Source of the DNA: Squalus acanthias
Lineage: Eukaryota
Assembly (NCBI GenBank): GCA_030390025.1
Contig: CM059432.1
Coordinates: forward strand, 90,832,001 to 90,896,000
Length of the DNA: 64,000 nt
Direction: 5' to 3'
Positions 1 to 64,000 of the stretch are shown here, in pieces; positions within the stretch are counted from its first letter, which is position 1; each line of letters opens with the position of its first letter. A program made the position numbers and the translations under genes. The notes beneath the pieces are model-generated. The model saw only the letters and a list, made by a program, of their open reading frames with translations. It was not told where the DNA came from and ran no database searches.

Positions 1-1242
1 AGGGATACAGTTCAGCAAAGAAGCAGTCTTCCACTCAAATGTTAGATGGAGAGTGGAAAGTGTTGGCAAGTTGATTTTCTTAAGGATGCACCAGCTGAGC
101 TATGTTCAATATCGATTTGCATGGCCAAAGAGAAGGCACTGCTTAGCCTGCACAACCTCTGCAAACATCAGTCACAATCAGCCAATCTGATCAAGTAGTT
201 CCACATGACAGGTAACAGTGATATTTTTATCTTTTGTTTCAATTCTCCAAGGAGGAAAATGAGAGACAGGGGGCTGACAAAAAGGGGAAGAGCGCCCATT
301 ACAGGAGTTTTCTCAGGCCTCAATGGAAGCAAAGTAGTCAGTCAGCACACGTCTCATTTGATGAGTATCGTCACAAGATTGCTTCTCAGCATGGGGTTCA
401 GCCACAGTCAAATCCTGGACAATAGACATATGTACCAGCCATATATTTGCAGAGCTTCAATTACTAAACCCTATCTGGAAAATTGATTTCAGGAAGGGTC
501 CTGTTCAGAAAACCACCCACTGAGTCACTAGTTGTTTTCAAGGTGAAGACAAAATATAGCAGGTCCCTATTTCAGAAAAGCTCCAGTTTCTCTTGAGAAG
601 GAATCTAAGCAGCTGGGCATAAGAATTATAGAATCGTTACAGCACAGTAGAAGGCCATTCGTCCCATCGAGCCTGTGCCGGCTCTCTGCAAGGGCACTTC
701 AGCTAGTCCCAATCCCCCGTCCTTTCTCCGTACCCCTGCAAATTCTTTTCCTTCAGGTACTTATCTAATTCCCTTTTGAAAGCCACGATTGAATCTTCCT
801 CCACCACCCTTTCAGGCAGTGCATTCCAGATCATAACCACTCGCTGCGTAAAGAAGTTTTTCCTCATGTCGCCTTTGGATCTTCTGCCAATCACCTTAAA
901 TCTGTGTCCTCTAGTTCTCGACCCTTCCGCCAATAGCAACAGTTTCTCTCTATCTACTCTGTCTAGATCCCTCATGATTTTGAACACCTCTATCAAATCT
1001 CCTCTCAATCTTTTCTGCTCTAAGAACAACCCCAGCCTCTCCAATCTATCCACGTAACGGAAGTCCCTCATCCCTGGAACCATTCTTGTAAATCTTTTCT
1101 GCACCCTCTCTAAAGCCTTCACACACTTCCTAAAGTGCGGTGCCCAGAATTGGACACAATACTCCAGTTGTGGCCGAACCAGTGTTTTATAACGGTTCAT
1201 CATAACTTCCTTGCTTTTGTACTCTATGCCTCTATTTATAAA

Positions 1243-1471
1243 ATTGAGAGGTCGCACAACACCAGGTTATAGTCCAACAGTTTTATTTGAAATCACAAGC
1301 TTTCGGAGCTATCGCTCCTTCCTCAGGTGAAGTAAATTTACTTCACCTGAGGAAGGAGCGATAGCTCCGAAAGCTTGTGATTTCAAATAAAACTGTTGGA
1401 CTATAACCTGGTGTTGTGCGACCTCTCAATTTTGTCCACCCCAGTCCAACACCGGCATCTCCGCATCATGA
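1243..1471. mobile_element. Penelope-like element terminal remnant forming a 194-bp perfect palindrome (1240-1433)
   Basis: Palindrome centred at 1336/1337; 14-bp direct repeat CCTCTATTTATAAA at 1229-1242 and 1472-1485; same terminus recurs at 21941, 42207 and 46203. Confidence 0.8.
1343..1380 (+). ncRNA. Minimal type I hammerhead ribozyme motif (mirror copy on - strand at 1293-1330)
   Basis: TCAC-CTGAGGA-A-GGAGC gata GCTCC-GAAA-GCTT-GTGA: conserved boxes, stem I, stem II and a palindromic AAGCTT stem III region, as in Penelope-associated minimal hammerheads. Confidence 0.6.
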
Positions 1472-2287
1472 CCTCTATTTATAAAGCCCAGGATCCCATA
1501 TGCTTTTCTAACCGCTTTCTCAACCAGTCCCGCCACCTTCAATGATTTATGCACATATACCCCCAGGTCTCTCTGTTCATGCACCCCCTTTAGTTTATAT
1601 TGCCTCTCCTCGTTCTTCCTACCAAAATGTATCACTTCACACTTTTCTGCGTTAAACTTCACCTGCCACACGTCCGCCCATTCCACCAGCCTGTCTATGT
1701 CCTCTTGAAGTCTATCACTATCCTCCTCACTGTTCACTATACTTCCAAGTTTTGTGTCATCCGCAAATTTTGAAATAGTGCCCTGTACACCTAAGTCCAA
1801 ATCATTAACATATAGACCAAGAAAAGCAGTGGTCTTAGTACCGACCCCTAGGGAACACCACTGTCTACCTTCCTCCAGTCTGAAAAACAACCGTTCACCA
1901 CTACTCTCCGTTTCCTGTCACTTAGCCAATTTCGTATCCATGCTGCCACTGTCCCTTTTATTCCTTGGGCTTCAACTTTGCTGGCAAGACTATTATGCGG
2001 CACTTTATCAAACGCCTTTTGGAAGTCCATGTACACCAGATCAACTGTATTGCCCTCATTGACACTCTCTGTTACCTCATCAAAAAATTCAATCAAGTTA
2101 GTTAACCACGATTTGCCTTTAACAAATCTATGCTGGCTTCCCTTAATTAATCCACACTTGTCCAAGTGACTGTTAATTTTGTCCCGAATTATCGTTTCTA
2201 AAAGCTTCCCCCACCACCGAGGTTAAGATGACTGGCCTGTAGTTGCTGGGTTTATCCTTACACCCTTTTTTGAACAAGGGTGTAACA

Positions 2288-5200
2288 GTCAGGGGGAGAT
2301 AGAGGAACAGATATGTAGGCAAATCTCAGAGAAGTGTAGAAATAATAGGGTAATAATAGTAGGAGATTTCAACTTCCCCAATATTAACTGGGATAGTCAG
2401 AGTGTGAAAGGCTTAGAGGATGCGGAATTCTTAAAAGTGCATCCAGGAGAGCTTTTTGAGCCAGCATGTAGAAAGTCCTACAAGAGACGGGGCGGTACTG
2501 GACCTAATTCTAGGGAAAGTAGCCAGGCAAGTGGTAGAAGTGTCAGTAGGAGAGCATTTTGGTGACAGTGACCATAATTCAGTGAGATTTAAGGTAGTCA
2601 TGGAAAAGGACAAAGATGGACCGGAAATAAAGGTTCTAAATTGGGGGAAGGCCGATTTTAATATGATAAGGCAGGATCTGGCCAAAGTGGACTGGGATCA
2701 GCTACTTGTAGGAAACTCCACATCAGAGCCGTGGGAGTCATTCAGAAAGGAAATAGAGAGAGTACAGCGCCAACATGTTCCCGTAAAGGTCAAGGGTGGG
2801 ACCAACAAGTCCAGGGAACCCTGGATGTCAAGGGATATACAATAATGGATTAGGAAAAAAAAGGAGGCTTTTGGCAAATACAAAGGACTAAAAACAGTGG
2901 AAGCCCTAGAGGAGTATAGAAAGTGCAGGGGGGGTACTTAAAAAAGAAATTAGGAGAGCGAAGAGGGGGCATGAAAAAACACTGGCGGGCAAAATAAAGG
3001 AAAATCCCACGGTGTTTTATAAGTATATTAAGGGCAAGAGGATAACCAGGGAAAGAGTAGGACCCATTAGGGACCAAAATGGCAATCTGTGTGTAGAGCC
3101 GGAAGATGTAGGTGAGGTTTTAAATTAATATTTTCCATCTGTGTTCACTATGGAGAAGGACGATGTAGGCATAGAAATCAGGCAGGAGGATTGTGATATA
3201 CTTGAACAAATTAATATTGAGAGGGAGGATGTACTAGCGGTTTTAGCGGACTTAAAAGTGGATAAATCCCCAGGCCCAGATGAGATGTATCCCAGGCTGC
3301 TGTGTGAGGCAAGGGAGGGGATTGCAGGGGCTCTGACACAAATTTTCAGAACCTCTCTGGCCACAGGGGAGGTGCCAGAGGACTCGAGGACAGCTAACGT
3401 AGTACCATTATTCAAGAAGGGTAGTAGGGATAAACCAGGGAATTACAGGCCAGTGAGCCTAACATCAGTGGTCGGGAAATTATTGGAAAAAATTCTGAGG
3501 GACAGAATTAGTCTCCACTTGGAGCGGCAGGGATTAATCAAGGATAGTCAGCATGGCTTTGTCAGGGGGAGATCTTGTCTAACCAATTTGATTGAATTTT
3601 TCAAGGGGGTGACTAGGTGTGTGGATGAGGGTAGTGCAGTTGATATAGTCTACATGGACTTCAGTAAGGCTTTTGACAAAGTCCCACATGGGAGACTGGT
3701 CAAGAAGGTAAGAGCCCATGGGATCCAGGGCAATTTGGCACATTGGATCCAAAATTGGCTTAGTGGCAGGAGGCAGAGGGTGATGGTCGAAGGTTGTTTT
3801 TGTGACTGGAAGCCTGTGTCCAGTGGTGTACCGCAGGGATCGGTGCTGGGTCCTTTGCTGTTGTAGTGTACATTAATGATTTAGATATGAATGTAGGAGG
3901 TATGATCAGTAAGTTCGCAGATGACACGAAAATTGGTGGAGTGGTAAATAGCGAGGAGGGAAGCCTCAGGCTACAGGACGATATAGACGGGTTGGTCAGA
4001 TGGGCAGAACAGTGGCAAATGGAATTTAACCCTAAAAAGTGTGAGGTGATGCATTTTGGGAGGACTAACAAGGCAAGGGAATACACAATGGGCCGGATAT
4101 TCCGATCCCTAGGGTTGGTACGCACTGTGCACCCACCCATAGGGACATCGGAAATGCCAGTTTCAGGCATGCACAGCGCATGCGCTGAAAATCGGCATTT
4201 CCGATCTGACAAGAAACCTCCTGACAGATCCTCCGGCTGCCCTGCGGGCGGATAGTTCCGCTTTTTGGAAACCCTCCGCCCGCAGAAAACCCTTACAATT
4301 CTTACGCCTGGTAAGTTATTTGTTAGCCCCGTAAAATACTTGAATTATTTTTTCCAAAAAATTAAATTTTTGTTTAAAATACTTAATTTATTGTAATTAC
4401 AAGTCATTTAAAAATGTGATTTTTAAAAAAAATTTATGTAAAGTTTTACTATGTTTTTTCATTGATCTCCATTCATATATTTGACAGGTCTTCCTGTCAA
4501 ATGTATGAAGGAAGAATCCCTTCCGTGATTGGCTCCCCATGGCCCACATGATCCCAGGGACGCTGCGAACTACATGCGCCTCTGGGATACGTGGGCCCTG
4601 CGCACTTGGAGTTTGGTGAGGCCCAGCATCGGAACTGTACGCGTCCTGGGAGCCCTCAGGGCGCAGATTTTTCCAGATCGCAGGCCTCCACCACGGGAGG
4701 CCTGCGATCGGAAAATACGGGCCAATGAATGGTAGGATCCTAGGAAGGACAGAGGATCAGAGGGACCTTGGTGTGCATGTACATAGATCCCTGAAGGCAG
4801 CAGGACAGGTAGATAAAGTGGTTAAAAAGGCATATGGGATACTTGCCTTCATTAGCCGAGGCATAGAATACAAGAGCAGGGAGGTTATGATGGAGCTGTA
4901 CAAAACGCTAGTTTGGCCACAGCTGGAATACTGTGTGCAGTTCTGGTCGCCACACTATAGGAAGGATGTGATTGCATTGGAGAGGGTGCAGAGGAGATTC
5001 AGCAGGATGTTACCTGGGCTGGAGCGCTTCAGCTATGAAGAGAGACTGGACAGGCTGGGGTTGTTTTCCTTGGAGCAGAGAAGGCTGAGGGAGGACCTGA
5101 TTGAGGTGTACAAAATTATGAGGGGCATAGATAGGGTAGATAGAAAGGAACTTTTCCCCTTAGTAGAGGGGTCAATAACCAGAGGGCATAGTTTCAAGGT

Positions 5201-5464
5201 AAGGGGCAGGAGGTTTAGAGGGGATTTGAGGAAAAACTTTTTCACCCAGAGGGTGGTTGGAATCTGGAACTCACTGCCTGAAAGGGTGGTAGAGGCAGGA
5301 ACCCTCACAACATTCAAGAAGCATTTAGATGAGCACTTGAAACACCATAGCATACAAGGCTACGGACCAAGTGCTGGAAAATGGGATTAGAATAGACAGG
5401 GCTTGATGGCCGGCGTGGACATGATGGTCCGAAGGGCCTCTTTCTGTGCTGTATAACTCTATGA
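2288..5464 (+). mobile_element. CR1 LINE, 5'-truncated ORF2 nested in the opposite-strand CR1
   Basis: ORFs 2456-2845, 3141-3866 (KSPGPD, NYRPVSLTS, GVPQGSVLGP), 3866-4089 (KFADDTK) and 4725-5390; 3' tail ending in ctctatga. Confidence 0.92.
4090..4723 (+). mobile_element. Non-autonomous Harbinger-type MITE
   Basis: AAT TSD (4087-4089, 4724-4726), imperfect TIRs and subterminal hairpins; interrupts the CR1 frame at EYT|MNGRILG; inverted copy at 60204-60955. Confidence 0.8.
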
Positions 5465-7779
5465 TTTGCAACTCTCCAGTCCCCTGGCACCACCCCCGTA
5501 TCCAAGGAGGATTAGAAGATTATGGCCAGTACCTCCACAATTTCCACCTTTACTTCCCTCAGCATCCTAGGATGCATCCCATCCGGTCCTGGTGACTTAT
5601 CTACTTTAAGTACAGCCAGCCTTTCTAGTACCTCCTCTTTATCAATTTTTATCCCATCCAATATCTCAACTACCTCCTCTTTCACTATGACTTTGGCAGC
5701 AGCTTCTTCCTTGGTAAAGACAGATGCAAAGTACTCATTTAGTACCTCAGCCATGCCCTCTGCCTCCATGTATAGGTCTTCGTTTTGGTCCCTAATCGGC
5801 CCCACCCCTCTTACTATCTGTTTACTATTTATATGCCTATAGAAGACTTTTGGATTCCTTTTTATGTTAGCTGCCAGTCTATTCTCATACTTCCTCTTTG
5901 CCCCTCTTATTTTCTTTTTCACTATCCCTCTGAACTTTCTGTATTCAGCCTGGTTCTCACTTGTATTCTCAACCTAACATCTGTCATACGCCCCTTTTTT
6001 CTGCTTTATATTACTCTCTATCTCTTTCGTCATCCAGGGACCTCTGGCTTTGGTTGCCCTACCTTTCCCCCTCGTCGGAATGTACCTCGACTGTACCCGA
6101 ACCATCTCTTCTTTAAAGGCATCCCATTATTCAATTACAGTTTTGCCTGCCAATCTTTGATTCCAATTTACCCGGGCCAGGTCCGTTCTCAACCCACTGA
6201 AATTGGCCCTCCTCCAATTAAGTATTTTGACTCTAGATTGCTCTTTGTCCTTTTCCATAGCTAACCTAAACCTTATGATACTATGATCACTGTTCTCTAA
6301 ATGTTCCCCTACTGAAACTTGATTCACCTGACCCACCTCATTCCCCAGAACCAGATCCAGCAATGCCTCCTTCCTCGTTGGGCCAGAAACGTACTGATCA
6401 AGAAAGTTCTCCTGAACATACTTCAGAAATTCTTCCCCCTCTCTGCCCTTTACACTATTACTATCCCAGTCTATATTAGGATAGTTGAAGTCTCCCATTA
6501 TCACTACTCTAGTTCTTGCACCTCTCTGTAATTTCCCTGCAAATTTGCTCCTCTATATCCTTCCCACTAGTTGGTGGCCTATAGAATACACCGAGTAGTG
6601 TAATGGCACCTCTATTGTTTCTTAACTCTAACCAAATAGATTCTATCCTTGAATCCTCCAGGACATCCTCTCTCTCTCGCACTGTTATATTCTCCTTTAA
6701 TCAATACTGAAGGAGCAAATTTTACTTGCAGGGAACTTTTTCCCACATACAATACATGAACTTGATTTGGCTGTTATATAAGTTCCAGCAATTGGCAATA
6801 ATCAGCTCTGAGCTAATGAAGATAAGTCTGACCAGGCAGTGAAACTAATGGAGCATATGGCAGTGGATGTCCATGGCTTGGTCATCTGGGGTATTATCGC
6901 ATGCCACTTTATGTTGCTGAGAATTGAAGGATTTCCAGATTACTTAAAAAAGGGGTTAATAGAGTGACACTTTTCCAGGATCAATCGTTTTGGTATCAAG
7001 TCGAAGCAAGCCTGGGAAGCTTTAAGAAACAGCAACAAAATATAATGGCTATTTTGTGGATATTCCAGAAGGGGCTAGTGAATCAAAGCCAGCAATAGGC
7101 CAGACCATTCTCAGCCAAGCAGCAGCCATTCTTTCAGACATGGGGTAACATTGCCTCAAGAATTAAGTATGACAACAGGGTGATTAGTAGGACCTCAGAA
7201 AGAAAAAAACTAAATCCTGCTTCCTCCTCCACCATAAAACCATGCACCAGTCCAGAGAGGATGCTATTGGAGGAAGAGATTGCATATCACTATTTCACAA
7301 CTGGCTGCAATGCATGACTAGCATGGACTAGTGATTTCAAGCTTTGTGGGTCACTTAGGTGCATATCACAGTGACTTGAGTTTAATAAAGTTTAATTCCA
7401 TGTTCCCATTAATTTGCATATATTTCAAGTTGCTGATAATAAAGATTTTGGTATTCTGATTTAGGCCTCATTCACAATATGGTAACATGCTAGAAACAGC
7501 CATTTGTAAGCCTCCAGGTCCAAAAAGGTATAACAGGACAAACCAGTAAGTAAGAAATAAGCACAAAAAAACTGAGTTGCCTCAGCATTGAGGGCCAGAT
7601 TGGATACCCTTGGCATAGATTGAAAGAGAGCCATCGTCGGTACTCAGGGTGCTCCATTTCTAAAATTGAGGATGTTATTTTCGCAAGACAGTCCAAGGAT
7701 GAGCTGACAAAGGATCATTATGAACACAGAAGTACAAAGACTGTTAGTCCCTGGTACCATAGAAGATGTCCCATCAAGC

Positions 7780-8100
7780 TAAAAGAAAGAGTTTTCTTGA
7801 AGGATGTGTACTTCCACATATGGATCAGCAGAGCTCTACAGAGAGTACCTTGGGGTCAATAGTCGCAGATTGCATTGTAGTACATGATTGTGTCTCAAAG
7901 GTCTTTATCAAGTATCTGTCAGGACTTGCAGCATTGCTAAACTAGGAAGAGCTACAGTTCTATCTGTGTATGGACAACAGGGTGGTGAGGCCATTTAGCA
8001 CAGAAGTGACAAAAGTGACAATGGAGCACATCTTAATGCTGCTCAAATATCTGGGATTTGTGATCAATCATGAAAAGGCCCACTGTGCCTAACATAGGAT
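7780..8100 (+). pseudogene. Degraded DIRS-like retrotransposon RT fragment
   Basis: Translates to LKDVYFHI, KVFIK, FYLCMDNRVV and LLKYLGFVINHEK, resembling the DIRS RT motifs DLKDAYFH, PRVFTK, YLDDW and LGFxINxEKS in the right order. Confidence 0.5.
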
Positions 8101-8478
8101 TTGCCTTTCACACAAGCCTGTTTTCAAACAGAGCATGTTATTGTTTCTGTGGAACAGGTTCAACATGTTCCAGATAGATTTCTGCATGATTTCGGCAAAA
8201 TGAAAGACATTGGCTGCGATTTTATCATTGGTGGCGGGGTGGATGCGGGTCAGGTGGTCGGCGGGTCCCGGTCCCGCCTCCGCTTTCAGGCGGTAAAAAA
8301 TTGCGATTTTGCCCTAATTGGGTAATTGATTCCCTGCGTGTGCGCTCCCCTGGCCAATTACTGTTTTGGGTCTGGAACTCGCCTCTGTGAGGCAGCTGCA
8401 TTTAAGGGGCCCATGCAGCCTTGGTTCATCCTCTGATTTTTTGCTTCTGGATTGTCTACTCTGCTGACTACTGCTGAC

Positions 8479-10438
8479 ATGGCAACCTCAAGGGCGAAGG
8501 CCTCACCACGATTTGCTGATGACTCCCTCCATGCTCTTGTGGAGGGAGTCAGAGGTCAAAAGGAGGTACTCTTCCCATCCTCTGGGAGGAGGAAGCCACC
8601 ACAGCAGACCAAAGCTGTGTGGCTGCAAATTGCACAGGAGGTCAGCCCGAGATCGATGTGCATTCGAACCTGGGTGCAGTGCCGAAAAAGGTTCAATGAC
8701 CTGGTCCGCTCAGGGAAAGTGAGTATACCATCACCATTACCCTCAATCTGCTCCCCATCTCCTCTCATCACCAGCACTCTGCATTGTCAACCTACTCCTC
8801 CACATCCCGCTTTACCCTTACATCCCCTGCACCCTTAACCATCCCTCTCTCTCTATGTACACAATCACTTCACTATTCGACTATGCTGCCCTCACACTCG
8901 CTATCACTGTTATGCAATGCCAACAACTAACAACGCACAGGGAGGGCCCTTGGTATTGGCACCTCACTCCATCTTTGTCTCCTTCTAAGCATCCATGCTA
9001 TGGCTTCTCTACACTCACTCCATCATTCTCACTCAAACTCCACTTGTCTCCCTCATTGTAGGAAAAGAGAGCCCACAATAAGAGGGAGAGGGCTAGGACA
9101 GGAGGAGGGCCACCTTCAATTGCCCATTTGACCAACGCTGAGGAGGCTGCCCTCGAAATAATCGGAGGTGATGAGGATCTGGAAGTGGGGAAGGTCAGAC
9201 GGGCGCATCAGAGCAAGCTGGTGACAGAATAGATTTGCATCTCTCTCATTTACATTGCATGAGTGACTGATATGGCTTCTGATGCTCATACAGATTGACT
9301 TATGATCTGCACTATTCCATGTGCATGCTTCATTAATATCACGTGTAACTCATGCCTTTACTCCCCCACAGGACCATTGACAGCCCCCCTCCCCGCTGTC
9401 CAGGAGTAAGAGCCTGAGCCAGAAGACTCCTCAGAGGAACCTGCAACCTCTGAGGGCGCAGCGTCAGCAGATTTAAGTGCACCCAGCACCAGCGCAGATA
9501 CGCACACCTCGGTGGGACCTTCGGGACATAGAGTGGTGTTGTCACCTGGTGTATCACAGCTCACAAGTGAGCATCAGCTGATGGTGGAGACAGGGACAGC
9601 AGTGGAGAGTCCTCGTCGGAAGCCACAGGGCGCTCCCAGCTTTGCTCAGCTGCATGTCAACCCTGTGCCTCCGGGTCCATCCAGAAAGAGAGCGGTGCTG
9701 GAACTCCAGGAACAGGTGCAGGAGTCTCTGGCAGGTTTTGTCTCCAGGGTTACTACAAGTGTGGAGAGGATGGAGGAGTCCATGTCTAACATGAGCAGTG
9801 CCTTTGAGGAGGCAATGGCGCATGAACGCACCAACACGGATAGGATGGCAACCTCCATGGAAAGGATGGCTACCTCCGTGGAAAGGATGGCTACGGTCAT
9901 GGAGGAAATAAGTCGCCAGAGTCAGGAAAACATGGTGAATGTTAAGAATAGACTGACATCTCTGGAGGAGCGATGGGCAGCTATTGAGCAGAGACACCAG
10001 AGCTTCATGGGAGTCCTTTTGAGTAGGACTGCCACTTCAGATACGGGTCCTCATGGCCCCCCTGATGTGCAGCAAGGTGCTGTCAAGCCACTTGCTAGCA
10101 CTGAAGTGGGACTGACCCATAAGAGGGATGTTGGTGGCAGGCAACAAGGAAGTGGGGGCTCCTCTCCAAGTGCTCACACTCCCATGCCACTGAGTAGCCC
10201 TCGGTCAGAGCCCCACCAGAGTCCTCACCCAACTGAGATGGGCGTCTCAGCCCCTGCACAAAGGCAGGAGGAGCAGACTGTTGCCGAGCCCTCACAGGCT
10301 CGCAAACCCAGAGGAGGCCCGCCAAAGGTGTCGAAGCAGGAGCAGCATGAAAGTGAGCAAGGTGCCTCCACATCTGCTGAAGCCACAGGGGAGGCACCAC
10401 GTAGAAGCACGCGTAAGAGGAAGATTAAGCACAATTAG
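8479..10438 (+). pseudogene. Harbinger Myb/SANT (trihelix) DNA-binding protein gene, spliced and partly disrupted
   Basis: Exon 8479-8718 (PRFADDSLHALVEGV...W..IA..V...RTWVQCRKRFNDL, donor GTGAGT); exon from 9062 (EKRAHNKRERARTGGGP); long final exon with a coiled coil and basic PRRSTRKRKIK tail. Confidence 0.8.
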
Positions 10439-10684
10439 TCACGATTGTCTTGTTTTCTTTAATATTTGACATTGTCATCCTTTTGTGAATGGATTAAACA
10501 GAAGTGATGGCAAACAGTCGAAGTTCTGGCCTATGTGATCTCGGAAATGGAAGTTCCACATTGAGGGCTCAGGGCGACTTGCATTTGTAATGATGGTGGT
10601 CAGAGTGATAGGAAACCACAGGTTCTTGTACATTGTGTATGGTGTGTTAAGAAGGTGCCAGCCACATTTGTTTGATTCATCTAC

Positions 10685-11880
10685 TTAAGCGAATCTGGCA
10701 AAGATTAGTGCATCCCTTGCATCATGGGCAGCAATGTGCTCGCGTGCTGCTGGAACTGGCGCATCCGCCTCCGCAAGGTCTTCCTGCTCCTCCTCCTCAT
10801 TTGAGGAGGCTATGCGCTGAGCCACTTGTTCCTCAGGCAGCTGCAAGTCACGATGCTGTGCGATGTTGTGCAGTGCACAGCAGACCACGACGATTCTGGA
10901 GACCCTGGCTGCTGAATACTGTAGGGCTCCACCTGATCTATCAAGGCATCTGAATCGCATCTTCAGCAAGCCGATGGTTTGCTCGATAATGGATCTGGTT
11001 GAAATGTGGCTGGCATTGTAGCTCTCCTCAGCATCGTTCGATGGCCTCCTCAACGACGTCATCAGCCACGTCTTCAGGGGATAGCCCTTGTCTCCAAGTA
11101 GCCACCCAGAAAATTGGTTTGGCGGATTGAAGAGTGGAGGCACACTAGACTGCCGCAGGATGAACGAGTCATAGCAACTGCTAGGGTACTTCGCGCAAAC
11201 ATGCAAAATGTCCATCCTGTGGTTACACACCAGCTGCACGTTGAGGGAGTGGAACCCCTTGCGGTTGACAAAAACAGCTGGGTTGTGATGGGGTGCCCTA
11301 AGGGCCACATGTGTGCCGTCTACGACGCCCTGCACCCTTGCCATATTTGCAAAGCCAACCACACCCGCGGTTACACTTGCTTGATCCGTCGAGAAGTGTA
11401 TGTAATTGTGCGCCTTGGCAAAGAGGACATCGGTTACCTGCGTGATGCAAGTGTGGGCGGCCGACTGGGAGATGCCGCTGATGTCTGCTGATGAGCCCTG
11501 GAAAGACCCTGAAGCAAAAAAATTGAGGGCGGTGGTGACTTTGACAGCCACTGGTAAGAGGTGTCCACCCGTTCCTCTGGGCTCCAGGTGTTGGTGCAGC
11601 ATTGCGCAGATGTCAGCGACTACCTCTCGCGAAAGTCTCAGCCTCCTTTGGCACTGCTGCTCAGTCATGTTGAGGGAGGTCATCCTCTGTCTGTAAACCC
11701 TGTGTTGGGGGTATCTCCTGCGGTGACGAGCATCCTTTTGCCCTGTGCACCATCAGGTGGCTGAGCAGGAGGTTGGCGCTCCTGCTGTTGGTGTTGCTGT
11801 TGTGCCTGGTTCTGCTGCTGCCGCGGCTGCTCGTCCTCCGAATCTGAGGACCAGGATGAAAGGAAATAAATGGTTCCCAT
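10685..11880 (-). pseudogene. Harbinger (HARBI1-like) DDE transposase, one frameshift near the N-terminus
   Basis: ORF 10685-11683 with [26 protein letters not shown] and [16 protein letters not shown]-terminal part in ORF 11680-11880. Confidence 0.9.
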
Positions 11881-12679
11881 GCTGCTGGTAGATATCTCCG
11901 TTGAAGAACTGCGCAGTCAATGTGGGGAGAGGGTTTTCCCAGGAGGTCACAGTGGAGATGGATCTCAGCTTCACCACTTCCAAGATCATGATGCGGAGTT
12001 GCCGGCGTTGGACTGGGGTGGACAAAAATGAGAAGATCAGCAGACCTGCAAAAAGTTTTCCAAGACCTGAAAAAACAAAGTTCTGCCACCTGCTACTGAG
12101 CCTTGTTGAAAGCTCCGTTTTTATGCTGGAGCTGCAGCTGTCAAGAAGGCAGCCACTTGTGAACCCGACACAATTAGTTGGCGTGGTTTGGGAACAGCGT
12201 GGAACACGCAGAAAAAGTGGTAAAATGTAAAACGACTGTCAAAATGGCATTATCCAGGCAGTTAACAAGCAGTTAACTGCCTTAAGTGCCTATCCTGCCG
12301 CTTGGTGGCGGGACCGAACGGGAGTCTGTGAGCCCGCCTTTGGCAAAGTTGCACGGAGGCTGGTTGACGGCGGGATCGGAACCTGCCGTCATTTTTTTCA
12401 ATTTTACCACCTGACCCGCCTCCAAACCCGCCCCCTTAGCGCCGGCAAAATCGCAGCCATTGTTATCGCATTGTTATCTAGCCTTAACAATTGAACCTTA
12501 TAAAAAAAAAAATTCTCAGAATGCTGGCAACACTAGCAGGACGGCATTTCTTGCCCATCCCTAGTTGCCCTGAAAAGGTGGTGGAAGGCCTTATTCTTGA
12601 ACATGGCCATCCTGCACATTCTGTGGTGCTCAAGGAAACTGAGAATATGAGCAGCAACATATTTGTTGTGGTGAACTAG

Positions 12680-14551
12680 CCCTCCTCATCCTTCTCGACC
12701 TATCTGCAGCCTTTGACATGGTTGGCCACACCATCATCCTAAGAACATAAGAATTAGGAGCAAGAGTAGGCTATACGGCCCCTCAAGCCTGCTCCACCAT
12801 TCAATAAGATCATGGCTGATCTGCGACTTCAACTCCACTTTTCTGCCCGATCCCCATATCCCTTCATTCCCCTGGAGTCCAAAAATCTATCTCAGCCTTG
12901 AATATACTCAACGACTCAGCGTCCAATGCCTCTCCTCCGTTTTCCAGCTGGGTAGAACTGCCCTCGCCTGGTTCCATTTCTATCTATCCAGTCATAGCCA
13001 GAGAATCTCCTGCAATGGTTTCCCTTCCTGCACCTGCTCCATTACTGCTAGAGTCCCCAAGGATCTGTCCTTGACCCCCTCCTATTTCTCATCTACATGC
13101 TGCCCCTCAGCAACATCATCCGGAAACACGTTAGGTTCCACATGTACACTAACGACACCCAGCTCTACCTCACCACCACCTCTCCCAACCCCTCCACTGC
13201 CTCTGATTTGTCACCCTGCTTGTCCGACATCCAGTATTGGATGAGCAGAAATTTCCTCCCAAATAGATATTGGGAAGACCGAAGCTATTGTCTTTGGTCC
13301 CCACCACAAACTCTGTGCCCTAGTCACTGACTCCATCCCCATCCCTGGCCACTCGCAACCTCGCCAGCCTATTTGACCCTGAGCTGAGCTACCAACCCCA
13401 TATCCTCCGCCTACTTCCACCTCCATAATATTGCCCGGCTCCACCCCTGCCTCAGCTAATCTGCTGCTGAAACCCTCATCCATGCCTTTGTTACCTCCAG
13501 ACTCGACTATTCCAATGCTTTCCTGGTCGGCCTCTCGTCTTCGATCCTCCGTAAACGTGAGCTCATACAAAACTCTGCTGCCTATATCCAAACTCGTACC
13601 AAGTCCCGTTAACCCATCACCCCTGTCCTCGCTGACCAACATTGGCTCCCGGTCCAACAACGCCTCGTTTTTAAAATTCTCATCCTTGTGTTCAAATCCG
13701 TCCTTGTCCTCGTCCCTCCCTATCTCTGTAACCTCCTCCAGCCCTACAACCCTCTGATCTCTGCGCTCCTCCAATTCTGGCCTCTTGTGCATCACTGATT
13801 TTTATCGTTCCACCATTGGTGGCTGTGCCTTCAGCTGCCTAAGCCCTAAGCTCTGGAATTCCCTCCCTAAACCTCTCTGCAACTCTACCTCTCTCTCCTT
13901 TAAGTCGCCTCTTAAAATCCTTTTGGGTTATCTTTCTTAAAATCTCTTTATGTGGCTCGGAGTCAAATTTTGTCTGATAACACTCCTGTGCAGCGCCTTG
14001 GGATGTTTTTGCTACATTTTTAAAAATTTGTTTATGGGATCTGGGCGTCGCTGGCAATGCCAGCATTTATTGCCCATCCCTAGTTGCCCTTGAGAAGGTG
14101 GTGGTGAGCCGCCTTCTTGAACCGCTGCAGTCCGTGTGGTGAAGGTACTCCCACAGTGCTGTTAGGTAGGGAGTTCCAAGATTTTGACCCAGCGACGATG
14201 AAGGATCGGCGATATACTTCTAAGTCAGGATGGTGTGTGACTTGGAGGGGAACTTGGAGGTGGTGGTGTTCCCATGCGCCTGCTGCTCTTGTCCTTCTAG
14301 GTGGAAGAGATCGCGGGTTTGGGATGTGCTGCCGAAGAAGCCTTGGTGAGTTGCTGCAGTGCATCTTGTAGATGGTACACACTGCAGCCATGGTACGCCG
14401 GTGGTGGAGGGAGTGAATGTTTAAGGTGGTGGATGGGGTGCCAATCAAGCGGACTGCTTTGTCCTGGATGGTGTTGAGTTTCTTGAGTGTTGTTGGAGCT
14501 GCACTCATCCAGGTAAGTGGCACTATATAAATGCAAGTTGTTGTTGTTGTC
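12680..14551 (+). mobile_element. L2-clade LINE 3' portion with nested CR1 fragments
   Basis: LLILLDLSAAFD and YTNDTQLY motifs. The 3' tail (cttgggatgttttt...ctatataaatgcaagttgttgttg) is split by an insertion at about 14020-14517; a CR1 3' tail on - lies at about 12740-12920. Confidence 0.75.
14020..14517 (-). mobile_element. 3' fragment of the LINE family found full-length at 55119-58409
   Basis: Translation ...GSKSWNSLP...FKKAAHHHLLKGN is nearly identical to 57689-58345, with the same 3' UTR. Confidence 0.85.
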
Positions 14552-14559
14552 AGCTAACG

Positions 14560-14710
14560 ATACAGCCCCCTCTGTCATCACTGGTGTTAATGATTGAAGT
14601 CTCCCTCAAAGAGTAGGGTGTCCAGCTGGAAGGAGCTTGGCACAGTCAAGTGATGAAAAAGTAGAAATACTGTGACAGTGTGGCACAGTGCTATATCAAC
14701 AAGCAGGACC
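14560..14710 (+). pseudogene. Degraded DIRS-like RNase H fragment
   Basis: MIEVSLKE*GV resembles TDASxxGWGA, and DSVAQCYINKQ resembles DNxTxVAYINKQGG. Confidence 0.4.
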
Positions 14711-17700
14711 AAAATCACCTCTTAGCTCCTGCTGCAGTGCACACAGACATGGTGCAGATCAAGTTCAGTGGATTTGTCAGCTCAGTATCTTGTGGGAATG
14801 CAGAAAGAGATTGTTGTCACCTTCTACAGTGCTTTAATATACTGCTATTTGTATGCAGAGGCTGAATGAATAAGGAAAACTCTTAGATTACCCACCTTAT
14901 GGGTGGTCTTACTTATTCTCCCTCCATGCTCGCCTTCTTCTGAGCTGGTATGGCTAGGAGATGTTTCTTTTGTTTCCTGTTTTATTTAAGTAATGTAACT
15001 GTTACTTGAGGTCAGAATCTTGCCTCCTCCTGGCAGAGAACTAAGCGCACTCCCCAGAACGAGGCCTTGTATACGGCAAAGTGGACAATCAACTGAGGTT
15101 CCAGCTCATTCATTTCTTAAAGGGGCAGTATCTTCCTGTGAACTCTCTCATGGTGGTATGAAAAGTTAGAACTTCTATCAAAGAATGAGGTAGACCACAC
15201 CTACAATAGGTAATCTAGCATTAGCACCCAATGATCTTTGCCATAACAAACAGGCCTGGAGCATGCCACTTTCTCGAACTGTTTCCTTGTTTACTTTTAA
15301 TATATGTAAATTAAGTTATCCTATCCTCTTGGGAGTGCTATATAGCCTAAAGGCTTATGTTTTAAGTGCTGTATTTGCATTTGAAAATCATTATTTTTAG
15401 TGAGGCCTGAATGAATTTGATGGCATGGTGTCACTATCTGTCTGTGTGTCATTGTGTCTGTAATTGATAATGATACTAGCTGTAATTGCTCATGCATGCA
15501 GATGAAATTCTTTGAAATTTTAGCTGAGTGTAAAGAAGTACAATTTTAATTTTAGAAATTTTGTTTTTTAGGAATGGATTGATTTGAAACTATTTTTATC
15601 TTGTTTGAATTATCGTATAATCTATTATGATGCCATTAATATAAGTTGAGACACATTCAAAGATGAACTGTTGTAATATTATAATTAGTCATTTCATTTT
15701 GCTAAACTAATGAGATTTAATTAGCACCACAATGCTCTACAGTTTATATCATCAGCCTGGCAACTGTAAATTACATCTTATTGGCAATGCTGGTTCCATT
15801 ATAAACTGACTTTGGGCTAATTTGTTGTTTAACGTCAGTATTCAGTTTGCTGAGTGCCAAATGTTGAATTCTATTTAATAAAGATAATGCTGGTGGGCAA
15901 TATCTAAAGAATAGAATTAATAAAAAAGAACTTACATTTCTCATGTGAAGAAAACCATCTCCGAACATCTGCTTCCCCAGTAGCTCAGTGTGTTCATTCA
16001 ATCAGTGGGCAAACCATAAACACAGGAAGATCCCAAGTTCAGTCCCAGTCTCAAGGGTGGGCTTATCATATCTAGCATAGCAGAAAGTGCTCTACCAATT
16101 GTATTATTTGCGAATGGCCTCAGCACCTCTGGGAGGTGAAAATCAATGAAGGTCCCATTCCTGATTGCTATCAAGTGACTCTGTTAGAAGTGCTTGTATG
16201 AGGACGTGGAGCGAGGTCAGGATTGGACTCGACTATGACGCTGCTAGTGGTTGAATAGCCTGCCAAAACGCACTATCAAGGTTCACGTCTGAATGATGGC
16301 AGCTTTAGGTACTAGACAGACTGGCCGCTGTGGATTTGTACTACAATGAAGGAAGAAAATTGGTAAAGAAAAGTTCGTGAGAGAATGAAAAAAAACCAAG
16401 CATGGAGTATACAGCCAGTTCTTAATTGAAAATGTAATGTTCTATGGACAGATTATTTATCCTCCTTCATGATGAGGATATTGGGGTAGTTTTTTTCTTT
16501 GGGATAAGTGGTAATCTGCGGAATGGATCGATGGAATAAAAATCAGTTGTGTTGGATAACAGGCAGGCGATGTGCTCCACCCTTGTGGTGAAAACAAAAA
16601 TTTACCTAATTTTCTTTTAATAATTACAAAAAATAATTTCAACCACCATATTCTCAATTTCTGTCAATCGTGGGTTGATCCAAGGTCATCCAATAATAGA
16701 ATTTGAATGTACCATTCACAGTCTTTCCCATTATTTACAAGTTCTCCTTCAAGCATTGTGGCATAAGGAGTTCAATTTTTGCTAGGTAAATTTAGCATTG
16801 CAAATAGGAATTTTGCTTTTCCTTGCAGTATTGTTATGTTTTCACTTGTGTTCCCCTCCCTTCTTGAAGGCATTGGCATCTCACTGGAGTGCAGTTCTAT
16901 GGCCATCGGTTGCCCACTGATACCTCACCCACTGGTCATTATTCAGCTGTGGGCCTTGACAAGCTATTTGACTGCAGTGGGATGGTCACAGCCAAGTGTG
17001 GTCCTATTCTCACCTGAAATCTGCACAATTGTTGAATTCCTGCAGAGGTTGCTGCATATTTATCAGAAGCAGAAAACCTGACCAATTGTTCTATTCCCCA
17101 GCCCATGATGCTGAGGCCAATTATAATGTGCTTACTGCTGCCCTGGCTGAGATCAGCTAATTTAACACTGAGCAGGGTTAAATCTGAGACTATCCTTGCT
17201 CGTATGGTGATTATCTGATATACACTAAGCAAACTTTGCACTATAAAGAAAGTTGTTTTTTTGGCTAATGCAACTCTGGCACTAACATTTTTTCTTAACT
17301 ATTTACCTATAAAAAATAGCTCTACATATTGCTGGAGCCCCAAATCCATACTACAACTATATCTGTATTGATTTTAGGGGATTATTATTTCTTGATGTAT
17401 GCAAAGATAAAGTCAATTTTGCAGTGGTTCTATTTGAACAACACCAACCTCATAAATTGTGTAGCAACTCAGTAGCACTAGTGGCCCGAGCACTGATAGC
17501 TTCAGTTTCCTCCTGTTAGTGTCTGAAATGGGGTAGGGAGAATCCAAAACCCCTGCTAAACCTGAGATTTACCTGCAGAAAATCAAGTTTGCATTGGGAA
17601 AGATTGTAATCCCAGTCAACACCCACAGAAAGGTCACCGTCAAGATTTGTTCACAAATTAGTTTAATCAGGATTCAACTGTATCTTTTGTCTGGAGTCAC

Positions 17701-18070
17701 TTTACTAGTAGAGCTGTGAAAGCAGTAAAAGAGAAAAGGATTTTGCCAGAAACTTTACTGATAAGGAAAAGAGTAAGTGCGTCAGAACAGTTTAATAAAA
17801 AATGCTTTCTAAAAGTGCCCACAGTTGACCATGTAGAAAAAAGTTCTTCATGTTCAATCAATAAAGCATCTCTGTTTAGCAGCTAGAGCTAATCTAACTG
17901 AATGAACAAAGTGCTAAGTTAAGGTTCATCTATCATATCCAACAGGAAATATTCAGTCTACCCCACTTTACCTAATTTACATCACTTCCATTCCTAGAAA
18001 TGTCTCTGGTTGGGTATGTGATGAATAATTGTAGTTATATTGTTCTAAAAAAAAATTACTGTTTATAAAG

Positions 18071-18238
18071 ATTGAGCAATATGAAGAAACTTTAGGAAGG
18101 TTGCAGTCTGGCCGAGATGGAAGTTAGGAAAAATATAAGCAATGCAGTAAAGAACTGTCCATGTGTCAACAGAACATCCATGACTTGAATTTGGAAATTA
18201 CCACCTTAGAAGCGAGTCATAAACAGACTGTGGAGCAG
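18071..18238 (+). CDS. Probable host exon of a coiled-coil protein (168 nt, phase 0-0) with an in-frame TAG
   Basis: aag|ATT...CAG|gta; IEQYEETLGRLQSGRDGS*EKYKQCSKELSMCQQNIHDLNLEITTLEASHKQTVEQ; same length, phase and I-x-x-Y-E-E start as exon 61456-61623. Confidence 0.6.
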
Positions 18239-18514
18239 GTACTACTATAGCAGCACTAAAAGTTTTAACTAACTCTGGAAATAATATTTAAGAGGCAAAA
18301 AAATGAACATTTCAGCAGGTCATTTAATCAGGCACAGTGGACAGAAATGTCAACTTTGGCAGTGGTGGTTCGCCTGTTTTATGGCCCAATCGAAGTTGAA
18401 AGTTCTGGCCAGTGGGGTAGATTTTCCTCCATGTGCAGACTTTGGGTGGCTGGCGGGAGTCCTGGTCCATTATGAGGTCCAAGACTTAATAGCAATTGAA
18501 CATGAGAATTGAAT

Positions 18515-18973
18515 GTGTCAGCCGTGGCTCAGTTGGTAGCATCCTTGCCTCTGAGTCAGAAGGTTGTGGGTTCATAGTCCCCCTCCAGGGACTTGAGTGC
18601 AAAAATCTGGGCAAACACTCCAGTACAGTACTGAGGGAGTGCTGCACTGTCAGAGGTGCCGTCTTCTGGATGAGATGTTAAAACCAAAGCCCTGTCTGCT
18701 CTCTCAGGTGGATGTAAAAGATCCTATAGTAGTATTTCGAAGAAGAGCAGGGAGTTATCCCTGGTGTCCTAGCCAATATTTATCCCTCAACTATCACTTA
18801 AAAAAAATTATCTGGTCATTATCCCATTGCTGTTTGTGGGAGCTTGCTGTGCGCAGATTGGCTCCCGTGTTTCCTACATTACGACAGTGAGTACACTTCA
18901 AAAAGTACTTCATTGGCTGTAAAGCACTTTGGGACGTCAGTGAAAGGTGCTATATAAATGCAAGTCTTTCTTT
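18515..18973 (+). mobile_element. tRNA-derived SINE (Deu-domain type) with an L2-derived tail
   Basis: A box TGGCTCAGTTGG, B-box-like GGTTCATAGTCC, central conserved body, tail AAAGGTGCTATATAAATGCAAGTCTTTCTTT matching the L2 tail at 14518-14551. Confidence 0.8.
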
Positions 18974-19149
18974 ATGACAGGAGAGCCAGATGGCCTTCAG
19001 GCCAGAAAAAGGTAGGTCCGTGGGTAGGTCCGATCTCGGGAGTGGCAGTGGTCCAGGCTAGTTTTTACCTGTGGTCTCCTCTTCTGCTGTATTGCCAGTT
19101 GATACTGGGTGAAGCGTGCACAGCGTACTGTCCTAAAATGATAAATGGG

Positions 19150-21198
19150 GTCCTCAACCGTGGCTAACAAGGGAAATTAGGGATAGCATAAGATCCAAGG
19201 AGAGGGCATATAAATTGGCCAGAAAAAGCAGTAACCCTGTGGATTGGGAGCAGTTTAAGATTCAACAAAGGAGGACAAAGGGATTAATTAAGAAGGGGAA
19301 AATAGAATACGAGAGTAAGCTTGCAGGGAACATAAAAACTGACTGTAAAAGCTTTTATAGCTATGTGAAGAGAAAAAGATTAGTGAAATCAAGCATAGGT
19401 CCCTTGCAGTCAGAATCAGGGGAACTTATAATGGGGAACAAAGAAATGTCAGACCAATTAAATACATATTTTGGTTCTGTCTTCACAAAGCAGGACACAA
19501 ATAACCTCCCAGAGATGTTGGGGAACATAGGGTCTGATGAAAGAGAGGAACTGAAAGAAATCAGTATTTGTAGGGAAATGGTGTTAGGGAAATTGAAGGG
19601 ATTGAAGGCCAATAAATCCCCAGGGCCTGATAATCTACATCCTAGGGTACTTAAGGAAGTGGCCCTAGAAATAGTAGATGCATTGCTGATCATCTTCCAA
19701 CATTCGATGGAATCTGGAACAGTACCCATGGATTGGAGGGTAGCTAATGTTACCCCACTATTCAAAAAGGGTGGTAGAGAGAAAACGGGGAATTACAGAC
19801 CGGTAAGCCTGACATCGATAGTGGGGAAAATGCTAGAGTCCATTATAAAAGATGTAATAGCTGAGCACTTGAAAAACAGTGACAGGATCGGACAAAGTCA
19901 ACATGGATTTACAAAAGATAAATCATGCTTGACTAATCTACTGGAATTTTTTGAGAATGTAACTGGTAAAATAGATAAGGGAGAACCAGTGGATGTGGTG
20001 TATTTGGACTTCCAAAAGGCTTTTGATAAGGTCCCGCATAAGAGATTAGCGTGTAAAGTTAAGGCACACGGGATTGGCGGCAAGGTATTGACTTGGATAG
20101 AGAACTGGTTGGCAGACAGAAAGCAAAGAGCTGCAATAAACGGGTCTTTTTCTGAGTGGCAGGCAGTGACTAGTGGGGTACCGCAGGGATCGGTCCTTGG
20201 ATCCCAGCTATTCACAATATATATTAATGATCTAGACAAGGGAACTAGATGTAATATCTCCAAGTTTGCAGACGACACAAAGCTGGGTGGGCGTGTGTGC
20301 TGCGAGGAGAATGCTGAGAAACTCCAGGATGATTTGGACAGGTTGGGTGATTGGGCAGAAGCGTGGCAGATGCAATATAACGTGGATAAATGCGAGGTTA
20401 TCCACTTTGGTGTCAAAAACAGAAAGGCAGATTATTATCTGAATGGCAATAGATTGGGAGAAGGGGAAGTGCAACGAGACCTGGGTGTCCTTGTGCACCA
20501 GTCGCTGAAGGTAAGCATGCAGGTGCAGCAGGCGGTTAAGAAGGCAAATGGTATGTTGGCCTTCATAGCGAGAGGGTTTGAGTACAGGAACAAGGATGTC
20601 TTGCTGCAGTTGTACAGGGCCTTGGTGCGACCATACCTTGAGTGCTGTGTGCAGTTTTGGTCGCCTTATCTGAGGAAGGATGTTCTTGCCATGGAAGGAG
20701 TTCAGCGAAGATTCACAAGGCTGATACCTGGGATGGCAGGAATGACGTATGAAGAGAGATTGGGTCGATTGGGCTTATACTCGCTGGAGTTTAGAAGAAT
20801 GAGAGGGGATCTCATTGAAACTTATAAAATTCTGACAGGACAGGACAAACTAGATGCAGGAAGGATGTTCCCGATGGTCGGGGAGTCCAGAACCAGGGAT
20901 CACAGTCTAAGGATAAGGGGTAAGCCATTTAGGACAGAAATGAGGAGGAATTTCTTCACCCAGAGAGTGGTGAACCAGTGGAATTCTCTGCCACAGAAGG
21001 CAGTAGAGGCCAATTCATTAAATAGATTCAAGAAGGAGTTGGATATATTTCTTAAGGCTAAAGGGATCAAGGGATATGGGGAGAAAGCAGGGACAGGGTA
21101 CTGAATTTGGATGATCAGCCATGATCGCATTGAATGGCGGAGCAGGCTAGAGGGGCCGAATGGCCTACTCCTGCTCCTATCTTCTATGATTCTATGTA
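19150..21198 (+). mobile_element. Young 5'-truncated CR1 LINE
   Basis: Contains an uninterrupted RT frame and a CR1 3' UTR ending in TTCTATGA repeats. Confidence 0.93.
19215..21104 (+). CDS. CR1 ORF2 reverse transcriptase, C-terminal 629 aa (no endonuclease)
   Basis: KSPGPD, NYRPVSLTS, LDFQKAFDKVPH, GVPQGSVLG, KFADDTK and FFTQRVV in one open frame. Confidence 0.9.
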   Translation: MARKSSNPVDWEQFKIQQRRTKGLIKKGKIEYESKLAGNIKTDCKSFYSYVKRKRLVKSSIGPLQSESGELIMGNKEMSDQLNTYFGSVFTKQDTNNLPEMLGNIGSDEREELKEISICREMVLGKLKGLKANKSPGPDNLHPRVLKEVALEIVDALLIIFQHSMESGTVPMDWRVANVTPLFKKGGREKTGNYRPVSLTSIVGKMLESIIKDVIAEHLKNSDRIGQSQHGFTKDKSCLTNLLEFFENVTGKIDKGEPVDVVYLDFQKAFDKVPHKRLACKVKAHGIGGKVLTWIENWLADRKQRAAINGSFSEWQAVTSGVPQGSVLGSQLFTIYINDLDKGTRCNISKFADDTKLGGRVCCEENAEKLQDDLDRLGDWAEAWQMQYNVDKCEVIHFGVKNRKADYYLNGNRLGEGEVQRDLGVLVHQSLKVSMQVQQAVKKANGMLAFIARGFEYRNKDVLLQLYRALVRPYLECCVQFWSPYLRKDVLAMEGVQRRFTRLIPGMAGMTYEERLGRLGLYSLEFRRMRGDLIETYKILTGQDKLDAGRMFPMVGESRTRDHSLRIRGKPFRTEMRRNFFTQRVVNQWNSLPQKAVEANSLNRFKKELDIFLKAKGIKGYGEKAGTGY

Positions 21199-21940
21199 TG
21201 TCATTGGACGCTAATTTGCATATTTAAGGGCCTACAACACCCGACTCAGGCGGGTGCGTCAGCTGCCAAGTGATAAACCTGAGAAAAATGCGCAGGCCAC
21301 AATAATGGCAGGAATGGAGCAGGATGTCTTTCCCCACCATTTTTGGGACACTCCCGCGTTTCCACCGTGCGGTGAGGCCTCAAAATCTCCGCCAGTGAGT
21401 CTAGAAGTAGCGAGCAGAGGCGTCATTTTATGATACCATTTTTGGGACCCTCCCGAGCTGACAGCAGATATTCAAGTGCTTAAGACTTTTGACCATGGTC
21501 CTCAGCTGCCGGAATGCATAACGGAAATTAAGCATGCACTACCCACAATTATCCAATCATTTAGTTGTAAAATTGTGGGTAGCATGCACTTGAATTTCCA
21601 ATATGCTTTGCCAGCAGGAAAGGTTCTCCTCTGATAGTGTAAACTCAAAATTCTCCATATCAAGTCCAAAATTAACTGCTTCAGGCATTAGAAATTAGAA
21701 GATTCTCCCCTCACAAAACAGTGGATATGTGGAACAGATTCCCAGCAAAAGTAGTTAATGCTGTGGCAATTTACTCCTTGAAAAATCCATGGGTGGAACT
21801 TTCAACTTTGGTGGGGGGCTGAAATCGGACGGTATGATCAATGGGAAGGGAGATCATGTAGGGTGTATAACGAGCAGCCGAGCCGCTACCGCCTGTAATC
21901 TTAATTAAGAATTAAATTTAGGGTTATCGAGATTAGTATA

Positions 21941-22360
21941 TGATGTGGAGATGCCGGCGTTGGACTGGGGTGGACAAAAATCAGAAGTCGCACAACACCA
22001 GGTTATAGTTCAACAGATTTATTTAATTTTACAAGCTTTCGAAGCTGTTCGCTCCTTCTTCAGGTAAGGTAGCTGTGAGAGAATCTCCCAGAATTCACAA
22101 TATAAACACAGAAAAAATCTATTCAAATCTTTCCCTACATCAAAGACACACTAAGAGCACAGCCAAGACAATGAGATGTGTCCCAGGGGGTCCAACGTGT
22201 CAAAACACCTGCTGGCTGCATATCCTCTCCATTAGTCTTTTTAAAACAAAACCTGGAAAGACCGGCCATGATGTCAAGTCACGTTCTGTATCGTGACATG
22301 AACCCGATATCGCGATTGAGGCCATCCTCATGAGTGCGGAACTTGGCTAGTATTAGTATA
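21941..22360 (-). mobile_element. Penelope-like terminal fragment with a hammerhead-like motif
   Basis: Same terminus as 1243-1471; flanked by GAGATTAGTATA at 21929-21940 and 22361-22372. Confidence 0.7.
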
Positions 22361-23086
22361 GAGATTAGTATAGACAGAGATAAAAACTTCACAGAACACA
22401 ATGGGGCCAATTTGAACTTGGCCTAAAAATGGGGAGTAGGTAGACTTACCGCCGTTAATACTGATACTCTGGCTGCCGCCATTTTGAAAGGGGCCTTCCA
22501 CTTGGCGGCAGTAACACCCGCCTGTTTCAGGTGCTCGGCCCTTTTAATATGCAAAGCTGGGTCCTATGACATACATAATACATAGGACTTCGATTGCCAT
22601 TTTAGGACTGAACTGGGCTGAGCATTTTGCTGGTGGTACAGTTGAAGAGGACCAAAAAAGTTCAGTTTTTAAAAATTTTCAGGGCCCAGGAGGAGCAGGC
22701 GTGCTTCTCTAGGACCCACAAAGATAATGGGCCACTGCTGTCTTGGGCTCTCTCCCCACTCCACAATCATGATCCTCCACCTCCCCCCACCCCCAGAGAA
22801 TTACCGTATTGACAGCTGGGCGTACAGAAACTGCCCGATATTGCACCATTCCGAATCCGGCAAGCTGCATTGGGATGCCCATTTGGGGTGAACAGCTCAC
22901 CAGTTTTATTTAAATGAGGTTTGTGCCTTAAGATGGCTCTGACTTCATCACTTCCAACGTGGGAGCTGGTCGGCTGTCCGAAAGTTAAAATCTACCCAGT
23001 TTAGCTCTATCTACAAAATATTGTAAGAGTTTTTTTTACAGCTGCACAATCAGATAAACTCACCAATGAGTTTTCTGCATATGAAA

Positions 23087-23480
23087 TCAAGATGAAGAAC
23101 CTACATTGAGAACTGAATGAGTTCGGGAATGGGAATTGTACTGCTGGAGGAGGTTACAGAGAAAGGAATGGGCAAGGTCATGAAGGGATTTAAGCACATG
23201 ATTGGGAATTTTTAATTGGAGGTGTTGGGGGACAAGTAGGTAAGCAAGGACAGGAGGTTTGGATATGGGCATCAAAGTTTTGGATGAGCTAAAGTTTACA
23301 GAGGGTTGAGGATGAGATGCTGGCCAGGAGAACATTGAAATGGTTGAGTCTTTAGGTGACAAAGGTATGGATGAGAGTTTCAACAGCAGTTGATGAAGAC
23401 AGTTGATATTACAGAGGTGGAAGTAGGCTGTGATGCAGTGTATATGGGGTCGGAAGCTTAACTCGGGGTTGAATAGGACA
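23087..23480 (-). mobile_element. Old L2 LINE fragment
   Basis: Reverse-complement similarity to the L2 3' region at 13380-13760. Confidence 0.55.
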
Positions 23481-24483
23481 TCTAGGGGGGAAAATTGGGT
23501 TGATTTGCGCCTCTCATTAGCGCCCCCGGGTGGCGCTAATGGGGCGCAAATCCCCTAGCGCCCGGGCGCAGTGCCACTAACGCCTCCCGCAAAATTCAGC
23601 GGGAGGTTAGCGGCGCCGGTAGCACAGCGCTGCGCCGTCGGCAATTACATCATCTATCAAGCATTTAATATCCTGTCAAAGGTCCATTACGACAGATTGC
23701 AATTCAACAGCACTGAAAGGCGTTGGCAATGATCCTTTTGATTTACTGTACACCATGCACGTAGCATACCAGCTGTGGGGCAGCTTTAAATGTATTATAT
23801 AAAATAATTAAATAGCAAAATGGTTTTATTTCATACATTTGGAGAAAGTATAGATGATCTGTGCTGAATGCCCAGTTCTTGATCATACAATTGGAGTACA
23901 GAAAACATTGATAATTTTAAATATTGTCATACTTTATATTTTTAATGTTTCTAAATGTTGCCACTAGGTACATGTATATTATTGTGAAGTGATACCAGAA
24001 TGGTTAACAATCCTTTCAGACGTACTGTGAAATCGGTGGAGAGACCTCATAGAGCCTATCCTCTCTGCTGCAAAAAAAAACTTTCATTTTTAGGATATGT
24101 TAAGTGGTATGTGTTCAGTACAAGTACTGTAGTTTGTTTCTGTCGGTGGTGTTCTGGTAACAGTATCATTTCAATTTTATTTAGACTTACTGAACAATTT
24201 GCAGATTTTGCACATTTTAGGGTAAAAGTTGTATTGCTTACAACTATATCCACTGCTTGCTCTCAATGTTCAATAGAAATGGGGCCCTTTCACAGTGAAA
24301 CACTAACCATAAAATCTTTGGACGTAATTGCTGAGCATTTGGTGGGCAATTAGCCCAACTCTGCGCCAGCAATGAGTAATTCCCCACCGGTGCGGGTCAT
24401 TTGTCAAGTTGTACTTTAACAGATCACAAGTTCGGGATTTAGCTGTCAATTTCAGAGTACGCCGTCATACCCACCGCAACATC

Positions 24484-24985
24484 TGCCCCTATCTTTCTTA
24501 GGTCCAAAGTGGATGACCTCATACTTTCCCACATTGAACTCCATCTGCCACAGCTTTGCCCACTCACTTAGTCTATTTATGTCCCTTTGCAACCTTCTAC
24601 TTTCACCTACACTATTTAACTTAGTGTTGTCAGCAAACTTAGATATATGGCTCTCTATTCCTTCATCTAAGTCATTTATAAATATAGTGAAAAGCTGAGA
24701 TCCCAGTGCAGAACCTTGGGGGACACCACTAGTTACATGCTGCCATTTTGAGCCAATTCTCAGTCTCCTACCTCCGAACCAATTCCCTATCCAAGTCAAT
24801 AGGTTGCCACCAATTCCATGCGCTCTCATTATTAACAGTTTCTTACGTGAACCTTCTGGAAGTCCATATAAATAGCATCCATAGACACTACCTTATCTAC
24901 TATGTTAGTTACCTCCTCAAAAAATTCAGCTAGGTTCGTTAGACATGACTTGCCCTTTACAAATCCATGCTGGCTCTCTCTGATG
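24484..24985 (-). mobile_element. CR1 RT fragment
   Basis: GVPQGSALG and KFADNTK motifs in ORF 24452-24829. Confidence 0.8.
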
Positions 24986-25317
24986 CAGCTGAATGGATGG
25001 TCTTAATCTTAGTGGCAAAGAAGTCCATAAGCCCCTCGCACTTAATTTTGGACAGGGCTGGGCAGAAAGGCTTAAGGAGATGGTTAGAAGTGGAGTAAAG
25101 AAGCTGGGGGGTTATCTTTGCTCTCCAGATTGATACTGAAGTAGTGTGCAGCTTTGAGAGAGGAGAGTGAAGCCCAATAGTGTTTGATGTGGTATAATAA
25201 GAGAAAATGCTGGAAACATTCAGTAGCTCAGGAAGCACCTGTGGAGAGAGAAACAGAGTTCATGTTTCAGGTCGATGTCCTTTCATCAGAACTCTGATTT
25301 GTTTACGGAGATGGTAT

Positions 25318-26330
25318 TGTAAGGGGTTTTCTCCGACACTGGTCCCCCGTTACACACAGTTCTTGGACGTCAGGATTTATAAGAACAAAATACACACGGC
25401 ACAGGGTTTTGGCTCAACCTTTGATTCGTTTGTTTATTGAACACACACACACAATTACTTCCCTAGTATAAATCACTATGATTTATATTCGGCTAACAAC
25501 CCCAAAATACAAACCCCTACGCAAGGGTCATTTGCATCGACACAGTTAAACCCGTCCGCGATTTGACTGTTACATATAAAGTTACTCAGATTCAATCACA
25601 AAAACCCTTATTGTGATCTGACGGAAACTTACAAACTTACTCAGACTCAATCACAAAAGCCCCCTCTATGATTTGACTGAAACATACAATCACCACTCCC
25701 GATCGGCTGTCTCCTGGAGTTTATTGTAGGCCCGAATCTTTCTGCTCGCTATGCTTGCGTTAGCTCCCCACACCGACTCTCTTCGAAGTGGCTTTTCCTT
25801 TGAACCAAAACCAACTTGCAATCTTGAAACACATTTCCTGACCCTTCCTGTGCACACGATGGCCGTATCAAAATGTGTGAATGTCTCTAGCCGAGAACTC
25901 TTGATGGCTAATTGTCCCTCGTATTGTCCATTGATTACTTGGGCACCGACTGTCTGTATTGAGGTTCTTTCTGACAATGCAACCTTCCCAAGGTGACTGC
26001 ATATGCTAATTGTTGTTTTCTGTTTGCATTTGTATTCAAATGGTTCAGGGCCCGGCCCATTATCTAGGCCTGCACTGATACCAGCTTGGTCCAAGGTGAA
26101 CAATGTTACCCCTTAAGGTAAATGAATATGCGTAAATGTTCCTTTTCAGAAGCATTCGTATTTTAGATTGTCTGTGAATATGATATCCAGTCTCTTGATG
26201 GTTCGTAGCTTCGGCTGCAATGTTGGAATTATCCCTTTATTGCCCATCTCTTTTTGCGGGCTGTGCAGTTCTGTTTTTTTATATTTCATAGTCCAATTTT
26301 TACCGTTGTGGGGGAGGAACGGATCCTACA
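25318..26330 (-). repeat. 3' LTR (1013 bp)
   Basis: Direct repeat of 34517-35578; ends TGTAAG...CCTACA on the + strand; carries an extra internal short tandem duplication around 25585-25640. Confidence 0.95.
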
Positions 26331-26343
26331 TCTCCCACCTTTA
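26331..26343 (-). promoter_or_regulatory. Polypurine tract
   Basis: Minus strand reads AAAGGTGGGAGA directly abutting the TG of the 3' LTR. Confidence 0.8.
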
Positions 26344-26512
26344 ATATCTCTTACATTAGAGATATTACTCCCGTCCATTCTTCTGCCATGGAGAGTGGAT
26401 TGTTCGTCCCAGCCAAATCTCACATTCCTTTTTTTTTACACATTCTATACATTTGATTCTATAATCCCAAATCCCCTTTATACAGTCTTTCCTGTTTTTC
26501 CCTTTTTACCCT

Positions 26513-28778
26513 TCATTTCGTTTTACATGATAACTTGAACAGATACAACACCATAATTAATTGCACAATTATCAGTACATGTGAGGCAATTCGGATCCAG
26601 GGAGGACTTTCAATATTAAACCAAATGTCCCACCAAGGTGGGGTGGTCATTTCCCTGATCTCCTCTCGCATTTCTCTGTTTTCCTGCTGGTGAGTGTAGT
26701 AATGTTTTTGGGAAAGCTCCACATCCTTTACCAATTTTGTCAAATGCTCAGGTAATGGCAGGATATCTTACCCAAAATGTGATATATAATCTTGGAGGTT
26801 TGGTAAAATACCACTCACTGTGAGATTTACTGAGGTGTGATCTGAAATAGGGATTATCCTTTCCTGTGCCACTTGAACCTCTATCAGGGGTTTAAAACAA
26901 AAGGTCGAGTCATAAATTGGACATCAGGTATCATTGTGTACCCTATACTGATTCGCACTGGTGGTGACACAGTAGGTTCCGTTCTCCTCATAACCAAGCT
27001 GGGGCGGGACGTGCCTCTGAGCCATCACCTCCATGGTACAGTTGATCGGTTGTGCGCTTTCAGATTCAAAACCACATGCCGGTCAGTCGAACACATTCAG
27101 GTGGTGTGGGCACAACACTGCATGTGCACTCCTTTCCTGACATCCCTTCAGATCCATGCCGGTCATGGAGTTCCCCCAATTAACCACATACGGAGTCGCC
27201 CCATGATGCCGCACATATACCCCATTTCGGATAACACCAACATTTTCCACCCGATATACTGGCACTGGCCGTTGTGACTGACCCACTACTGGTATCCTGA
27301 GAACTATTCCCATTATGGTTTAGTTGTACTGATCACAAACAATTGGGACTGGGTACGCTTCGGAGGCCAACCGTAGCTGGCACGGGTTCATGAGATTGTC
27401 ATAAGTGCTCAAGGCTCTTAGGTGTCTGTTGTCAATCCATAATGGTATGCGACCTTGCTCTAGATCCTCTAAATTACTACACCCCTCGTTTAATAACCAG
27501 GCACCGTACATAACACACGCATCATTTTGCGCATTCCGGTCCTCCTTTATTAAGTTGTTTATGGTCTGGGCGTGAGTTTCCAGCTCAGCTATCAATTCTT
27601 TCAGGTGAATGGTCATTACTTGGTCTTCTCGTAATTCCTGACCCTCAATCTCATTACCCTCCCCCAGTAACCTCTTTAGCTGATCCCGTAAGGTATTGAC
27701 CTGCGTTTGCAGCTGGGCATCATCTATACCATTGGCCAGTGACGTCCCCGTATTAAACACCGTGGTCGCGTCATTGATCAATCCCCTCTTCCATCTCCCC
27801 AAACCGGTGTGACTGTTGTCAGCTCGTTTATACAAACCCTTCTGAATTTCATCCCCATAGTTCAACTCGTAGAATTGCCGGAACATTTCTTTTAATAGTT
27901 TCTCGTACAATTTTTCCGTTTCAGCTGGGCACCACCGGAGTAGCCGTACCTTTGTCAAATTAAGGATGACAGATGCTACCTCATAATGCACGTCATAGTA
28001 TAACACCTTCCCTGTTGGAATCAGTACTAACCCATTCCTAGGTCCGGGTGTCGTTATGGGGCACTTAACCTCTTTATCCCGTGTCTTTGGGGCTGATGGT
28101 AGGGGCATCTTAAAGTGCGCTACTAGTAGCATTGACTGCGTTTGGAGGATCTGGGACCACACACGAATCGAAACTCTGAGTCCAGCCTATTCCAGATCTG
28201 GAATCTTGCCATTGCCGTTTAAAAGCGATGGACACCCCCTGCTGGCATTTACGTTCCGATCCTCCCACACACACATAAACCCCTTGTTCCTCCTTCCACC
28301 ACTTGTCCCATCATAATTTCACACCCCCTTTTGTCCTCACAATCGATCTGTACGAGTCATTCCCCAATCTTTCCTAATCCGTGGATTCATTACCCTTTGC
28401 CTTGTCTGTTTTCTGTAGCCACCACCACCATCCCACGGAGATACTTCCCCAGCATTCTAGGCACACTTGCCTTCCCTTGTTCACCAGTACCTTTTTGGTG
28501 GTGATATTTAATTTGGGACACGGCACTGATGCCTCACTGAATTTGTAACCAGTGTAATTGGAATATTTAGTGGAATTTGACCCCAACCAACCCGGCCATT
28601 TTCCCTCATGGAAGTATGTAGCTATCCCGTCAGTGCCCCGTGCTCTACCTCCCTGTGTTACGGTGGGCCTGGCTCCTCCCATACACCCATAAGCAAATGA
28701 CATCTCGATGTCGCCTCGCTCCATCTGTCCTGAACTGATCAGGATTACCAACAGGCCCAGCCACAGAGTGCATTCCAT
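26513..28778 (-). pseudogene. env: env-like class I fusion glycoprotein gene (signal peptide, Ig-like domain, furin site, HR1, Cys-rich region, HR2, W-rich MPER, TM), disrupted
   Basis: MECTLWLGLLVILISSG signal; RWKR|GLINDATTVFNTGTSLANG; heptads LQTQVNTLRDQLKRLL; PPWWDIWF followed by TM IASHVLIIVQLIMVLYLF; several NxS/T sites; pieces 28374-28907, 27320-28162, 27083-27313, 26513-26743. Confidence 0.85.
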
Positions 28779-28802
28779 CCTGCATCCTCCGTTCGACTCG
28801 CC

Positions 28803-28830
28803 TCTGCAAATAAAAGAAAAGAAAAATAGC
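28803..28830 (-). promoter_or_regulatory. env splice acceptor
   Basis: Minus strand TTTTTCTTTTCTTTTATTTGCAG|AGG, 25 nt upstream of the signal-peptide ATG at 28778. Confidence 0.75.
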
Positions 28831-29110
28831 AACACTCTGTGAGAGGTCTTCCCTCCACAGGTCAAACTTAGGTTATATACATAGTATACATGCTGTGATT
28901 GCTGCAATCACCGCGTCCCTTTTTCCTTACTGTCCGGTTGGGACCTCATGCGGCTCAGGGTCGGTGTGCGAGGAGGCGTCCAAGGCACCCTAGGTTGGGG
29001 TGTTCGACTACTCCTTCTCACCGCTCCACTCTCTGGGTTTTCGTCATCATCCCACAACATGGGAGAAAACTTACATCGGTCAAACTCATGATCGTTCCCT
29101 GGGTTCTGGT

Positions 29111-32100
29111 TCATTTTATTCCTCTCTTCCCGGGGTCATAGAGTTTACATTGATTAGTGTGGAACCACTTCGTCCGTTTTGGCAGCTGCACTGCATAAAC
29201 CATAGGGCTTGCCTTGTCCACTATACTGTACGGCCCCATGTACAGTGGCTCGAAAGCCCCTACCCGGGCATAATTTCTCACCATGACCTGGTCCCCTACC
29301 TTCCACTCCTGTACTTTCTGTGGCTCTAACAGCATTCTATTCTTCTGGTGCTGGCTTCCCATGTTATTTGCGGCTTCCCATTGTACTTTCTTCAAGATCT
29401 CATACCTGTCCCGGTTGACCTCCCTCGTTTAAGCTTCAATCAGGACCGGTACCAAGACATGAGTCGGAGTCCTCATCGCCCTACCGGTCATCAGCTCATA
29501 CGGAGAGTGTCCTGTGCTTTTGGAGAGGTTGGCCTGATATTCATGAGAACTAGAGGCAGGACCTCGTCCCATTTATTTTAGGTACCCCCGTATCACCTTC
29601 TTAAGCCTTTCCTTTAAGGTCCGGTTCATCCTTTCCACTATTCCCGATGATTGGGGGTTGTGGACCACACGCCATTTTCCCTGTGTCCCTAAAAGTTTCA
29701 GGGTGGTCTTCATGACTTGTCCTGTGAAATGGCTCCCCTGATCTGATTCCACTACCTGGGGCAATCCCCATCGGGAGAACATGTCCCTTACTAGGATCTT
29801 AGCCGTGTTTAACGCTGTGGCTGTTCGACAAGGGAAGGCCTCAACCCACTTAGAGAAAACCTCCACCAACACCAGACAATACTTGTTGCCTGCTTTTGTG
29901 GTGGACAGGGGCCCAATGAAGTCTATTTGTATAGAACGCCATGGTCTCTCTACCCTCCTAACGTGTCCCAACGGTGCCTTTCTACGGTGGGGGTCTGGAT
30001 TATTCGCAGTGCACACTAGGCACTCCCTGCAATATTCCTTCACCTCTTCCCTGAGATGAGGCCACCAACCCACCTCCTCCACTTTCTTCCAGGTAGTTTC
30101 CGGCCCTGGATGCCCAGCTCCCGGACCCCCGTGAGCTAGCTGCATAAATTCCTCCCGGTACTGTGTGGGCACGATCCACCTTTCCCCTTTAAACAGCATC
30201 CCCTCTTTGACCACTATATCTGCTGCTCCAAAAGGACCCTCAATTGGTCCCCATCTACCCTTTTCTTAATCACGGTTTTTAAACCCGCATCTTGTGGTCA
30301 TAAGAGATATGGAGAGCCCACAGGAGGTGAAGTTGCCCCCAGACCTGGGGGCAACTTCACCTCCTGTGGGCCCTCCATATCACTTATGGCCACGATCTGT
30401 CCAGATCGGTACGGTTCCCAAAGTACTCCCTCCCTGGCCCCCTTTTTTGCCAACTCATCGGCCTTCTGGTTACCTTTCAATTTAGGCTCAGTTTTTGAGT
30501 GTGCCTTTACTTTCTGGATGTAATACTCCCCTTTATTGCCCATAACGCCCAGAATTGTGTTCAGCAGTGGGGCGATTACTAACAGTTTCCCGTCGGCGGA
30601 CTTGAATCCTCGTCTAGCCCATATTGCCAGATATTCAGTGCAAGAATTGCCCGTGAACATTGAGTCTGAGCATATTGTGTAGGAGGTTGGGAATTCCTCG
30701 GGATGTGTGACCACATAAGCTACAGCCGCCAGCTCGGCCTCCTGTGCGCTCAGTGTGCTGGGGAGTTTGATAGCTTTCTCTATTCCAGCCCCTGGGTCAT
30801 AAATTCCACACCCTGTCTTACACTCTCCGTTTGTCATCGAACTGGACCCATCCACATATATATCGCTCCCTGTCGGATGTTGCCCGGCCCGGAATCCCAC
30901 ATCTACATCCCCTATCCCTTCTACCGTGCACACATGATTCGTCCCTGGATAAATCATGTTCAAGGCCAGCTTAGGTTCCACCAATCTTTCCACCCTCAGG
31001 TTCATCTGGGAGAGTAGCAATGTCCAGCTGGCAATACGATTGCTACTCACTGTCCCATCTTTTATCCTCCCATCCAATAGCATCTGTGGCAGGGTATGAC
31101 ATGTCAGTAAGGTTATTAAAGATGACCCCGTAAATAATTGGAAACATTTGACGGCCCAATAGTTCGCCAAAAGGTGTCTTTCGCAGTTCGAGTAACCCCT
31201 CTCTACATCTGTCAGGACTCGGGAGGCATAAGCTACTGGCCTCAACTTGTCATGCCGTTCTTGGAGCAACACTGCACTCAAACTATCCCCAGTAGCTGCT
31301 ACCTCCGGATAAAAATCTTCGTTCCTGTTTATTGCTCCTAGTGCGGGTGCAGTTTGTAAATTTTCCTTTAGGCGAGTAAATGCCTCCTTACAACTCTCAT
31401 CCCATTCCCATCCTACTCCTTTCCTAAGGAGTCTAAGCAAAGGGGCTGCCGTGGCTGCATAGCCTTCAATAAAATCCCTGCAATACCCTGTCATACCAAG
31501 AAAAGATCTCACCGCAGTTACACTCTTTGGAGCGGGTAGTTCCTGCACTGCCCTCCTCTTCGCCTCGTCTATAGCCCTTTCCCCTGCCCTAATCATCAAT
31601 CCTAAGAATTTCACATCCTCCTGTCCTATTTGGGCTTTCTTGGGGTTTGCCTTAAACCCTGCCTCCCCCAACAGCTTTAGTAGCTCATCCAGTAGTGGCC
31701 CGTGGTCCTCTGCACTTTCTGAGAATAATAATAGGTCATCCACATACTGGATGAACTGGCTAGGCTGACTGAAATTCTTTAAAGCATTAGCCATACACTG
31801 ATGGAAAATCAAGGGACTGTTATGAAACCCTTGTGGGAGGCACATCCACGTGTACTGTTGCCCTTTGAATGTAAAGGCAAATTTATACTGTCCTCCCGTC
31901 TTACTGGAATAGACCAGAACCAGTTAGCTATGTCCAATACAGTGAACGTTGTTGCCTCCGCAGGAATATTCCCTATTAGATTGGCTACTGCTGCTACTGT
32001 GGGCGCGCATGCTGGAATACCTTTATTAAGAAACCGGTAGTCTACCATGGCTCTCGATGACTGATCGGGTTTCTTAACTGGCCATAGGGGTGAATTTACG

Positions 32101-32816
32101 TGGGTCGCTATCGGCCTCAGTACCCCTTATTCCACGAGGGAGTTCAGTGCAGTTTCCAAGTCCTTCTCTGCCTCCTGGGGAAAACTATACTGTTTCTGAG
32201 GTCGCGACATTGGGTCCCCGTGTACCTCCACCTCTACCCCCGTTACCCTACCACAGTCATGTCGGTGAGTGGCGAACACTGCGAGATTATTTTTCACATA
32301 CCCCCGATACCTTTCCGGGGTGCTACGGACCAATTGTTCCAAGTCATAGCTACCCTTTGGTTTCATAGTACAGGCGCTACCTTTCACTTTCTCCGCCTTG
32401 GGGATAACTCGAACTTCCTCAGGTTTATCTGAACCAACCGCCCCCCATAGACAGTGGTTTCTCATATCCACGATCACATAGTGGACCAGCATAAAATCAG
32501 CTCCGAGGACCCCCGCGCCGGGCTGATCCCATTGCATCAGTACACATTCCCACTTAGTGACAAGGGGTCCTAACCCTATAGACAAAGGTTTCGATACCGC
32601 CCCAGTCTGCTCATTCCCTGTGAAACCCACTAACTTAAACGGGACCCTGCTCGACCATGGAGAAGTGGTCGGGTTTGGTGAGTGAAGCACCGTACTGTAA
32701 GCTCCGGTGTCCACGAGATACTTTCCCCGAACAGCCTCTACCTTGATCTCTACACAAGGTCTGCCCCACTCATCGTAGGCGAGCGGGCACAGGTACTCGG
32801 GCTGAGTGCGTCCTAG
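29111..32816 (-). pseudogene. pol: pro-pol: aspartic protease, RT, tether/RNase H-like fold, RNase H, integrase (stops and frameshifts)
   Basis: LVDTGA; NSPLWPVKKPD, VDYRFLN, LPQGFHNSP, YVDDLL; PVAYASR; IYVDGSS...AQEAEL...CSDS...VKAH...GNQKADELAK; H-H-C-C, IDFIGP, SDQGSHF, VERMN, GPY. Confidence 0.92.
30294..30393. repeat. 100-bp near-perfect palindrome between RNase H and integrase
   Basis: 49-bp arms with 3 mismatches and a 2-nt loop (30343-30344). Confidence 0.9.
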
Positions 32817-34472
32817 TCATGGGGGAAGTGGGGGCGCGCTGGGCTTTTCACTACATACGGCAGCGTCCAGCTTTCCCTGATCTTTGCCCATAACCTGCCG
32901 TAACGCGGTCACTAGAAGTTCCACTGGATCTTCTACCCTCTCCTTCTCCGCCTCTACTACCTGCGGTTTTGACCCTGAGGGACCCCTGTATCCTGGTTTT
33001 TCCCCTTTTGGGAACTTGCACTCCCTGTTCCAGTGTCCCATTCTCCAACAGTTAAAGCACGCCTGGGATCTGTCCACCTTACCCCCCCTCCTGCTTCCAT
33101 TCTTTTCTACCATCCACGCTTCCCTTCATCTCGTGCACTTTTCCCTTATGTTTATTCTCCTCCCCTCGGTCGGATTTAAAAGTCAGTTTCCTTAACACGC
33201 CTGGCTCTGTATTATTAACATCCTCGGAGTCGAACCATGATTCCGCCCTAGCCCTGATCCGTGGCAGGCTGTTAGCCACTAGGGTCCTCGACCAATGATT
33301 CCTGGAAGCCCCTAACAACTGTGCTTGGGCTAGATTTCTCCCCGTTGCTTTCAGATACACGGGCCACAACCTGTCTGCGAATGCAGCCGGTGCCTCGCCA
33401 GCCAGCTGTCTGGTCTGCTCGACCTGCAAGAACGGGCTGCCCTCGCTATATCCCAGCGCTATTAAAATTTCGTCCTTTACCCCATCCAGGGTACCCCCTC
33501 CTAACTTAGTGGTTGCCGACAAACCCTGGTACAACTTCCCATCTAGAGAGAACAGTATCAGCTTTTTCCGTTCGTCGTTGTCACAATTATTGATCCCCTA
33601 TCTGCTCTACATTGACAAAATGAACAGAGGCATCCCCTCCGTGCTTCAGTTTCGGCACACTGGCCAGCATTTCCTGCAACTGAAGGGACGTATAGGGAAG
33701 CACACAATCACTCTGCAATGGCCCCTGACCACCGCCTTTTGCTGTCGCAGGGGACACATCGGTCCCGGTGGTCCCTGTGCTTCCGGAGCCAGTCGAACCT
33801 CTCTATACTGGATCCCATCACCGGGCTCCTGTTCCTCCTCATCCCAGTCTACCCCAACTTCCCCTGGTGCCATGAGACAAACCATACCCCTGGCCCTGGA
33901 TAATGCTAGGGTCAACTTACGGATTTTTTCATTACAGGGCCCGTGATCGGCCTCTTCATGTACCCGGATTTTGGCTACCCTGTATGCCACCTTTATATCT
34001 TTTAACTGCTCCTCAGCCTTGCCAGCTCTCTCTGAGTTCCTATTACCTTCCTCACGCTGAGCCTGACACTGCCTTCTACTTTCGGTGACCTGACATTGCA
34101 GGTACTCTAACGTGTTTCTAGCTGTTTCTTCCTGCGCTTTTCTCTCCTGCCTTTCAAAGCTCAAATCTTTTATCAGCCGGTTCACTACGGCCTCTCTCTC
34201 TCCTGCCCTACTTTCTGATGCCTGTTTCTCTTTTCCTAAACGCTCAACTTTCTCCATGAGCATCTGAATTTGTTTCTGCATACATATTAGCCAAATCGCC
34301 TTTTCCTTCGATTTCTTATATACACTACTACCCGTCCACTCTACCGCTTTCTCATACGGACTGTCGAGTGTAACATTTCCCGCACCCAGTGCTCGGAAAT
34401 GTTTACTTTCCCAAACACATACGAGGATATCCTATCCTCCATCGCGGGTTTCCTGCACTTAGCCCTGTCCAT
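32817..34472 (-). pseudogene. gag: gag with an N-terminal coiled coil and a CCHC zinc knuckle (frameshifted)
   Basis: First ATG after the PBS is at 34472; coiled-coil ORF 33646-34281; capsid-like helical piece 33079-33534; CFNCWRMGHWNREC knuckle; Pro-rich end PSAPPLPP. Confidence 0.8.
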
Positions 34473-34493
34473 AATTTTGTTCTAAACCTTGAC

Positions 34494-34511
34494 GTCCTGC
34501 CGCAGTCACCA
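34494..34511 (-). promoter_or_regulatory. Putative primer binding site
   Basis: TGGTGACTGCGGCAGGAC begins after a 5-nt spacer (GAATC) inside the 5' LTR end; the cognate tRNA was not identified. Confidence 0.6.
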
Positions 34512-34516
34512 GATTC

Positions 34517-35578
34517 TGTAATGGTTTTCTCCGACACTGGTCCCCCGTTACACACAGTTCTTGGACGTCAGGATTTATAAGAACAAAATACACACGGCAC
34601 AGGGTTTTGGCTCAACCTTTGATTTGTTTGTTTATTGAACACACACACACAATTACTTCCCTAGTATAAATCCCTATGATTTATATCAGGCTAACAACCC
34701 CAAAATACAAACCCCTACGCAAGGGTCATTTGCATCGACACAATATGACAGTTAAACCCGTCCGCGATTTGACTGTTACATATAAAGTTACCCAGACTCA
34801 GTCACAAAAGCCCCCTCTATGATTTGACTGAAACATACAATCACCACTCCTGATCGGCTGTCTCCTGGAGTTTATTGTAGGCCCGAATCTTTCTGCTCGC
34901 TGTTCTTGCGTTAGCTCCCCACACCGACTCTCTTTGAAGTGGCTTTTCCTTTAAACCAAAACCAACTTGCAATCTTGAAACACATTTCCTGACCCTTCCT
35001 GTGCACACGATTGCCGTATCAAAATGTGTGAATGTCTCTAGCCGAGAACTCTTGATGGCTAATTGTCCCTCGTATTGTCCATTGATTACTTGGGCACCGA
35101 CTGTCTGTATTGAGGTCCTTTCTGACAATGCAACCTTCCCAAGGTAACTGCATATGCTAATTGTTGGTTTCTGTTAGCATTCGTATTCAAATGGTTCAGG
35201 GCCCGGCCCATTGTCTAGGCCTGCACTGATACCAGCTTGGTCCAAGGTGAACAATGTAACCCCTTAAGGTAAATGAATTAAGCAGCAGAAGACCCAATAT
35301 TCACACATAATAGCTTTCTAAAACCCCTCCTGAGTTTCCAACCAAAATAACTCCCCTCATTTCCTCTCTCACCCTCAGAAATGTTCCTTTTCGGAACCAT
35401 TCGTATTTTAGATTGTCTGTGAAAATTGATATCCAGTCACTTAATGGTTCGTAGCTTCGGCTGCAGTGTTTGAATTAACCCTTCATTGCCCATCTCTTTT
35501 TGCAGGCAGTGCAGTTCTGGGTTTTTATATTTCATAGTCCAATTTTTACCATGGGGGGGGGGAGGAACGGATCCTACA
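34517..35578 (-). repeat. 5' LTR (1062 bp) with a 100-bp foreign insertion
   Basis: Direct repeat of 25318-26330 differing by a few percent by eye; 35279-35378 has no counterpart in the other LTR. Confidence 0.95.
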
Positions 35579-36149
35579 GTATGATCTGTGATAAAGGCCA
35601 TGGGAATAGAGAGGCCACAGGAGATGGCAAGGTAAAGTATGGGTAGGAGAGTTTATAGACAGAGAGGTTTAAGGGGGATAGGAAGTCAGTGTATTCAGAG
35701 GAAAGAGAGCAAGGGGAGCTCAGATGAATATTAAATCACTGAGGATTAGAAGTCACTCAGTGCTGAGGGTGAGAGAGGAAATGAGGGGAGTTATTTTGGT
35801 GGGAAACTCAGGAGGGGTTTTAGAAAGCTATTATGTATGAATGTTGGGTCTTCTGTTGTTTACTACTGCTTCCAGCCTGTGCTTTTGTTTGTTTTTTTAG
35901 CAAAAATAAATGAAAAGGTGATGATAAAAAGTAGGGTGTTAAAGTTTGCAAGCTGTCAGTTCAGACAGTAACATTAAAAAGAAACTGCAGTAATTTAAAT
36001 TGTCACAGGATTTTAAGAACTATAAAGTACAATTACTGAAGTTTCAGTCTTTCATCATTCCTGTATTTTATCCTTTAAGGATGGTGGTTAGAAGTAGCCT
36101 AGGACTGTTACCTTTATACAGAAAATTTCCCTGTGGTGGCATCATGAAT

Positions 36150-36875
36150 GCTCTGTGCATATCGGAAGCACTAGTATGGAAGGTGACATCGTCAGAGCAG
36201 ATGCGATGGAGACAGAGAAACTGGGAGAATGGAATAGAGTCCTTACAGGAAGTGGGGTGGGAGGAAGTGTAGTCCAGGTGGCTGTGGGAGTCAGTGGACT
36301 TATGGTGAATGTTTGTCAATAGCCTATCCCCAGAAATGGAGACAGAGAAGTCGAGGAAGGGAAGGGAAGAGTCGGAGATGGACCATGTGAAGCTGAGGGA
36401 AGGGTGGAAATTGAAAGCAAAGTGAATGAAATTTTCTAGTTCAGGGCGAGAGCAGGAAACGGCACTGATACAGTCATCAAAGTACCAGAAAAAGAGGTGA
36501 GGGAGGGGGCCTCAGTAGGACTGGAACAAAGAATGTTTCACATATCCCATGAAAAGGCAGGGATAGCTAGGACCCATGCGGGTTCCCATAGCAACACCTT
36601 TAATTTGGAGGAAGTGAGTGGAGTCAAAGGAGAAGTTGTTCAGTGGGATAATAAGTTTAGCCAGGCGGATGAGGGTGGTGGTGGATGGGGACTGGTTGGG
36701 CCTCTGTTGAAGGAAGAAGCGGAGCGCCCTCAGGCCATCCTGGAGGGGGATGGTGGTGTAGAGAGATTGGACATCCATAGTGAAAAGGAGACGGTTGGGG
36801 CCAGGAAACTGGAAACTGTTAAAGTGGCGGAGGGCGTCGGAAGAGTCGTGGATGTAGGTTGAAAGAGACTGGACA
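36150..36875 (-). mobile_element. Penelope-like element RT fragment
   Basis: MDVQSLYTTIP, QIKGVAMGTRMGPSY and HLDYTSSHP...IPFSQFL..RICSD motifs typical of PLE RT. Confidence 0.85.
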
Positions 36876-39800
36876 GAACTCCACCTCCTGCGACCAGACC
36901 TGCAGCCTCAGAGCAGGGCGACCATGGCTCTCCCAGTGGCCTTCAAGGTCATTATGATCCTCAATTTCTTCGCCAGCTGATCCTTCCACTCTGCAGCAGG
37001 AGACATAGCTAACATCTCCCAGTTCTCTGCCCATTGCTGTATCCAGGAGGTAACTGAAGCTCTCTACACCAGGAGAAGGGACTACGTTTTCTTCTCTCTG
37101 AGCAGAGAGAAGCAGGACAAGCGCTCAAGTGGCTTTGCCAGGATAGCGGGATTCCCCATGGTGCAGGGCGCCATCGACTGCACACACGTGGCTTTGCGGG
37201 CGCCACATAACAATCCTGAGATCTTCCATAACCGAAAAGGCTACCACTCACTTAATGTGCAGTTGTTGTGCGACCACCCACAGCGCATCCTGATGGTCAG
37301 TGCCCGCTATCCTGGCAGCAGTCATGATGCCTTCATCCTGTGTCAGTCCGGTGTGCCAGCAATCTCCCAGCCACCACGTCAAACCCAAGGGTGGCTGCTT
37401 GGAGACAAGGGCTATCCACTCTGCATCTGGCTGATGACTCCCCTCTGCAACCCCACCACTCGTGCCCAAAACTCATATAATGACAGCCATGCTGCCAACA
37501 GGAACATCATCAAGCAGACCATCGGGCTGCTGAAGCACCGGTTCCGCTGCCTTGACCGCTCGGTGGCGCCTTCCAGTACTCAGCGGAGCGGGTGTCCCAT
37601 TTCGTGGTGGTCTGCTGCATGCTTCACAACTGGGCCATCATGAGGGCTCAGCCCTTGCCACCAGGGATTGCATGACTACCTCAGGAAGAGGACGAGGGAG
37701 AGGAGGATGAGGAGGAAGGCAGGAGGCAGGCATGAGCTGTCTGTGAACACCTCATCAGAGTCTGATTCCAGTGAAGGAAACCCCAGATCCCCGTTGCTCA
37801 CCACATCCTCATCAACCATATCCCCATCATACCACCCCTCTGTCACAGAATATCAGTGTCCTCCTGGGCACAAAGCTGAAATGATAGCCACCACAAAACA
37901 AAGATTCCAAACAAAATTAATAAATTTATCAATAATCAATTCAAACATACTATATCCACTAATCACCCTTGTGCAGTCCCTTAGTGCCTGTCGTTCGGGT
38001 GCCATTTCCTGATCTAGTGCTCCTACGAAGTGCTCCCCCAGTGGCTGCAGCATGGCTGGTGGAAGGCTGCTGAGTTTCCGTGGGGGAGACTTCAGATGGC
38101 CTTGCAGGACGACCTTGAGCAGCTCTGGACTTAGAAAGCCCACCTGTAGACTGCACCACCTCGGCATGGGCGGCAGCAGTCTGGGCTGGCTGGCTGCCAG
38201 GCAGCAGCAAGGGCAATGGCAGAGTGGCAGTGGTGGGAACAGGAATGCTGTCATCCTGAGAGAGGACAGCAGGTTCCTGCTCCACAGACCCACTGCCACT
38301 TTCCCAGGGCGGTGCCTCAGCATTCCTAGCAATCTGTTGGAGGACAGATTGCTGGCCTGCTGTAACACCCTGAAAGCCCTGTTCGACACTGGTAAACCCA
38401 ACCACAATGGCAGCAGTCAGAGCTTGGGTGGTTTCAAGCTGAGACTGCAGGACAGTGGTTTGCGCTTCCGCTGCGGCACAAAATGTTGGGTCGCTTCCGC
38501 CTATGCTGCAGTGGCAGCCGCAACATCGCCCATCACATGCAACATCATGTCTGGGTCAACACTGTCTCCCCTGGAGTGTTCTATCATTTCAAGCCTGGAA
38601 ATCATGGGCTCCAAGCTCTGCGCAAAGACCTGGCCAATGTTGGAAGCGGACTCCTCAATGCTCCCTGACATTGCCAAGAGGCTCTCCGGCAGGCTTGCCA
38701 TTGCACCTAGCAATTTGGTGTGCATGCCCATCACCCTTCTTCTGAAGGCCACTCCATCAAGGTCCTCATCTGAGTCATGTGCAACAGAACTAAATTATGC
38801 GCAGTGTCAGTTTCTGAGCTGGTATGTGGGAGTGTCAGATTCAGTGACGCTGTGTCTTCTACCGCCTCACTCTCCTCCATCGCCTCAGGGACAGGCTCTG
38901 CAGCTGCTTGTTCTTGGTTATCTGAAAGTAGAAAGGCACAAGGGTCGGGTTGTGATGAGGGAAGGGGTTAGAGGGGCGGGGGGAGTGCAAGATATGCATG
39001 CATACAGCATCAGCAGCTTGTAAGTGAGAAGAGATTGTGGGATGAGGGGGAAGTGGGATGTGAGAAGAAGGATTAGGAATGAGCATACCGTTGTTGTCCC
39101 CAAGGTCTTCAACTTCGCCCGTTGCCACGGCTTCGGTGACTTCCCCTCCAATGATGTCGAGCACTCTCTCTTCCACTTGACTCAAGGCCTGTATCGCGGC
39201 TTGGCCACCACCCGCCTGTATGACGCTGCTCCCGGCGATTGTGCGTGACCTTGGCCTGCAATAGAATTTAAACTAATTTGGCAGGGGGGATGGGCACCAG
39301 GATGTAACATTAGAAAGGGGAAATAAAGTGTTCAAAGGATTGGGAGAGGCAGAGAGCATTAAAGTAAGAAATAGTAAGGTATTAGGGGGGGTCAAACTGA
39401 GAGAGAATACGGGATGGTCTAAGATGGGTTTACAGTGTATATATGTGAACACACGAAGCGTAGTAAATAAGGGAAGTGAGCTGCAGGCACAAATAGCCAC
39501 ATGGGAATATGATGTTGTGGCAATAACTGAGACCTGGCTCAAAAAAGGGCAGGATTGGTTATTAAATATTCCTGGTTATAATGTGTTCATAAAAGATAGG
39601 GAAGGAAAGATAGGAGGTGGTGTGGCAGTATTGGTCAAGGAGAATGTTACAGTGTTGGAGAAGGAGGATGTCCTGGAGGGGTCAAGGACAGAATCTATAT
39701 GGCTAGAGTTAAGAAATAAAAGAGGTGCCATTACACTACTAGGTGTATTCTATAGACCACCAAATAGTGGGAAAGATATGGAGGAGCAAATTTGCAGAGA

Positions 39801-41913
39801 AATTACAGAGAGGTGCAAGAACTATAGAGTAGTAATAATGGGGGACTTCAACTATCCTAATATAGACTGGGATCGTAATAGTGTTAAGGGCAGAGACGGG
39901 GAAGAATTTCTGAAGTGTGTTCAGGAGAACTTTCTTGATCAGTATGTTTCCGGCCTGACGAGGGAGGAGGCATTGCTGGATCTGGTTCTGGGGAATGAGG
40001 TAGGACAAGTGGAACAAGTGTCAGTAGGTGAACAGTGATCATAGTATCATAAGATTTAGATTAGCTATGGAAAAGGACAGGGAGCAATCTAAAGTAAAAA
40101 TGTTTAACTGGGGGAAGGCCAATTTCAGTGGGATGAGAACGGCTCTGGCCCGGGTAAACTGGAATCAAAGATTGGCAGGCAAAACTGTACATAAGAACAT
40201 AAGAAATAGGAGCAGGAGTAGGCCATTTGGCCCTTCGAGCCTGCTCTGCCATTCAATAAGATCATGGCTGATCTTCTACCCCATCTCCACTTTCCTGCAC
40301 TATCCCCATATCCCTTGATTCCCTGAATATTCAAAAATCTATCGATCTCTGTCTTGATTATACTCAACGACTGAGCCTCCACAGCCCTCTGGGGTAGAGA
40401 ATTCCAAAGATTCACCATCTTCTGAGTGAAGAAATTTCTCCTCATCTCAGTCCTAAATGGCCGACCCCTTATCCTGAGACTGTGACCCCTGGTTCTAGAC
40501 TCCCCAGCCAGGGGAAACATCCTCCCTGCATCTACCCTGTCAAGCCCTGTAAGAATTTTGTATGTTTCAATGAGATCACCTCTCAATCTTCTAAACTCTG
40601 CAGAATATAGGCCTAGTCTACTCAATCTCTCCTCATAGGACAATCCCCCCATCCAAGGAACCAGTCTGGTGAACCTTCGTTGCACTCCCTCTTTGGCAAG
40701 TATATCCTTCCTTAGGTAAGGAGACCAAAACTGTACACAATACTCTAGGTATGGTCTCACCAGGGCCCTATATAATTGCAGTAAGATGTTTTTACTCTTA
40801 TACTCAAATCCTCTTGTAATAAAGGCCAACATACCATTTGCTTTCCTACTTGCTTGCTGTACCTGCATGTTAACTTTCAGTGATTTGTGTACAAGGACAC
40901 CCAGGTCCCTCTGAACACCAACATTTCCCAATCTCTCACCATTTAAAAAATACTCTGCTTTTCTATTTTACCTACCAAAGTGGATAACTTCACATTTCTC
41001 CACACTGTATTCCATTTGCCATGTTCTTACCCACTCACTTAGCCTATCTATATCCCCTTGAAGCTTCCTTGCATCCTCCTCACAACTTACATTCCCACCC
41101 AGCTTTGTATCATCAGCAAACTTGGATATATTACATTTGGTCCCTTCATCCAAATCATTGATGTAGATTGTGAATAGCTGAAGCCCAAGCACTGATCCTT
41201 GCGGTACCCCACTAGTTACAGCCTGTCAACCCGAAAATGACCTGTTTATTCCTACTCTCTGTTTTCTGTCCATTAACCAATCCTCAATCCATGCTAGTAT
41301 ATTACCCCCAATCCCATGAGCCCTAATTTTGTTTAATAACCTCTTGTGTGGCACCGTTTCGAATGCTTTCTGAAAATCCAAATACACCACATCGACTGGT
41401 TCCCCCTTATCTATTCTGCTAGTTACAACCTCAAAAAATTCTAACAGATTCATCAAACATGATTTCCTTTTCATAAATCCGTGTTGACTCTGCCCAATCC
41501 TATTATTATTTTTTAAGTACCCTGTTACCACGTCCTTAATAATAGATTCTAGCATTTTCCCAACTACTGATGTCAGGCTAACTGGTCTGTAGTTCCCCGT
41601 TTTCTGTCTCCCTCCTTTCTTAAATAGTGGGGTTACATTTGCTACCTTCCAATCCGCGGAAACCGTTCTAGAATCTATGGAATTTTGGAAAATGACAACC
41701 AATGCATCTACTATCTCTATAGCCTACTCTTTCAAAACCCTAGGATGTAGCCATCAGGTCCAGGGGATTTATCAGCTTTCAGTCCCATTAATTTCTCCAT
41801 ACTACTTTTTTACTAATACTAATTTCTTTCAGTTCCTCATTCTCGCTGGGCCCTTGGTTCTCCACTATTTCCAGGAAGTTTTTTGCGTCTTCTTCCATGA
41901 AGACAGACACAAA

Positions 41914-43218
41914 GGCTGTGATCTTACCTTTTGGTGAGAGTTGGGAGCGGATCAGCTGCCTTCCGGGTTCCGATCGCGCCCCCAGCGACACCCGATGCAC
42001 AGACGTAATTTTACGTCAATTGGCCTTGTTAAGCCCGCCCTGCTGGCTTGCCGGCCAATTAAGAGAAAGCCGGTGTCAGATGACGTCAGTTGATGACGTG
42101 TCATCTGCCGGTTTTCTTAAAGGGGACACGCACATTTTTTTTGACAGATGATTTTTCAGTGCTTGACAGCATTGAGGTGCTGCAAGCACTGCCAATCACT
42201 GTACAAGATGCGGAGATGCCGGTGTTGGACTGGGGTGGACAAAAATGAGAAGTCGCACAACACCAGGTTATAGTCCAACAGTTTTATTTGAAATTATGAG
42301 CTTTCGGAGCTCTGCTCCTTCGTCAGGTACAGTGAGGGAATACAAATCAGTTACAAAGTATATATAGACAGAGAACAATGTGTCTGCAGAGATACAATCC
42401 ATCAGGGAGGCATTACATCAAAGACACAGCTGTACTCTGCTGTGTCTTTGATGTAATGCCTCCCTGACGGATTGTATCTCTGCAGACACATTGTTCTCTG
42501 TCTATATATACTTTGTAACCGATTTGTATTCCCTCACTGTACCTGACGAAGGAGCGGAGCTCCGAAAGCTCGTAATTTCAAATAAAACTGTTGGACTATA
42601 ACCTGGTGTTGTGCGACTTCTAATCACTGTACAAAGGTGAGCCCTTGCACCCAGGCTCTCCAGTGACTCTCTCCTTAGGATAAAACAGATGGCAGCTGCA
42701 GGTGAAGTTACAGAAGCGATCTGTCACTGGTGAGAGAGGTTCTCCCAATGAAGTGGGACTACACAAACACTTCAAACCTTGTTACCTACAGAAAAGTCTA
42801 AATACATTAAAAATGATTTTCCCGACATTTTCTTACCTCCGAAACTCACCAGTGTACCATTGGATCCTTCACACCACTTCTGCAGCTGTCATCAATGCAC
42901 AAACCTTACAGTAGACCCACAGCATGCCACACTTACCCTGGCATGGTGTCCGGACGTCGGGAAGCCCGCTGTCGACCTGTCAAAACTGAAAAAAGCCTCT
43001 TAACTGCCTGTTAACTACCTGTTATCAGGCAGTTAAGTGCCTATAATCCTCTTCCCGCCGCTAGGTGTCGGGTCCCTGTGCAAATCGGGGACCTGACACT
43101 TGGGAAGATTGTATGGAGGTAGGCTGACATCGGTTTCGGTACCCGCTGTCAATCTTTGCAATTTTGCCAGCAGTCCCGCCTCCAAACCTGCCCCCTGAGC
43201 GCCGGTAAAATACCCCCC
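41914..43218. mobile_element. Non-autonomous Harbinger derivative
   Basis: AAA TSD; subterminal sequence resembles the ends of 8212-12458; the CR1 rejoins as gacacaaagtattt. Confidence 0.7.
42207..42621. mobile_element. Penelope-like terminal remnant forming a 374-bp hairpin (42248-42621) with a hammerhead motif in each arm
   Basis: 183-bp arms, 8-nt loop at 42431-42438; 13-bp TSD AATCACTGTACAA; CTGACGA-A-GGAGC gga GCTCC-GAAA-GCTC at 42543-42571. Confidence 0.82.
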
Positions 43219-44380
43219 AAAGTATTTGTTTAATTTCTCAGCCATTTCCTTATTCCCCATTATAATTTCTCCTGTCTCAGCCTGTAAGGGACCCACATTT
43301 ACTTTCGCTAATCTTTTCCTTTTTAGAAGCTTTTACAGTCTGATATTATGTCTCTCGCTAGTTTACGCTCATATTCTATTTTCCCTTTCTTTATCAATCT
43401 CTTGGTCCTCCTTTGCTGAATTCTAAAATCCTCCCAATTCTCAGGCTTACTACTCTTTTTGGCAGCATTATAAGCCTCTTCCTTTGATCTAATACTATCT
43501 TTAACTTCTCTTGTTAGCCACAGTTGGACCACTTTTCCTGTGGGGTTTTTGTGCCTTAAAGGAATGTATATTTGTTGTAAATTGTGTATTAATTCTTTAA
43601 ATGCTAGCCATTGCTCGTCCACTGTCATACCTTTTAATGTAGTGTCCCAATCTACCTTAGCCAACTCGCCCTCATACCTACATAGTTTGCTTTGTTTAGA
43701 TTTAAGACCCTAGTTTCGGATTTAACTTAGTCACTTTCAAACTCAATATTAAATTCTATCATATTATGGTCACTCTTCCCTAAAGGCCCCTTTCCTACAA
43801 GGTTATTAATTAACCCTTTCTCATTGCACAATTCTAGATCTAAAATAGCCTGTTCCCTAGTTGGTTCCACAACATACTGAGCTAGAAAACTATCTTGCAT
43901 ACATTCCATTAAGTCATCCTGCACACTATTACTGCAAATTTGGTTTGCCCAGCCTATATGTAGATTAAAGTCCCCCTTGATTACTGTATTACCCTTGTTA
44001 CATGCACCTCTAATTTCCTGATTTATACTCTGCCCTCCATTACAACTACTGTTTGGGGGCCTATAAGCAACTCCCACCAATGTTTTCTGCCGCTTGCTGT
44101 TTCTTAGCTCCACCCAAACTGATTCTACTTCTTGATTTTCGGAGCTAAGATCCATTCTCTCTACAGTCTTTATCCCATCCTTTATTATCAGGGCTACCCC
44201 TCCTCCTTTTCCATTTTGCCTATCCCTTCTAAAAGTTATGTACCTGGAATATTTAGTTCCCAACCTTGGCCACTTTGCAACCACGTCTCCGTTATGGCTA
44301 TTAGATCAAACCTGTTCATTTCTGTCTGCGCTATTAATTCATCTATTTTGTTGCGAATGCTTTACGCATTCAGATATAGT

Positions 44381-45259
44381 GGGGGAAAAATTCAGTATCG
44401 CCCCGTTTGGGGCGCAATTATCGGCCTGGCGCAAAGATTAGTGCCTGGCGCTAATTATCGCCTCCAACTGCAAACTTGACTTTTATCGCCCCTGGAGCTG
44501 ATTGGAGCGCTAAATCAGGCGCTACACATCTGTCTTAAGGCGCAAAGGCCGAGGAGGGAGGCGCTAACTCAGAGCGCTGGCGAAGCTCGTGTGATGTCAG
44601 TCAGCAATGGAACACAGACACAATGGCGCTGGCCAGTTCTTAAAGGGGAGGGTTGATCTTGCTTTCCATCCACATCCTGCTCATTGCAGCCTTGAATCTC
44701 GGCCTGGAGAGACCTGTACATCAGATCTGCTGGAAAGAACAATAGAGACAACCAGGGAAAGAGCTCAGAGTGCAACCCCCACAGTCTCTTCTAAATCGAT
44801 ACAAGGAAGGGCAAATCAAAATGAACCTGCAAAGTGCTGCTCAGTACCCAAAACTCCTTCACACAGCATTGAATCTCTCCAGAAGTCCCTCTCTCTCTCT
44901 CAGAATGCGTGGTTCAAAAATGTCACCAACAAAAAAAGGCAGGAAGCGGTCGCCTTCAAATAGCGCTCCCCCAGTCCCTTCCTGACTGCAAAACGCTCCT
45001 CTCAACCTGTCGTTGCTAGCGGCAGGGGGCGCCACTCAATATCCACTCCGGGGCACTACCGGGGCGTTGCGCACTCGAATGACGTCACGATCTGCCGGCG
45101 CAGGAGATCATGGCGGTAGTGTTTAGCGCCGCCGCAAAATGTCTAGTTAATTTTGCGAGCAGCGCAAACATCGCCGCGCCCGGGCGCCAGTTGCTTTGCG
45201 CCCCATTAGCGCCCTCTTAAGGCGCTAACGGGAGGCGCAACCAACTGAATTTTTCCCCC
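44381..45259. mobile_element. Harbinger-type MITE
   Basis: Perfect 16-bp TIR GGGGGAAAAATTCAGT, AGT TSD, GC-rich GCGCC/GGCGC subterminal repeats. Confidence 0.85.
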
Positions 45260-46202
45260 AGTGCCTTTAGCTTTGACTTATTTCTCTTTTTCCCTGATAG
45301 CACCTTAGTCACTGATGCCTTATTACCTTTGTTACTCTCTCAGTCCCTTCCTGACTCACTCTGCTTATTTTTACCCAAAACTCTACTCTGCTCTAGACCC
45401 TTGACATTTCTCTCGCTGCTTTTAAATTTACTCTTTCCTGAATCCTCCCGCCCCCACTTCATTAGATTAAAGCCCTGTCTACTGCCCTAGTTATTCAGTT
45501 CGCCAGGACACTTGTCCCAGCCCGGTTTAAGTGGAGCCCGTCCCAACGGAACAGCTCCCTCTTTCCCCAGTACTGGTGCCAGTGCCCCATGAACCAAAAC
45601 GCCTTCCTCCCACACCACTCTTTGAGCCACGCATTTAAATCTCTAATCTGTTTGTCCCTATGCCAATTTGCGCGTGGCTCAGGTAACAATCCAGAGATTA
45701 TTATCTTTGAGGTTCTGCTTTTTAATTTGGATCCTAGCTCCTCACACTCCCTCAGCAGAACCTCATTCCTAGTTCTACCGATGTCGTTGGTTCCTATGTG
45801 GACCACGACAACTGGATCCTCCCACTCCAAGTTCTTCTCCAGCCGCGAGGAGATGTCATTAACCCTGGCACCAGGCAGGCAACATAACCTTCGGAACTCT
45901 CGGTCGTGGCTACAGAGAACAATATCCCCCTGGCTATACTGTCCCCTACCACAACTACATTCCCTTTCATTCCCCCCACTTGAATGGCCTCCTGCACCAT
46001 GGTGCCATGGTCAGCCTGCTCATCCATACTGCAGGCTTTTCCCTCATCCACACAGGCAGCAAGGACCTTATACCTGTTGGCAAGGGCAATGGGTGAGGCT
46101 CCTCCAGCACTGCACCTGGGGTCCCCTTACCTGCCTGAGTTGCAGTCATACCTTTCTGTCCCTGACCACTAACCAGGCCTGTACCACTACCTAACCTAAG
46201 GT

Positions 46203-46325
46203 ATGATGTGGAGATGCCGGTGTTGGACTGGGGTGGACAAATGTGAGAAGTCGCACAATACCAGGTTATAGTCCAACAGGTTTATTTGAAATCACAAGCT
46301 TTCGGAGCGCTGCCCCTTCGTCAGG
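46203..46325 (-). mobile_element. Penelope-like terminal fragment
   Basis: Same sequence family as 1243-1471 and 42207-42621. Confidence 0.75.
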
Positions 46326-48151
46326 ACTTCACCTGTCCGGGATCACAATGCTCTCCACAAACTCCCACATGCTGCAGTTGCGGCACACCACCTGCACTGC
46401 CATCCCTATATGACCTTGTTTTATTTAATTACATTTAATTAAATTTTTAATTAGGTAACTTAGTTTACAGTGTAGTTTCCTGACTACTTACTTCATCCAG
46501 ATTAAGTTAAGGGTACTGCAATTAAATATCTACCTGTAACACAAAGCACTACAAGTAGTGTAGGCAAAAAGCAACAACTCCTTCCCTCTCTTCTCTGAAT
46601 TCCCACTCTTTCCAAATTCCCAGACAAAGCACTCTGTTCAAGTCAACTTCGTGTAATCCTGCTCTGTGATGGAACAATGGGCTGCCTTTAAAGAGGAAAT
46701 AGTTCAGGTACAGTTGAGTTACATTCACACTAGGCGGAAAGGCTGGGCAACTAAAGTCAGGGCTTCCTGGATGACGAAAGAGATAGAGAATATGATGAAG
46801 CAGAAAAAAGCACGTATGACAGATGTCAGGTTGCAAGTACATCTGAGAATCAGGCTATATATAGAAAGATCAGAGGAGAGGTGAAAAAGAAAATAAGAAG
46901 GGCAAAGAAAGGGTATGAGAATAGAATGGCAGCCAACATAAAAGGTAATCCAAAAGTCTTCTATAGGCACATAAATAGTAAAAGGGTAGTAAGAGGGGTG
47001 GGGCCGATTAGGGACCAAAAAGGAGACCTACGCATGGAGGCAGAGGGTATGGCTGAGGTACTAAATGAGTACTTTGCATCTGTCTTCACCAAGGAAGAGG
47101 ATGCTGTCATAGAGATAGTAAAGGAAGAGGTAGTGGAGATACTTGATAGGATAAAAATTGATAAAGAGGAGGTATTAGAAAGGCTGGCTATACTTAAAGT
47201 AGATAAGTCACCAGGAGCGGATGGGATGCATCCTAGGATGCTGAAGGAATTGAGGGAGGAAATTGCGGAGGTACTGGCCATAATATTTCAATCCTCCTTA
47301 GATACGGGAGTGGTGCCAGAGGACTGGAGAATTGCAAATGTTACACCATTGTTCAAAAAATATAAACCCAGCAACTACAGGCCAGTCAGTTTGACTTCGG
47401 TAGTGGGGAAGCTTTTAGAAACAGTAATCAGGGACAAAATTAACAGTCACTTGGACAAGTGTGGATTAATTAAGGAATGCCAGCACGGATTTGTTAAAGG
47501 CAAATCATGTTTAACTAACTTGATTGAGTTTTTTGATGTGGTAACAGAGGGTTGATGAGGGTAATGCAGTTGACGTAGTGTACATGGATTTTCAAAAGGC
47601 ATTCGACAAAGTGCCACATAATAGACTTGCCAGCAAAGTTGAAGCCCATGGAATAAAAGGGACAGTGGCAGCATGGATACGGAATTGGCTAAGTGATAGG
47701 AAACAGAGAGTAGTGGTGAACGGTTGTTTTTCGGACTAGAGGAAGGTATACAGTGGTGTTCCCCAGGGGTCGGTTCTAGGACCACTGCTTTTCTTGATAT
47801 ATATTAATGACTTGGACGTGGGTGTACAGGGCACAATTTCAAAATTTGCAGATGACACAAAACTTGGAAGTATAGTGAACAGTGAGGAGGAGAGTGATAG
47901 ATTTCAGGAAGACATAGACAGGCTGGTGGAATGGGCGGACACGTGGCAGATGAAATTTAACATAGAAAAGTGTGAAGTGATACATTTTGGTAGAAAGAAT
48001 GACTTATAAACTAAATGGTACAATCCTGAAGTGGGTGCACGAACAGAGAGACCTGGGGGTATGTGTGCAGAAATCGTTAAAGGTGGCAGAGCAAGTTGAG
48101 AAAGCTGTTAAAAAGGCTTACGGGATCCTGGGCTTCATGAATAGAGGTATA

Positions 48152-48883
48152 GGGCTGGATTTTGATACGGGGCGGGTTGGGGTCATGTCATCCGCATTTC
48201 GTGTTATCCAACCGACTGCAATTTGATGTGGGAGATTGATGCAATTTTCACCTAATTGGGCAATTGAGTTCCAGCATGTGGAAACCCATGAACCAATTAG
48301 TGTTTTCAGTCTGAAAGTCGCCTCTGATGATGTCATCATTGCTGCTGCATTGCAGGTCAGAGACTGCCTGGTCTCAGAGACTGCCTGGCCTTTGCTGTGA
48401 GAGGACCTGGATGCAAAATGAGCATCAGAGAGACAGAGAGGATTTTTTTTGCATCCAGATCCTCTCACAGCAAAGGCCAGGCAGTCTCTGAAGACATTCA
48501 ATGCAGCAGCATCAGAGGCGACTTTCAGACCTAATACTACTACTACCTTCATTACATCTCCGTTGTAATAGTGGACCTGCAGCTGATAGTCAGCTATCCA
48601 CTTGTGCTCCCGCCAGGTTTCACTGGTGTGTTTCACATCAGGCGTGCTTCACGTGGGAAAAGGGTTAAAAAGTTTCAAAATGGCATTACAGAGCCAATTT
48701 AGGGCTTGTTAAGGGCTTTAATGGCCTCTCCCGCCTCTTGGAGGCGGGACGGAGTCGGGAACACCGCACACGATTTTATCAAAATTGCATGGAGGCGAGA
48801 TCAGGTCCGCCCGCCACTTTTCGCAATTTTAACCCCCCACACGCCTCCAAACCCGCCTCCACGGGTCTATGAAAATCCAGCCC
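48152..48883. mobile_element. Harbinger-type MITE
   Basis: TIR GGGCTGGATTTT, ATA TSD; interrupts the CR1 frame at NRGI|EYK. Confidence 0.85.
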
Positions 48884-51141
48884 ATAGAGTACAAAAGTGT
48901 GGAAATTATGATGAACCTGCATAAAACACTGGTTCGGCCCCAACTGGAGTACTGTGTCCAATTCTGGGCACCACACTTCAGGAAGGAAGTGAAGGCCTTA
49001 GAGAGAGTGCAGAAAAGATTTACGAGAATGATTCCAGGAATGAGGGACTTCAGTTACGTTGATAGACTGGAGAAGCTGGGGTTGTTCTCCTTGGAGCAGA
49101 GAAGGTTGAGAGAACATTTGATAGAGGTGTTCAAACTCATGAGGAGTCTGGACAGAGTAGAGAGAGAGAAACTGTTCCCATTGGCAGAAGGGTCAAGAAC
49201 CAGAGGACACAGATTTAAAGTGATTGGCAAAAGAACCAAAGGCAACGTAAGAAAAAACTTTTTTACGCAGCGAGTGGTTAGGATCTGGAATGCACTGCCT
49301 GAAAGGGTGGGGAAGCGCAGATTCAATCTCGGCTTTCAAAAGGGAGTTGAATAAGTATCTGAAGGAAAGAAATTTGCAGGGCTACGGGGAAAGGGCAGGG
49401 GAGTGGGACTAGCTGAAGTGCTCTTGCAGAGAACCGGCACGGGCTCGACAGGCCGAATGGCCTTCTTCCGTGCTGTAACCATTCTATGATTCTATGAGAG
49501 AAAGGGAAGTGTGTCAGTGAGAGTAGTGCAGTGCTTTTGGGTGATGTGCCTGCCATAGTTGAATAGCTGTCAGTGTGTGCAAGGTGTAAGATGTGGGTGT
49601 GAGTGTTGCAGCAGTGGTAAGTGTGTGAGGGTGAAGCGAAGCTATGATTGTGAGGTCGGAGTGGTGATAGGTAGAGATTGTTGGTAGGTGAGTGATGGGG
49701 GTGTGGTGCATTGAGCAGTGTGTGAGGCTTGTGGTGCAGATGGTGGAATATGGCATTTGCTGAAGCCTTCACTCACATTGACCTGCTATGTGAGGTCATT
49801 AACCTTCTTGCGGCATTGGATGGAGAACCTGGGGACCACGCTGTTGGCCGTCACGTAATCAGATATCTCCTGCCACAGCCTTCTACACATATGGGCCAAT
49901 GGCTTCCTGCCAGCTTGCAGGAAGAGGACAGCCTGGCTTCTCTCCACACCAACCACCAGTGACTCCAGAGCCGTATCTGGGAAGCGTGTTGCTCTCTCCC
50001 TCTGCTGCCGCTCAGCCATCTCTTCATCGTCAGTTCTGCTTTCAGGTGGCGCTCCAAATGGAATGACAATGAGGTGCCGTTGCAGCTAAACACCTCCCCT
50101 TTAAGTAATGGAGAAAGACTAGGCCAAACATGACTTGGAATTAGTCTGCACCCAATATTGGCCCACCTGTTGAGTGGCAAGCCAATGGGCAGCGGCTTTA
50201 GCACTGAAATCAGCACTATAATCATGTAAATGAGCACTGAGCATGAATTTTGCGTGCTACCTAGACCACTTTGAGCTGGTGCAGCTAAATAGCGCTGGGC
50301 CATGACACCGCCCGTTTTCAGGCCATGTCCAATTTCTAGGCCTCTATTTCTTTAGAATGAGATGTGTGGGTAAAGTGATAGAGGAGAGTCCTTGAAAGCA
50401 TTAAATGTGCCATCTTGACTCAATGTCAAAAAAAATGAACTGTGGTCCCTTTCAACAACACTGCATGCCTTCTTCAGCACTATTTGAGGTACAGACTTCC
50501 GCTAATTAATTTGTCCTGTGGTACACCCACACCCTCCCCCCTCTCCTCCGATCCCATAAAACCCAAAGTCTGATCAAAGCATAAACTTCCCTGGCGCAGT
50601 CGACAGACTCCCCACAAATACATAAACAATTTGCCTGTAACGTTGATTGGTGAGCGGGTGGCAGGTAAATTGTTGTAACAAATACGGCAACTGTTCCGTA
50701 CATGGCCTACAGGTTCGCTCGTTTCTTCCCCGTTCTCCTCAAGGGGTATGGGGAGAGAGCGGGAATATGGTATTGAGATAGAGGATCAGCCATGATCATA
50801 TTGAATGGCGGAGCAGGCTCGAAGGGCAGAATGGCCTGCTTCTGCGCCTATTTTTCTATGTTTCTAACTGCAAGCGGGACACAGACGCGACCTTCGACCT
50901 CCTGGTGAGCTTGCCGGAAAGAGCGCGATACACCACAAATTCACCACACCACTGATGTTAATTAGCAGACGGCCTCAACGGTGTTACCTGTGCTCTCTCG
51001 GCGGGCGGCTGTTACCATTGGCCGGTGCTGATACCAGCAGGTTTCTGGCGTACTTCAATTTCAATGTCTTAAGCCCTTTCTGCTTGAATTACTCTGTAGC
51101 TTGAACTTGGGCTGTTTCAACTTGGTTTAACTAAATACTTT

Positions 51142-51840
51142 GGGGGAAAAATTGAGTCGCGCCCCCTTTGGGGCGCTAACTTCACCGCAGCCGAAATTTA
51201 CTGGTAGCGCCCCAAGAGGGAAGCGGTGTGCTACTGGAAGCGCCCCGCCTCCCTCTTGGGGCGCTGTGAGTCAATATCGCGGCACGTCGCACTGCGGTAC
51301 TGCAGGCCTGCCTCCCCTTCTTAAAGGGGTGGGGCCTAGCGCAGCGCGACCCGGGGCCCAGCTGGGCCACCAGGGATCGGCGTGCCGGCAAAAGAGCCCG
51401 GCACTCAAGAGAAGTGCCGGGCTCATGAAGAGCAGTCGGCACTCCGCAGGGGGGCTACAGAGGAGGCCAGGGACGGCAGAGAGGGCAGGTGCTGGCAGGC
51501 GGCCAGCAACAAAAATGGACGCCCGGCACCTCCTCTTTAATGTGCGCCGCCCGGCCGCAAGTAGGCCCCCCTGACCCCATTGGACATAGCGTCCAGCGGT
51601 AAGTCAGGGGGCGCTATCGAAGATCGCGGCCGGGGCGTGAGCGGGGCACTGCGCACGGCGATGACGTCATCGCCGGCGGTGCAGCGCCACGGGCTGCTAA
51701 CGGTTACCACCGCCGCTAACCTCCCGCTGAATTTCGCGGGAGGCATTGGCGCCACCGCACCCAGGCGCTAGTTGCTTTGCGCCCCGTTAGCGCCCTAGAG
51801 GGCGCTAACGGGAGGCGCAAAACAACCGAATTTTTAGGCC
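51142..51840. mobile_element. Harbinger-type MITE related to 44381-45259
   Basis: GGGGGAAAAATT...AATTTTTAGGCC ends, TTT TSD, shared subterminal repeats; a partial copy lies at about 23485-23640. Confidence 0.75.
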
Positions 51841-52529
51841 TTTGTCTAACTGGCCAAGCTGTTGTGAGGAGAACAGGACTTGAATTTCTTCCTACTCTGA
51901 CTGCTTGACTGGCCTTATTCTGACGTTACAGAGGACTGATTTCTTGATCTTTTACTCTGACCTTCCTACTTCTCATTTCCACTTGAGACAAAGACATTGC
52001 GCTTTTTATTCCTTAAATTTCGTTTAAAAATTTATTTTCCAGGTTTAAATTTTAATGTCCAGTTAAGAAGAGTTAACTAAATCACATGAGTCCCTTCTAA
52101 TATGCTAATCAAATTTGATAGACAATAGATCAGAAATTATTGATGGTCAACTTTCACATGTTCCAACCAGGCCAGTGTTTCTATTTATATTTATTTTAAC
52201 ATCTATAGCACTTAAGCCACAGGCAAGCGCCATAAATCAGCATTCATGTTCCATTAACAAACCATCTCAGATCGCTCGACCAACTTCCAAACAAAAGTGT
52301 CTTGTCCATCAGCTTCTTAGCTGGTGACAGTTTTATGGTACCTTATGGCTCCATGTAAAAGCCATCAGGTGGCTATCTGTACGTGTGTGGCAGTCACTGT
52401 CCTAGTTTTTTGTAGAGCTGCTTCCCAGAATTCAGTGTTACCCTTCAGTTTCCCAGAATTCATAAAGCTACAGCTTCCCAGGAAACATTCAAATAGCAGA
52501 TGATTAGGATACAGAGGTTAAGAGAATTT

Positions 52530-54103
52530 GGCCTAGAAATTCTTGAACGCCACAAAAGCTGCCGGTGCCACTGCCAGCGGGTGTTAACAGATGCTGAAAA
52601 TGGAGCACAGGCAGGACCGAAAAATTCATGCTAGGGACTAATTAACATTAGCCCAGCGCTAAACACACCGTGCAATGCCGTCCTGTTGCCGTTCGTCCCG
52701 GCAAGAGACCCCAATGTAGCGTGGCCAAGTATCATTGCAGAACAGCCTGCTCTGATAGCGAGGCTGTCATTTTAGAAAGCATTGTTGGTCTCTTAAAGAG
52801 GCAATGCCTTCTGAAATGAAAAAAATAAAAAAATCATGTAAAAATAAGAAGTTTTTAGCCCTTACAGCTCAACTGCCTTACGAAAAAAAATGAACATTAA
52901 AAAGAAGCCCCAAATGGAAGTCCCTTCCGCACCTTAAAAAATGGGAAAAGTGCTTCAGCACTAACACAAATGGCTCAGCAAGCCAGGGAAGGGGCACCCA
53001 GGGTCTCGCACGCAGCACTCTAGATTTGTGCATGGGGTCAACACTGCAAGAGAGATCCTCTACCCACAGGGGCCAGGAGGCCCTCCAGAAAGAAGAATAT
53101 CAGACCACATCACCGAGGTCGTCACTGCCAGCAGCGTCGCCCCACGACCTGGCTCCATGTCAGTGGTTAAGGTCAATGAATGCATCTTCAAAAGCCATCT
53201 CCTACCAACTGCACCACTAGCCTCACACACTTCTCAATGCACAACTGCTTTGTGGTGGCTTTTATTTCAGCATTGTGGCCAAGAGAACGCTGTAACCGAG
53301 GGAAGGTAAGGTGTGGGACAAATGTTGAAAGGGGAATTGGGGTTGTGGTCACTGGTACCGCAGGCGGATCATTCCATTCTGGATATCCAGGCCAGAAAGG
53401 GGCTGTTTGGGTTGCATCCTTCCTTCTGCTTCCTCTCCATCTGCTTCCTCCTCTTTGGCTTCTTCCTCTCCTGCGTCTTCCTCTTCCCTTTGCGAGCGGA
53501 TGCTGTAAATCTGAAATAAAAGCATAAAATACTCAGCAGGTCAGGCAGCATCTTGACCTCAGACATTGACTCTGTTTCTTTCTTCACAGATGTTGCCTGA
53601 CCAGCTGAGCATTTCCAGCATTTTCTGTCTTCTCAGAGGCCTTCCTTTACCATCCAAGGCCTTGCAAGCAATCAACAGCACTTCCTACACACTTAAAAAA
53701 CTTTTAACATGTTTTGCACTTCAATTAAATCAAAAAAATCCAGTCCAAAAGCTGAAATGCAAACTTATCTGAAAGATGTGTGTGTCCCTTTAAGGGGTGC
53801 TGACAGCACCTCTGAGTCTGTTGAATGCTGGATTTTCATGGCGAACTTAGGACCCAGCGCTGAACTCAGTGCCAAGGTCCAAGTTTGCCGAGGTGACGTT
53901 AAGTCGGTGTTGCATGCCGACTGACGTCACCTCTCGCTGATTTAAATTTGCAGGGCCATCGCTCTTACCGGCAAAGCTGCCAGGCCTCGGAAAATGTCGG
54001 ACACCACAGGATCTGCCACCAGCTGGCGAATGAGCGGGTGCCGCCCTCTTTTCGCTACATTTTGACGGTAATGGGTGGCATAAAGCTCCTGAATTTTTAG
54101 CCC
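52530..54103. mobile_element. Internally deleted Harbinger derivative
   Basis: GGCCTAGAAATTC / GAATTTTTAGCCC ends; degraded Myb-exon-like stretch at about 52970-53180; same 5' end again at 63657. Confidence 0.65.
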
Positions 54104-54579
54104 ATTATAGTGATCTACAAAACTGGCTTTTTAATTATGTCTCCATAATAGTCAATTTTTGATCTGCTTTACTTTATTCTGTTCCTGTCTTACGCATGTT
54201 GAATGTCATTATTGCATTTTGTTATTAACTAGAGACGGATTTAGAAACGGTATTTTTGTACTGTCTTAATGTAACACAATAAGTTGTCAAACATCATACC
54301 AGATGACAATGTGATGTACTCCTATGTTCCATCAGCAGCACAGTAAAAACCTTAGATTGAAGGTTAGAGTAAATCAGTGATGATTACCAGTAACAGCTTT
54401 ATTATGTTTGGGTATGTTTGCTATGGATGGGACCAAATAATATGAGCCTTGTATAAGAAAATAAGAAAATTATTCTGAAAATTATACTGAATAGTCTATT
54501 CTGAATGTCTTAGCAAGTGGTGATTATTTCTCATTTTTGCAGTCAGATAAATAATATGAAAATGAATTCTCTGAGAGAA

Positions 54580-55110
54580 GGTCAAGAGGTGATATAACTG
54601 TTTTAGGATTCTAAAGAGAATACAAAATGTAGACCATGACAAGCTGTTTCACCTTGTCCAGAACAGCAGAACCCGAGGACACGGCCTGCGCTTGAAGGGT
54701 TCTACGGAAACAGTATTTCAGTGAGTGAGTGGTCAATCTGTGAAACAGGCTCCCTAGAGAGATGGTGGAAGCAGTTAGTATTGATCAATTGAAATGCAAA
54801 TTAGATAGATTTCATTCAGAAAATAACATTTTGGGATACAGTATATCAATAGTTTGAGACACGACATGTGGTGAGTGTAGCAGGCTTGAAAGGAACAGGT
54901 GAATTTGGGCCTATGGTTGCCAAAGCTCTCCATCACTGGGGTTTTCTTGCGTCATATCTGGGTCTGTTGTAGACTAATTGATAGAGATTGATTGCTATGA
55001 TTACTCAACAACTCTATTATCCTTGTACCATGCATCTACCATCTGCCCAGAATGGTAGAAGGTGAACTAGATGGATCTTGGTCTTTTATCGTCTGGCAAT
55101 TCCTATGCTC
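54580..55110 (+). mobile_element. Old CR1 3' fragment
   Basis: RTRGHGLRLK and (R)VVNL motifs followed by a long 3' UTR. Confidence 0.6.
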
Positions 55111-55118
55111 ATATGAAT

Positions 55119-58100
55119 GTCCCTTTGCGGAAACGGTAGCATATTGGTTATGTTACTGGACTAATAATCCAGAGGCCTGGACTAATGATCCGAAGATGTG
55201 AGTTCAAATCCCACCACGGCAGCTGGGGAATTTCAACTCAGTTAATTAAATAAATCTGGAATAAAAAGCTAGTATCAGTAATGGTGACCATGAAACTATC
55301 GGATTGTCGTAAAAACCCATCTGGTTCATTAATGTCCTTTAGGGAAGGAAATCTGCCGGCCTTACCTGGTCTGTCCTACATGTGACTCCAGACCCACAGC
55401 AATGTGGTTGACTCTTAACTGCCCTCTGAAATGGTCTAGCAAGCCACTCAGTTGTAAAAAAAACTGCTACGAAAAACAATAAGAATAAAACCGGACGGAC
55501 CACCCAGCATTGACCTCGGCACCGGCTACGGACATGACAACGGCACACCCAGTCCAGTCGACCCTGCAAAGTCCTCCTCACCAGCATCTGGGGACTTGTG
55601 CCAAAATTGGGAGACTGTCCCACAGACTAGTCAAGCAACAGCCTGACATAGTCATACTCACAGAATCATACCTTTCAGCCAATGTCCCAAACTCCTCCAT
55701 CACCATCCCTGGGTATGTCCTGCCCCACTGGCAGGACAGACCCACCAGGGGTGGCAGCACAGTGGTATGCAATCGGGAAGGAGTGGCCCTAGGAGTCCTC
55801 CACATTGACTCTGGACCCTATGAAGTCTCATGGCTTCAGGTCAAGCATGGGCAAGGAAACCTCCTGCTGATTACCACCTACCGCCCTCCCTCAGCTGATG
55901 AATCAGTACTCCTCCATGTTGAACACCACTTGGAAGAAGCACTGAGAGCAGCAAGGGCACAGATTGTACTCTGGATGGGGGACTTCAATGTCTATCACCA
56001 AGAGTGGCTCGGTAGCACCACTACTACTGGCCGAGTCCTGAAGGACATAACTGCCAGTCTGGGCCTGCGACAGGTGGTGAGTGAACCAAACACAAGGGAA
56101 AAACATACTTGACCTCGTCCTCAGCAATCTACCTGTGGCAGATGTATCTGTCCATGACAGCATTGGTAGCAGTGACCACTGCACAGTCCTTGTGGAGACG
56201 AAGTCCCATCTTCACACTGAGGACACACCCTCCATCGTGTTGTGTGGCACTACCACCGTGTTAAATGGGATATATTCAGAACAGATCTAGCAGCTCAAAA
56301 TTGGGCATCCATGAGGTGCTGTGGGCCATTAGCAGCAGCAGAATTGTTTTCCACCACAATCTGTAACCTCATGGCCTGGCATATCCCTCACTCTGCCATT
56401 ACCATCAAGCCAGGGGACCAACCCTGGTTCAATAAGGGGTGTAGAAGAGCATGCCAGGAGCAGCACCAGGCATACCTAAAATGAGGTGCCACCCTGGGGA
56501 AGCTGCAACACAGGTCTACATGCATGCTAAAAAGTGGAAGCAGCATGCTATAGACAGAGCTAAGCGATCCCACAATCAACGGATCAGATCAAAGCTCTGC
56601 AGTCCTGCCATATCCAGTCGTGAATGGTGGTGGACCATTAAACAACTAACGGGAGGAGGAGGCTCCGTGAATATCCCCATCCTCAATGATGGCGGAGCCC
56701 AGCACGTGAGTGCAAAAGACAAGGCTGAAGCGTTTGCAACCATCTTCAGCCAGAAGTGCCGAGTGGATGATCCATATCGGCCTCCTCCTGAGGTCCCCAC
56801 CATCACAGAAGCCAGTCTTCAGCCAATTCGATTCACTCCACGTGATATCAAGAAACGGCTGAGCGCACTGGATACAGCAAAGGCTATGGGCCCCGACAAC
56901 ATCCCAGCTGTTGTGCTGAAGACTTGTGCTCCAGAACTAGCCACGCCTCTAGCCAAGCTGTTCCAGTCCAGCTAAAATACTGGCATCTATCCGACAATGT
57001 GGAAAACTGCCCAGGTATGTCCTGTCCACAAAAAGCAGGACAAATCCAATCTGGCCAATTACCGCCCCACCAGTCTACTCTCAAACATCAGCAAAGTAAT
57101 GGAAGGGGTCGTCGACAGTGCTATCAAGCAGCACTTACTCACCAATAACCTGCTAACTGATGCCCAGTTTGGGTTCCGCCAGGACCACTCGGCTCCAGAC
57201 CTCGTTACATGGACAAAAGAGCTGGATTCCAGAGGTGAGCTGAGAGTGACTACCCTTGACATCAAGGCAGCATTTGACCGAGTGTGGCATCAAGGAGCCC
57301 GAGTAAAATTGAAGTCAATGGGAATCGGGGGGAAAACTCTCCACTGGCTGGAGTCATACTTAGCACAAAGGAAGATGGTTGTGGTGGTTGGAGGTCAATC
57401 ATCACAGCCCCAGGACATCGCTGCAGGAGTTCCTCAGGGCCAACCATCTTCAGCTGCTTCATCAATGACCTTCCCTCCATCATAAGGCCAGAAGTGGGGA
57501 TGTTTGCTGATTACTGCACAGTGTTCAGTGCCATTCGCAACTCCTCAGATAATGAAGCAGTCCATGCCTGCATGCAGCAAGACCTGGACGACGTTCAGGC
57601 TTGGCCTGATAAGTGACAGGTAACATTTGCGCCACACAAATGCCAGTCAATGACTATCTCTAACTAGTGAGATTCTAACCACTGCCCCTTGACATTCAAC
57701 GGCATTACCATCGCCGAATCCCCCACCATCAATATCCTGGGGGTCACCATTGACCAGAAACTTAACTGGACCAGCCACATAAATACTGTGGCAACAAGAG
57801 CAGGTCAGAGGCTGGGCATTCTGTGGCGAGTGTCTCACCTCCTGACTCCGCAAAGCCTTTCCACCATCTACAAGGCACAAGTCAGGAGTGTGATGGAATA
57901 CTCTCCACATGCCTGGATGAATGCAGCTCCAACAACACTCAAGAAGCTCGACACCATCCAAGACAAAGCAGCCCGCTTGATTGGCACCCTATCCACCACC
58001 TTAAACATTCACTCCCTCCACCACCGGCGTTCCGTGGCTGCAGTGTGTACCATCTACAAGATGCACTGCAGCAACTCGCCAAGGCTGCTTCGGCAGCACA

Positions 58101-58409
58101 TCCCAAACCCGCGACCTCTACCACCTAGAAGGACAAGGGCAGCAGGCGCATGGGAAGACCACCACCTCCAAGTTCCCCTCCAAGTAGCATACCATCCTGA
58201 CTTGGAAGTATATTGCCGTTCCTTCATCATCGCTGGGTCAAAATCCTGGAACTTCCTCTCTTACAGCACTGTAGGAGTGCCTTCACCACGCAGCCTGCAG
58301 CGGTTCAAGAAGGCGGCTCACCACCACTTTCTCATGGGCAATTAGGGATGGGCAATAAATGCTGGCCTTGCCAGTGACGCCCACATCCCATGAACGAATA
58401 AAAAAAAAT
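55119..58409 (+). mobile_element. Full-length ORF1-less CR1-group LINE with a tRNA-derived SINE-like 5' end
   Basis: A box at 55137-55147 and B box GTTCAAATC at 55202-55210, then EN (PDIVILTES, YRPP, GDFN, SDH) and RT (KAMGPD, NYRPTSLLS, LDIKAAFDRVWH, FADY); poly-A end. Confidence 0.82.
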
Positions 58410-58670
58410 AGTGCTTCTAAATGCCGTTTCATGCCTCTATTACTGGGCAGGTCCAGCACTGTGCACTACCTCCAGTATTTCCACTGAAAATGGCATTGAA
58501 TCATTATAGAACCCTGCTTTGAATATTTCTGTGAGCTTCCTGCCTGCTTTCGGCAGGTGCCAGGCCTGCAATAGCAACGGCCTGAACAAAATGGCAGCAG
58601 GCAGGAACGGGACGGTAAGTACAGCACCATAATATTTGGGCTGCTATCATCCCATTCCTACTGGGTGGAG

Positions 58671-58673
<3 letters not shown>

Positions 58674-58701
<28 letters not shown>
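58674..58701. repeat. (AT)n microsatellite
   Basis: Pure AT dinucleotide run. Confidence 0.95.
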
Positions 58702-58704
<3 letters not shown>

Positions 58705-60203
58705 CTCTGTTACATTGATTAAATGTTACAATCTTCCAGTGTAACCTTAGATCAGCACCCTTCAGTATACATTATATTGTTAGGGAAAAATAGATTCAGA
58801 ATTGTTTTTACGTGTTTAAATACAATTTCTGTATTAGTAATATTATTTGTTCACCAATATATATTTTTACACAGCAGTGATTTTTTTTGATTTGAAACTC
58901 CCAGTATCAATGCATTATAGTTTAATATCTTTATATTTTCTCAGACAAAAGCATGTGCATAATATAGCATCTTGTTAAGTTTTAGACAGTTCATGAAAAT
59001 GTTTCAGGCTTCACAATCTGATTGGATTTTATAATATACCCTTTCAGAGATCTACAATGAGGCACCTCTGTCAACCTTTACTCTATTCACAGCTCTGGCA
59101 GCTGTTTGAAACAAAAGAAGCTACATTTAAGTAATCAAAATATCTGTATTGCTTGGCCGTTTACAGTTCCCTATCAAGACATAGAAAAAATGTTAATTTT
59201 AGAAGATTTATTTTATGGCCTGTAATTACTGTCATTAAGAAAGCTCTGGAGACTAACATGGAGCTTTGACTGAAATTTAGCTTGACATATTCCATAATTA
59301 ATGCTGAATTAACATGCTACATTATGTGCCAGATAAAATTATTTTCCTTGCAGCTAGAACTGCAATCAAAGTATGAACTCTTAATGGTTATACTGGCTAG
59401 CAAGTAAGGCTTCAGAAAACTGGGAATCAAAAAATGTGTATTCATTTGGAAGCAATAAAATGCAAAAAATATTTTTTTTTAATTCAGAAATGTCCTTTGT
59501 TTTAGCAAATTGCAAAGATTCATAAAATAGCAACTTCCAGTCTTTAATTATAATGAAAAACAAAAGGTTTATAATTACACCAGAGAATTTTATTAACTGC
59601 ACAATTTATTGCAGTTCATTGTTTCAAAAGACTTGTTTGCAGTAATGTGCTATGCACAAACAACATAATAAAGTACAACATAATAATATATACTTATTTT
59701 TTTTAATTTAAAGCAGATACATAAAGATAATAAACTTTGCATAATTTGCTCCAGGCTAAAATCACAATTGGCAACAGCAGTCATATTTGTTTATGTAAAA
59801 CTTTCTGAATGCAATAAGTGGAATTAGCCCCATGCATTACAAATAATAGGAAAGTTCCATCTCTACAAATTCCACCTCTGATATTAATTGATTGGTCTAA
59901 TTGCAAATCTGCATGAGTTCCAAATGTGAGTTCAAATGAAAGACTCTTATTCAAAATTCAGTTTTTACTCTTAACATTGCAAGTTCTTTATTTCCAACTA
60001 ATCTTGTGCTGCATTTATAATTGTTAGTTCTCAAGCCTACCTAAAAATAGCTGTTGCTAAATTATATTTGTGTTAGCAATGCATTAGTTGCAGGAACACA
60101 TTATATAATTTGCAATACTTTAAGAACATGTATTAAATACTTAAGTGAGAGATTTTACCTCACAGTAATAATGTTTTAACTGGAATGCTAAAGAAAAGAC
60201 AAT

Positions 60204-60955
60204 GGCCCATATTTTCCGATCGCAGGCCTCCCGCTGGCGGAGGCCTGCGATCTGGAAAAATCTGCGCCCTGTAAGCTCCTGGGACGCACACGCTTCCGCT
60301 CCTGGGCCTCTCCAAACTTCAAATGCACAGAGCCCACGTATCCCAGAGGCACAGGTAGTTCGCAGCGTCCCGGGGATCACGTGGGCCATGGGGAGCCAAT
60401 CAAAGAAGAGAATCTCCCTTCATACACTTGACAGGAAGACCTGTCAAATATATGAATGGAGATCACCCCAAAAACATAGTAAAACTTTAAATAAATTTTT
60501 TTTAAAATCACATTTTTAAAATGACTTGAAATTACAATAAATTAAGTATTTTAAACAAAAATTTAATTTTTTCAAAAAAATAATTGAAGTTTTTTTACGG
60601 GGCTAAAAATAAACTTACCTTTTTTTAAAGTATTTTTAAATGATAAATCAGTGAAATTTTTTTTTTTTAACTTTTTCTACTCTTATCCTGGTAAAAGCAG
60701 GCCTTAGGCCTGCTTTTACCAAGCGTAAGAATTGTAAGGGTTTTCTGCAGGCGGAGGGTCTCCAAAAAGTGGAACTATCTGCCTGCTGAGGCCCTTCTCC
60801 AGGGCAGCCGGAGGATCTGTCAAGACCATTCTTGACAGATCGGAAATGCCGGTTTTCAGCGCATGCGCTGTGCATGCCTGAAACCGCCATTTCCGATGTC
60901 CCTACGGGTGGGTACACAGCGAGTACCCACCCATAGGGATTGGAATATCTGGGCC
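60204..60955 (-). mobile_element. Harbinger-type MITE, same family as 4090-4723
   Basis: AAT TSD; reverse-complement similarity along its length. Confidence 0.82.
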
Positions 60956-61209
60956 AATAGGGCCAAAATTCCAGTAAGCCTGCCCCACCAGCGCAAGTAA
61001 GGCAGAGCAGAACCCATAGCCGCCCAATTGAAGGATGCCAACCTCATTGCAAATTGCGGGAAGAGGGTCATTAGTTTGCTTGGGGCAGGCCCCTCTAATT
61101 TGCCCTAAAAGGGTCTTTCCGGTCTAGAGAGACCAGCAGTGAAAGATCTTTAGCACCAATGGGAGCCATAACTCTGGCAGCTTGTTAAGTCACTTCAGAA
61201 AGTCATTGC

Positions 61210-61400
61210 ATGTAGGTGTCAGGTTCCCTCCCCAAAGGACATCAGTAAACCAGTTGGTTTTTTTTACGAGAATCCAGAAAGTTTCGGGTGCCAAACTACA
61301 AATTACTAGATTTATTTAATTCAATTTGACAGCTTGCTATGGTGGTATTTGAACTCATGGTCGCTGAATTGCTAGTCCAGTACCATATACTACCATAACA
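61210..61400 (-). mobile_element. Old tRNA-SINE related to the head of 55119-58409
   Basis: Reverse complement contains GAGTTCAAATACCACC and CGTAAAAAA..CCAACTGGTTTACTGATGTCCTTTGGGGAGGGAA. Confidence 0.6.
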
Positions 61401-61455
61401 ATTGTAGTTGGTGAAAAAGAGAGCTTTGATTAGTCTGTTAATTTTTTCTATTCAG

Positions 61456-61623
61456 ATACAAAAATATGAAGAGAGAGTAACAAAACTTAGTATTCAATTG
61501 AATCAAACATTGAACAAGAACCAGGAAAACATCGAAGATTTGGTTACTAAAGATGAGCAACTGATTATACATGAAAAGGAGATCATTGTCCTACAACAGA
61601 AGCTCCAAGACAACATAGAGGAG
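61456..61623 (+). CDS. Host exon of a long coiled-coil protein (168 nt, phase 0-0)
   Basis: ttttctattcag|ATA...GAG|gtacag; IQKYEERVTKLSIQLNQTLNKNQENIEDLVTKDEQLIIHEKEIIVLQQKLQDNIEE, heptad-rich and not TE-like. Confidence 0.72.
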
Positions 61624-62029
61624 GTACAGTAGTGATAGCACTGTATAGCCTTATATGAATATATAATAGTGTATATAATTCGGTGAATAGTTCTGTATAT
61701 CCTATGAAGCTATAGAATCAATATTATTCTTCTATCAGTAACTCAATAGACTTCTTGCTCTTACTATACGCCAATGAATACTAGAGTGCAGAGAACTACT
61801 TTCTTCAAAGCAAGATAGCAGCATTTTTTTATTTCAATCAAAGTGTATGGGGGTAATTCTGTACTCGCAAGAGAAACGCAGGTTAGAGATAATTGTAGCC
61901 AAGATGCACTGACCCTCATTCTCTGCAAGAGTTGCACCCTGCTGTGAGCGCTGGATCACGGAATTACTCTTTATGTGCTGTCTTAACATAATTTATTTTA
62001 AAACACAGTTATTGAGGTGAGCTGGAGAC

Positions 62030-62400
62030 TCCATTTCCTCCTTTTCTTCATCTGCATGCTGTCCCTGGGTGACATCACCAATATGCACAGGGTCAGCTTT
62101 CATAGGTATGCTGGCAACACTCAGCTCTATCTCTCCACCACTTTCATAGACCACACAATGTCCTCTGTGCTGACAGGCAGCCTACCTAATATTAAGTCAT
62201 GAAGGATCCAGTATTCCTCCGGAAAACTAAAGCCATCTTATACAGCTACCTCCAAAAACTCTGCCTTCCTACCACTGACTCATTCGCTATTCCTTACTGC
62301 TCGCTCAAGCTGAATCAGAATGTATGAAACCTCAGTGTTCTGTTTGATCCAGAGCTCAGTTTCAAACTTCTTATCCTATCCAGTATCAAAACTGCTTACC
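62030..62400 (+). mobile_element. Old L2 RT fragment
   Basis: LLFFICMLSLGDI...FHRYAGNTQLYLS. Confidence 0.6.
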
Positions 62401-62880
62401 TCTGTTAGGAATATGAACTTTGTAATATTATAGACAAAGGCTGCAGTTCTGCATCTATATGCCAAGCATGAGTTCAATACACAGTCAAACATTTGAAGGT
62501 TAAATGAACAGATATACTCACAGCCAACATCGAGATTCCGTAAGATACGGTCATGGAAGAGCACGTTAAAGTCAGTTGAGAACAACTGTCTATCTCTTCT
62601 TCCAACTTCTTCCCCTTTCTCATATCTTCCCACCTGTGGTTATGATCTCACTTCATTTATACTGTTTGTAGACTGCACTAATCTATAGGTCTTTGCATTC
62701 ATAACCTTTTACCCACTTTCAGTGTCAGTCCCTATCAAGATTCTCCAGGCCTGCTAATTATAATGGTCCCAAAATTGCACAGAAAGCATTGATGTTTGGG
62801 TTAGCAAGACATAAAAACCTTATAAACATGTGCCAGCTGGCCTCAAAGAATGCTGTAATTGATCTTTGTACAGACATAAT

Positions 62881-63623
62881 GGCCCAAAAATTAGTCCCGC
62901 GACGCGAGAGTACGCACTGCATACTCTCGCGTATTCTGTCACCAATTGCCGGTTTTCTGCATGCACTGCGCATGCGCTGAAAACCGGCACTTGGTTTTTG
63001 GAAAAGGGGGCGGTTCCTCGGTGCACCGCGTGCGCGCTACAGGCTGCGTGCACGCTGTGCACTTAGTGCTTTGGACGCGCAGGTAAGGACGGAAGATTTT
63101 AGAAATGAAAAAAGGAGGAGTAAGACCCACTTTTAACAAGGTAAGTAGTGAATTAAGTATTATTTTGAATTTTTTTTAACAGGTATATCTTTTTTAGAGA
63201 CTTTAAAGACAGGTAAGTTTGTTTTTATAACTTTTTAAAAGATTTTAAATTTTTTCAAAAATTTAATTTTTTATTTAAAATGGTTAATTTATTTAACTAT
63301 ACTTATTTTATTAATGTGATGGTTTTTTTTTAAATTTAATTGAGGGTTAGCTGTTATTTTGGGGGGGTGTAAGATTCATAGCTTTCACAGCACTTATGTG
63401 AAACTTATGAATGGAAGATGGTGTGCTGCCATTGGCTCTAACTGAGTCACGTGATCCCACAGCTCGCACGAATTCACTACGCCAGTGGGATACGCAAGCA
63501 CTGCCCAGCTGATGTCTAGAACATCAAGTTCGTGCGAGCTGGATCTGAAAAAGCCAACGCGGAGTGAGAGATCGCGGGGAAACCTTACCCCCGCGTCAAC
63601 ACTCAGTCTTTAATTTCTGGGCC
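62881..63623 (+). mobile_element. Harbinger-type MITE related to 4090-4723
   Basis: GGCCCAAAAATT / AATTTCTGGGCC ends, AAT TSD, shared GCGCATGCGCTGAAAA core. Confidence 0.78.
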
Positions 63624-63656
63624 AATGTCAGTTGCTTTTGCAGTCTTTCAGTCATT

Positions 63657-64000
63657 GGCCTAGAAATTCGTGGCCGCCACAAAAGCTGCCGGTGCCACCG
63701 CGGCCGGGGGTTAACGGCCGCCGAAAATGGTGGCACTAACATGACTGAAAAATTGGCACTAGGGACTAATTATCATTAGCCCAGCGCTCTCTCCTCGCTC
63801 TCTTAGGCAGTCCCACGGAACCGAGGATGACTTGCTTCCACGCTAAAAATGAGTTCTCAGGTGACTGATGAGTCCAATGCAGTCTCTGTCACAGGTGCTT
63901 CAGAGACATGGACCATGTACAGCAGGCACCTCCAAGCCCAGCGCTAAACTCACAATGCAACACCGTCCTGGGGGCGTTGGTCCTGCCTGCAGGTTCCAAT
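63657..64000. mobile_element. Harbinger derivative end (family of 52530-54103), running off the window
   Basis: GGCCTAGAAATTC...GCCACAAAAGCTGCCGGTGCCAC shared with 52530. Confidence 0.7.
63789..63934 (-). mobile_element. Short RTE-like LINE 3' end
   Basis: 11-bp TSD AGCCCAGCGCT; the minus strand encodes TCDRDC..IGLISHLRTHF*, a C-terminal zinc-finger-like motif. Confidence 0.65.

Follow-up and report, generated by a model that had tools for sequence, protein, structure and literature searches.

The endogenous retrovirus (ERV) at this shark locus raises the question of whether a long, F-like envelope marks it as a lokiretrovirus (Loki), as a first-pass annotation proposed, or accompanies the Pol of another retroviral lineage. 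The reading that we consider quite probable is that of a dead full-length ERV with a canonical-retrovirus reverse transcriptase (RT), likely snakehead-retrovirus (SnRV)-like, and a predicted paramyxovirus-F-type Env with a probable Ig-like head. The window is the whole 64,000-nucleotide stretch of Squalus acanthias DNA that was analysed; the ERV spans 25318–35578 on its minus strand.

Structure and state of the provirus

The ends and the gag–pol region comprise the following features, with the type of evidence in brackets:

25314–25317, no strand: target-site duplication (TSD) GTAT, left side (sequence)
25318–26330, minus: 3′ LTR, TG...CA (LTR alignment)
26331–26342, minus: polypurine tract (sequence)
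29114–30170, minus: integrase with H2C2, rve core and C-terminal GPY/SH3-type tail; has stops (Pfam)
30436–30864, minus: RNase H (PF00075, 2e-18)
31000–31395, minus: tether, a degenerate first RNase H (PF17919, 1e-21; PF17917, 7e-15)
31396–32192, minus: RT core, YVDD at 31735–31746; one stop and one frameshift (Pfam)
32193–32816, minus: protease (DTG at 32703–32711) and linker (Pfam, weak)
32812–32819, minus: in-frame gag/pol stop, TGA then CTAG (sequence)
32817–34442, minus: gag with stops and frameshifts; charged N-terminus, capsid-like middle, CCHC knuckle (Pfam and sequence)
33012–33059, minus: single CCHC zinc knuckle of gag (Pfam, weak)
34494–34511, minus: primer-binding site (PBS), 16/18 complementary to the 3′ end of host tRNA-Arg(TCG) (tRNA comparison)
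34516–35578, minus: 5′ LTR, TG...CA, with a 94-nt insert missing in the 3′ LTR (LTR alignment)
35579–35582, no strand: TSD GTAT, right side (sequence)

The two LTRs, the GTAT duplication and the polypurine tract described earlier were all confirmed in the sequence, and Pfam domains were recovered in the claimed gag-pro-RT-RH-RH-IN order, with the tether as the first RH. Matches were strong (E 1e-13 to 1e-22) for RT, RT_RNaseH (tether), RNase H and both integrase domains, and weak (E 3e-6 to 1e-3) for protease, zf-CCHC and the SH3-type integrase tail. The description of a complete provirus stands in that all parts are present, but each gene carries stops or frameshifts. LTR divergence, previously called low, is moderate at ~5% (K2P 0.052; 48 differences at 953 aligned sites), and the pair differs further by the 94-nt insert and by indels of 55 nt and 8 nt. 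The TSD measured 4 bp in all family copies having both ends (6/6), and integration left these duplications, which are visible in the sequence. The family likely spread to many loci via reinfection or retrotransposition and decayed afterwards.

Gag probably begins with a coiled coil. The gag/pol junction read TGACTAG in all nine copies where the junction anchor was located; it is likely a read-through site, judging from sequence, and Gag-Pol would be made via read-through of the in-frame UGA-CUAG. The protease-to-RT spacing, 173 residues versus 215 in one Loki row, does not discriminate.

The PBS sits 5 nt inward of the 5′ LTR end and was fully complementary (18/18) to tRNA-Arg(TCG) in three of the seven paralogues with a PBS; the tRNA-Arg(TCG) gene pattern that it matches occurs 429 times in the genome. 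Reverse transcription was presumably primed by this tRNA, to which complementarity is evident. An arginine-tRNA PBS, a trait attributed to SnRV, is present in the shark provirus; SnRV is said, after Hart et al. 1996, to have both a tRNA-Arg PBS and a coiled-coil Gag. A motif search of the CmiERV supplement did not find the 12-nt PBS motif of the shark element.

Placement of the reverse transcriptase

An RT tree including lokiretroviruses, which the first-pass annotation had proposed as a check, set the shark family apart from Loki and within canonical retroviruses. In this tree (30 rows, IQ-TREE careful), whose panel held only two Loki references, both checked by motif against the Wang & Han supplement, and was without SnRV itself, foamy viruses and alpha/beta/lenti (class II) RTs, the Loki rows (100/100) were sister to a 100/99 clade of the shark family plus ERV-L-like and epsilon/gamma-like rows. 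Monophyly of the shark family and Loki was rejected by the AU test (p = 0.009), and the window's own RT piece paired with the paralogue used in the tree when placed in a 69-row quick tree. RT identity was 51–53% to frog and coelacanth ERV Pol versus 35% to Loki, and a hand count against printed RT rows gave 65/132 residues identical to SnRV and 43/132 to Loki-Xla. The shark-family RT has LPQGFHNSP where Loki has PFGY[AS]NSPAEF; there were 0 occurrences of LPQGFHNSP in the examined part of the Loki supplement. The best PDB matches were foamy RT (E 4e-50), then MLV RT (E 3e-47). On this panel the shark-family RT lies inside the canonical retroviruses; the proposals that the element is loki-like or a new sister lineage, and that it extends the Loki host range to chondrichthyans, do not survive this placement and the absence of Loki RT motifs.

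The nearest relatives are shark, frog and coelacanth ERVs, likely of the SnRV-like group. In the 30-row tree the SnRV-like rows formed an unresolved basal grade with no supported clade, and the SnRV label is applied because of the hand count, the RT motifs and the literature. Most coelacanth ERVs are SnRV-like (PMC4977317). Ty3/Gypsy (Metaviridae) was ruled out, since the RT falls outside the Gypsy clade and the element has a tether plus RNase H rather than a single RNase H. A scan of viral contigs found no relative.

The envelope and its predicted F-type core

The env region is laid out as follows:

26459–27784, minus: F1-like subunit, with in-frame stops (sequence and predicted model)
27785–27796, minus: furin-type site RWKR (sequence)
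27797–28039, minus: F2-like segment (the F start aligns with the model from residue 49)
28040–28778, minus: N-terminal extension, a hydrophobic signal peptide followed by an Ig V-like region; stops and a frameshift (~28080–28126)
~28250–28520, minus: probable Ig V-like domain within the extension (motifs and weak matches)
28804–28825, minus: candidate splice acceptor, pyrimidine tract plus AG (sequence only)

The candidate acceptor lies 25 nt ahead of the env ATG at 28778, and a spliced RNA was the likely messenger for Env. A run against presumed RNA data gave short, scattered contigs that do not speak to expression. Cleavage at RWKR would separate the extension and F2, together forming the N-terminal subunit, from an F1-like subunit with a fusion peptide, HRA, Cys-rich domains, HRB, a TM helix (~26530–26600) and a short tail. 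The earlier observation that the post-furin part is long, Cys-rich and free of CX6CC held: it has 422 codons up to 26518 and a further ~20 before the stop, includes 12 Cys, and has no CX6CC in these ~440 codons; the N-terminal part of Env does contain a CXXC. A gamma-type Env (short TM, ISD, CX6CC) was ruled out by this length and the lack of CX6CC.

At the sequence level, Env had no Pfam match to PF00523, phmmer against the PDB returned 0 matches, and a profile search gave coiled-coil-level matches only (E ≥ 0.14). Pfam yielded no Fusion_gly match in Env and 31/37 homologues, and one weak Baculo_F match (E = 0.001). Atlas features of Env pointed to Baculo_F, Fusion_gly and Gypsy Env at 0.93–0.94. 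The Env model was built with X at stops (pLDDT 68, pTM 0.49; 143 of 556 residues below pLDDT 50). Foldseek against the PDB, suggested earlier as a check on the F-type reading, bore that reading out for the predicted model: the best match was hPIV3 F (E = 2.1e-11) among 237 matches at E ≤ 1e-3, and post-fusion Nipah F superposed with Z 12.1 (rmsd 5.9, 293 residues). The F-type core is predicted to cover model residues 49–460, with sequence identity of just 8–16%. The model also matched the predicted Envs of WEHV1 and WDSV (walleye epsilonretrovirus) and of foamy viruses; mononegaviral and baculoviral F ranked above retroviral Envs, and SnRV Env was not among the best 50 BFVD matches listed. Env is thus predicted to be a paramyxo/pneumovirus F-type (class Ib) fusogen with an F2+F1 three-domain core, and may refold from a pre- to a post-fusion state as do paramyxo/pneumovirus and foamy fusogens.

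An Ig-like domain probably stands in front of this core. Ig V motifs (B-strand Cys, C-strand Trp, F-strand G-x-Y-x-C) are conserved in Env N-termini, Pfam Ig_3 matched 12 of 15 aligned N-termini weakly (best E 0.009), and an HMM match of the N-terminal domain to CD8-alpha was likewise weak (E = 0.002). The N-terminal model (pLDDT 42) aligned to IgV-type chains with Z 5–5.7, all Z being under 6 and a phage tail protein ranking first, and gave no Foldseek match at E ≤ 1e-3. The Ig-like head might serve as a built-in attachment module replacing a separate H/HN/G protein.

Homologous Envs occur across sharks, a skate and frogs, at identities from 59% down to 22%. Among named homologues the best come from Pristiophorus, Rhinoraja and Heptranchias, which supports a probable cartilaginous-fish host, and none of the 10 that were named among 37 Env matches was a Loki Env. 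The same genome holds a second Env family, 25–31% identical to the provirus Env; in five of eight loci it is preceded by a different RT that is not Loki (best match P0034 in four, ambiguous in one; no RT in the other three). The spread of Env and the RT linkage of the second family argue for a long-standing association and against a recent capture.

Envelope origin and comparison with known systems

Membership of the element in the lokiretroviruses (lokiorterviruses), as their first record from cartilaginous fish, is very improbable. The dual RNase H and the F-type Env with an RXKR site fit such a reading, and the find would be new, as the original screen found Loki in 0/6 chondrichthyan genomes; RT topology and the AU test oppose it, however, as do the mere 35% identity to Loki RT and the absence of Loki RT motifs. 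Dual RNase H (tether plus RH) is not diagnostic, being to our knowledge common to all retroviruses. Nor is an F-type Env exclusive to Loki: foamy Env is F-like (PMC11468914) and the predicted WEHV1 and WDSV Envs match the model, so the assumption that a long TM of F type identifies Loki falls, and an F-like Env is unusable as a Loki call. An unnamed basal canonical-retrovirus lineage, separate from SnRV and closer to the root or to foamy viruses, would suit the unresolved base of the retrovirus clade in the RT tree, the ranking of foamy above MLV among PDB RT matches and the likewise F-type foamy Env. We think it improbable, because the gag-pol in-frame stop, CCHC finger, N-terminal Env signal peptide and tRNA-Arg PBS are not known as foamy features, and the RT is 49% identical to SnRV across the first 132 residues (hand count).

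It is also doubtful that the element is a recombinant in which an SnRV-like Pol acquired its F gene, of Loki, foamy or mononegaviral type, in one recent event. Env swaps are frequent among anamniote ERVs, SnRV-related Pol has been found with gamma-type Env (bioRxiv 2021.11.23.469661), and in Foldseek retroviral Envs rank below the F proteins of mononegaviruses and baculoviruses. Against a single recent capture stand the range of homologous Envs in sharks, skate and frogs, the second Env family behind a non-Loki RT, and the lack of Loki Env among the named matches.

The preferred reading, an F-type Env on a canonical Pol, bears on envelope origin. Wang & Han (2021, PMC7947760; 2022, PMC9040795) left four env-origin scenarios open and favoured separate acquisitions of env by Loki and by canonical retroviruses, given that no F similarity was seen in canonical Envs. 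The pairing of F-type Env with canonical Pol in sharks, skate and frogs, together with the matches to predicted epsilonretrovirus and foamy Envs, weakens this premise, and the question becomes testable through Env versus RT trees. We tentatively raise the possibility that the F-type Env is ancestral (kept in Loki, foamy viruses, SnRV-like shark and frog ERVs and fish epsilonretroviruses), with gamma/beta short-TM Envs later and the Ig V-like receptor-binding head added in this shark family; if so, gamma- and beta-type short-TM Envs would be later replacements or reductions. In the parts of the non-subscription literature covered, we found no published statement of an F-type Env in SnRV-like ERVs. 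SnRV-like ERVs form clade Huo (Xu et al. 2018, PMC6001957) and were known before from a chimaera (CmiERV lineage I; Han 2015, PMC4422223), which makes the host-range record ordinary; the interest left is the pairing of F-type Env with canonical-retrovirus Pol.

SnRV, compared by hand only, has RT motifs in common with the shark element. The latter differs in having no 3′ accessory ORF region (env to 3′ LTR ~130 nt), an env ATG and signal peptide adjoining env, and a short Env tail versus 136 residues in SnRV (PMC12193657). Repbase ERV4 (Chong et al. 2014, PMC4299795), likewise a non-class-I/II ERV with env, lacks a zinc finger and the GPY/F motif and makes 5-bp TSDs; the 4-bp TSD, one CCHC and GPY motif of the shark element rule it out. 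Loki as described by Wang & Han is alike in its LTR-gag-pol-env layout, its tether plus RNase H, and an F-like Env with signal peptide, RXKR, coiled coil and TM. Criteria for Loki also include an IN that groups with CGIN1 and an RH that groups with foamy viruses. Unlike Loki, the shark element has an RT outside that group, no visible smc gene, an Env without the PF00523 sequence match, and an extra ~240-residue N-terminal Env extension with a probable Ig domain. Foamy Env (PMC11468914) has a similar F-like core, but its leader is membrane-anchored and its RBD differs; the predicted epsilonretrovirus Envs (WEHV1, WDSV) have an F-type core like that of the shark model. With paramyxo/pneumovirus F the predicted core is the same, the shark version being ERV-encoded and bearing an extra N-terminal Ig-like module.

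The provirus and its relatives

The provirus occupies the following positions in the window.

35578 to 25318, minus strand: endogenous retrovirus, 10,261 bp

The two LTRs, GTAT target-site duplication, polypurine tract (PPT) and gene order claimed in the first-pass annotation were confirmed by LTR alignment, the flanks and Pfam domain order. The LTRs (1,062 and 1,013 nt) each start with TG and end with CA, and GTAT stands on either side of the pair; the primer-binding site (PBS) lies 5 nt inward of the 5' LTR end and the PPT lies directly against the 3' LTR. The domains run zf-CCHC, protease, RT, tether, RNase H, integrase H2C2/rve and SH3-type tail. All genes carry stops or frameshifts, and the window copy is therefore dead. 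Over 953 aligned sites the LTRs show 48 differences (K2P 0.052), in addition to three indels, of which a 94-nt insertion in the 5' LTR is the largest.

This insert (35279-35383; 5' LTR only) is a 93% identical inverted copy of host flank 35758-35862, 180 nt outside the provirus, suggesting that it arose after integration by templated insertion from nearby DNA. In the 3' LTR, 55 nt that occur once in the 5' LTR are tandemly duplicated (25542-25689), and between RNase H and integrase a 49-nt inverted duplication (30294-30393; 94% complementary, 2-nt spacer) adjoins a pol frame change. The flanks (9410-11752, 36981-38555, 19137-21104) hold what we take to be Harbinger/HARBI-type transposase frames with partner ORFs and many CR1-type LINE fragments.

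Relatives were sought in a 3.71-Gb assembly, and the copy numbers are lower bounds. DNA searches gave at least 40 further env matches (87-95%; best 40 scored of 1,210 first-look candidates) and at least 39 further RT matches (93-96%; best 40 scored of 2,095), while a protein search gave at least 151 matches from 150 scored candidates, ~85-92% identical within the provirus's own subfamily and ~60-66% in a second. Ten paralogues were taken, with both ends recoverable in five; in these five and the window copy the target-site duplication was always 4 bp and LTR distances were 0.031-0.052. The distances give 7-12 My at a rate of 2.2e-9 and 70-119 My at 2.2e-10, the two rates used by Han 2015 (PMC4422223), so that insertion age is poorly constrained. 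Contigs of three other organisms covered the env region in all 30 bins (likeness ≥88%), and relatives are thus present in other species. The host is probably a shark or ray, since the best named homologues were from Pristiophorus (59% and 54%), Rhinoraja (52%) and, for Pol, Heptranchias (62%). One paralogue (L053/L054; G000 C17 of the searched genome, ~19.295-19.309 Mb) appears to have taken up nested copies of another LTR-like element, both in its leader and within env.

Priming and gene expression

The PBS was found in seven of the ten paralogues and reads TGGCGACCGCGGCAGGAC in three. The genome holds 429 matches to the complementary tRNA 3' pattern (control, 0), and the two pattern loci scanned with ARAGORN were tRNA-Arg(TCG). 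Long tandem tRNA-Arg(TCG) arrays with a ~1.62-kb period lie at ~39.0-42.2 Mb of G000 C26 (loci L062-L064), and the one unit checked also contains tRNA-Ser(GCT).

The gag end is TGA then CTAG in 9/9 sequences with a junction anchor (eight of the ten paralogues and the window), and likewise in one second-subfamily copy. Among paralogues and window, protease and the CCHC finger share a frame in three of four spacings at or near 348 nt (multiples of three), and in three of five measurable sequences in all. Because UGA-CUAG is a known read-through context, Gag-Pol would probably be made by read-through of this stop. The junction (32812-32819, minus strand) has UGA-CUAG, versus the MLV-type UAG, in both subfamilies. 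A pyrimidine tract and AG at 28804-28825, ahead of the env ATG, form a putative acceptor at which env RNA may be spliced.

A predicted F-type envelope

Read with X at four in-frame stops, Env had no sequence match in Pfam or PDB. A 50%-cluster library held 37 homologues; nine of ten looked up were from Pristiophorus, Mustelus, Chiloscyllium, Heterodontus, Pelodytes, Mantella and Xenopus tropicalis. One homologous cluster, P0120, comprises 16 annotated Mantella aurantiaca proteins (≥90% identity, mostly 677 aa), which suggests recent expansion of a related ERV in this frog.

The proposal that Env is F-type is supported by its predicted structure (AlphaFold2, 29-row alignment, mean pLDDT 68). 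Among the PDB matches listed all were paramyxo/pneumovirus F (best E=2.1e-11), and a second aligner matched 293 residues, from the F N-terminus to about residue 445 (Z 12.1, rmsd 5.9). Matches listed from BFVD included insect mononegaviral, baculoviral and paramyxoviral F, together with the Envs of the walleye epsilonretroviruses WEHV1 (3.7e-9) and WDSV (6.8e-7) and of feline foamy virus (2.2e-4). Foamy Env is F-like by cryo-EM (PMC11468914).

The BFVD entries Q9WHI8 and A4GTG3, predicted Envs of walleye epidermal hyperplasia virus 1 and walleye dermal sarcoma virus, match the F-type model, a likeness for which our literature search found no report; epsilonretroviral Envs have been described as neither gamma- nor beta-type.

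In front of the F core lie ~240 residues with conserved Cys, Trp and G-x-Y-x-C motifs. Ig_3 matched weakly in 12 of 15 N-terminal rows and CD8-alpha at E=0.002; the model of this part is poor (pLDDT 42) and aligns mostly with V domains of antibodies, with Z scores (5-5.7) no higher than chance-level arrangements can reach. The domain is probably Ig-like. Since gamma-type Envs with Ig-like receptor-binding domains are known (bioRxiv 2024.03.17.585361), this head may by analogy serve in attachment.

Position of Pol and its pairing with Env

The first-pass annotation had also proposed a lokiretrovirus-like or new sister lineage; lokiretroviruses are defined by RT position and were found in 0/6 chondrichthyan genomes by Wang and Han 2021 (PMC7947760). 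We collected 81 RT-bearing proteins. Two of them, P0010 and P0042, carry lokiretroviral RT motifs, which occur 25, 26 and 46 times in the part of that paper's supplement searched, in lokiretroviral proteins at the places shown; the family motif LPQGFHNSP has 0 occurrences there. In a quick tree (69 rows, 14 removed as short or near-duplicate) the window's unbroken RT piece paired with paralogue L032 on the retrovirus side. A careful tree of 30 rows (29 hand-picked from the 81, plus L032; Gypsy outgroup; built without foamy, class II or snakehead retrovirus (SnRV) rows) recovered lokiretroviruses at 100/100 as sister to a 100/99 clade that includes the family, matching the published topology. 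Joining the family to lokiretroviruses was rejected (p-AU 0.009), and family RT identity was only 35% to lokiretroviruses, compared with 74% to one Logan protein, 51-53% to frog and coelacanth Pol, 37% to epsilon/gamma-like RT and 32-33% to Gypsy. Lokiretroviral membership is thereby rejected on RT with this panel.

Pol is canonical and likely SnRV-like, judging from RT sequence, with SnRV itself compared by hand: in printed rows, the RT shares 65 of its first 132 residues with SnRV and 43 with Loki-Xla. Speaking against the SnRV-like label, the 30-row tree leaves the SnRV-like rows as an unresolved grade.

The genome also holds a second Env family, which shares 25-31% identity with the provirus Env. 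Of eight loci of this family that were taken, five have an upstream RT, for which the best match was the Mustelus-cluster protein P0034 in four (56-71% identity; one was ambiguous) and never a lokiretrovirus; P0034 falls in the same basal grade as the provirus family. These upstream RTs and the frog Env homologues point to an association of F-type Env with these retroviruses that is probably old.

Our literature search, largely without subscription journals, did not find a canonical, likely SnRV-like Pol paired with an Env that is both F-type and Ig-headed. Wang and Han 2022 (PMC9040795) favour independent Env origins, canonical Envs being without F similarity, and the pairing described here bears on that premise. 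The provirus itself is of a known kind in an already known host class: SnRV-like ERVs form a widely distributed clade, Huo (PMC6001957), and predominate among coelacanth ERVs (PMC4977317), and the elephant shark has CmiERV lineage I, which belongs to them (PMC4422223).
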